From a virus (lineage: Duplodnaviria > Caudoviricetes), in the IMG/VR virus record IMGVR_UViG_3300016265_000590, positions 1 through 35,176 of that record: DNA of 35,176 bases; one strand, 5' to 3'. Below, piece by piece: positions 1 to 35,176 of this stretch. The position numbers and the translations under genes are program-made. The notes below the pieces were generated by a model. The model saw nothing but the letters and a program-made list of their open reading frames with translations, did no database searches and was not told where the DNA came from. The number at the start of each line of letters is the position of its first letter. The first letter of the stretch is position 1.

Positions 1-42
1 GCTCTGTGTGTGCGGCCGCAAGTTTCCGCAGCGTTTTTGCCA

Positions 43-516
43 ATGGGTAAACGCGGACCAAAACCGCAACCAGCTGCCGTCCGCCGCATGCTTGGCAACC
101 CAGGCAAGCGACCGATTCTGCCAGACCTGCCGGCACCGGCAGGTGCACCGCCGATGCCTAAGCGACTAATGGTTGATGCCGTCGCAGTTGCCAAGTGGCA
201 GGAGCTCGTGCCGATCCTTCTGGGCCTTGGGACTCTTACCACCGCAGACGGCGAGGCTTTGGCGACGCTGTGCGAGGTGCATTCATCCGCTCAGGCATGC
301 CTGCTCGAGCTTCGGGCCACTGGACCCGTGATGCACACTGATCTTGGCGGCGTGAAACCAAATCCGGCTGGCCCGTTATATCGCGGATTAGTGAGCCTCC
401 AGGCTTCCTTAATGGGCGAGTTTGGGCTGACGCCAACCTCTAGGACTCGCCTTGGTGGCAAAGAAGAAAAGCCAGCCGACGAAGTCGAAGAGTTCTTCCG
501 CGTCCACGGTGCGTGA
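43..516 (+). CDS. terS: Terminase small subunit, P27 family
   Basis: MGKRGPKPQP..GNPGKRP N-terminus and NPA...EFGLTPTSR C-terminus typical of P27-family TerS; precedes terL. ATG at 43 preferred over GTG at 10. Confidence 0.9.
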   Translation: MGKRGPKPQPAAVRRMLGNPGKRPILPDLPAPAGAPPMPKRLMVDAVAVAKWQELVPILLGLGTLTTADGEALATLCEVHSSAQACLLELRATGPVMHTDLGGVKPNPAGPLYRGLVSLQASLMGEFGLTPTSRTRLGGKEEKPADEVEEFFRVHGA

Positions 517-2115
517 ACTCTCAGACGACGGCCAGGCCAAGTACAAGCGTGTCGTCTGGTTCTTTGAAAATGTGCTGCGGCACAGCAAGGGCCAGAACGC
601 CGGCAAGCCGTTCAAGCTTCTGCCGTGGCAGCATCATATGCTGCGTGAGCTCTTCGGCCGGCTCAACCCGGACAAGACTCGTCAGCATCGTGTCGGCTAC
701 ATCGAGCTCCCCAAGAAGCAAGGCAAGAGCACGACGCTGGCCGGCTTGGCGTTGTATCTGACGGGCTTTGATGGGGAGCCAGGTGCCGAGTGCTATGGAG
801 CGGCCTGTGACCGTGAGCAGGCAGGCATCATCTACAGGGAAGCTGCCTCAATGGTGCGGGCCTCGCCTGCGTTGTCTCGCTACTTCGACGTAATCGACAG
901 TCGTAAAACAATCATTCACAAGGCAAGCAACTCGTTCTATCGAGTGCTATCAGCCGATGCGTTTCGTGCCGAGGGGCTTAACATCCACGCCCTGCTCTTT
1001 GACGAGCTCCACGCACAGCGTGACCGGCGGCTGTGGGATGCACTGCGGTACGGCGGTGCCGCTCGCCGGCAGCCGCTCCTGCTGTCGATCACGACGGCCG
1101 GCTATGACCGCAAGAGCATCTGCTGGGAGCAGCACCAATACGCTGAGCGGTGCATGGCCGATCCGAGCGTAGACCCGGCTTTCTTTGGCTGCATCTACGC
1201 TGGGCCGCCGGACTGCGGCGCGGACGGCTCGTGGAAAGAGGAGCGGGTATGGCGTATGGCCAATCCGAGCCTGGGTGAGACGATCACTCTGGAGTCGTTC
1301 AAGGCAGATGCCCGTGAGGCCGAGCAGAGCCCAAGCAAGCTCAACTCGTTCTTGAGATACCGGGGTTGTGCCCCTCGGCCTGGCGGCTGGGGGGCGCAAC
1401 CCAAGCACGGCTCAACGTCTGGACTACGCAGGACACCCGTTGGCTCTCGCCTGACTCGTGGGCCAAGTGCGGCAAGCCACTAGACGCTGACCTAGAGAAG
1501 CGTGAGTGGTTCGCTGGCCTCGACTTAGCGAGCACCACCGACCTCTCTGCGTTCGTAATGGTGAGCCAGGCCAGTGACGGCACTTTCGACGTGCTGCCGT
1601 TCTTTTGGGTGCCAGAGACAAACGCAGCCGAGCGGACGCTGCGGGACAAGGTGGATTACCTCGGCTGGATTCGTGACGGCTACATCCGTGCCACTGATGG
1701 CAACGTTACCGACTACGACGTGATCCGGCGAGACATCAACGAGCTCGCCAAGCAATACAACATCCGGCAGGTGGGCATTGACCGCTGGAACGCCACGCAA
1801 CTGGCGACGCAACTGCAAGGCGACGGCATAAACGTCTTAGGGTATGGGCAGGGCTACGCCAGCATGACGAGCCCCTGCCGACAGCTCGAAGCACTCACAT
1901 TGTCTGAGAGGATCAGGCACGCCAATCATCCGGTGCTCAGTTGGATGGCTGCCAACTGTGCCCTGCAAACCGATCATCAGCAGAACTGCAAACTGAGCAA
2001 GGCGAAGAGCACGGAACGCATTGACGGAATGGTGGCGCTAGTGATGGCTCTCGGCATTCACGCCACAGCCACGGCACCGCCACCTGAACAATCCTGGGAC
2101 ATCCTGACGCTATGA
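509..2115 (+). CDS. terL: Terminase large subunit, interrupted by a 47-nt insert (coding segments 509-1363 and 1411-2115, about 519 aa if joined)
   Basis: First frame has Walker A PKKQGKST, Walker B LLFDE and ITTAG. Second frame has nuclease motifs GLDLAS, IDRWNA and RIDG. Removing 1364-1410 gives contiguous NSFLRYR|LNVWTTQ. Confidence 0.9.
1361..1410 (+). other. Hairpin insert in terL flanked by matched CGG codons (candidate translational bypass element)
   Basis: 1363-1380 pairs with 1385-1402 (18 bp, 3 G-U pairs, loop UGGC). CGG at 1361-1363 is in the ATPase frame and CGG at 1408-1410 is in the nuclease frame. Confidence 0.75.
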
Positions 2116-3401
2116 GCGACCTCCTCGCCGATCACCGCATGCTCGAGCTCCGTGGCATCGACTGGCCCGAGGTGAGCAGCAGCCGCACGCCAAGCGGCAT
2201 CCGTGTGACGGCCGACAACTCCATGGCGTGCTCGGCCTACACGGCGTGCATCCGTGTGATCTCAGACGCCGTCTCGTCGCTGCCGCTGCACGTCTACGAG
2301 CGGCTCGCCAACGGCGGGAAGGCCAAGGCCACGAGCCACCCCATCTACCGCCTGCTGCACATGCAGCCGAATCCGTGGCAGACGGCCCAAGAGTTCCGCG
2401 ATTGGATGACCGGCATGTATCTCCACTACGGTGCGAGCTACGCCGAGATTCGCCCCGGTGCTCGTGGTGCAGTCTCTGAGCTGTGGCCGCTGCACTCCAG
2501 CCGGATGACGCCCGAGCGGCTTGAGAACGGCAGCGTTCGGTACAAGTACCGCGAGCCAAGCGGACGCGAGACGATCTACAGCCAGGAGCAGATTTTCTGC
2601 CTGCGGTTCACGACCGAGGACGGCGTGACGCCGGTGCCCACGTACAAGATGTTCCAGAACGTGATCGGGCTGGCCCAAGCAATAGAGACGCACGCCGCCA
2701 CGTACTTCGGCTCAGGGGCACGGCCGGGCGTGATTCTTGAGTCTGAAAATCCAATCCCGGTTGAGGCTGCCGAGCGGCTTCGCGAGTCTTGGGAGCGGAT
2801 GCACCGAGGGCCAGACCGTGCTCACCGCACGGCAGTGCTGCCCAACGGCGTGAAGGCCCACGAGTTGAGCAGCAGCAATGAGGCTGCCCAGATGCTGGAG
2901 AGCCGGGCGTTTTCGGTGATTGAGTGCTGCCGGCTGTTCCGTGTGCCGCCGCACATGATTCAGAGCCTTGAGCGTTCGACGTTCAACAATATCGAAGTGC
3001 AGGGAACGGAGTTTGTGCAGCACTGTCTGATGCCGCACCTTAAGCGTTGGGAAGCTGCCATCTCGCGGGATCTCATCGTTGATGATGAGCGGTACTTTGC
3101 CGAGCACGTTGTGAGCGGTCTGCTCCGTGGCGACCACGCCGCCCGTGCTTCCTATTTCGTGTCGGCCCTGCAGAACGGCTGGATGAGCGTGAACGAGATC
3201 CGCGAGCTTGAAAACCTCAACCCGATTGGGCCAGAAGGCGACAAGCACTTCGTGCAGCTGAACATGACGACGCTGGAGAAGGCAGGCGAAGAGCAGCCAG
3301 CACCAGAGCCAATGCCCGAGCCGCCAGCGGCCGAAGACGAAGACAGCCCAGAAGATGACACCGAAGACCAGGCCGAGGAGGACAGCGCAGATGGAACTTG
3401 A
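2112..3401 (+). CDS. Portal protein, HK97 family
   Basis: PNPWQT, FRVPPHMI, TFNNIE and GWMSVNEIRELEN motifs; follows terL. Confidence 0.95.
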   Translation: MSDLLADHRMLELRGIDWPEVSSSRTPSGIRVTADNSMACSAYTACIRVISDAVSSLPLHVYERLANGGKAKATSHPIYRLLHMQPNPWQTAQEFRDWMTGMYLHYGASYAEIRPGARGAVSELWPLHSSRMTPERLENGSVRYKYREPSGRETIYSQEQIFCLRFTTEDGVTPVPTYKMFQNVIGLAQAIETHAATYFGSGARPGVILESENPIPVEAAERLRESWERMHRGPDRAHRTAVLPNGVKAHELSSSNEAAQMLESRAFSVIECCRLFRVPPHMIQSLERSTFNNIEVQGTEFVQHCLMPHLKRWEAAISRDLIVDDERYFAEHVVSGLLRGDHAARASYFVSALQNGWMSVNEIRELENLNPIGPEGDKHFVQLNMTTLEKAGEEQPAPEPMPEPPAAEDEDSPEDDTEDQAEEDSADGT

Positions 3402-4065
3402 GCGACGCTGCCTAGCGTTTGAAGATTGCCCAGAAGCAGAGCTCACGATTGAGACTCGTGCCAACGGCACGCAGGTGCTGACGGGCTACGCAGCCGTCTA
3501 CAACCGATTCAGCCTGCCTCTTCGTGAGGGCGGCTCGCAGTTCCGCGAGATCATCCTGCCCGGTGCGTTTGACAAGATCCTGAACCGCCAGCGTGGCAAG
3601 AGCGACGTGGTGGCACTGCTGAATCACGACGCCAATCTGATTCTCGGCCGCACGTCGAGCGGGACGCTGGAGCTTTCCAGCGACGATAAGGGGCTGCGAT
3701 ACACGGTGACGCCGCCCGACACGCAGGTAGGGCGTGACACGCTTGAGCTCGTGCGTCGGCGTGACTTGCGTGGCAGTTCTTTCGCCTTTGGGCTGTCAGG
3801 CCCAAACGCCGAGCGGTGGACGAGCGATGAGCAAGGTGCCATCCGTGAGATCCGAGAGGTTTCGCTGCTGGCAGACGTGAGCGTAGTGCTGACGCCCGCA
3901 TACCCAGCAAGCAGCGTGACGGTGGCCCAGCGTTCGTACGAAGCATGGGTGGCGTCGCAGACTTCAGAGACTCCCGAGCCAGCGGCCCAGGCGGTCTGCT
4001 CGCGTTCGGCCCTGCGGGGCGTCGCCGCCGCCTGGGCCGCAAAACTTCGGCTGAAGAATGTCTGA
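3391..4065 (+). CDS. Prohead maturation protease, HK97 family
   Basis: GYAAVYN, FREIILPGAF, ALLNHD, GSSFAF and DVSVVLTPAYP motifs; SD GAGGAGG before ATG 3391. Confidence 0.93.
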   Translation: MELERRCLAFEDCPEAELTIETRANGTQVLTGYAAVYNRFSLPLREGGSQFREIILPGAFDKILNRQRGKSDVVALLNHDANLILGRTSSGTLELSSDDKGLRYTVTPPDTQVGRDTLELVRRRDLRGSSFAFGLSGPNAERWTSDEQGAIREIREVSLLADVSVVLTPAYPASSVTVAQRSYEAWVASQTSETPEPAAQAVCSRSALRGVAAAWAAKLRLKNV

Positions 4066-4228
4066 GCCTCGCTGCACATGCGGAGAGAAGTTGCGAACCC
4101 GCAGCAGTCGCCCGTGCGGTGACGAGCGGCAGCGTTATCTGCGTTGCCCACGATGCGGCCAGCGTGCTGTTGCGTTTGTAAAAACAACGCTTTCCGCCAT
4201 TCGCTTCTGCAAGACACCACGCCCGTAG
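4058..4228 (+). CDS. 56-aa Ogr/Delta-like zinc-finger protein (not in the ORF track)
   Basis: MSEPRCTCGEKLRTRSSRPCGDERQRYLRCPRCGQ...; C-x-C..R-SSR..RY..C..C spacing resembles P2 Ogr; overlaps the protease stop and fills the gap to the capsid gene. Confidence 0.65.
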   Translation: MSEPRCTCGEKLRTRSSRPCGDERQRYLRCPRCGQRAVAFVKTTLSAIRFCKTPRP

Positions 4229-4237
4229 TGGCATCGT
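4207..4237 (+). promoter_or_regulatory. Putative late promoter CTGCAAG-N18-CATCGT upstream of major capsid
   Basis: Same architecture recurs at 34287-34317. Confidence 0.45.
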
Positions 4238-4275
4238 GAACTTCATCGGCAATACCGCCGGCGGAGATCACATAC

Positions 4276-5592
4276 GTGGACAACCTCAAGAAGCTGCAGA
4301 ACGAGGCCATTGAACTGGCCAACCGGATCGACGCCGTGCGGGCGATCGAGAGCACCGATGCCGACAAGATCGCCGAGCGTGATCTTGAGCTGGAGACGCT
4401 GAACGCGGACGCCGCGAAGCTCTCCAAGAAGATCGACTTTGAGAAGTCGGTTGCCGAAGCGTCCAAGAATCTCCGCTCGGTCGTGGATCGCTGCACCCCG
4501 GCTCCCGAGGTGCGTGCTGAAGAGCCAAAGGTGCGGATCGAGTCCGTGCCGTTCTCGGGCAAGCTGCGGGCGTTCAAGTCCGAAGAGGACGCCTACAAGG
4601 CCGGCATGTGGATCAAGGGCCACCTGCGTGGCGACGCCGAGGCGAAGCGGTGGTGCCAGGACTACGGTGTTGAGGCTCGTGCCCAGGGCTCGACTGGTTC
4701 GACCACTGGCTCGGCTTTCGTGCCCGACATCCTGAGCAATCAGGTGCTGCGGCTCGTCAACGAGGATTCGGTTTTCGCGTCGAACGCCACACCCGTGACG
4801 ATGCCTTCCGACGTGGTGCTCGTGCCGCGCAGGACCGGCGGCGCTACGGCGTACTGGGTCAACGAAAACACGGCCATCACGGACAGCGACCCGACTCACA
4901 GCCAGATCACTCTGACTGCGAAGAAGGTCACGGCGGCAACCAAGGTTGCCACCGAGCTCTTCGAGGATTCGGTTGTGTCGATCGCTGACATGCTCGCTAC
5001 GGAGCTGGCCTACACGCTGACGCAGGCCGTCGAGACGGTGGCCTTCAACGGCAACTCGGGCAACGCTCCGAGCGTGGCTGGCATCCTGACTAGCAACGGC
5101 ATCCTCAAGAACTCGTCGGCTGACTACGCCGCGAGCCTTGTGACGGCTGCCGGTGACACCCCCGACGAGATCACCAAGGCCAACCTGCTGACGATGATGG
5201 GCACCATGCCCTCGCACAGCCGGCAGGGTGCCGCGTGGATTGTTTCGCCGTACGTGTTCGCCACCTGCTTCCAGGCTCTCGACGCCGCACAGGGTGGCTC
5301 GGTTGGCCTGGCTCAGGGGCTCGGCCTGACGTTTATGGGCTACCCGGTTCTCCTCTCGCACCAGTGCGAGAGCACCGGCGACCTGACGGGCAAGGTTATG
5401 GCTCTGTTCGCCAACCTCCGCAACGCCGCTCACTTCGGCGTGCGTCGCGGGCTCGAGATCGCGTCGAGCGATCAGGTGGCCTTCCTGAGCGATCAGGTGG
5501 TGGTGCGGGCGACGATGCGGTGTGCCATCTCGTGGAGCGAGCTCGGCAGCGACACCGTCGCTGGCCCGGTCATCGCCCTCAAGGGTGCCTGA
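4276..5592 (+). CDS. Major capsid protein, HK97 fold with N-terminal coiled-coil delta domain
   Basis: G..VP..LS..VLRLV, AYWVNE, ITLTAKK and FMGYPV motifs; strong codon bias; follows the protease. Confidence 0.95.
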   Translation: MDNLKKLQNEAIELANRIDAVRAIESTDADKIAERDLELETLNADAAKLSKKIDFEKSVAEASKNLRSVVDRCTPAPEVRAEEPKVRIESVPFSGKLRAFKSEEDAYKAGMWIKGHLRGDAEAKRWCQDYGVEARAQGSTGSTTGSAFVPDILSNQVLRLVNEDSVFASNATPVTMPSDVVLVPRRTGGATAYWVNENTAITDSDPTHSQITLTAKKVTAATKVATELFEDSVVSIADMLATELAYTLTQAVETVAFNGNSGNAPSVAGILTSNGILKNSSADYAASLVTAAGDTPDEITKANLLTMMGTMPSHSRQGAAWIVSPYVFATCFQALDAAQGGSVGLAQGLGLTFMGYPVLLSHQCESTGDLTGKVMALFANLRNAAHFGVRRGLEIASSDQVAFLSDQVVVRATMRCAISWSELGSDTVAGPVIALKGA

Positions 5593-5602
5593 GCCTGACG
5601 GC

Positions 5603-5621
5603 TTGACATGATGTGCAGACT
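5603..5621 (+). promoter_or_regulatory. TTGAC-N8-CAGACT short-spacer promoter-like motif
   Basis: One of five copies at gene junctions (5603, 15251, 16461, 21185, 27123). Confidence 0.45.
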
Positions 5622-5658
5622 GGGCGGGCCGCTCCACACCGGGGCGGCCCGCTCTTTT
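5622..5658 (+). terminator. Intrinsic terminator after major capsid gene
   Basis: 14-bp GC-rich stem (5622-5635 with 5641-5654), loop ACACC, followed by TTTT. Confidence 0.7.
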
Positions 5659-5669
5659 GCAGGGGAATC

Positions 5670-6401
5670 ATGCTCGTCAAAGTCGGCGGCACAGAAGTCG
5701 ATATCCGCGTTGAGGCAATCCTTTCGATGCCTCGCGTTTCGTTCACTGCCAACCACTTCGCGTGGGCTCAGGCACTCATGCCTCTGGGCATTCGCCCAAC
5801 GATGGGCACTGGGGCGTTCTGGGACCAAGTCAACACTCGTGTCATGGAGCAGTTCATCGACACGGCGGAATATCTGCTGTGCATCGACTACGACACATTC
5901 TTCACGAGGCAGGACGTTGAGACGCTTTTCGCGATGGCGATGACGTTTCAGTGCGACGCGATCACAGGGCTGCAGACGAAACGCGAAGACGGCCGCCCGA
6001 TGCTGACGCTCAAGGGCACGCTGGACGCACCGCCCGAGGAGGGCCACACGCAGCTGCCGGCGTCGTGGTTTGCCGAGCCCGTGCAGGAGGTGGACACGGC
6101 ACATTTCGGCTGCACCGTGATTTCGACGGCCGCGCTTAAGCGGAATAACAAGCCTTGGTTTTGGAGCAAGCCCGGCCCAGACGGCTCGTGGAATGAAGGC
6201 CGGCTCGATCCAGATATCTGGTGGTGGAAGAACTGGCGAGAGAGCGGGAACCGCGTATTCGTCTCGCCCCGCGTCGTTCTTGGGCACGGGGAATACGTCG
6301 TGACGTGGCCGGGCAAGAACCTTGCGGCCCCTGTTTTTCAGTGGACTACTGAGTTCACGAGCACCGGCAAGCGGCCAGAAACTGCATGGAGCGTGGGCTA
6401 A
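5670..6401 (+). CDS. GT-A fold glycosyltransferase-like protein
   Basis: YLLCIDYD (DxD), DTAHFGCTVI, DPDIWW and VVLGH motifs. Confidence 0.65.
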   Translation: MLVKVGGTEVDIRVEAILSMPRVSFTANHFAWAQALMPLGIRPTMGTGAFWDQVNTRVMEQFIDTAEYLLCIDYDTFFTRQDVETLFAMAMTFQCDAITGLQTKREDGRPMLTLKGTLDAPPEEGHTQLPASWFAEPVQEVDTAHFGCTVISTAALKRNNKPWFWSKPGPDGSWNEGRLDPDIWWWKNWRESGNRVFVSPRVVLGHGEYVVTWPGKNLAAPVFQWTTEFTSTGKRPETAWSVG

Positions 6402-6640
6402 TGGTGAAACTGAGATTTACCCGCGCGTGGCGTGGCTACCGCAAAGGGCAGCAGGCCGACGTGCCGGGCGGGCTCGCCACGCAGCTGCTCGCCCAGCGTG
6501 TCGCTGTTGAGGACAACCAGGGCAACCTGCTCGAGACGGCAGCACTCGACACGCCAGCAGAAACAGCAGACGCCACGCCGAAGCGCCGAGGACGCCGTGC
6601 AGTACCGCAGCCTGACAAGACAGACCGGGCCAGCCGTTGA
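6401..6640 (+). CDS. Small head-associated hypothetical protein
   Basis: MVKLRFTRAWRGYRKGQ; coupled to both neighbours in the head-completion region. Confidence 0.7.
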   Translation: MVKLRFTRAWRGYRKGQQADVPGGLATQLLAQRVAVEDNQGNLLETAALDTPAETADATPKRRGRRAVPQPDKTDRASR

Positions 6641-7214
6641 GCCCGTGACGGTGGCCGAGGCCAAGGCTCACCTGCGTGTCGATACCAGCGATGACGACAC
6701 GTACATCGGAACGCTCATCACTGCGGCACGCCAGTGGGTGGAGGAGTACCTAGACCGCACCCTGGTGCACACGCAGTGGGTTATGCGGCTCGACAAGTTC
6801 CCCGACAACGGCACCGAGGACGTGCCGCTGCCCAGGCCGCCGATGGTGACGAGCGGAACCGCTACGGCCGTCTCGCTGACGTTCACGGCCGAGAACGGAA
6901 CGACGAGCACCTACAGCACGTCGAGCTTCCGCGTGGACAGAAACGCCACGCCCGGGGCCGTCAAAACGCTGTACGGCCAGACGTGGCCGCCGCACCTGTT
7001 GGATGACAACGCCATCAGCGTGACGTGGTGGGCTGGCTACGGGGCTTCTGGCTCAAGCGTGCCGGCGGCGATTCGTCACGCCGTTTTGATGCTCGTGGGC
7101 CATTGGTACGACGGTGCCAGGCAGGCTGCTGTTTCAAGTGGAGCAGTCCCGCAAGACGTGCCATTTGGCGTGAAGTCTTTGCTTGACTCGCAGAAATGGG
7201 GCAGCTACCGATGA
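6597..7214 (+). CDS. Head-tail connector (gp6/gp15-like)
   Basis: EPVTVAEAKAHLRVD..DDTYI..LITAAR and VPAAIRHAVLMLVGHWY; GTG start with GAGG SD. Confidence 0.9.
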   Translation: MQYRSLTRQTGPAVEPVTVAEAKAHLRVDTSDDDTYIGTLITAARQWVEEYLDRTLVHTQWVMRLDKFPDNGTEDVPLPRPPMVTSGTATAVSLTFTAENGTTSTYSTSSFRVDRNATPGAVKTLYGQTWPPHLLDDNAISVTWWAGYGASGSSVPAAIRHAVLMLVGHWYDGARQAAVSSGAVPQDVPFGVKSLLDSQKWGSYR

Positions 7215-7612
7215 GCATCGAAGGCCGCATTAATGTTGACGTTCTGTTTCACGACAAGGACGGTACTGCGTCGCTCAAGGTTGTGAGCCTGCAGGATTCT
7301 GACGCCTATACGACTGGTGCTATGGCTTACTGGAGCGGCACCTGCGGCACCACTTCAGTGACGCTAACCTTTTCGCCAACGACGTACCGCAACGCCTCTG
7401 GGCAGATTGTCAACGTTGCTCCAGGCGGACTTGGACGCATTGCATTTCTTGCGAGCGGCAACGGCGGGACGCTGTCGCAGGTCAACGGATCGCTCTACAT
7501 GATCTCCCAGGACCACGCTTGCGTTAGCAACATTGACGAGCAGGAGTCCGTGTCTGTTGCGGCGCTTAACGGCACGACTCGCTACACGGTTGTCGTGTGG
7601 AGTGAGTCTTAA
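7211..7612 (+). CDS. Hypothetical virion protein
   Basis: Coupled ORF in the head-tail module; beta-rich composition. Confidence 0.7.
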   Translation: MSIEGRINVDVLFHDKDGTASLKVVSLQDSDAYTTGAMAYWSGTCGTTSVTLTFSPTTYRNASGQIVNVAPGGLGRIAFLASGNGGTLSQVNGSLYMISQDHACVSNIDEQESVSVAALNGTTRYTVVVWSES

Positions 7613-7926
7613 TGGACGCCGGCCGCCTCCGCGAGCGCGTGACCGTGCAGCAGGCTGCGGAGACTCGCAACGCCCTGGGCGAAACCGTTCTTTCATGGAG
7701 CACGTTTGCCGAGCGATGGGCGAGCGTCGAAGGCGTTTCGGCACGCGAGGCTCTTGCAGCTGGGCAGCAAGATGTGACTATCACGCACCGAGTCCGCATG
7801 CGGCACGTAAGCGGCATGACGCAAAATATGCGGATCTATTGGCGCTCACGGACGCTCAATATTATCAGCCTTCTCGAGTACGACAACCGCTCAGAGCACG
7901 TCGCCATCTGCGAAGAGGTGACGTGA
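7612..7926 (+). CDS. Head closure / head-tail adaptor (SPP1 gp16-like)
   Basis: MDAGRLRERVTVQ, WASVEGVSARE and THRVRMR motifs. Confidence 0.9.
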   Translation: MDAGRLRERVTVQQAAETRNALGETVLSWSTFAERWASVEGVSAREALAAGQQDVTITHRVRMRHVSGMTQNMRIYWRSRTLNIISLLEYDNRSEHVAICEEVT

Positions 7927-8630
7927 TGGCTGGCGGCATCGACATCAAGGTTGACTTTCCCGAGATAAAGCAGTTACGGGACGCCTTTCGTGGCTTTCGG
8001 CCAAGCCTTGCACGTAAGCACATGGGCGCAGCGATCCGCAGAAGTTTAGCTCCAGGCCTTACTGCTCTTCGCGGAAACGTCACCAAGGGGCCAACGGGCA
8101 ACTTGTCGCGGTCAATAACCAGCAAAGTCAAAACGTACCGCAATGGCAACGCTGTCGGCCTGGTTGGATTTGTCGCAGCCGGAAGCGGCAAGAACAAGTC
8201 GGCAGGCGGCGGCTCAGTAAAAAAAGGCAAGGACCGAGCGTTTCATGCCGGCTTTTTAGAGTTTGGCACGAAAGAGCGAGTAATAAAAACCTCGTCTCGC
8301 CGAGGCGGAGCGTCGATTGCCTCAAGCTTTAAAACGCTTGGCCCGTTCAAGATCGCAAAGGTGGCAAGACGTGGAAAGTTTGCTGGCGTTGTTCGCGTCA
8401 ATACGTCGCCGAAATATCCGAAAGCGTTTTTCAAAAAGGCACCGAGCGGCCAGCTTCTTAGCGTGCGCGAAATGCCTGTCGGAGGCAAGAAGGGCCAGCC
8501 GCCTGTCAGGACTGCTTACCGAGAATCTCTGAGCTCAATGCGTTCGGCCTTAGCGATTGAAATGACAAAATCGTTGATCAATGCACAGAAAGACTTGGCG
8601 GACAGGTTTCCCGTGAAGCCGCGAGGATAG
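7926..8630 (+). CDS. HK97 gp10-like tail completion protein
   Basis: TGNLSRSI and FHAGFLEFGT motifs; very basic protein; position. Confidence 0.75.
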   Translation: MAGGIDIKVDFPEIKQLRDAFRGFRPSLARKHMGAAIRRSLAPGLTALRGNVTKGPTGNLSRSITSKVKTYRNGNAVGLVGFVAAGSGKNKSAGGGSVKKGKDRAFHAGFLEFGTKERVIKTSSRRGGASIASSFKTLGPFKIAKVARRGKFAGVVRVNTSPKYPKAFFKKAPSGQLLSVREMPVGGKKGQPPVRTAYRESLSSMRSALAIEMTKSLINAQKDLADRFPVKPRG

Positions 8631-8633
8631 CCC

Positions 8634-9047
8634 GTGCTAAAGTCTCCCGAGACGGTTCTTGCTCGCGCTCTGGCTGCTGCCCCTGAGGTGGCAATCCTAG
8701 TGGGCACTCGTGCCTATCCGGTGCTGGCACCAGCGTCCGCATCATTGCCGTTTATGACTTGGCGTCGCGCTGCTATTGACCGGGAGCAGACGCTTGGCGT
8801 TCCGGCTGGAATGCCTCGAGTAACGGTCGAGTTTTCAATCTACGCCACCACGTACCAATCGGCTCGTCAGGTAGCCGACTCGGTGCGAGCGGTTCTGGAT
8901 GGATACGGTGGAAGTTTCGAAAATACAACGGTACGGCAAGCGGCCTTGCAAGACGAGTCAGACGACTTTGTGACTCTAGCTGGGACTGACTTGCCGCCCG
9001 TGTACCAAATCACGCAGCGTTACGACGTAATGTGGAGTGAGGACTAG
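8634..9047 (+). CDS. Tail terminator (DUF3168-like)
   Basis: VGTRAYPVLAP..LPF and YA.TY..A..VAD.VR..LDG motifs. Confidence 0.8.
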   Translation: MLKSPETVLARALAAAPEVAILVGTRAYPVLAPASASLPFMTWRRAAIDREQTLGVPAGMPRVTVEFSIYATTYQSARQVADSVRAVLDGYGGSFENTTVRQAALQDESDDFVTLAGTDLPPVYQITQRYDVMWSED

Positions 9048-9050
9048 CAG

Positions 9051-9428
9051 ATGCCATACACGCCGCACGACAGCGCAGGGACGAACTTTGTTTTTGCTGG
9101 CTCCACCTATACCGTCACCTCCATCACGTACAGCATTACTGACAACGCTGCCGCCGATGCGATTGACGTTTCTCATCTTGGCCAAACCACCGGCCAGACA
9201 GTGCTGACGATTTCGCGGCCCCTCAAGGGATCTGCCGGTGACACTGGCAAGGAAGTTTCTATTGAATACTTGGCAGCGTCTGGCTCGCCGATCGCTCAAG
9301 GCCAGACTGGGACTCTTGCCATTACTGGCGGCGTAACTCTCTCGGTTACGGCGACGTGCAAGAGTTCGAGCATTACGCTTACGGTCAATGACGCGGTGCG
9401 TGGCTCGGCTGCTTTCCAGGTGCCCTAA
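9051..9428 (+). CDS. Putative tail tube protein
   Basis: IDVSHLG motif; Thr/Ser-rich beta protein; follows the tail terminator. Confidence 0.6.
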   Translation: MPYTPHDSAGTNFVFAGSTYTVTSITYSITDNAAADAIDVSHLGQTTGQTVLTISRPLKGSAGDTGKEVSIEYLAASGSPIAQGQTGTLAITGGVTLSVTATCKSSSITLTVNDAVRGSAAFQVP

Positions 9429-9446
9429 TCGCCACAGGGGGAATCT

Positions 9447-9767
9447 GTGGCGTCATACTCTGAAAACGTCTCCGTTTCTTGGGGCGGAGTTGCGTTCACC
9501 GAGGTTGTCGGCCTCGATTGGCAATATGGCGGCGGATCGCCAAAAGGCCGCAGCGTCGCCTGGACGGATGAGGCTGGCACTGTCACTGTGTCGTCGCTTG
9601 GCTCCGCTAATACAAGCGTGAGCGAATACGGGCTCCGCAAGCTGCTGGTGATATCTGGCGGCGGCCAGTCCTTGACGAACTACGCAATATGGGAGTCACT
9701 GGACGTTGCGAATGAGGTAAACGGCGTGACCCGGTTTACCGTGACGTTCAAACTACTTGATGGGTGA
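9447..9767 (+). CDS. Second tail tube-like protein
   Basis: Similar size and layout to the previous gene (C-terminal VNGV..FTVTF versus VNDAV....F). Confidence 0.5.
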   Translation: MASYSENVSVSWGGVAFTEVVGLDWQYGGGSPKGRSVAWTDEAGTVTVSSLGSANTSVSEYGLRKLLVISGGGQSLTNYAIWESLDVANEVNGVTRFTVTFKLLDG

Positions 9768-9770
9768 GCC

Positions 9771-10124
9771 ATGGGACTACGCGAGCAGATCAAGGCGGCA
9801 AGCGTCCGTAAGCCGTTAAAGGTGCACGTAAAGCAGTGGAACATCGACGTATACGTGCGAGTGATGAGCGTTGGCGAGCGTGATGAATGGGAGCTTGCCT
9901 GGATTGACATTCGCAGCAAAGGCGTTGCAAAGTTTGACAACTTCAGAGCGTTTTATTTAGTTCGCACCCTGTGCGACGAGCACGGCGTCCGCATATGGCA
10001 AGACAACGAGATCGGCGAAGTGGCATCGCTTGACGGCGCAGTAATGAGCGAGCTTTTTGACGTGGCCCAAAAACACAACAAACTCACGGAGGCGGACGTA
10101 GTCGAACTAGCCGGCGAGCTTTAA
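9771..10124 (+). CDS. Tail assembly chaperone (G)
   Basis: VYVRVMSVGERD and LCDEHGVR motifs; lies upstream of the tape measure. Confidence 0.75.
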   Translation: MGLREQIKAASVRKPLKVHVKQWNIDVYVRVMSVGERDEWELAWIDIRSKGVAKFDNFRAFYLVRTLCDEHGVRIWQDNEIGEVASLDGAVMSELFDVAQKHNKLTEADVVELAGEL

Positions 10125-10431
10125 CGCTAGGCCGTCCAGGCGATTTTTGTTCATGCTGGCAAGTCACCTTCGCATGACAGTCGGCCAGATTGAACGTGAA
10201 ATGGACAGCCACGAGCTCAGCGAATGGCTGGCGTTTGCTCGGTACTATCAGCCCCTTGATAACTCATGGGCTCAGACTGGACTACTGGCAAGTTCGACTA
10301 TCGGGCCGCACATGCGACGCGGGTACTGGCCTTCACCAGCTGACTTTATTCCTGTCGAGAAACCCCCGCAACACAAGACGCAGATGATTAGTATTCTTGA
10401 GCAAATGAAACGCGACCTAGACGGCAAGTAG
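10120..10431 (+). CDS. Tail assembly chaperone C-terminal part (T), probably reached by +1 frameshift
   Basis: LASHLRMTV...MDSHELSEW motif; the +1 frame is open from 10111 and overlaps CTT-TAA at the end of G. Confidence 0.7.
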   Translation, partial: FNARPSRRFLFMLASHLRMTVGQIEREMDSHELSEWLAFARYYQPLDNSWAQTGLLASSTIGPHMRRGYWPSPADFIPVEKPPQHKTQMISILEQMKRDLDGK

Positions 10432-10432
10432 C

Positions 10433-11761
10433 ATGAGCACTGCACTCGGGCTTGCTATGCAGATCACGGCAAACACTGCCCAGCTGGCGCAGGCCGTGGC
10501 TGACGTTAACAAGCGGCTTGACTCAATGGGCGAGGCTGGCAAAAAAGCGTCTGATGACCTATCTACCCTCAAGAACATTGAGATTGCCAAGCTGGCGCTT
10601 GGCGGCCTGCGTGCCGCAACATCAGCATTCCTTAGCTTCAGCGGTGCAGTCACCGGTGCCGTGTCGAACGTCGCTTCTTTTGCGCTGAGCGTTGGCGAAG
10701 AGCTTGATGCTCTAAACGACGTTGCCAACCGTACTGGCGTTGGCGTTGAAGCATTGCAGGCGTACGCCAGAGCAGCAGCGGATACCGGCGTGAGTGTTGA
10801 AGCGTTCGCTAAGCAGATTCAGGTCTTAACCATCAATATCGGCAAGGCAACACTAGACGAGAAAGCTCAAAAGAAGTTTGAAGAGCTTGGCATTGTCTTT
10901 GCGGACCTGAAGGAGCTCACCCCCGAAAAGCAGTTCGAGCAGATTGTTGATGCCATCGCTGGCATCGCCGATCCGGCTGAGCGGGCGGCGACGGCGGTTA
11001 AGTTCTTCGGCAAAGGCGGAATCCAGCTGGGCGAGTTGTTTACGCTCGGCCCTGGTGCGCTGGCTCGCATGCGTGAGGAGGCTGTGTCTCTGGGTCAAGT
11101 CGTGAGCGAGGATGCAGTAAAGGCAATCGACAACATGAACGACTCTTTTGCTGCCGTCTACGCGACAGTGAAGGGGCTGGCCGGTGCAATCCTTGGCGAG
11201 TTGGCAGGGCCAATCAGCACGATTGCCCAGGAGTTGCTTGGCGTCATTCGCCAGGCAGGCCCGCAGCAGATCGCTCAGCAGGTGGCCGCAGGCCTTCTTG
11301 ATTTCATCAAGCTTGCAGGCAATGCCTTTTTCAAGCTGGCACAGTTCATTGAGGCATTTGTCAACAAGTTCGCCCCGATACTGGGAATCGACATCCGCAC
11401 GGAAGCAGAGAAAGAATTGCAATCCTTGCGAGATCAGCAATCAAGAGCGTCTGCTGCAGTGGGGTTTGGCGGGCAGGGCGGAGTTGTCCCTGAGTCGCTC
11501 AGAGGGCAGGCATTGACCCCTGAGCAGATATCGAGGCTCAGGGAGCTTGAAGCTCAAGTTGCCGCCGAAGCTGCTGGCGGGGTGCTGACTCAGTTTCAGG
11601 CCAACTTCAACAGCGCAATCGACACCGCATCAGAAAGCCTACGGCAACGAATGGCCGCCCAGGCTGGTAATGCTGAGCCGAATGACGCCGAGCGAGAGCA
11701 AGTTCGCCTGCTAGATCAAATCAACCGCAACGGACAAGTCGGCGTCGTGGAGTTTTTGTAG
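10433..11761 (+). CDS. Tape measure protein (short, 442 aa)
   Basis: Ala/Leu-rich helical protein after the chaperones; RTGVGVEALQ and FGKGG motifs. Confidence 0.85.
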   Translation: MSTALGLAMQITANTAQLAQAVADVNKRLDSMGEAGKKASDDLSTLKNIEIAKLALGGLRAATSAFLSFSGAVTGAVSNVASFALSVGEELDALNDVANRTGVGVEALQAYARAAADTGVSVEAFAKQIQVLTINIGKATLDEKAQKKFEELGIVFADLKELTPEKQFEQIVDAIAGIADPAERAATAVKFFGKGGIQLGELFTLGPGALARMREEAVSLGQVVSEDAVKAIDNMNDSFAAVYATVKGLAGAILGELAGPISTIAQELLGVIRQAGPQQIAQQVAAGLLDFIKLAGNAFFKLAQFIEAFVNKFAPILGIDIRTEAEKELQSLRDQQSRASAAVGFGGQGGVVPESLRGQALTPEQISRLRELEAQVAAEAAGGVLTQFQANFNSAIDTASESLRQRMAAQAGNAEPNDAEREQVRLLDQINRNGQVGVVEFL

Positions 11762-11763
11762 GA

Positions 11764-12636
11764 ATGGCAGTCATCGGTTTTCGAGAAATCATTCCGCGTA
11801 CGCTGTCGCATCGGTTTGGCGAAAGCCCTACCGCCGAAAGAAAATACACGGTAACTGTTGACGAGCCGACAAGTTCCGCCGTCGTCATTGGGACTGTTGG
11901 AATCCTGCACGGAGATCCTCACCCTGAGTATCCGTTTCTCAGGATGCTTGATGCGTCGATGGTGGAGGCCGATCGACAGCACGTCGAAATAACCTACAGA
12001 TACGAACTGCCAAACCAAGAGAATCTTGACGCCAACCCTCTTGCCAGGCCAGACGTTTGGTCGTTCACGACATCCGGCGCACAGGTGCCTTTTCTCTCTT
12101 ATTATGACGGCAGTGGAAACACCAGCATCAAGCCACTTGTGAACGCTGCTGGGGATTTCATTGAGGGCATGACTGTACTTGCCCCTGAGGTAAGGGCTTC
12201 TATTTCTGGGAACAGAAGTGTTTTCCCGATGGCACTTGCGGCTGAGGTCACTAACGCAATAAACAGCTCCCCGTACCTTAACGGCGATGCGTATACCTGG
12301 CAGTGCAATGGGATCTCCGGCCAGCAAGCGAGCGAAGTAATCAACGGCGTTGAAGTTCGCTATTGGCAGATCACCGTTGAGCTTACTTATCGAAAAGGCG
12401 GATATATCGAGAAGGTTCCGCACGTTGGCTGGCACTACATCGACGGCGGAAAAAAACGCCGCGTCTGGGCCTGGAACGAATCAGGAGATGAAAAGATAGA
12501 CGCCAGTGCTCCACAGCCGCTTACCTCGACCGGTGCGCTCAAGTATCCGGGGGCCGAAGGCGAGCCCGACCAGCTATTGAGGCGGCCTTACCCAGTTGCA
12601 GACTTTGCCTCCTACTTCGGCACGCCGCCGTTCTAA
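11764..12636 (+). CDS. Tail tip protein
   Basis: Follows the tape measure; HPEYP, NPLARP and VNAAGD motifs. Confidence 0.65.
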   Translation: MAVIGFREIIPRTLSHRFGESPTAERKYTVTVDEPTSSAVVIGTVGILHGDPHPEYPFLRMLDASMVEADRQHVEITYRYELPNQENLDANPLARPDVWSFTTSGAQVPFLSYYDGSGNTSIKPLVNAAGDFIEGMTVLAPEVRASISGNRSVFPMALAAEVTNAINSSPYLNGDAYTWQCNGISGQQASEVINGVEVRYWQITVELTYRKGGYIEKVPHVGWHYIDGGKKRRVWAWNESGDEKIDASAPQPLTSTGALKYPGAEGEPDQLLRRPYPVADFASYFGTPPF

Positions 12637-12639
12637 GCC

Positions 12640-13140
12640 ATGTCCTACCAGCGAAACCTTTCGATTGCCTCGGCCGGCACAGCTGGCGTGCGGGTGACGT
12701 TCTGCAGCACGTCCTACTCTGGCACGTTCTCGTGCACGTCTTACCCGGTGTTTTCTCAGACGACCACCGAAGGCACCAACCGCTATACCGTGAACAGCCC
12801 ACTTAAGCAGTTGTCTCCTGCTGGAGGCTACGCAGCGGCAAACAATCCATCGGTTTCCTACGACAGCACCACCGGCACGGCATTGGTGACGTTTACGTAC
12901 GGCAACACGTACAGCGACACACTGCAGGAGTATGAGGCTGGCGGCAGCCCCAGGCGGTATCGGTACATCCTTCACGCCTCGGGGCACACGCCTGCGACGG
13001 CGTATGCGGCCAGCGTTTCAGCGAGCACCGCCGTCGTGATGTTCGGCAGCGTTGACGTGCGAGTTGCCAGCACGGCAAGTGCTTCGTTTATCAGCGTGTG
13101 CTCCGACACGCTCGAGGGCAGCGTTGGCGGGGGGCTCTAG
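12640..13140 (+). CDS. Ser/Thr-rich hypothetical tail protein
   Basis: Coupled ORF in the tail module. Confidence 0.55.
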   Translation: MSYQRNLSIASAGTAGVRVTFCSTSYSGTFSCTSYPVFSQTTTEGTNRYTVNSPLKQLSPAGGYAAANNPSVSYDSTTGTALVTFTYGNTYSDTLQEYEAGGSPRRYRYILHASGHTPATAYAASVSASTAVVMFGSVDVRVASTASASFISVCSDTLEGSVGGGL

Positions 13141-13142
13141 TC

Positions 13143-13544
13143 ATGGCCCAAAAGCCAGACGGCTCTGCCGCCAAGACTGAACGGGTGACGTTCACGAGGC
13201 CTGCGGCCGAGCGGATTGCCAAGGTTGTGCGGACTGTCGAGAGCGGCGACCGCAACCAGGCGGGCCTATCTTTTTCCCGTGTTCTGCCTGGTGCATCCGT
13301 TTCAGGTGTAAGGCTCGCACGCTACACGGCAACCACGTCATGGGTGAAAAACGCTATCAAGCCCGTTGTGTTTGTGACGGCAAACACCAGCCTTATCGCT
13401 TTCTCAGGAAGCACTGCCACGGCCGTCAACAGATTTGCGATCATTCCCGGCCATACGGGGTCAGGCACTAGCACGACCAATGGCGTCCTGCTGAGTCTGC
13501 AAAAGGTTGGCGGGCTCTGGACCGTGATGAATGCGGAGTCCTGA
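13143..13544 (+). CDS. Hypothetical tail protein
   Basis: FTRPAAERIAKVVRTVE; coupled ORF. Confidence 0.6.
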   Translation: MAQKPDGSAAKTERVTFTRPAAERIAKVVRTVESGDRNQAGLSFSRVLPGASVSGVRLARYTATTSWVKNAIKPVVFVTANTSLIAFSGSTATAVNRFAIIPGHTGSGTSTTNGVLLSLQKVGGLWTVMNAES

Positions 13545-13546
13545 GC

Positions 13547-15250
13547 ATGCTTTTCGGTGATCAGGAGAACCCGAAAGTCATCTCGTGGGGCAATCCTGGG
13601 ATTGCGTCAGGAAACCCACGGCAATCCGCAAGGCTCGCTGCTGGGCGTCGAACTGATAACGCAGATTATCTCCGCACGTATGTGCCAGTCATTACGGCCG
13701 CAACCGCCGACTATCGTGTGCAGCCTGTGCGAGTTGATACAGCAACTCGGCTGTCAATGACTTACGTGAGCATGGCTACCGAGCATCTGCCGGAACGCTT
13801 TGGGGGCTCGTACCGTGGGCGCGTCTATGCTGTTGATGCAAACGGCCAACTTCAGGGATGGGGGCACAACCCAGCAAGTGCGGGAGATATAATAAACCCA
13901 AATGTTTTTGCGGATTATGTTTTTAAGTCTCCGATCTTGCTATCAAGCAGCGATGACAGGGCAGCCAACTCGCGAGTTGTGTCTTTCAAGAAGGTCGTAA
14001 GCTACCAAAGTCAGCCGCACGGCGGCGTGCTTGCCTTGTCAGACTCAGGAGTGCTCTACGGCACAGACTCCGTTTCGTTAGACAACGCAGGCTCTGCAGC
14101 CACAGCGAGCTTTGACGTGATGCGGCCGGTTTCTACGCAGGCTTGGAAGGACGTGGTGACGTTTGGTGCGTTGTCGGAAATCGTGATGGCAATACGCGAC
14201 GATGGCACGCTTTGGACAACTGGGCCACTAAGGTCGTCCGCAGCAAATCAAACATCGCAACTTAAAGGAATAGTTTCAGCGGTTTATTTATCGCAGCCGC
14301 ACACGCAATCCACACTTAAATCAAACTCAATAAGCTACATAGTGAGCAATCCTGCATCTGGCGGGCGACGATTAACTTTTTCTGTTGAGCGTAAAACAGA
14401 AACTTCTGCGTATGAAGTAACTCGCGTCAGCGAGTCTGGCTTGTTCTATACATCTGATCCGATTCTAACTCTGGGGCCGACAGAAAACACAACCAATCCT
14501 CCTGTCGTTCGGCTTGAGATGATGCCGGAAACTGGCTGGGAGCAGTTGTCTGCCAGCAATGAAAATGTATTACTGCTTAACCGCAGCGGCGGTGTATCCA
14601 AGGTTTTTGTTGGGTACTATAACGCCACGCCGCAGGACTTCATGCCCACTGAGCCAGAACTTAGCGGCATTCGTGGCATTTCCGAAATCCGCCACCTTCC
14701 TGGAGCCAGCGACCACACGGCCAATCCGTACAAAGATGTTGTCGCGGTTCACATGGCGCAGGGGGTTTTTGACGGCCCGGTAAGCAGGAGCCCTGCAAGC
14801 GCGTTTTTTATTCGTGGCACACAGAGCACTAGCAAGTCTAACCTGCTGGCGCTAGGCGATAACTTGTTTGGGCAGCTAGGAGTTGGCAGCACCGCCGCGA
14901 TTGTACGAACGCCGACAGAGGTGCCTTCGCCAGACTCTAAGGACTTTATCGTTAAGAGAGTCGCAAGCTCGAGGATGAACACTTTCGTCATTCGGGAAGG
15001 TGACGATTTACCTGGCTTTGAAGGAACGCACGTCCAGCACCTTTACACTGCTGGGAGTCCACAGTTCAGCGGAGGAACGACGGCCACGGCAAACATACGA
15101 AGGTTCACGCCGGTACTTGGGGTCAATGGAACCGCCAGCAAATGGGAGCACGTTTTTGCGTTTGGAGAGTATGAAGCCGGCTACACCGCCCGCACAGTGG
15201 CGCTGCACTTTGCGTCATATTCTACAGTCCCTGCGGATGTGGTGCAGTAG
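13547..15250 (+). CDS. RCC1/BLIP-II-like beta-propeller protein, candidate receptor-binding protein
   Basis: Repeats VYAVDANGQLQGWG, VLALSDSGVLYG, MAIRDDGTLWTTG and ALGDNLFGQLGVG; last tail gene; lower GC. Confidence 0.6.
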   Translation: MLFGDQENPKVISWGNPGIASGNPRQSARLAAGRRTDNADYLRTYVPVITAATADYRVQPVRVDTATRLSMTYVSMATEHLPERFGGSYRGRVYAVDANGQLQGWGHNPASAGDIINPNVFADYVFKSPILLSSSDDRAANSRVVSFKKVVSYQSQPHGGVLALSDSGVLYGTDSVSLDNAGSAATASFDVMRPVSTQAWKDVVTFGALSEIVMAIRDDGTLWTTGPLRSSAANQTSQLKGIVSAVYLSQPHTQSTLKSNSISYIVSNPASGGRRLTFSVERKTETSAYEVTRVSESGLFYTSDPILTLGPTENTTNPPVVRLEMMPETGWEQLSASNENVLLLNRSGGVSKVFVGYYNATPQDFMPTEPELSGIRGISEIRHLPGASDHTANPYKDVVAVHMAQGVFDGPVSRSPASAFFIRGTQSTSKSNLLALGDNLFGQLGVGSTAAIVRTPTEVPSPDSKDFIVKRVASSRMNTFVIREGDDLPGFEGTHVQHLYTAGSPQFSGGTTATANIRRFTPVLGVNGTASKWEHVFAFGEYEAGYTARTVALHFASYSTVPADVVQ

Positions 15251-15289
15251 TTGACGCCCCTGCCATAGTCGGGCGAAAGGAGACGCCCG
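15251..15289 (+). promoter_or_regulatory. TTGAC-N8-CATAGT motif followed by an SD-containing hairpin
   Basis: CGGGCG-AAAGGAGA-CGCCCG (15270-15289) ends on the G of the GTG start codon. Confidence 0.5.
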
Positions 15290-15576
15290 TGGCCGAGGAT
15301 CACGTCTTTACGCTCAACGGTGACGAGCGGTGGCTCATCCGTTTCACTGATCTCAAGGGCCAGGCGTACGGCTACACGTTCAGCCAGAAGGCGAAGCGGC
15401 CACGCATCCTTATCCACGACGGGCTTCGCGGGCGGCACCGGCTCACGATCATCGTGCACGAGCTGCTGCACGCTCTTTACCCAACGGCCAGCGAGGAGCA
15501 CACGGAGCAGGCCGGCAAGGACATTGCCAAGGTGCTCTATAGCCTCGGGTTCAGAGAGGTGCAGAATGGCCCGTAG
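15289..15576 (+). CDS. Small HExxH zincin-like metallopeptidase
   Basis: IIVHELLHAL followed by an EE pair. Confidence 0.7.
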   Translation: MAEDHVFTLNGDERWLIRFTDLKGQAYGYTFSQKAKRPRILIHDGLRGRHRLTIIVHELLHALYPTASEEHTEQAGKDIAKVLYSLGFREVQNGP

Positions 15577-16471
15577 TGCAGGCACGTTTCGCCGAAAGAA
15601 CGCCAGCGACCCATGGAACGTTACGACGCTCGAGCATGGCGTTACTCGCATCGACTTCGCCCAGCGGCTCTGGGTGCTGCTCTCCAGCGACTGGCACTGG
15701 GACTCCGTGAAGTGCGACCGCGAGAAACTCCGCAGCGACCTGCAGAAGGCCAAGCAGTTAAACGCCGCCGTGCTGTCTATCGGCGATCACTTCGACGCGA
15801 TGGGCGGCAAGTACGACCCACGATCCAACGGTAAGCACGACGTGCGGCCCGAGTTTCAGAGGGGCAACTACTACGACGACATCGTGACGCAGTGTGCCGA
15901 GTGGCTTGAGCCATACCGCGAGCAGATGGCACTCATCACGCCCGGCAACCACGAGACGGCCGTGCGGAAGCGGATGGAAACGTGCTTGACCACGCGACTG
16001 GTGGAGCAGCTGCGAGTGCGTGGCAGCAAGTGCCGGCACGCTGGCTACGCCGGCTGGGTGTTGTTCAAAGCCAAGAGCGGCAAGACGGCAACGGCTCACT
16101 ACAAGCTCTGGTACCACCATGGTTATGGCGGCGGTGGCCCTGTTACCAGAGGCGTGATTGACTACAGCCGCTATCTCGTGGACATCGACGCCGACGCGAT
16201 TCACGCCGGGCACATCCACCAACGCACTTTGATTGAGGCGAGCCGGCAGCGGCTCTCGCCCACCGGCATGCCGAAGATCCGCCCGATCCACCTTGTGCGT
16301 TCGGCGGCGTACAAGCAGGAGTGCCTGACAGATGGCTGGGCCGTCGAGAAGGGCATGAGCTCGAGGCCGCTCGGCGGCTGGTGGATGCTCTTGCGGTGGA
16401 ACACGGACCACACCGAATTGCGTGCGTCGTTCCACGACTCTCCACGCGATGACTCGTGCATTGACGAGTGA
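15566..16471 (+). CDS. Calcineurin-like metallophosphoesterase
   Basis: SDWH, GDHFD, GNHE, HHG and GHIH motifs. Confidence 0.85.
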   Translation: MARSAGTFRRKNASDPWNVTTLEHGVTRIDFAQRLWVLLSSDWHWDSVKCDREKLRSDLQKAKQLNAAVLSIGDHFDAMGGKYDPRSNGKHDVRPEFQRGNYYDDIVTQCAEWLEPYREQMALITPGNHETAVRKRMETCLTTRLVEQLRVRGSKCRHAGYAGWVLFKAKSGKTATAHYKLWYHHGYGGGGPVTRGVIDYSRYLVDIDADAIHAGHIHQRTLIEASRQRLSPTGMPKIRPIHLVRSAAYKQECLTDGWAVEKGMSSRPLGGWWMLLRWNTDHTELRASFHDSPRDDSCIDE

Positions 16472-16506
16472 AATAATCTGCACTTTTTCTTACCGAAAGG
16501 ACGCAC

Positions 16507-17085
16507 ATGAGCCCGTCAATTGCAGAGGCAAACGCCGCCCTACGCCAGGCCGTTGAGATCCGCCGAGAGAACCAGGCCGCCGGCCTGCCGCATGAAGACT
16601 GGTACGGCGAACGTGTTACGAAAACGCTGCCCGAGCGACTTGAGGCAGAGGATTCGTTACAGGCGGCGACACGTCTGAGTGACGAGGATCTGCAGCAGCA
16701 GATTGAGGAGCACCACCTGCACCGGTCCGGGCTGACGCAGGACGAACTAGACGAAGCCCTGGAGCGGCTGGTCGGCGACGGCATCACGCACGAGCAGCGG
16801 CCTGGCTCTTTGCCGTTTCTTGAAAAGCTTGAAGTGATTCGAAAGCTTCACTTTAAGAAAACGGCCGAGTACGGCGACCCTCAAGACCCGTTCGCAAACG
16901 TCACTGCATCAGCTAAGTGCGGAGTTGAGCCATGGCGTCGAGCACTTTGCGATGCGTCTGATTGCAGCGTAAGGCTCCAGCGCTATGCCAACGGCCAGCC
17001 AGTCGATTTTGAAAACGCCATCATGGACAACATCAACTGGCTACTCATCTGTTGGGTCAAGCATGACGAGGCAAAGCGTGCCTGA
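16507..17085 (+). CDS. Hypothetical protein with C-terminal DUF1599/Nmad1-like helical domain
   Basis: KK..EYG...DPFAN and D..N.L motifs; SD AAAGGA. Confidence 0.5.
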   Translation: MSPSIAEANAALRQAVEIRRENQAAGLPHEDWYGERVTKTLPERLEAEDSLQAATRLSDEDLQQQIEEHHLHRSGLTQDELDEALERLVGDGITHEQRPGSLPFLEKLEVIRKLHFKKTAEYGDPQDPFANVTASAKCGVEPWRRALCDASDCSVRLQRYANGQPVDFENAIMDNINWLLICWVKHDEAKRA

Positions 17086-17245
17086 GCCGCTCACCGACGC
17101 CTACCTCGTAGAGTGCGAGCAACGCGCCCGCCGGTTCCAAGGAGCATGGACGGGAACCAGCGGCGACCTGGCGTCTAGGCTGTGGCACTGCATTCAAGAG
17201 ATACGACGGCTCCGCGTCGAGCTTGCACGCAGAGAGAACGCATGA
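17078..17245 (+). CDS. Hypothetical protein
   Basis: GTG start overlapping the previous gene; LTDAYLVECEQRARRFQGAWTGTSG. Confidence 0.6.
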   Translation: MPEPLTDAYLVECEQRARRFQGAWTGTSGDLASRLWHCIQEIRRLRVELARRENA

Positions 17246-17308
17246 GCCGGGCGGCGGGTTGAGTCGTGGGTTTTCATCCTTTCCCCGCGACTCCCCGCCT
17301 GCTCGGCT
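17245..17308 (+). other. Long hairpin between convergent genes (terminator or structured RNA)
   Basis: Stems 17245-52/17301-08, 17253-58/17294-99 and 17261-70/17284-93; loop TTTTCATCCTTTC. Confidence 0.65.
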
Positions 17309-18218
17309 ACCTTGGCTTTCCTGGCCAGCCGAGATCCAGCGGCGGCAGTGCCGCCGTGCTGTCTGTATCACTCGGGCATATCGCTGGATCTACATAGACC
17401 TGCTGAAGTTTCGGGTCGCTGTGGTCGAGCAGCTGCGTGGCTGCGGCCCGTCCGCCGGCCAGGGCGGCGTATGAGGCTGCCGTTCTGCGAAGCCCGTGAA
17501 AGCCACGGTATTTGACGCCAGCCGATTTGCACAAACACTTCAGGCTTGCCCACTGGCTGCGACTGCGGCGGTCCCACGGCCATACCAGTTCGTGATCCTC
17601 GCGGCGGTGCTGGGCCAGCATGGCCGCCAGTTCCGGTGTTATCTGCCTTTGGATGTCCCTGGTTGCCCCTTTGCGGCTCTCGCCACGAAATATGACCTGA
17701 CGCCCGGCTAGATCGACATCGCCCCACCTGAGCGACGTAGTGGCCTCGTACCGCTCTCCGGTGCAGTAAATCGTGTAGATGAGCGTGGCCCACCACCACG
17801 ACGCCGGCAGGCCGTCGATGTACCCGATGCGGTGCCGGCACCGCCGCACCAGGGCGGCCACATCGTCAGCCGTGTAGGCCCGGCCAGTGGGCAACCGCTT
17901 CGGCACCTTGATCTTCGGAAGTTCCGGGAACTCGGCCGCCAGCCGCTTGCGGGCTGCGTAAGTCCAGAACGCCTGGATCATCACCTTGTCTTTGCATACG
18001 GAAGCCGGGCTCGGCCGCCGACCTTTCCAGCCTGGCGTTTCGGCTCGCCACCGCAGATACCTCGCTATCACCAAATCATCGAGATCTTTGACCGTCGCCT
18101 CGCGTCCAAGGAAAAGCTCGAGCCGATCCACGAGCATTCCGTAGAGGGCGACCGTCTTGCCCTTGAGCCCCCGTAACAGAGCGTAACGCTCAACCAGTTC
18201 TCGCAACGTCATGGCCAT
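17307..18218 (-). CDS. int: Tyrosine recombinase (phage integrase)
   Basis: Catalytic R (TGER), K (SRKG), HGLRR, LLDH and Y (QVY); start ATG at 18218 or 18212. Confidence 0.92.
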   Translation of the reverse strand: MAMTLRELVERYALLRGLKGKTVALYGMLVDRLELFLGREATVKDLDDLVIARYLRWRAETPGWKGRRPSPASVCKDKVMIQAFWTYAARKRLAAEFPELPKIKVPKRLPTGRAYTADDVAALVRRCRHRIGYIDGLPASWWWATLIYTIYCTGERYEATTSLRWGDVDLAGRQVIFRGESRKGATRDIQRQITPELAAMLAQHRREDHELVWPWDRRSRSQWASLKCLCKSAGVKYRGFHGLRRTAASYAALAGGRAAATQLLDHSDPKLQQVYVDPAICPSDTDSTAALPPLDLGWPGKPR

Positions 18219-18277
18219 GGCTGATGATCCCCGGTACGTGAACGGCTGTCCATGCCCCGTACATACTATACAACCCC

Positions 18278-18297
18278 TCGACTCCCGCCGCCTCCAC
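18278..18297 (+). other. attP core resembling the 3' end of tmRNA (ssrA)
   Basis: TCGACTCCCGCCGCCTCCAC matches a T-loop, T-stem and acceptor 3' strand ending UCCA (Ala G3-U70 identity); adjacent to int. Confidence 0.7.
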
Positions 18298-18387
18298 TCG
18301 ACATCTCGTACACCACTGTACGCCGAACGGGCCCGGCAGAGCAATCTGCCGGATTCCGGCGGCGGCAGTGGGGTGCGTGGTGGCGGT

Positions 18388-18415
18388 TTGACCAACTACC
18401 GTTCCGAAGTAGTAT
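18388..18415 (+). promoter_or_regulatory. Sigma70-like promoter TTGACC-N16-TAGTAT, probably leaderless
   Basis: ATG 18422 lies 7 nt after the -10 box; inverted repeat ACTAC..GTAGT overlaps the spacer and -10. Confidence 0.6.
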
Positions 18416-18421
18416 TGAGGC

Positions 18422-18703
18422 ATGATTGCCATGGCCCACAAGATTGAAGGCGGCGAATACCTCACCATTGCCGAGGCTGTCGATTACATCGGCTGCACGG
18501 ACTCTTGGGTGCGGCACCTGATCCGCGAGGGCAAACTGCGGGTGCGGACGTTCTCGCAGCGGGTGAAGCTCGTGCCGCTGGCCGAGGCCGACCGGGCTCG
18601 AGACGGGCTGACCACCAGGGCTAAGGCCAAAAAGCACCTTGCCAAGCGGCCAGCCGCCAAGCGGAAGAAGCCAAAGAAGGCCGCCGCCGCCCGCCGGAAA
18701 TAG
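18422..18703 (+). CDS. Excisionase/MerR-type HTH DNA-binding protein with Lys/Ala-rich tail
   Basis: YLTIAEAVDYIGCTDSWVRHLIREGKL; C-terminus KKHLAKRPAAKRKKPKKAAAARRK. Confidence 0.8.
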   Translation: MIAMAHKIEGGEYLTIAEAVDYIGCTDSWVRHLIREGKLRVRTFSQRVKLVPLAEADRARDGLTTRAKAKKHLAKRPAAKRKKPKKAAAARRK

Positions 18704-18750
18704 CGTTTTCCCGGCGAAAACGGCCCCAAAAAAAATCTTTTCTCATGCCC

Positions 18751-18778
18751 TTGACGCCTAACTTCCGATCCGTATCAT
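18751..18778 (+). promoter_or_regulatory. Sigma70-like promoter TTGACG-N16-TATCAT with upstream A-tract
   Basis: Consensus boxes; A8 tract at 18728-18735. Confidence 0.6.
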
Positions 18779-18832
18779 ATGGGCGTGGCGAGCAAATGAG
18801 ACTCGCCGACACGCAAACGAAGACACGCAACC

Positions 18833-19102
18833 ATGACCGCCATCATCACCGACACCACCCGCCAGACTGCCCTTGGCAACGAATACGTTTACGTCGAGCT
18901 CCAGTGCGGAAAGCATTCGGCCCTCGTCGTCGTTTGCCGCGGTGCGAGCAACTACGTTCAGGTCATCGTTCAGAACGCTATGAATCGGGCCTGGCGTGGC
19001 ATGGGTCGTCGGTTCGCCAACGTCGAGGCCGCGATGGCCGCATACAAGACCGCCGCCGTCCGCACGATGATCGAGACGGCGAACGACTTCGCCGCCGCTT
19101 GA
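18833..19102 (+). CDS. Hypothetical protein
   Basis: Phage-like codon usage; downstream of a promoter. Confidence 0.7.
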   Translation: MTAIITDTTRQTALGNEYVYVELQCGKHSALVVVCRGASNYVQVIVQNAMNRAWRGMGRRFANVEAAMAAYKTAAVRTMIETANDFAAA

Positions 19103-19186
19103 GTCGTACACGGTGGGGCCACCCGGCCAGCCGACAGGGGCGAAACGGGTGGCACTTCTTTACCCCAGGCCAAGGAGGGCCAACAC

Positions 19187-19258
19187 ATGAGCACGGATCT
19201 CTGGCTCGAGCTCGTCGTCGTCATTCTCAAGATCGTTGCTGCCGGGCTTGCACGTTAG
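19187..19258 (+). CDS. 23-aa hydrophobic peptide (not in the ORF track)
   Basis: SD AAGGAGG; MSTDLWLELVVVILKIVAAGLAR. Confidence 0.55.
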   Translation: MSTDLWLELVVVILKIVAAGLAR

Positions 19259-19371
19259 CCCAACTCCCGTTAGCCTTCAGCCCAACTTTCGTTACGCACC
19301 ACCGACCCCTATACAAACTTTCGACTCCCCTGATCGACGTTTTCCCCGTGCGCCACGCACCAAAAAATGAT

Positions 19372-19399
19372 TTGACCGACAGGTGAACACGCGTACACT
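19372..19399 (+). promoter_or_regulatory. Sigma70-like promoter TTGACC-N16-TACACT
   Basis: Consensus boxes with an upstream A-tract. Confidence 0.6.
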
Positions 19400-19429
19400 T
19401 TGCCCACTCAACAGAAGGAGAGCACCACG

Positions 19430-19666
19430 ATGATCGTCACGAATGACAGCAGCCCGCACGAGGATCTCTACACGGCCGCTGTGCGGCACCTCCACGAGCA
19501 CACGCCGAGCCCCAGGCCCGAGCCCGCCGTTGGCGACTTCGTCAGCGGTTGCACCGCTGGCCGTCGCTGGAGCGGCAGAGTCGAGTGGGTCAACGACAAC
19601 GGCGAAATCTGCGTGAACACGGACGGAAGCTGGGTTTACGTGCCCGTGGCCGACATCACGCACTGA
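19430..19666 (+). CDS. Hypothetical protein, SH3-like beta C-terminus
   Basis: SD AAGGAG; PAVGDFV...WSGRVEWV. Confidence 0.7.
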   Translation: MIVTNDSSPHEDLYTAAVRHLHEHTPSPRPEPAVGDFVSGCTAGRRWSGRVEWVNDNGEICVNTDGSWVYVPVADITH

Positions 19667-19800
19667 ACCGAGCAAAGGACCGCTGCCCGGTGGAACTGAG
19701 CGGCGGAAGGAGTCGAGCGGAGCTCGAGCAGCAGGGACGCAACACCACCGGCCTGGCACGACGCGAAAGCCGGATTTCTCAACCAGCAAAGGACGCAGAT

Positions 19801-20649
19801 ATGAGCACGGAAATCAGCACCAACACGACGCCGGCCAGGGGGCTGGCACTTCAGACGATGGGCGAGGCCATGGCTTTCGCCACGATGGTGGCGAAGAGCG
19901 ACTTCGCACCAAAGGACTTCAAGGGCAAGCCCGAGAGTTGTTTGCTGGCGATCCAGCACGGCAGCGAAGTCGGGCTGTCACCCATGCAGTCGCTCCAGAG
20001 CATCGCCTGCATCAACGGGCGGCCGAGCGTCTGGGGTGACGCCGCCCTGGCCCTCGTCATGGGCTCGCCTGTCTGCGAGTACGTCCGCGAGCGGGTGGAC
20101 GGAGATGGTGACGCCATGGTTGCAACCTGCGAGGCCAAGCGTCGCGGCTACCCTGATGCCAACGTCACGAAGTTCAGCGTGGCCGACGCCAAGAAGGCCG
20201 GGCTGTGGGGCAAGACCGGCCCGTGGACGCAGTACCCGAAGCGGATGCTGCAGCTGCGTGCTCGAGGCTTTGCCCTGCGTGACGCCTTCCCCGACGTGCT
20301 CAAGGGGCTCGTGACGGCCGAGGAGGCCCAGGACTACCCAACGCAGCCAGAGCCGGTGACGGTGCGGCCAAAGTTTCCTGAGCCGACGCCAGCACCAGAG
20401 CCAGCAAAGGCCACGGCCGAGGACATGCAGAAGAGCCGCTTGGCCGTGAACAAGGCAACGCGGCCAGCGGAGCTCGAGCGGATGCAGTCGATTGTTGAGC
20501 AGCGACTGCGTGGCGGCTTTTACACGACGGCCCAGGCTGACGAGTTGCTCAACCTCATCAACGGCAAGCTCGACATTCTCACCAGCGAGCCCGAGGACAA
20601 CGGCCAGGAGTTCGCACACGAGGCCGCTGGCACGGAGGTGCGCTCATGA
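19801..20649 (+). CDS. RecT-like single-strand annealing protein
   Basis: GLSPMQSLQSIACINGRPSVWGD and WTQYPKRMLQLRARGFALRDAFPDVLKG motifs. Confidence 0.8.
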   Translation: MSTEISTNTTPARGLALQTMGEAMAFATMVAKSDFAPKDFKGKPESCLLAIQHGSEVGLSPMQSLQSIACINGRPSVWGDAALALVMGSPVCEYVRERVDGDGDAMVATCEAKRRGYPDANVTKFSVADAKKAGLWGKTGPWTQYPKRMLQLRARGFALRDAFPDVLKGLVTAEEAQDYPTQPEPVTVRPKFPEPTPAPEPAKATAEDMQKSRLAVNKATRPAELERMQSIVEQRLRGGFYTTAQADELLNLINGKLDILTSEPEDNGQEFAHEAAGTEVRS

Positions 20650-20846
20650 CAAGCGCCGAAGCCATCGCCGCCATTAACGCCGCAGCCAATCGACGCGAAG
20701 CCGCAGAGATCCGCGACAAGTGGATATGGGCCAACGGCGATCCGCAAACGCCAGAACGCGCCAGCGTTTGTGATGCAGTGATGACGCGATGGGGCGAGGC
20801 AATGATTGGCCCGCCGTCAGAGATTGGAAAACCGACAGGAGATTGA
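20646..20846 (+). CDS. Hypothetical protein
   Basis: ATGA overlap with recT; GGAGG SD. Confidence 0.6.
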   Translation: MTSAEAIAAINAAANRREAAEIRDKWIWANGDPQTPERASVCDAVMTRWGEAMIGPPSEIGKPTGD

Positions 20847-21002
20847 GCCCCGCCATGGGCAGAGCGTGCGTGTTCCAGACGCCGCATTGGCCGCCTAGCC
20901 GAGCGTGGCGAGTAACGACGGCAGCCGCAGCCCTTGGCCTCCCGATTGGGTGATGCGACCGCCGGCCCGGCGTCACAGGGCCAATACACGAAAGGATGCG
21001 TG

Positions 21003-21188
21003 ATGCACTGGCGCGAAGAGAAGCAACGCGAAGAACTGGCAGAACGCAAGCGCAAGGACGCCCAGGCTGAAGATCCCGTGTTGACGCAGTGCGTGATTGC
21101 CTACTGCAACTGGCGACGCGCCGGCGGGCAGGGCGGCTTCGATTTGTTCAAACGTGATTGGTACGCACAGCGGCCGGAACCAACTTGA
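21003..21188 (+). CDS. Hypothetical protein
   Basis: SD AAAGGA before ATG 21003. Confidence 0.6.
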   Translation: MHWREEKQREELAERKRKDAQAEDPVLTQCVIAYCNWRRAGGQGGFDLFKRDWYAQRPEPT

Positions 21189-21239
21189 CGCATGTGGCAC
21201 GGTGGCCACGGGTGAACGACACGAAGCAAGGAGGCTGAG

Positions 21240-22544
21240 ATGCCGCAGGTTTTTGATGACATCAAGTTTGACGCCGAGTTCGCTGCACTGATTCCGCCGC
21301 TGTCGGCCGAAGAGCGTCAGCAACTTGAAGAGAACATTGTCGAGCACGGCGGCGCACGTGACCCGCTCGTGGTGTGGGCCAGCAAGGGAACGCTGACGCT
21401 GCTGGACGGCCACAACCGCTACGAAATCTGCACGCGGCTCAATCTGCCATTCGACATTCACGAGATGCAGTTCAAAAGCCGGGACGAGGCGGCGGACTGG
21501 ATGGACCGCAACCAGTTGGGGCGACGCAACCTGCACCCGGATGCGTTCACGCTGCTGCTTGGGCGGCGATACAACCGCGCGAAGAAAAGTCATGGCGGCG
21601 ACCGCCGAGCAAGTGGAAAAGATTGCCACTTGAAAACTGCGCAGAAACTTGCTGACGAGCATGGCGTTACGGAGAGGACAGTCCGCAACGCAGGCAAGTT
21701 CGCCGAATCCGTTGAGAAGGCCAAGGCAATCGACCCGGCGATTGAGGCCAAGGTGTCGGCTGGGAAGGCACCGCCGCGTGCAGCTGTCGTTAAGGCCGCC
21801 GCGCTGCTTGAGAACGCACCAGAGCGGGCCAAGGAAATCATCGACAACTGCAAGACGATGGCCGAGGTACTGCGCGAGGAGAAGAAGGCCGAGAAGGAGC
21901 GGATCAAAAAGGAGGCCGTCGAGAAACTGTCGGAAGCGGAGGCCGAATCCTTCGGGATCACACACTGCCCCTTGACTGAGTGGTACGCGCCGCAGTGCCA
22001 ACTCGTCTTTACCGATCCGCCATACCACGACAAGCACGTTGATCGTTTCCGCGAACTTGGCCAGTTTGCGATGAAGCACTTAGACGCGGGGCGATTTCTA
22101 TGCACATACACCGGCAAACTACGCATGGCCGACTGCATCAGTGCTGTTCTCGAGGCCGGTCTTGAATGGGTGTGGATCTTCTCCGTCTACCACCCTTTCA
22201 GCAAGGAAAAGCACCTTGGTGGTGTTTACAACATCGCTGAAAACTGGCGGCCGGTGCTTGTGTTTCGCAAGCCTGGGCCGATCTGGACTCCGACATTTCA
22301 GCAAGACGTTGTGCGCGGCGAACGCAGCAAATCGCACCACGACTGGTCGCAGGACGAGCAGACGCCAGAGCAACTGATCCAAGCGTACACGTTGCCAGGC
22401 GAAACCGTGCTTGACCCCTTCTGTGGCGGCGGCACAACGCCGCTGGTGGCGAAGCGTGTCGGACGCAAATGTTTTGCCTGTGATGTGGACATCGCAGCTG
22501 TAGCTATGGCGACGGATCGTCTTCGTGGCAATCAAGGACTTTAA
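21240..22544 (+). CDS. ParB-like domain fused to an N6/N4 DNA methyltransferase
   Basis: LLDGHNRY and NQLGRRNL (ParB/Spo0J-like); FTDPPY then VLDPFCGGGTT (beta-class amino-MTase order). Confidence 0.85.
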   Translation: MPQVFDDIKFDAEFAALIPPLSAEERQQLEENIVEHGGARDPLVVWASKGTLTLLDGHNRYEICTRLNLPFDIHEMQFKSRDEAADWMDRNQLGRRNLHPDAFTLLLGRRYNRAKKSHGGDRRASGKDCHLKTAQKLADEHGVTERTVRNAGKFAESVEKAKAIDPAIEAKVSAGKAPPRAAVVKAAALLENAPERAKEIIDNCKTMAEVLREEKKAEKERIKKEAVEKLSEAEAESFGITHCPLTEWYAPQCQLVFTDPPYHDKHVDRFRELGQFAMKHLDAGRFLCTYTGKLRMADCISAVLEAGLEWVWIFSVYHPFSKEKHLGGVYNIAENWRPVLVFRKPGPIWTPTFQQDVVRGERSKSHHDWSQDEQTPEQLIQAYTLPGETVLDPFCGGGTTPLVAKRVGRKCFACDVDIAAVAMATDRLRGNQGL

Positions 22545-22977
22545 CACCGGACGGCATCGCTGGTACGAGGCGGATCACGGAATCCAGCGTGACCCGCTAA
22601 GGGATGCAATCCGTGATCAGTTTCCTACAAGTGCGCAGGGCTGGAACGTCAACGATGTAGACCTTCGTGTTTGCTTGTTTGGCGATGCCTTGCGTCGGCC
22701 GAGAAGTGCAGACGGTTGGCTAATTGAGTTTGAGGCAAAACGGCACGGTGCTGATCTCAAGTGGTCGCAGGCGTGTGTGATGAAACTTGTCGATCGGCTG
22801 GCGTCGTCAACAGATAAGACCGGAAAGCACTGGGGCGGTTGCTGGCTCTTGAAGGTTCCAGAAGACCTTTACGTCGGTGAGTTTCTTATGTTCCGGCCAC
22901 TTACTAAGGAGCAAGAGTCGTGTGTTGGTGTTGCCGGGTTGCGTGAGTGGATTGCCTCAAAGTCACCTAAGGAATGA
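22525..22977 (+). CDS. Hypothetical protein, possible PD-(D/E)xK nuclease fold
   Basis: NDVDL...IEFEAK...SQ pattern. Confidence 0.45.
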   Translation: MAIKDFNTGRHRWYEADHGIQRDPLRDAIRDQFPTSAQGWNVNDVDLRVCLFGDALRRPRSADGWLIEFEAKRHGADLKWSQACVMKLVDRLASSTDKTGKHWGGCWLLKVPEDLYVGEFLMFRPLTKEQESCVGVAGLREWIASKSPKE

Positions 22978-22980
22978 CGC

Positions 22981-23178
22981 ATGGCCGACTCAATGAATCT
23001 GACAGACGACGACCTTCGGGTGATACGCGAGTCGCTTGATTACTCAGTTCAAAGGGTGAGCAACTACCCGCACATTGAGTACGACCACAAGCGTGACTCG
23101 TTGCGCCCAATCGAGGCTGCTCGCGACAAGGTTCGGCAGTTACTTGCGAATCGCAAGGAGGCGAATCGTGGCCGGTGA
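22981..23178 (+). CDS. Hypothetical protein
   Basis: Coupled ORF with TAAGGA SD. Confidence 0.6.
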   Translation: MADSMNLTDDDLRVIRESLDYSVQRVSNYPHIEYDHKRDSLRPIEAARDKVRQLLANRKEANRGR

Positions 23179-23989
23179 ATGGTGCGCCATCGACTGCAAC
23201 CTGGCCACTAAGCCAGAGGTGCTCGAACTCGTGGATGAGACTGGCGATCCGCCAGACGCGGTGATTGGCCGCGTCGTGCAGTTGTGGCTGTGGGCAGCAA
23301 TGAACTCTGAGGACGGCACGGCCCGCATGACAGTGCGACGCCTTGCCAGGCTGATTGGTGGCAGTGACACGTTCTGGGCGGGCGTCCAGCGTGTCGGCTG
23401 GCTCGAGGTGGACGAGGCTACGGGGACTGTGGCGATCCCAGGATGGGAGCGTCGGTTTTCGTCTTCGGCCAAGGCTCGGGTGCAGGCTGCCGTCCGTCAC
23501 GCCAAGGACAGGGAGGTGCGGCGCTCAAGCGCCCAGGGTGAGGGCGCTGATGCGTCGGACCCTGGGCGCACGAGCGCCCCAGAATTAAGAGGAGATGAGA
23601 AGAGAAATTCATCATCCTCCACGCGAGCGACGTGGCAGGAAATCCAGAAGGCATGGGACGCCAGCGGCCTAAAGCCTTGGAAACTGGACCGCCCGCCAAA
23701 GCAGAACGCCCACCTGGCGGACGATCCAGACTGGTGCCGTGACGCCCTGCTCGCCATTGAGCGGCTGCCGAAGTGCCGGTTTTTCAAAACGCCGGCCACG
23801 ATGCTGCAGCTGTTCTCGCCTGGCTTCGTGGACAAGGTGCTGGCCGGCTCGTTTGACGATGCACCAGGCAAGCAATCTGGCCGCGACTTTGCGGACGCAC
23901 CGCCGCCGCCACGGGCATTCACTGGCGACGTAGCCGAAGCGTTTGACCGAACACGTAGAAAACTTGCAGCCGCCAAGGAGGGCACATGA
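23168..23989 (+). CDS. Putative replication initiator / replisome organizer
   Basis: MAGEW....L...PEV and V.LW.WA...VGWL motifs typical of phage replication proteins; AAGGAGG SD. Confidence 0.6.
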   Translation: MAGEWCAIDCNLATKPEVLELVDETGDPPDAVIGRVVQLWLWAAMNSEDGTARMTVRRLARLIGGSDTFWAGVQRVGWLEVDEATGTVAIPGWERRFSSSAKARVQAAVRHAKDREVRRSSAQGEGADASDPGRTSAPELRGDEKRNSSSSTRATWQEIQKAWDASGLKPWKLDRPPKQNAHLADDPDWCRDALLAIERLPKCRFFKTPATMLQLFSPGFVDKVLAGSFDDAPGKQSGRDFADAPPPPRAFTGDVAEAFDRTRRKLAAAKEGT

Positions 23990-24210
23990 CCGACACGACA
24001 ACGCAGCCACCGCTAACTGCCAAGCAGCTGGCCGTGCTTGAGTTCATCAGAGCCAACACGCAGGCCGCCTCACCGACAAGCCGGGAGATTGCAAGGCACT
24101 TTGGGTTCGCCAGCCCACATGCCGTCACGGTGCACCTAAAGGCACTGGAGCGAAAAGGGTTTGTGCGTCGTATCCCAGGCCGCAGCCGCAACATTGAGGT
24201 GATCGCATGA
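23986..24210 (+). CDS. Stand-alone LexA-like DNA-binding domain
   Basis: LTAKQLAVLEFI...PTSREIARHFGFASPHAVTVHLKALERKGFVRRIPGRSRNI; no peptidase domain. Confidence 0.85.
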   Translation: MTDTTTQPPLTAKQLAVLEFIRANTQAASPTSREIARHFGFASPHAVTVHLKALERKGFVRRIPGRSRNIEVIA

Positions 24211-24497
24211 GTACGCACGAGATTGTCGAATACCTCCGTGGTCTAGCCGAGGCCACCGCAACAGTTGCCAACGCCGCCGACACGGGCCGCGTGAGCAAGG
24301 CCCGGCTCAACATGCAGGCGAGCGTGCTGCTTGAGGCGTGCGACTCGCTGCTCAAGGCCGACGCCGAGTGCACGCAGCTGCGTGAGCGGCTCGTGCGGCA
24401 GGCTTGCTGGTTCGAGCAGTTCGAGGCGGCGACGCAGCCGAAGAGCTGGCCGCTGCTTGAGGACGACGACTGCGACGATCCGGGGGTGGCACTGTGA
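24207..24497 (+). CDS. Hypothetical protein
   Basis: Coupled ORF. Confidence 0.6.
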   Translation: MSTHEIVEYLRGLAEATATVANAADTGRVSKARLNMQASVLLEACDSLLKADAECTQLRERLVRQACWFEQFEAATQPKSWPLLEDDDCDDPGVAL

Positions 24498-24742
24498 ACA
24501 TCACCGACTTCGTCTGGGTTTGCATTGGTGAGTTCTTGCTTGCGGCGACGTTCGCCATGGGCATTTTGGTTGGTGCATCTCTGAAGCCACGAAAGGAATC
24601 GAACGATGGCAACAGCTACGAAGGAACGAGCGGCAGGCGTGCGGATCTTGGCTGGTACTCTGCTCCGAGCGGTGCAGGACGTGTCGAGGGTGGTGCACGC
24701 CAGGGGGCCGAAACCCATTTTGTCCAACGTTCGCATCGGTGA
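24494..24742 (+). CDS. Small membrane protein
   Basis: N-terminal hydrophobic helix; 3' half overlaps the clamp gene. Confidence 0.45.
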   Translation: MNITDFVWVCIGEFLLAATFAMGILVGASLKPRKESNDGNSYEGTSGRRADLGWYSAPSGAGRVEGGARQGAETHFVQRSHR

Positions 24743-25712
24743 TGGGCTCATCACTGGCACGGATCTAGAGATCCGCATTGATCGCCAGATCGATGAGCAC
24801 TGCGAGCCGTTTTTGCTGCCGGCCGATAGGTTGCTCGCCATCCTGCGGGCTTGCCGAGCCGATGACGAAGTCACGCTCACGCCGAGCGGCACGAGCGTCA
24901 AGGTGAAAGCCGGCCGTGGCTCGTGGACGCTTCCGACGGAGGACGTGGCTGAGTATCCGACGTGGGAGGCAGCCGACGCGAAGCCCGTCTGCCGGCTGCC
25001 GGCCGATCAGTTCTGCCGTGCAGTGCACGCCGTCGAGTACGCGACCGACAAGGAGAGCAGCCGCTACGCACTGGGTGCGGTGCTGATCGACGTGACTGGT
25101 GGCGATCCTACGTTTGTCGGCACCGATGGCCGGCGGCTGTCGGCGGTGCAGACCGAGACAGACCAGGCGGTGGACGACTCGCAGACGCTGGTGCCGGTGA
25201 CTGCGGTACGCATTGCAGCATCACTGGCAGAGCGTAGTGAGGGCAGCGTTCAGATTGAGGCAACGTCGAGCGATGTGGTTATCACGCTGGAGGGCAGCGT
25301 GATTACGGCCCGGCTGGTGGACGGCCGCTTTCCCAGGTGGCGTGACGTGTTCCCAGAATCGTCCAGCGATCCGCACGCCGTCGATCGTGGCGAGCTCCTG
25401 GCGGCGACCAGGGCTGCGGCCGTGGTGACGAGCGAGCAGTCGAACGCCGTTACGTACGACTGGGGTGAGGCTTTGACGCTGACGGCTCGCTCAAGCGAGT
25501 ACGGCGAAAGCAAGGTTCGGTGCGACGTGACTGAGGCTGGCACGGCGTGCAAGGTGAAACTCAATCCTGGGTTTGTGCGTGACTACCTCGACGGCTTGCC
25601 GGCTGACGAGGAGCCACATGTGTCTGTGTTGACGAATGGCCCTGGCGGTGCCGTCGTTCTGACGTGCGGCGAATATCGTGGAGTCATCATGCCGCTGTCG
25701 GAGGACGCATGA
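24606..25712 (+). CDS. dnaN: DNA polymerase III beta sliding clamp
   Basis: KPILSNV, GTDLE, SRYAL, VGTDGRRL, RLVDGRFPRW and VIMPL motifs; 368 aa. Confidence 0.92.
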   Translation: MATATKERAAGVRILAGTLLRAVQDVSRVVHARGPKPILSNVRIGDGLITGTDLEIRIDRQIDEHCEPFLLPADRLLAILRACRADDEVTLTPSGTSVKVKAGRGSWTLPTEDVAEYPTWEAADAKPVCRLPADQFCRAVHAVEYATDKESSRYALGAVLIDVTGGDPTFVGTDGRRLSAVQTETDQAVDDSQTLVPVTAVRIAASLAERSEGSVQIEATSSDVVITLEGSVITARLVDGRFPRWRDVFPESSSDPHAVDRGELLAATRAAAVVTSEQSNAVTYDWGEALTLTARSSEYGESKVRCDVTEAGTACKVKLNPGFVRDYLDGLPADEEPHVSVLTNGPGGAVVLTCGEYRGVIMPLSEDA

Positions 25713-26095
25713 AAAACAGCGACGCATCGCGGAACCACACGATGGCGGATCTTGCCCTGCTGCACGAGCTCTGGGCGGCTAACCTGCCGACTTCAGAAAT
25801 CGCTGCGCGGTTTGGCGTGGTGATGAGCACCGTGACGAAGTGGGCACAGCGTTATGGGCTCCCGCGAAGGACGATCCACCCGGCAAACGAGCCGCCGCCA
25901 CCGTCGCCAGAGGACGAAGCGGCTTCGCTTGACGGGCTGGCGTTGTCGCCTTGGGTTGAGGAACGTGCTCGAGTGGTTCGCGAGCAGCACTACGCAGAGC
26001 GGCGAGCCGAGACTGAGGCCAATGCCAGGAGCAAGGCAAACTCTTGGCGTCGCGGCGAGTACCAGCCAGGCGGGGCACGGCATGTCGGGTTCTGA
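25709..26095 (+). CDS. GcrA-like HTH protein
   Basis: LHELWAANLPTSEIAARFGV..STV..WAQRYGLP. Confidence 0.6.
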   Translation: MKNSDASRNHTMADLALLHELWAANLPTSEIAARFGVVMSTVTKWAQRYGLPRRTIHPANEPPPPSPEDEAASLDGLALSPWVEERARVVREQHYAERRAETEANARSKANSWRRGEYQPGGARHVGF

Positions 26096-26110
26096 GCGGC
26101 TGGGGTGACA

Positions 26111-26167
26111 GCAGAACACGCAGGATGCAGCGGCGGCTCCGCCGTCCGCTGCATCCGCTGGTTCTAT
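26111..26167 (-). repeat. attC-like recombination site 1 (57 bp)
   Basis: Minus strand: ATAGAAC-CAGCG-GATGCAGC-GGACGGC...CCGCTGCATCC-TGCGT-GTTCTGC. Confidence 0.7.
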
Positions 26168-26196
26168 TTCGCGGAGTAGTTTAGGTGGTGCAGAAC

Positions 26197-26430
26197 ATGA
26201 GCAAGCGCGCTCAAGGCCCACGTTCGAGTCGTGGCTCCGCGATTTCACAGAAGGACAGAGATACTCTTCGCAGGCTGGATCGTGGCATCCATTGGATTGA
26301 CGCACGCTTGGAGTTGTGGGTCGTGTTTTATGATGTCAGCGAGCGAAAGCGGCTCCAAAAGCAACGGGATTCAATGGACGAGCGAAGGCGGCTACTGAGG
26401 CTGCGGATGAAGGGCGTCGGCAAGAAATAG
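26197..26430 (+). CDS. Hypothetical basic protein (cassette 1)
   Basis: AGGTGG SD; stop codon overlaps the R' box of attC 2. Confidence 0.55.
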   Translation: MSKRAQGPRSSRGSAISQKDRDTLRRLDRGIHWIDARLELWVVFYDVSERKRLQKQRDSMDERRRLLRLRMKGVGKK

Positions 26431-26515
26431 AACACGCAGGATCAGCGGCGGCGACGAGAGGACGAACCATGACGAACGACAACGAGGAGCCGTCCGCTGC
26501 ATCCGCTGGTTCTGT
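26427..26515 (-). repeat. attC-like recombination site 2 (89 bp)
   Basis: Minus strand: R'' ACAGAAC, 5-nt spacer, L'' GATGCAGC with extra base, unpaired A, variable loop, L' GCTGATC, R' GTTCTAT. Confidence 0.75.
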
Positions 26516-26762
26516 GGAGCCGGTGGCGTGGGGAGCCATTCTGAATGGCGAGTTGGACTCGGCTTTCAGGTCGCAAGCAGACGCTTTTATGTGGGCCTAC
26601 AAACGCGACGGCATTAAGATTGTCCCGCTCTACCGCCAGCCACAGGACGGCGTGGTGCGACTGCCGCCGCTAGACCCGAACGGCGCTCCCGGCTGGAACG
26701 CTGCGATAGGTGCCGTGCGCGAGGCGTTGGCGAAGGCTGGCGTGGATTGGCATACAGAGTGA
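26469..26762 (+). CDS. Hypothetical protein (cassette 2), EPVAW...PLY type
   Basis: SD GAGAGGA and ATG lie inside the attC 2 loop. Confidence 0.65.
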   Translation: MTNDNEEPSAASAGSVEPVAWGAILNGELDSAFRSQADAFMWAYKRDGIKIVPLYRQPQDGVVRLPPLDPNGAPGWNAAIGAVREALAKAGVDWHTE

Positions 26763-26786
26763 CCACAGAACGCTAAAGGAGACTTT

Positions 26787-26993
26787 ATGCAATGGATCGA
26801 AAGGACTGATCGCGAGCCATCCAAGGACGGATGGTATCTCGTTTGCGACATGGAAACGGCCCCATACCTGCCCGATCGCGCAGAGTTTGAGTCGGGCCAG
26901 TGGAGCCCGGTGGATGGCGACGAAGAGTTCGTCATCACTCACTGGATGGAACTGCCTCCGCCGCCGTTTGAGGTCAACTGGGACGATGACTGA
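26787..26993 (+). CDS. DUF551-like protein
   Basis: MQWI....P...G.YLV...ITHWMELPPPP. Confidence 0.75.
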   Translation: MQWIERTDREPSKDGWYLVCDMETAPYLPDRAEFESGQWSPVDGDEEFVITHWMELPPPPFEVNWDDD

Positions 26994-27010
26994 GCGTGCA
27001 GTTGGGGTAC

Positions 27011-27044
27011 ACAGAACCAGTGTTTATGCGGAACCTGATAACAC
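27011..27044 (-). other. attI-like site
   Basis: Minus strand GTTATCA...GCATAAA-CACTG-GTTCTGT; L-N5-R layout resembles attI1 CCCTAAA-ACAAA-GTT. Confidence 0.45.
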
Positions 27045-27122
27045 CCCGCCGCCCGGCGGAATCCTCGCCGCACGGCCGCGAGACGCGGTCGAGTGCTGCA
27101 TAACACGCCGAGCCCGTTCGGC

Positions 27123-27141
27123 TTGACTCCGTTGCCATGCT
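27123..27141 (+). promoter_or_regulatory. TTGAC-N8-CATGCT motif, probable leaderless promoter of rusA
   Basis: ATG 27148 lies 7 nt after the -10-like box; no SD. Confidence 0.5.
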
Positions 27142-27147
27142 GCGTGC

Positions 27148-27546
27148 ATGGCGATCACGTTCACCGTGCCGGGCGATCCCGTGCCGCAGCCGAGGCCGCG
27201 TGTCTCGACTCGCAGTGGCTTCGCTCGTGCGTACGTGCCGAGCAAGCACCCGGTGCACGACTACCGTGCGTCGCTCGCAGCTGCTGCCCGTGACGCCGGG
27301 CTCGGCACGACAGGCGAGCCGCTCAACGTCGTGATTGACGCAGTCTTTGTGCGGCCTAAGTCGCACCTGCGAAAGAGCGGCGTGAGAGCAGACGCCCCGA
27401 GGCTGCCACGGCCCGACGTGGACAACATCGCCAAGGCCGTGCTCGACGCCCTGCAGGACGTGATGGGCGATGACACGCTGGTTGCTCGCTTGGTGGTGGA
27501 AAAGAGCTACGGCACGGAGGCACGGACAACCGTGCGGATCTCGTGA
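27148..27546 (+). CDS. rusA: RusA-like Holliday junction resolvase
   Basis: PGDPVPQPRPR and RPDVDNIAKAVLDAL...DD motifs. Confidence 0.9.
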   Translation: MAITFTVPGDPVPQPRPRVSTRSGFARAYVPSKHPVHDYRASLAAAARDAGLGTTGEPLNVVIDAVFVRPKSHLRKSGVRADAPRLPRPDVDNIAKAVLDALQDVMGDDTLVARLVVEKSYGTEARTTVRIS

Positions 27547-28208
27547 CTGAGCCGCAGTATGCCGTGTTCAAGGACTCTGAGCCGCACCCGCTCGGCTCGA
27601 TGTCATCACATACATACGAAGTGGACGCCAAGCGGCTGACGTTTACTCTGGCCCGTTACAAGTTCGTGGCCCGTGTGCTGGCTGGCTGCGACACGGTGCT
27701 CGAGATTGGCTGCGGCGATGCCTTCGCCACTCGCATCGTTGCCCAGGCGGTTGGGCTCGTCGTTGCCACCGACTTTGATGCAGCCTTCATTGACGAGGCC
27801 CGCAGTAGGCGTCCGCACCATGCAGCGTATGTGCAGCACGACATGGTCGCCGGCCCGAAGTACGTGCCAGACAGGCTGCCCAAGGTGTTCGACGCCGCGT
27901 ACGCCTTGGACGTGCTTGAGCACATCCGGCCCGAGCGAGAAGGTGCGTTTCTTGGCAATGTAGCCATGAGCATCGGCGAGCACGGCACGTTTATCTGCGG
28001 GATGCCGTCTCTTGAGTCGCAGCGGCATGCGTCAGAGCTGAGCCGGGCCGGGCACGTCAACTGCAAGACCGAGGAAGAGTTGCGTGCCACGCTGAAGAGG
28101 TACTTTCGCAACGTGTTTATGTTCGGGATGAACGACGAAGTCGTGCACACCGGATTCGGGCCTATGTGCCACTACCGTCTGGCCGTATGCACGGGGGCCA
28201 AGCTGTGA
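27543..28208 (+). CDS. Class I SAM-dependent methyltransferase
   Basis: ARYKF, VLEIGCGD and LDVLEHI motifs. Confidence 0.85.
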   Translation: MTEPQYAVFKDSEPHPLGSMSSHTYEVDAKRLTFTLARYKFVARVLAGCDTVLEIGCGDAFATRIVAQAVGLVVATDFDAAFIDEARSRRPHHAAYVQHDMVAGPKYVPDRLPKVFDAAYALDVLEHIRPEREGAFLGNVAMSIGEHGTFICGMPSLESQRHASELSRAGHVNCKTEEELRATLKRYFRNVFMFGMNDEVVHTGFGPMCHYRLAVCTGAKL

Positions 28209-28972
28209 GCGTGAGCGTTGTGATCCCGACGCACAACCGTGCGAGCAATCTGGGGCGTGCCGTCGTGTCGGCGGCATCGCAGTCGCCGCTCGAGGTGCTG
28301 GTGATTGACGACGCCAGCACGGATGACACGCAGGGCATCGTTGAGCAGCTGCAGGACATTTACCCGTGCGTGAAGTATCAGCGACGAGACACAAAGGCTT
28401 GTGATTGGCAGCAGTCAGCCTCTGAGTCTTACGCCTGGCTCATGGGCTCGCACGTCATCTGCATGGGTGCCGATGACAAACTCGAGCACGGCGTGATCGA
28501 CAGTGTCGGACGGCATGAGGATGCCGCTGTCGTTTTCCATGACTACTGGGTTTGCGACACCTCTGGGCACGTGACTGGGGCAGTCACCAACGGTTATGAG
28601 GCAGTGATTGAGTTCACGCCACGCCAGATGCGGGCGAGGCTTCGTGAGCACCCGCACGCTACTGAGACTGGCATAGGCTCTGCTATCCGACGCGACAGGC
28701 TTCTGTGGCTAAACAGTCTCGCCTGGTGGCGAATGGGGCCGTGGAGTGACGCTGTCGGGTACGCAGCGGTTGCAGCACTTGGTGGCTGCGTGTTCGTGCC
28801 CGGTGCCGGTGCAACATTCACCGATGATTCAGGCGGCTACGGGCACCAGCACCGCAGCGGCCACCGAGCGAGCGAGTACCACCAAGCCGTGCGGAAGTTT
28901 CTGCATGACGCAGGCGTGCCTTTCAGCGTAGCCAACGCAATCTGCCTGAAACGTGGGGTGCCCTATGGCTAA
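28205..28972 (+). CDS. Glycosyltransferase family 2
   Basis: VSVVIPTHNR, VIDDASTDDT and GADD motifs. Confidence 0.88.
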   Translation: MSVSVVIPTHNRASNLGRAVVSAASQSPLEVLVIDDASTDDTQGIVEQLQDIYPCVKYQRRDTKACDWQQSASESYAWLMGSHVICMGADDKLEHGVIDSVGRHEDAAVVFHDYWVCDTSGHVTGAVTNGYEAVIEFTPRQMRARLREHPHATETGIGSAIRRDRLLWLNSLAWWRMGPWSDAVGYAAVAALGGCVFVPGAGATFTDDSGGYGHQHRSGHRASEYHQAVRKFLHDAGVPFSVANAICLKRGVPYG

Positions 28973-29855
28973 CCTGCCGGCGCAGTTGTGGCTGCCGCAT
29001 CCTGCATTTGCAGAGTTATTCGACGAGCGGCACGCTGCGGGCCTCGAGCGGCTCCGAAACGCATCAGTTGCCATTGTCGGGCTTGCCAGAAACTGCGGCC
29101 CGCAGTTGGCTGCAAATCTGGAGCGTGTCGAATCGCTGGCTGGCCTGTGCGGTTCGTGGCAGTTGCATGTCGAGTCCAACGACTGCACGGATGACACGCT
29201 GGACGTACTGGCGGCATTTGCCAGACGGCACAGCCAAGCCACGTTTCATTACCAGATGCTCAACCGCCCGCACTTGCCGGGCGAGTTTGGCGGCCGTCGC
29301 ACGATTGCGTTGGCTGAATACCGCGACGCCTGCCAGCGTTGGGTGCGAGCCTGCGATGGCGACTCTGACTACGTCGTTGTCATCGACTTCGACGCCTGGG
29401 GCGGCTGGAACCACCAAGGCGTGCTGAACGGGTTCGGGTGGCTGGTTGAGATGCCAGGTGCCTACGGCATGGCGAGCACGTCGCTCTTTCAGTACGACTT
29501 CGGCCAAGGCCCGCAGTGGTGCCATTACGATCTCTGGGCAATGCGTGGGCTCGGCCAGCCCGATTGCTACTTCGACGCCTACCAAAACGGATACGGCGGG
29601 TTCGGCTTCTCGTGGCTGCCGCCTGTCGGCTCGCCGCCTGCGATCGTCGCCAGTGCTTTCGGCGGCATGACGATCTACCGCACCGATGCGTATCTGGCTG
29701 GCACGTACGACGGCACCGCAGACTGCGAGCACGTCCCGTTTCACGCGAGCATTGCCGAGGCAACTGGACAGCATCTGTATCTCAACCCGTCACAACGGAT
29801 GCTCATGAGCTGGATACCGGAGCCATGCGCGGCAACACCGCAACCATCAGCCTGA
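28965..29855 (+). CDS. Glycosyltransferase, CAP59/GT69-like
   Basis: IVGLARNC, ESNDCTDDT, LAEYRD, VIDFD, SAFGG and CEHVPFH..LYLNP motifs. Confidence 0.7.
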   Translation: MANLPAQLWLPHPAFAELFDERHAAGLERLRNASVAIVGLARNCGPQLAANLERVESLAGLCGSWQLHVESNDCTDDTLDVLAAFARRHSQATFHYQMLNRPHLPGEFGGRRTIALAEYRDACQRWVRACDGDSDYVVVIDFDAWGGWNHQGVLNGFGWLVEMPGAYGMASTSLFQYDFGQGPQWCHYDLWAMRGLGQPDCYFDAYQNGYGGFGFSWLPPVGSPPAIVASAFGGMTIYRTDAYLAGTYDGTADCEHVPFHASIAEATGQHLYLNPSQRMLMSWIPEPCAATPQPSA

Positions 29856-30202
29856 CGGCGTTTCGTGCTGATTGGCTGACGCACATGCCCATGCGGGCAC
29901 TGTGCGAGCGGTACACCGTTTCCCGTGATCAAGTCATCCGGCTCAAGCATCACTGGGATCTGCCGCCCAGGCACGACCGCAAACTGCGAGCCAAGCCCAA
30001 GCGGGCCGTCGATCCCACGACAACCGAGATTCAGACCCGGTGCATGGAGATCCAAGCGACGTGGAGCGACGAGGTCCGCGAGTTGCGTCGGGTGATCAAG
30101 ACGCAGCACGTTGCACTCAAACGCATCCCGCTGGATGACGAGACGAGGCGAGCGGCCGGCGATTACGACGGCGACGCCGATCTATGGGAGGCCAACCGAT
30201 GA
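29825..30202 (+). CDS. HTH-like hypothetical protein, possible paralogue of 25709-26095
   Basis: W....M..LCERY.VS..QV..L....LPPR...DPT..EI. Confidence 0.55.
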   Translation: MRGNTATISLTAFRADWLTHMPMRALCERYTVSRDQVIRLKHHWDLPPRHDRKLRAKPKRAVDPTTTEIQTRCMEIQATWSDEVRELRRVIKTQHVALKRIPLDDETRRAAGDYDGDADLWEANR

Positions 30203-30474
30203 CGCTCGCGCCTCGTGGCAAGGAAGACGTGCTGCGTCGCATCGTGGTGGAGTATGGGCAGCTTTACGTCTACATCTACATGACTGATGGCAACGGCAAG
30301 ATTCTCGACGAAGAGGTTTTCAAACAGCCGTTTCGGCTCGACCGCAAAGATGCTTTCGACGAAGCCAGGGACACCTACGACAGCACCTACGACTGGATAA
30401 ACGAGATCGTCAACGTCACCCCGCCACTGCAAGGAGACGAGGAAGACGAGGCAGAATCAGATTCGGAGGACTAA
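30199..30474 (+). CDS. Hypothetical acidic protein
   Basis: Coupled ORF with GGAGG SD. Confidence 0.65.
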   Translation: MTLAPRGKEDVLRRIVVEYGQLYVYIYMTDGNGKILDEEVFKQPFRLDRKDAFDEARDTYDSTYDWINEIVNVTPPLQGDEEDEAESDSED

Positions 30475-30476
30475 AA

Positions 30477-30779
30477 ATGCCTGACTACGGTGCCACGCCC
30501 AGCGAGCTTGAGCAGTACGGCAACGGCCTGAATCTGTGGCAGTCGCTGATGCTGCTGCAGCGGTGGGCTCCGCTCATCGGCTACGGCCAGCGTTTGATGG
30601 CCGAGGCAGACCCGTACAAGCGTTCGCTGATCGTCGCCGACGCCGTCGAGTGGCTCGCCTCGCAGACGCAGGCCCGAGTCGATGACGAACTCGTCACCAA
30701 GCTTGCCGCCGTTCTCAAGACGCAGCAGGGCGAGGACTTGGTGCGTTGGGTGATGAAGCAGGCGGAGGCTGTGCGGTGA
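30477..30779 (+). CDS. Hypothetical protein
   Basis: GGAGG SD; coupled ORF. Confidence 0.7.
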   Translation: MPDYGATPSELEQYGNGLNLWQSLMLLQRWAPLIGYGQRLMAEADPYKRSLIVADAVEWLASQTQARVDDELVTKLAAVLKTQQGEDLVRWVMKQAEAVR

Positions 30780-31387
30780 GCCATGACGAGATCATTCGCA
30801 CCGTCGCCGTCGTGGCGGCAGTTGCTTTACTCGCTGCGCCGTACCGGCAGCAGCTCGCTCAGTACGCCGCTCAGGCCGCCGAAGCCGCCCGCAAGCACGG
30901 CAGCACCATCGGCCGCATCGCAGCCGCCGTCCTAATCCTCGTGGCGGCGTGGGGCAAGATCCCGCTGCCGTCGTTGCCAGTGACACCGGCCGTGCCGGCC
31001 GTGAATGTCGAGACGCCGAGTGCGGAGATGCAGCAGCTTGTGCAGCCAGTTGGCCGGGCTTTGGCATCTCTGCCAATGAGCGACCGCATGTTGTGGGCCG
31101 AGACGTGGAGCAAGGCTGCTGTCGTGGCTGCTGGCGAGGCAGTGACAGCCGAAAAGGTTTTCACCGACACCCGTAGCCTGCGGCTTTTCACCACGCTGGC
31201 CTTGGACATTGCCTGGCGTCGCATCGGCGGCAATCAGCCGGGGTCTGTTGCCGGGCTTAAGGACGCCGTAGAGGCGGCCTACAACACCGCCGTGGGCCGC
31301 GATGTCGTGCCTGTCGATCGGGCTGTGATCGACCGATACGTCGAGTTCGCCAAGGCCATGGCATGGGCCGGCGTCAACAGAGGGTGA
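30776..31387 (+). CDS. Membrane protein with two N-terminal TM helices
   Basis: VAVVAAVALLAA and IAAAVLILVAAW segments. Confidence 0.7.
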   Translation: MSHDEIIRTVAVVAAVALLAAPYRQQLAQYAAQAAEAARKHGSTIGRIAAAVLILVAAWGKIPLPSLPVTPAVPAVNVETPSAEMQQLVQPVGRALASLPMSDRMLWAETWSKAAVVAAGEAVTAEKVFTDTRSLRLFTTLALDIAWRRIGGNQPGSVAGLKDAVEAAYNTAVGRDVVPVDRAVIDRYVEFAKAMAWAGVNRG

Positions 31388-31390
31388 CGC

Positions 31391-32323
31391 ATGGCCGGAT
31401 TTGTCCCGCTGTTCGGCTACGACCCTGATCCGGCTGGTGCCGAAGCGTTCGTGGCTTCGCTCGCCAAACCCACGTTGGCTGAAGCCGGGCCTGATCTTGA
31501 GACGGCCAAGCATGACGTGGCCCTGTCGCGGCTGCTGATGAAGTGCATGCCCTCGTGGAAGCGTGGCAGCCAGCCGATTGGCTCATGCGTGGGATGGGGC
31601 ACCGCGATGTCGGTGGACGTTCTGGCCGCCTGCGACATCCTGCTGCGGAATGAGCCGGAAGCGTGGGGTGGCCGCTGCATCGAAGGCGTTGTGTATGGGC
31701 TGAGCAGAGTCGAGGCCCGTGGCCAGAGCGTCAACATGGGCGGCGACGGCAGTACAGGCTTTCATGCCGCCAAGGCCATCAGCAAGTTCGGCACGCTCCA
31801 CTACGGCCAGGACTACGGCGGCAAGCGATTCGACAAGCAACTCAGCGGCACCCAGGAGCGTGAGCTCGGGCGCAACGGGCTACCGGCCAACCTTGAGCCG
31901 CACGCAGCACAGCACAAGGTTTCCGAAGTCACGCTTGTGAAGTCATTCGCTGACGTGGCCAAGGCCATCAGCAATGGGTACCCGGTGTTCCTGTGCTCTA
32001 TGCGTGGCTTCTCCATGACGTTCAAAAAGGATGCCAACTACGGCGGCGGCTGGCTGACGCCGATGGCCACCTGGGCTCACTGCATGATGGCTTGTGATAT
32101 CCGTTGGGATCGCCCGGCGGCGTTGGTGCCAAACAGTTGGGGCGAGTGCTACTCAGGCCCAGTAGACGAGCGGCTGCCAGCACCGTTTCAGCGTTCGTCT
32201 GGCTGGGTTGACGCTGCTGTTATCGACAGCATGTGCAGTGGTGGCGACTCATACGCAGTGGCTGGATTCAACGGTTTCCGGCCATCTCTTATGCCTGAAG
32301 ACTTCCTTGATCAGGTGCTGTGA
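31391..32323 (+). CDS. Papain-like C1 cysteine peptidase
   Basis: Q-PIGS-C-VGW, AH-CM and NSWG catalytic motifs. Confidence 0.8.
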   Translation: MAGFVPLFGYDPDPAGAEAFVASLAKPTLAEAGPDLETAKHDVALSRLLMKCMPSWKRGSQPIGSCVGWGTAMSVDVLAACDILLRNEPEAWGGRCIEGVVYGLSRVEARGQSVNMGGDGSTGFHAAKAISKFGTLHYGQDYGGKRFDKQLSGTQERELGRNGLPANLEPHAAQHKVSEVTLVKSFADVAKAISNGYPVFLCSMRGFSMTFKKDANYGGGWLTPMATWAHCMMACDIRWDRPAALVPNSWGECYSGPVDERLPAPFQRSSGWVDAAVIDSMCSGGDSYAVAGFNGFRPSLMPEDFLDQVL

Positions 32324-32595
32324 TGCGTTGGCTTGTGTGCTTTCTCGTTGTGGCTGCCGGCTGCGTGTTGACGCTGCCAACCGACAACAGCGTCTCGGCG
32401 GACTTAGCCGCTGAGACAGCGAGGATGGTTGTGCAGATGCGTCAGGAGATGCACCCGACGCCAACGCCAGACAGCGATGACTGCGAAAACTGCATTGATG
32501 GATACGTCGGCGATGGACGCATCAAGGTGAAGTGCCAAGTGTGCGACGGCACCGGCAAGAAGCCCAAGAGCGTGTGCAAGGACTGCCCGAAATGA
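32320..32595 (+). CDS. Exported or lipoprotein with a DnaJ-type zinc finger
   Basis: Signal peptide ending VAAGC; CENCIDG and CQVCDGTG. Confidence 0.6.
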   Translation: MMRWLVCFLVVAAGCVLTLPTDNSVSADLAAETARMVVQMRQEMHPTPTPDSDDCENCIDGYVGDGRIKVKCQVCDGTGKKPKSVCKDCPK

Positions 32596-32912
32596 CCCGC
32601 GACGAACTCATCGCCGCCGTCTGGGACGAGCTGCCCAAAAGCCGCTACCTGCTCGGCCGTCGCCGCGTGGATCGGCTCACGGCCCGGTGCCTGAAGAAAT
32701 GGCCCGTGCCCGTGCTGTATCAATGCGACGCACAGCAGACGGTGATTGTCGGCGAGCACCTGGCCAAGAGCATCGAGCGACAAGAGCGCGCCGAATACGG
32801 AATGGGATTCTTTGCGTCGATCATCTTGGCTGCAATCGTCAGCGAAATCGTAAAGATTCTGGTGCGTCGCTGGCTTGAGAATCGCACCGAGATGCTGGAG
32901 GCGATGCAGTGA
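32592..32912 (+). CDS. Hypothetical protein with C-terminal TM helix
   Basis: ATGA coupling; GFFASIILAAIVSEIVKILV. Confidence 0.65.
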   Translation: MTRDELIAAVWDELPKSRYLLGRRRVDRLTARCLKKWPVPVLYQCDAQQTVIVGEHLAKSIERQERAEYGMGFFASIILAAIVSEIVKILVRRWLENRTEMLEAMQ

Positions 32913-33142
32913 CGGACGCGGCGAAAGACACGATCTTCTCGGTGCTGGAGCGATGGGGTTTCCCGACGCTCGTGGCCATTGGCCTGGCTTGGTTTATCCG
33001 CACGGATTTGTTGATACCCCTGCTGGAAGAGCACCGCACTACCGTGAAAGAACTGCGTGAGACGCAGCGAGAGATTGCCAAGGCAGTCACCGAGCAGACC
33101 AAGCTCTTGTACGAAATGAAGCAGATGAGGGACCAGCCATGA
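32909..33142 (+). CDS. Holin-like single-TM protein
   Basis: ERWGFPTLVAIGLAWFI followed by a coiled coil. Confidence 0.5.
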   Translation: MTDAAKDTIFSVLERWGFPTLVAIGLAWFIRTDLLIPLLEEHRTTVKELRETQREIAKAVTEQTKLLYEMKQMRDQP

Positions 33143-33978
33143 GCATGTCACCACGACTCTTGCGGCCACGGCAGACCATGCATCCAGAGGCAGCCGCATG
33201 GAAAACCGCCGTGGTTGCGAACGGAGGCAGCGTTAGCGGCACGACACTGTCGGCGGTGGATAAGTTCTGCAAGGCAATCGCATCGGCTGGCATCCGAGAT
33301 CGCTTCTACCGCCTCAACCTGTTCTGTGGCACCGGACTCAACGCCTGCCTCGTCCCGCTCTATCGCGGCCCGTCGCTTGGCGGAACGCAGTACGGCAACA
33401 CCACCGACACAAACTTTGGACCGTTCGTTAGTGGGGACTATGTGGAGACGGGAGCGAGTGGTGGGCTGTGGTATGGAGGCGTCGGAAACAACACCAGCAA
33501 GCGGCTTGATACCGGGATCGCTGGCTCTGTGCTGTCTCCTGGAGATCGGCACCTGTCCGCTTACGAAATCGTCAACGCGACTACCGACTACTCTCCAAGC
33601 GTTTTGTCTGGAACCGCCCTGACGACGATGCACGGCATCGGCAACTGGACTACTATTACCGGATATAGGTACCGAACGCACAACACTATCGGCGGCCAAG
33701 CCGGTGCGACCTCGTCTCCAGGCTTTTGGCTCGGGTCCGACACGTCGTCCACAGCAAGCCTTCTGTACCGTCACGGGTCACAGGTTGGCTCCACCTCTGG
33801 GCAGCCCGCTGGAGGCTCAGGCAACAGCAACTATCAGATTTTAGGCAGCTCGTCAGGCGAATACTCGGAGGCTAGGCTAGGCGGCTACTCCATTGGCCTC
33901 TCCATGAGCGCAGGCCAGGTTTCGTCGTTCCATGCCGCCATGCAGGCGTTCCAGACCGCACTGGGGCGTAACGTATGA
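33139..33978 (+). CDS. Putative virion protein, ConA/LamG-like beta C-terminus
   Basis: Gly/Ser/Thr-rich; HPEA..W...V.ANGG N-terminus, YSIG..MS...FQTALGR end. Confidence 0.5.
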   Translation: MSMSPRLLRPRQTMHPEAAAWKTAVVANGGSVSGTTLSAVDKFCKAIASAGIRDRFYRLNLFCGTGLNACLVPLYRGPSLGGTQYGNTTDTNFGPFVSGDYVETGASGGLWYGGVGNNTSKRLDTGIAGSVLSPGDRHLSAYEIVNATTDYSPSVLSGTALTTMHGIGNWTTITGYRYRTHNTIGGQAGATSSPGFWLGSDTSSTASLLYRHGSQVGSTSGQPAGGSGNSNYQILGSSSGEYSEARLGGYSIGLSMSAGQVSSFHAAMQAFQTALGRNV

Positions 33979-34286
33979 CCCTCTCCGACCTCCTCGCATC
34001 CGGCGTCACGCCAGACATCGCCACGCTGCGGGCGGTAGCTCTGGTGTTCAACGACGAACTCCGCGACCGGCTGATCGCAGTGCAGGAAGAACACGGCGAT
34101 CCGCGTCACGTTCCCTCGCCTGTCGCAACGAACGACGGGCGGTGGTTTCTCTGCGCCGACATTCTCACGGAGTGCGTGGAGGGCGGGATCGTTTGGGGCG
34201 GGTTCTCGCATTTGGATAGCGCGAGGTTTGACGAGATTGAGGTTTTGCCACTGGCCGACGTACTGCCACCACAAGAGCCCGCCTAA
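33975..34286 (+). CDS. Hypothetical protein
   Basis: Coupled ORF; DGRWFLCADILTE. Confidence 0.65.
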   Translation: MTLSDLLASGVTPDIATLRAVALVFNDELRDRLIAVQEEHGDPRHVPSPVATNDGRWFLCADILTECVEGGIVWGGFSHLDSARFDEIEVLPLADVLPPQEPA

Positions 34287-34317
34287 CTGCAAGAGACACC
34301 CCCGCCTGCCGTACAGT
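34287..34317 (+). promoter_or_regulatory. Putative late promoter CTGCAAG-N18-TACAGT
   Basis: Same architecture as the motif upstream of the capsid gene. Confidence 0.45.
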
Positions 34318-34345
34318 CACGGCACAGGCAACCACGGAGACGAGC

Positions 34346-34702
34346 ATGGCCGACAACATAATCAGCCGTAAGGCCCGCGACTTTGACATCACGCTGACCA
34401 CGGCCACTGCTGCGGCTACCACGCTTGATATGCGTGACGTTGCTGGTGCCATCGTGCAGTTCGGCACGATGAGCACCAACGCCAGCACGCTCCAGATGTG
34501 GGTGGGCAACAGCCCCACCGGCACCTATGCACGCCTCTACAAGAGCGATGGCAGCGTGGCGGATCTGACGCTGAGCCCATCGAGCACGCTTGGCCGGGCC
34601 TACTCGCTGCCCGATGAAGTGTTCGGGGCCGAGTACCTGCGGATCGTGTCGGCCACCACGAACAGCACGGGCACATCTGGCATCGTGATGCTCAAGAGCT
34701 GA
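34346..34702 (+). CDS. Small beta-rich protein, possible virion decoration
   Basis: Thr/Ser/Ala-rich; YLRIVS near the C-terminus; GGAG SD. Confidence 0.6.
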   Translation: MADNIISRKARDFDITLTTATAAATTLDMRDVAGAIVQFGTMSTNASTLQMWVGNSPTGTYARLYKSDGSVADLTLSPSSTLGRAYSLPDEVFGAEYLRIVSATTNSTGTSGIVMLKS

Positions 34703-34708
34703 TGCCCC

Positions 34709-35107
34709 ATGCCGCATAAGATACCGACGCATACCCCCCCGCGTATCAGATCGGCATTGCCAAGGCGAGATGAGAGCATCAGGCCAAACGCATCACAACG
34801 AGGCTACTGCGACAAAAGACATCGGGCCTGGAGGCTTGCTGTACTGACGCGAGATGCTTGGCAGTGCCAGCATTGCAACGTCGTATGCGGCCCCCCCGGC
34901 CCTCCACCACATGCCGATCACCGGGTGCCCGTTAGCCAAGGTGGAAAACGGTACGACGTGGATAACGGCCAGTGTCTGTGCGTCGCGTGTCACGGCAGGA
35001 AGACACGACGCGAGCAAGGCGAATCGGCAACAAGACGCCAAGTCGAGCCGAGAGTCATCGGCGACAAGGCGACACGCGAGGCAGGCGTTGCAGGACAAGA
35101 CACATGA
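34709..35107 (+). CDS. HNH endonuclease (terminase-associated, HK97 gp74-like)
   Basis: RGY...W...VLTRDAWQCQHC, HADHRVP and NGQCLCVACHGRKT; immediately before cos/terS on the circular map. Confidence 0.9.
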   Translation: MPHKIPTHTPPRIRSALPRRDESIRPNASQRGYCDKRHRAWRLAVLTRDAWQCQHCNVVCGPPGPPPHADHRVPVSQGGKRYDVDNGQCLCVACHGRKTRREQGESATRRQVEPRVIGDKATREAGVAGQDT

Positions 35108-35176
35108 CGCACCGCACGATGATTGACCGCGAGGGGAGGGGTGGTCGGCATCTCTCCAGGCAAGTCCAATAAAAAC

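Follow-up and report, generated by a model that had tools for sequence, protein, structure and literature searches.

The window, the whole 35,176-nt stretch of DNA analysed here, is a linear virus genome that is 88% complete. It contains a head module of HK97 type, in which Pfam identifies terS, terL, portal, protease and capsid genes, and a beta-clamp, RecT and an integrase in the window point to a temperate phage of bacteria. A host search found no carrier among nine pattern matches in genome contigs and returned no close cultured phage. The terS, portal, protease and capsid genes are all intact. The window carries a single terL, and its frame is broken by an insert (Table 1). Pfam places TerL_ATPase within 509-1480 and TerL_nuclease within 1411-2112. 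An intact terL homologue matches HK97 TerL (6Z6D) with E = 3e-73.

Table 1 Features of the terL region in the window and the five insertion sites of the hairpin family
Feature	Position	Strand	Remarks
terS	43..516	+	PF05119; intact, upstream of terL
terL, 5' part	509..1363	+	PF03354; ATPase domain and lid; 285 codons from GTG 509 to the take-off codon
Tract of ~48 nt 5' of the gap	1316..1363	+	near-identical in 11/11 site-A carriers, variable in non-carriers
Proposed take-off codon CGG (Arg285)	1361..1363	+	third base forms the first stem pair; putative role
Stem, 5' arm	1363..1380	+	18 bp; GGT is the codon after take-off; internal CGG at 1376-78
Coding gap (insert)	1364..1410	+	47 nt
Tetraloop UGGC	1381..1384	+	UAAC, UAGC, GAAA, AAAC in sister elements
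Stem, 3' arm	1385..1402	+	
A-rich linker	1403..1407	+	unpaired
Proposed landing triplet CGG	1408..1410	+	CGA in one sister element (4 records); putative role
terL, 3' part	1411..2115	+	PF20441; linker and nuclease domain; 234 codons
Stop met when the gap is decoded in frame	1481..1483	+	324-aa product
Portal gene	2112..3401	+	PF04860; intact, downstream of terL
Site A			end of lid helix; 13 records including the window, 9 elements
Site B			Walker A loop; 4 records
Site C			Walker A loop, codon adjacent to site B; 5 records
Site D			just after the Walker B acids; 9 records
Site E			middle of the helix after Walker B; 50 records, 27 contexts, 24 elements; commonest

The insert in the window

A preliminary description of the locus had proposed that 47 nt between CGG 1361-63 and CGG 1408-10 break the terL frame and that their removal restores the motif seen in homologues, and this is borne out. 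The nuclease frame restarts at 1411, after the second CGG. Of the 20 removal windows of 47 nt that were tried, only the four with starts at 1361-1364 give back the motif seen in intact homologues, and they do so at an unchanged residue count. The spacing of this motif is the same in all 88 homologues that match the pattern (120 examined, 32 outside the pattern). Decoding of the gap in frame gives the ATPase-only ORF of 324 aa ending at 1483 that had been predicted. The codon following the first CGG, GGT, is neither a stop nor avoided, as had been noted; it makes up 54 of 485 Gly codons (11%) in 18 coding stretches of the phage, a figure for phage codon use from which host tRNA supply may differ. 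Two internal copies of CGG lie within the gap (insert positions 13 and 21), the insert region includes a run of six G, and no stop interrupts the -1 frame between 1279 and the far end of the insert. In the predicted structure of an intact homologue, the insertion point (site A) falls at a helix end where the ATPase-nuclease linker starts.

The uninterrupted 18-bp stem with a UGGC loop is likewise confirmed. Its 18 pairs (1363-80/1385-1402) give a predicted energy of -45 kcal/mol with z = -5.15, matched by 0 of 200 shuffles, and no uninterrupted stem on either strand of the 35 kb is longer, the runner-up having 14 bp. The earlier claim that the fold is specific to the coding strand does not hold: the opposite strand of the insert folds as well (-38.7, z = -4.27). 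The coding strand is merely the better folder, and is so in all 46 elements of the family described below as RNA and in 24/24 with DNA parameters.

The insert is present whole in bridging contigs of 8/8 runs examined, from eight studies and including relatives at ~95-96% identity; one run (X1 or X2) may be the window's own source, and X20 contributes one contig at depth 2. An assembly artefact is thereby ruled out, and the insert is real and conserved. The contigs of these eight runs, in which rare variants are dropped, contain no 47-nt deletion joint. A search for RNA data sets with the sequence gave none; a single run labelled as RNA, which is probably DNA, has the unskipped form in one contig at depth 2 and is uninformative on splicing. 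The insert is not among the two terminator-like sites predicted in positions 1-2300, and no Rfam family was matched in the window.

A family of hairpin inserts in terL

Pattern scans of viral and metagenome contigs gave a family of 46 distinct elements in 51 distinct contexts and 81 records, including the window; the record count is not de-duplicated by sample, and the elements are related, so that the counts do not represent independent events. All five insertion sites are invariant TerL motifs, and each genome has one insert. Site placement is based on the predicted model of the intact homologue L001 (mean pLDDT 88.6, pTM 0.59). The 80 terL loci nearest to that of the window comprise 74 uninterrupted genes and six carriers (~8%), one with a 47-nt insert at the window's codon that differs at seven positions and five with an in-frame 51-nt site-E insert containing a stop. 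A further scan of 80 loci, started from a site-C carrier, yielded three site-C inserts, seven site-E inserts and three intein-like interruptions, and no new insertion site. The inserts that had been expected at the same codon in relatives are present, and the stems covary across sites A-D; matched flanking codons are not general.

A covariance model of sites A-D matched 23 of 47 records, each at a single place that lay in terL, and site E came to light through this search. Site-E elements score just 24-35 bits with this model, so more distant members may be missed. No elements were found in other genes of the 47 records or in portal, terS or protease matches, and 102 non-terL pattern matches gave no candidate for the insert layout outside terL. 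Carrier alleles would be annotated as split genes.

Elements are 47 (9), 48 (1), 49 (1), 50 (14), 51 (15) or 52 (6) nt long and thus occupy all three frames. A stop is present in each of the 16 in-frame elements, and 28/46 elements contain a stop in the resume frame. Because the lengths cover three frames and the in-frame members have stops, no single frameshift or readthrough event covers the family. The terminal triplet, at the landing position, is TGA in the resume frame in 3/27 site-E contexts, which indicates that this triplet is not decoded. Pattern-matching intact homologues (88, 103 and 120 of 120) have no extra residues at sites A-D.

The carrier terL genes look alive, as judged from their coding sequences. 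The downstream frame is open to the natural C-terminus in 49/51 contexts, the other two ending at the locus edge, and a second terL lesion was found in none of the 51. Between carriers, pN/pS falls in the range 0.20-0.55 both before and after the insert, a divergence that may largely predate the insertions. Synthesis of two separate polypeptides was rejected: TTG 1366, which lies within the stem, is the sole ATG, GTG or TTG of the 3' frame ahead of the first nuclease acid, and a loop stop cuts it off in 5/9 site-A sister elements; at sites B-E the ATPase motifs themselves are split. A conserved Gly-Cys-Ala-Pro gap peptide was also rejected, as its Cys codon becomes TGA by a compensatory change at site D and the peptide differs at sites C and E.

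What is under selection is an RNA stem held at fixed distances from both junctions. Across 22 elements of sites A-D, 8 of 19 pairs show two-sided changes and 94.6% of cells are paired; this covariation exceeds 500/500 shuffles and all slid controls in a test that is inflated by kinship. The signal at site A alone is weak, with two-sided changes in 2 of 18 pairs and 42/500 shuffles as high. A single stem of 16-25 bp occupies most of the gap. Its loop starts 16-17 nt past the take-off codon in 46/46 elements, and the distance from stem end to resume codon is 7-10 nt in 45/46, despite varying total length and stem reach. The exception, L330, has a bulge that the measuring script did not cross; its predicted fold leaves 8 nt. 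Measured against the stem, the 5' junction lies 1-9 pairs deep and the 3' junction 7-10 nt beyond its end. At sites B-E the stem extends 3-9 nt 5' of the junction and pairs the take-off codon, and the 3' arm changes along with that codon (alignment columns 1-2); in the window, its third base is paired. The take-off codon therefore sits on the stem-loop's 5' side, as in the T4 gene 60 type.

GNRA loops are found in 27 of the 46 elements and UUCG loops in three, both being stable RNA tetraloops according to the accessible part of PMC12550061; the UGGC loop of the window belongs to neither class. All 46 elements have a G on both sides of the 5' junction. A occupies 190 of 276 positions (69%) in the six bases before landing, and the 3' gap is AU-rich and free of premature landing triplets, as in T4-type cassettes. 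By eye, with no count made, the linkers show no constant GAG or GGA that could act as a mini Shine-Dalgarno sequence ~6 nt before landing. In L261 the stem is weakened.

The matching codons reported at take-off and landing in the window (CGG/CGG) are present there and do not form a family rule. The landing triplet matches the take-off codon exactly in 16/46 elements, at two bases in 8/46 and at one base in 22/46. The middle base is kept in 42/46, the mismatches occurring in three site-B elements and one site-C element. At site E, the take-off codon TGG faces AGA, CGC or CGA in 22/24 elements, sharing the middle base only. Where there is an exact 3-nt repeat, it is an in-frame codon at 4/4 sites and varies by site (CGG, CCG, CTG, CTG). 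Codon matching is therefore real but optional, as read from these alignments. The codon after take-off is GGT in 20, GGG in 2, GCT in 22, GCC in 1 and GTC in 1 of the 46 elements, and a stop in none. With partial codon matching and no slow A-site codon, the T4 recipe fails for the family, whereas the geometry fits. If codon matching is dispensable, searches that require matched codons and a stop miss such elements.

Probable movement between terL alleles

The scattered distribution of the cassette suggests that recombination carries it from one terL allele to another. On a tree, the site-A inserts require ten state changes for 11 carriers, at least eight of them forced by starred branches, and this is no fewer than with shuffled labels. 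This is a quick tree of the terL nuclease half with 72 rows, in which L147 and L173 were left out and site-E carriers were labelled free; as terL is mosaic, recombination between domains can add state changes. Relatives of a site-C carrier at 99% amino-acid identity have no insert.

Site-A carriers share near-identical sequence over 48 nt upstream of the gap and only ~5 nt downstream, and 11/11 have AGA at codon -3. This upstream tract fits either short-patch transfer by recombination or a 5' signal. A 5' stem-loop like that of T4 is unsupported: the folding energy at site A is -14.2 in seven carriers versus -12.0 +/- 1.9 in 45 non-carriers, and no consistent stability excess of an upstream hairpin was seen at sites B-D.

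In-frame insertions with a LAGLIDADG domain lie within several codons of sites B and C in three non-carriers and in both of the site-B carriers scanned (2/2); the remaining two site-B carriers have the same N-terminal motif as the LAGLIDADG insertion. By their motifs, these LAGLIDADG-bearing in-frame insertions at Walker A are putative inteins. Their proximity raises the possibility that the hairpin inserts give protection from homing endonucleases or hitchhike with them.

An imperfect repeat at 1330-45/1400-16, earlier suggested as a record of how the insert arose, is present in the window; it is poor evidence of origin because its AAGCA linker occurs in 1/9 site-A elements. Cellular hairpins share a stem core with the inserts, and an origin from REP elements is conceivable. 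The inserts do not themselves fit the MITE or REP type: the linker parts the stem from the repeat, site E lacks a repeat, the inserts are single-copy and the 41 ORFs beside 20 look-alike cellular hairpins include no Y1 (RAYT-type) transposase.

How the gap may be passed

Our comparison suggests that these 47-52-nt hairpin cassettes are probably skipped by programmed translational bypassing, with the hairpin predicted to replace a stop or hungry codon and to measure the landing. Bypassing was the reading first put forward for the window and remains the best explanation, now with comparative support, although the matched-codon picture on which it drew is only partly general. In its favour we count the five-site family, the covarying stems, the intact genes, the three frames and the in-frame members with stops. 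Against it stand the lack of a stop after take-off in 46/46 elements and the GGT codon, which is not avoided in the phage; the site-E landing, which mostly matches at the middle base; and the internal CGG copies of the window, which plain scanning would meet first.

While CGG 1361-63 occupies the P site, the upper part of the stem would enter the A site or obstruct it and so stand in for the stop or hungry codon used in T4 gene 60 and in yeast byps. The peptidyl-tRNA would then detach and the ribosome slide along the message, drawn on as the stem re-forms in its wake from the exiting RNA. Once the stem is fully formed the pull would cease, at a point where the landing triplet occupies the P site and 7-10 nt separate the stem end from the resume codon. 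Renewed pairing with a triplet that matches wholly or in part would help to fix the register, a full match being unneeded, and ribosomes that decode the gap instead would yield the ATPase-only product. One long stem could serve both purposes described for T4, the start of the hop and the proposed drive by exit pairing.

Individual steps have precedents in sources that were accessible in part. Hairpins docked in the A site hinder tRNA binding, with stems 11-12 nt from the P-site codon (PMC7282821). For T4 gene 60, the hop is started by a stem in the A site, pairing of the exiting mRNA is proposed as the driver and 26 nt separate the stem base from the landing site; the events at the mRNA exit are described as perhaps the chief question still to be solved for gene 60 bypassing (bioRxiv 2024.12.09.627546). 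Neither published spacing, 11-12 nt for docking or 26 nt for T4, equals a distance in the family, which counts against the bypassing model. Sliding is processive to ~56 nt (PMC11194080), yeast byps tolerate imperfect landing matches (PMC5009743), and T4-type cassettes show wobble-level landing variation and an AU-rich 3' gap (bioRxiv 10.1101/2022.08.31.505936). The five different upstream peptides speak against a single nascent-peptide signal of the T4 kind.

A bolder version of the bypassing model, conceivable though on balance short of probable, is that the hairpin plus an A-rich spacer forms a portable cassette sufficient for a 47-52-nt hop without a stop, hungry codon or special nascent peptide. 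Landing would be ruler-like, with codon matching optional, and the cassette would have colonised five invariant motifs, spreading between alleles like an RNA-level intein and perhaps shielding these motifs from intein homing endonucleases. The 46 natural variants differ in stem length, loop, codon match and frame while two distances are fixed, so that the exit-pairing driver model could be tested directly with a 50-nt cassette.

The same long, regular stem, selected at the RNA level, would also suit a micro-intron, in which a host or phage nuclease and a ligase cut the hairpin from the mRNA with the stem as recognition element. This is unlikely, even though such an intron needs no codon match and so fits site E, has a G on either side of the 5' junction in 46/46 elements to build on, and would join the introns that are common in phage terL genes according to the accessible parts of the literature. 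A 5' junction 1-9 pairs inside the stem and a 3' junction 7-10 nt outside it are awkward for one enzyme, the exact repeats on codon boundaries at 4/4 sites are not needed for splicing, the terminal triplet is variable with no Rfam match in the window, and the 20 + 12 window proteins scanned include no candidate ligase or splicing nuclease. Of the established classes, group I and II introns were rejected on the missing Rfam match, the variable terminal triplet and the length; 47 nt is far below the size of self-splicing introns. Bulge-helix-bulge splicing was rejected as well: with the motif geometry that we assume, the possible bulges are on the wrong sides and the valid cut sites lie outside them. 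Splicing, if it were the case, would represent a new kind of bacterial micro-intron.

The minority status of carriers (6/80 nearest loci), the 99%-identical relatives without the site-C insert, the integrase in the genome and the weakened stem of L261 could be explained if terL were simply crippled, the inserts hitchhiking in the remains of prophages or in phages that depend on an intact relative for complementation. We consider this very unlikely, given that 51/51 contexts have no second lesion, that compensatory changes have gathered and the junctions are exact, that the window allele or close relatives occur in eight studies, and that the window has intact terS, portal, protease and capsid genes.

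Translation of the gap, made possible by a -1 ribosomal shift or by polymerase slippage on the run of G, would add ~16 residues at the start of the linker, and the in-frame members would then require stop readthrough. The open -1 frame from 1279 through the insert, the six-G run and the placing of site A where a helix gives way to a loop in the modelled intact homologue would allow this in the window taken alone. As an explanation for the family it is highly improbable, because the loop has a stop in the needed frame in 5/9 site-A elements, positions 1340-1420 contain no canonical in-frame X XXY YYZ heptamer and 0/88 intact homologues have extra residues at site A; sister elements would need -1, +1 or readthrough according to length, inside Walker A, after Walker B or in mid-helix.

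A skip during copying, by slipped-strand deletion between the repeats or by RNA polymerase jumping a template hairpin, has hardly any likelihood: slippage could plausibly act on a strong inverted repeat that is accompanied by a direct repeat of 3 nt, and the template strand folds too, but direct repeats are absent at site E, the template strand folds less well (46/46 as RNA, 24/24 with DNA parameters), deleted genomes would be expected to replace carriers, and no 47-nt joint appears in the contigs of the eight runs, from which rare variants drop.

Programmed bypassing, the reading we favour, is established for T4 gene 60 and for the mitochondria of one yeast group, with few further candidates; the accessible part of PMC13461519 lists T4, plaA, Myoviridae homologues and Magnusiomyces. 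We found no description of a terL hairpin-insert family in a search of mainly open-access main texts, in which byps were covered through secondary accounts. The family most likely represents a new form of programmed translational bypassing, with a presumptive mechanism. It would work like T4 gene 60 and byps and yet be a member of neither, having no stop or unused A-site codon, a different host gene and a single copy.

Like T4 gene 60, the inserts form a gap of ~50 nt at invariant residues of an essential phage enzyme, with take-off on the stem's 5' side, an A-rich 3' gap, horizontal spread and, in the window, matched codons. In contrast to T4, there is no stop or hungry codon after take-off, the landing match is often missing, and there are five insertion sites with different upstream peptides. 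The insert stem ends 7-10 nt before the resume codon, whereas the T4 stem base is 26 nt before landing in the accessible text. T4 gene 60-type cassettes occur in a topoisomerase gene with MobA or another free-standing endonuclease; the inserts described here are all in terL, with none seen adjoining.

The byps of Magnusiomyces capitatus and M. clavatus are, as far as the accessible parts of the sources go, also short (27-55 nt, here 47-52 nt), mobile and GC-rich (PMC5009743, PMC13461519, bioRxiv 10.1101/2022.08.31.505936), as well as context-independent, with a relaxed take-off/landing match and an AU-rich 3' part. They differ in having an unused A-site codon, mitochondrial ribosomes and up to 81 copies over 12 genes, whereas the hairpin inserts occur once per genome, in terL only, in a phage of bacteria and with a common codon next.

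The Streptomyces phage phiHau3 likewise has frame-breaking inserts at conserved junctions of its large terminase, and mass spectrometry of a UAA variant in E. coli supports bypassing there, according to the accessible part of PMC10732093. Those inserts are 7-10 nt long with a rare UUA start and signals 5' of the gap, unlike the 47-52-nt hairpins of the present family, which lack a rare A-site codon.

Mosaic TerL, truncated TerL entries and a possibly weakened element

TerL is mosaic in four of the compared loci (L017, L025, L031 and L086). Their ATPase halves are 77-86% identical to that of the window, and their nuclease halves, compared with window positions 1411-2112, show an identity of either ~56% or ~80%. 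Protein clusters also contain truncated TerL entries, of 181 aa (P0124 and P0135) and 324 aa (P0121 and P0123), and one truncated entry occurs on 26 contigs. The lengths of these entries would fit gene calls ending at hairpin inserts at site E (the helix following Walker B) or site A (the end of the lid helix). The site-D element, located after Walker B, in L261 (2518-2570, minus strand) carries a nine-G run and several broken pairs in a genome that is otherwise complete; either the element is a variant that has been weakened, or the sequence contains an error.

Walker A insertions and cellular palindromes

In five loci, TerL contains in-frame insertions of ~330-360 aa directly past the Walker A lysine. 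A LAGLIDADG domain was present in all four of the insertions scanned, and by their motifs the insertions are intein-like. They co-occur with hairpins at site B, in the Walker A loop. Recurrent palindromic repeats in cellular DNA have a stem core in common with the terL elements; these repeats are mostly intergenic and may be where the stem came from.

Loci with Walker A insertions in TerL or palindromic repeats containing the terL stem core
Feature	Locus	Position	Strand
Walker A insertion	L380	475-1554	
Walker A insertion	L398	400-1500	
Walker A insertion	L407		
Walker A insertion	L226	1436-2515	-
Walker A insertion	L242	1436-2515	-
Cellular palindromic repeat	L130, L132, L137, L141, L145, L155, L165, L168 and others		

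Other features of the window

The second longest uninterrupted stem of the window genome (14 bp, 5622-5654) lies at the start of the ORF that follows the capsid gene. The replication initiator gene contains a 23-nt inverted repeat (23517-23581; 87% complementary, 19-nt spacer), possibly part of an origin. At 26169-26243, overlapping an ORF at 26185-26430, ARAGORN predicts a tRNA whose anticodon is unreadable; Rfam gave no match for this segment, and the prediction is probably spurious. A methyltransferase, a family-2 glycosyltransferase and a 300-aa ORF without assignment are clustered at 27543-29855, possibly for modification of DNA or virions. A 310-aa ORF without a family contains a perfect 17-nt direct repeat (31769-31785 and 31958-31974), the copies of which are 189 nt apart and in frame.

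What the first reader, a model, noticed from the sequence alone, without database searches (positions are those of the whole stretch)
26111..27106. Phage-borne integron-like cassette array, antisense to its genes, with no IntI
Seen on the - strand: an attI-like site (GCATAAA-N5-GTTCTGT at 27029-27011, extra GTTAT boxes at 27042 and 27104), a lone R' box at 26771, attC 2 (89 bp) and attC 1 (57 bp). Both attC follow R''-N5-L''(GATGCAGC)-GGAC, parallel to canonical AAC-N5-ATTCAAGC-CGAC. Key signature: each cassette's R'' matches the R' at its other end better than its neighbouring R'. GTTCTATTTC (26161) matches GAAATAGAAC (26424-33), and GTTCTGTGG (26509) matches CCACAGAAC (26763-71). This is what G|TT crossover of circular cassettes (316 and 338 bp) leaves behind. 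The ORFs are typical phage accessory genes on the opposite strand to normal cassettes, so the phage early transcript can express them. The phage integrase lacks the IntI-specific insertion. Inference: the phage uses a host integron integrase to shuffle its own accessory genes.
Basis: partly seen in the sequence, partly recalled or inferred. Interest (0 to 1): 0.85.

Follow-up and report, generated by a model that had tools for sequence, protein, structure and literature searches.

The report
Phage integron platform with reversed genes
A freshwater temperate phage carries a bacterial-type integron docking site and swappable gene cassettes whose genes run backwards, relatives differ by whole cassettes at these sites, and the phage, having no integron enzyme of its own, likely borrows that of its probable Planctomycete host.

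Summary
Confirmed. A 35-kb temperate phage holds, between its clamp/HTH genes and rusA, an attI-type site, two attC sites and three small genes on the opposite strand. A model trained only on attC sites from intI-bearing Planctomycete contigs scores both attC on the minus strand (52.7, 35.6 bits; plus strand 7). In relatives, 83 of 83 attC are antisense to the operon. A cassette's R'' matches its own first R box in 117 of 136 cases (42 of 46 right after attI) and the neighbour's in 18. Cassettes are gained, lost and re-ranked at G|TT. No IntI in 0 of 48 related phage records; IntI in 42 of 121 genomes of the likely host family, whose attI cores resemble the phage's. One host chromosomal integron holds two cassettes with phage-type attC (98% identical). 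Corrections: attC1 has lost its first extrahelical base; the third unit has no attC. Host IntI acting in trans and expression are inferred, not tested. Phage attC clusters are published (Qi 2023; TJE1 is sense-oriented); eight searches found no paper on antisense attI-bearing arrays. This scan noted similar arrays on other DNA (153 findings). New variant of a known kind.

The parts
27011..27029 (-). attI core: L box, 5-nt spacer, R box; crossover G|TT at 27017/27016
   Evidence: conserved on the platform side, variable beyond G|TT; 15 of 16 bases identical to a host attI next to intI (L158)
27030..27104 (-). attI upstream part with two further GTTAT boxes (27036-27042, 27098-27104), likely accessory integrase-binding repeats
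   Evidence: role inferred from DR1/DR2 of attI1 (PMC8946536 passages)
26771..27016 (-). unit C, 246 bp, first position; no attC body, only an R' box with ribosome-binding site and start codon
   Evidence: a contig in another run leaves the window at 27017
26787..26993 (+). ORF C, 68 aa, DUF551 (PF04448)
26765..26771 (-). lone R' box, start of cassette B, likely remnant of a deleted attC
   Evidence: 3 of 3 closest ORF B homologues end at the same box, two followed by a full attC and one by a partial one; a contig leaves the window at 26771
26433..26770 (-). cassette B, 338 bp
26427..26515 (-). attC2, 89 bp, canonical, both extrahelical bases; its loop holds the start codon of ORF B on the other strand
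   Evidence: 52.7 bits
26469..26762 (+). ORF B, 97 aa, no family; starts inside attC2 and is read through its L'' and R'' arm
26117..26432 (-). cassette A, 316 bp
   Evidence: same body, ending at the same R box, in first position of another phage's array (L186, L187)
26197..26430 (+). ORF A, 77 aa (81 aa from GTG 26185), no family; stop codon inside the R' box of attC2
26111..26167 (-). attC1, 57 bp, first extrahelical base lost, second kept; last site of the array
   Evidence: 35.6 bits; closest relative L001 diverges 2 nt past its crossover
24606..26095 (+). upstream flank: sliding-clamp gene (24606-25712) and HTH gene (25709-26095) of the early operon
27148..27546 (+). downstream flank: rusA-like resolvase
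17307..18395 (-). phage tyrosine integrase, 7.7 kb away, without the IntI insertion; probably a bystander

Best explanation
This is an integrase-less integron platform (host-type attI plus attC-bounded cassettes) fixed in the early operon of a temperate phage lineage, with cargo genes antisense to the att sites, and it is likely recombined in trans by the IntI of a Planctomycete host. Shown: site anatomy, strand bias, cassette gain, loss and re-ranking at G|TT in relatives, insertion at the attI, absence of IntI in the phages, matching attI and attC beside host intI, and two phage-type cassettes in one host integron. Inferred: during lysogeny or replication the host IntI excises cassettes by attC x attC and inserts them at the phage attI; the genes are read from the upstream phage early transcript, so the newest cassette is the last one transcribed; long attC sites double as ribosome-binding site, start codon and N-terminus of their own gene.
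For: 83 attC on the antisense strand and 0 on the sense strand in 80 clamp loci, 0 in three Markov controls of equal length; with the stricter detector 68 of 68 lie downstream of the clamp and before rusA or the locus end. L''/L' covary (host set). Own-R signature 117 of 136 against 18 of 136, 110 versus 8 discordant, p 5e-24; none of 10,000 permutations reaches it; after attI 42 of 46 against 4 of 46. 57 of 203 alignment ends lie within 10 nt of a crossover against 5.6 expected. L009/L010 are identical over 824 bp starting at the crossover G; L005 has attI where L003 has attC at the same junction; 5 of 9 shared cassette pairs sit at different ranks. PHROG hits in 21 of 72 antisense and 0 of 66 sense phage ORFs; Pfam hits in 19 of 48 sense and 0 of 41 antisense host ORFs; 0 of 117 sense phage ORFs hit Pfam. 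Antisense stop within 9 nt of the crossover in 121 of 136; ribosome-binding motif plus ATG in 73 of 94 long attC. TIGR02249 over cut-off in 0 of 48 phage records and not in the window, in 42 of 121 host-family genomes. Phage-trained attI matrix peaks 241-400 nt downstream of host intI in 13 of 27 loci; in 8 of 8 with a downstream attC that box matches the first R'' 7 of 7. L237: ettA-intI-attI on a housekeeping contig, then two cassettes with attC 98% identical to phage sites, the first with an antisense DUF551 gene 48% identical to a phage first cassette.
Against: No recombination assay and no excised circle shown. All 17 phage records at least 90% complete carry one tyrosine recombinase, so presence/absence cannot clear the phage enzyme. 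146 of 203 alignment ends are not at crossovers, and cassette A keeps its body but has another attC interior in L186, so homology-based exchange also acts. The preset attI window (150-330 nt) caught only 4 of 20 host loci; 13 of 27 needs a window widened afterwards, and 14 loci gave no good hit. The first host genomes were picked with a phage-derived attC pattern, which favours likeness. Host link rests on MAG bins and site likeness. Counts are not independent (related phages). 21 of 55 loci with both flanks show neither site. In this window attC1 lacks one extrahelical base and unit C has no attC.
Confidence: 0.8

Rival explanations
1. The sites were integron sites once, but the array now changes mainly by homologous or RecT-type recombination between attC repeats, which serve as boundary homology.
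For: The phage encodes a RecT-like protein. Cassette A has another attC interior in L186, with identity starting at R''. ORF B homologues are mosaics. 146 of 203 alignment ends lie away from crossovers.
Against: attI shares only the core triplet with attC, yet 42 of 46 first cassettes carry the own-R signature there. Extrahelical bases and spacer lengths are kept. Phage-type cassettes sit at a host attI.
Confidence: 0.1
2. The phage's own tyrosine integrase, or another phage protein, recombines the att sites.
For: 17 of 17 near-complete relatives have a tyrosine recombinase.
Against: It lacks the IntI insertion, has no TIGR02249 match and lies 7.7 kb away at the usual lysogeny position. PMC4889954 (passages) concludes that such recombinases near attC are not IntI. 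The sites match host integron sites.
Confidence: 0.06
3. The hairpins are kept as RNA elements (translation starts, processing or termination) and recombination is a relic.
For: 73 of 94 long attC hold a ribosome-binding motif and ATG; the plus-strand hairpins are stable.
Against: This does not explain the own-R signature, the breaks at G|TT, the conserved attI, or the minus-strand polarity of the model score. No terminator-type call on the attC sites.
Confidence: 0.04

Closest known systems
CALINs in phage genomes (Qi et al. 2023, PMC9892861; main text to the start of the references and part 1 of 2 of the supplement read)
   Same: Clusters of attC without intI in phages; cargo includes DNA methyltransferases; five of six tested sites were recombined by IntI1. 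One cryptic Shewanella prophage has attI before a CALIN.
   Different: In TJE1, which I checked, the genes are sense to attC. The paper reports no antisense cargo class, no fixed attI locus across a phage lineage, no cassette turnover between relatives, and its supplement has no match to 'Planctomyc'. The Shewanella prophage carries its own intI.
Chromosomal integrons of freshwater Planctomycetes (intI co-directional with the array, as in the 'inverted integrase' arrangement of PMC4889954, passages)
   Same: Same attC family (88-90 bp, same L boxes) and similar attI core.
   Different: Hosts have intI and sense cargo, often toxin-antitoxin genes. The phage has no intI, antisense phage cargo, more uniform spacers and extra short attC classes of 48-58 bp.
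CALINs as hitchers mobilised in trans (review PMC11389934, passages); SALINs and attG insertion (bioRxiv 10.1101/2022.09.11.507474, passages)
   Same: Cassettes without a linked integrase that depend on an IntI elsewhere.
   Different: Here a true attI is kept and used repeatedly at one locus, rather than scattered attG insertion or decay after intI loss.
Delta-attI-type cassettes of class 1 and 2 integrons (PMC12901181, abstract only)
   Same: Cassettes bounded by an attI fragment in place of attC; L053 has such a unit.
   Different: Unit C of the window has an R box and a GCATAAA box 12 nt apart instead of 5, so it fits a deleted attC at least as well.

Membership tests
attC site | R''(RYYYAAC)-5 nt-L''...L'-6 nt-R'(GTTRRRY) imperfect inverted repeat | tested here: met
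   Both sites; the bases outside the AAC/GTT triplets follow the Planctomycete variant rather than RYYY/RRRY
attC site | extrahelical bases on the R''-L'' arm giving strand polarity | tested here: inconclusive
   attC2 has both; attC1 only the second. Loss of one need not stop recombination (PMC5027507 passages)
attC site | scores with an attC covariance model | tested here: met
   Own model from 16 host attC on 7 intI-bearing contigs: 52.7 and 35.6 bits. The IntegronFinder model itself was not available
attC site | bottom strand recombined by IntI | not testable with these tools
   needs an assay; indirect support from L237
attI site | L and R boxes with crossover at G|TT where new cassettes enter | tested here: met
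   42 of 46 first cassettes match; likeness to host sites beside intI
complete integron | linked intI with the IntI-specific insertion | tested here: not met
complete integron | cassette genes sense to attC and expressed from Pc beside attI | tested here: not met
   cargo is antisense; no sigma-70-type promoter called in 25600-27300
CALIN | two or more clustered attC with no intI nearby | tested here: met
   the record is 88% complete by CheckV, but 0 of 17 relatives at least 90% complete has IntI over the cut-off
gene cassette | moves as a unit bounded by G|TT crossovers | tested here: met
   cassette A in L186; relatives
gene cassette | free circular intermediate | tested here: inconclusive
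   one contig joins an ORF B-like end to an attC2-like start, which a relative's linear array would also give

The most novel reading that the evidence does not exclude
A whole lineage of Planctomycete phages has domesticated the host's integron as its own accessory-gene shuffler, with a private pool of antisense cassettes that trades with host arrays. Reversed polarity would work as a filter: host toxin-antitoxin or defence cassettes entering the phage attI would be silent, and phage cassettes entering the host attI would be silent from Pc. It would also put the recombinogenic attC strand on the lagging-strand template of a rightward fork, raising turnover. Phages would then be a workshop where new cassettes are made.
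Probability: 0.35. Interest if true: 0.87.

Novelty: new variant of a known kind. Interest (0 to 1): 0.7.

Why it matters
Integrons are seen as bacterial tools, lately as stores of anti-phage genes. Here a phage lineage keeps only the cis sites and appears to use the host enzyme to vary its own early genes, among them DNA methyltransferases, a Mom-like modifier, PAPS-reductase-like and HNH proteins. This gives a site-specific source of phage genome mosaicism and a route for genes between phage and host arrays. It also offers natural attC sites that double as translation starts. The key steps are testable with the standard attC x attI assay in laboratory E. coli, using IntI, attI and attC sequences identified here.

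Tried and rejected
Rfam search of 24000-29000: one chance match, E 4.7. blastn of the array against 50,697 GenBank phage records: no match. ORF C search in metagenome contigs: 1 weak relative, no attC. ESM Atlas for ORFs A and B: best scores 0.80 and 0.84, leads only. Longest-ORF orientation alone was noisy for host cassettes (13 sense, 11 antisense) and was replaced by family scans. Presence of a tyrosine recombinase could not separate phage from host enzyme. Only 4 of the 20 runs holding part of the stretch were laid, all as contigs. GC skew does not place the origin. The L143 array lies on a 1.3-kb contig of a Methylocystis bin and was not taken as host evidence. PMC3108266 and PMC2426708 passages gave nothing on intI orientation. 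Assembly artefact rejected: the probable source run covers the array and many independent contigs share the layout.

Full report
Setting. The window is a whole virus record of 35,176 bases, 88% complete by CheckV. PHROGs shows terminase, portal, capsid and tail genes, a tyrosine integrase (17307-18395, minus), a RecT-like gene, a methyltransferase, a replication initiator, a sliding clamp, an HTH gene and rusA. The finding lies between the HTH gene and rusA. Runs that hold it are mostly freshwater, aquatic, sediment or wastewater metagenomes.

Observation. attC2 is canonical. attC1 has one extra base in L', which removes the first extrahelical base; this is in the probable source run, while related copies in three other runs lack that base. 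Passages of PMC5027507 say single losses of this kind need not stop recombination but can weaken strand choice. I built a covariance model from 16 attC sites on 7 Planctomycete contigs that carry intI or a large piece of it. Its stem pairs covary (97% of cells paired, 9 of 14 pairs with changes on both sides). It scores attC2 at 52.7 bits and attC1 at 35.6 on the minus strand, 7 on the plus strand, and nothing else in the window above 11.8. It also finds sites in 15 of 17 near-complete relatives.

Relatives. The best 80 of 97 clamp relatives were fetched, plus pattern hits. In the 55 loci with both flanks the clamp-rusA distance is 319-4823 bp; 29 have attC (up to 6), 26 have the attI motif, 21 have neither; length follows attC number (rho 0.85). 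All 83 attC in the 80 loci are antisense to the operon, with none in three Markov controls. Among 136 distinct cassettes (window plus L001-L133; exact duplicates collapsed, units over 1500 bp left out), the four bases beyond GTT match the cassette's own R'' in 117 and the neighbour's in 18. For cassettes directly after the attI motif the counts are 42 and 4 of 46, which shows that this motif is the entry site. After dropping 13 duplicate loci and 2 stray attI hits, 57 of 203 alignment ends fall within 10 nt of a crossover, against a random mean of 5.6 and a maximum of 14; the other 146 fall elsewhere. Examples: L009 and L010 are identical over 824 bp from the crossover G and differ by whole cassettes; L005 has an attI where L003 has an attC at the same junction; the closest relative L001 leaves the window 2 nt past the crossover of attC1; 5 of 9 shared cassette pairs are at different ranks. 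These counts come from related phages and are not independent.

The window's own cassettes. Cassette A occurs, 92% identical in protein, in first position of another phage's array and ends at the same R box, but its attC interior differs. The three closest ORF B homologues end at the box that is the lone R' here, followed by a full attC in two and a partial one in the third. So the 338-bp cassette is right, and the 246-bp unit C has likely lost its attC. Contigs from two runs leave the window at 26771 and at 27017. ORF C is DUF551; A and B have no family.

Orientation. For 72 of the phage cassettes, PHROG hits fall on 21 of 72 antisense and 0 of 66 sense ORFs. Of the 117 cassettes with a sense ORF of 40 aa or more, 0 hit Pfam. 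In 25 host cassettes Pfam hits fall on 19 of 48 sense and 0 of 41 antisense ORFs, many of them toxin-antitoxin genes. The antisense stop lies within 9 nt of the crossover in 121 of 136 cassettes, and 73 of 94 long attC hold a ribosome-binding motif and ATG on the antisense strand, against 1 of 42 short ones. ORF B starts in this way.

Who recombines. The window has no TIGR02249 match, and its integrase has gaps where four host IntI have their insertion. None of 48 related phage records is over the cut-off; 2 further loci were not held. All 17 near-complete ones have an ordinary tyrosine recombinase. The phage attC pattern hit 23 genome contigs, 18 of them Planctomycetota by title (placing some names in that phylum is from my own knowledge). 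7 of the 10 such genomes tested have IntI, and so do 42 of 121 genomes of the family of one Pirellulales bin. One bin, G002, holds both IntI and a 2.6-kb contig with a phage-type clamp, 60% identical. A matrix trained on phage attI cores hit just downstream of intI in 5 of the first 12 host loci; L158 matches 15 of 16 core bases. In 27 further intI loci my preset window caught 4 of 20; widened afterwards to 400 nt it catches 13 of 27, all co-directional with intI. In the 8 of these with a downstream attC in reach, the box matches the first R'' 7 of 7. Finally, L237 is a housekeeping contig (ettA-like ABC-F, rhodanese) with intI, then 226 nt further an attI recognised by eye from its likeness to L157 and L167 (the matrix missed it), then two cassettes whose attC are 98% identical to phage sites. 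The first carries an antisense DUF551 gene, 48% identical to a first cassette of phage L050. This is the closest thing to direct evidence that a host IntI takes these cassettes, but it is one case in a metagenome bin.

Mechanism. Most likely (0.8) the host IntI acts in trans on the prophage or replicating phage, excising by attC x attC and inserting at the phage attI. Expression from the upstream early transcript is inferred from gene order; no RNA data were available. Two consequences are inferred and untested. The newest cassette is transcribed last, the reverse of the Pc gradient. If the origin lies in the replication gene to the left, the bottom strand is the lagging-strand template, which favours folding and excision according to passages of PMC8946536. 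Homology-based exchange also shapes the arrays.

What is known. Qi et al. (PMC9892861) report 17 phage CALINs and IntI1 recombination of five sites. TJE1's genes are sense to attC. Trans mobilisation of CALINs is stated in PMC11389934 (passages). Eight searches of the paper library showed no paper on antisense, attI-bearing, integrase-less arrays in phages. Most subscription journals are not in that library, and the Dryad file of Qi et al. was not seen. This scan's own notes hold 153 findings with the same key words on other genomes, two on look-alike DNA; they are unchecked notes and not counted as support.

Verdict. Observation confirmed, interpretation supported, enzyme and expression untested. 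It works like an integron but is not a complete one. It is a CALIN with a functioning attI and reversed cargo: a new variant of a known kind. Interest 0.7.

Noticed in passing
window 26111-26167 versus L186:1421-1471: The same cassette body carries a different attC interior, identity starting at R''; attC sites seem to be swapped between cassettes.
   Followed up: partly
L237:109-821 (G158:C92): A host chromosomal integron whose first two cassettes have phage-type attC and antisense ORFs.
   Followed up: yes
L053:7962 and L053:8245: Two attI cores 283 bp apart; one unit ends in an attI core instead of attC (delta-attI type).
   Followed up: partly
L002:7536-7580: An attC arm is fused to the far end of the attI region, apparently by a short shared motif; the array is deleted.
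   Followed up: no
L186:1728-1800: A different attI type in front of a different resolvase-like gene, using the same cassette pool.
   Followed up: no
window 27122-27150: A TTGAC motif, then a hexamer 6 nt before the rusA start codon, recurring in relatives (L027, L186); possibly a leaderless promoter pointing away from the array.
   Followed up: no
window 26190-26196: An extra R-like box directly before the ATG of ORF A.
   Followed up: no
L096, L079, L181-L183: ORF B-like proteins are mosaics of an attC-encoded N-terminus, a variable middle and alternative C-termini joined at a shared short motif.
   Followed up: partly
window 452-2115: The large terminase is in two overlapping frames (452-1483 and 1366-2115).
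   Followed up: no
window 27543-29855: A block of methyltransferase and glycosyltransferase-like genes after rusA, variable among relatives.
   Followed up: no
L197 (G002:C195) and L236 (G193:C403): Short contigs with phage-type clamp and neighbouring early genes inside Planctomycete-family bins; possible prophage fragments.
   Followed up: partly
L239:240-1470 (phage TJE1): The published TJE1 attC cluster is sense-oriented although its cargo also looks like phage early genes.
   Followed up: yes
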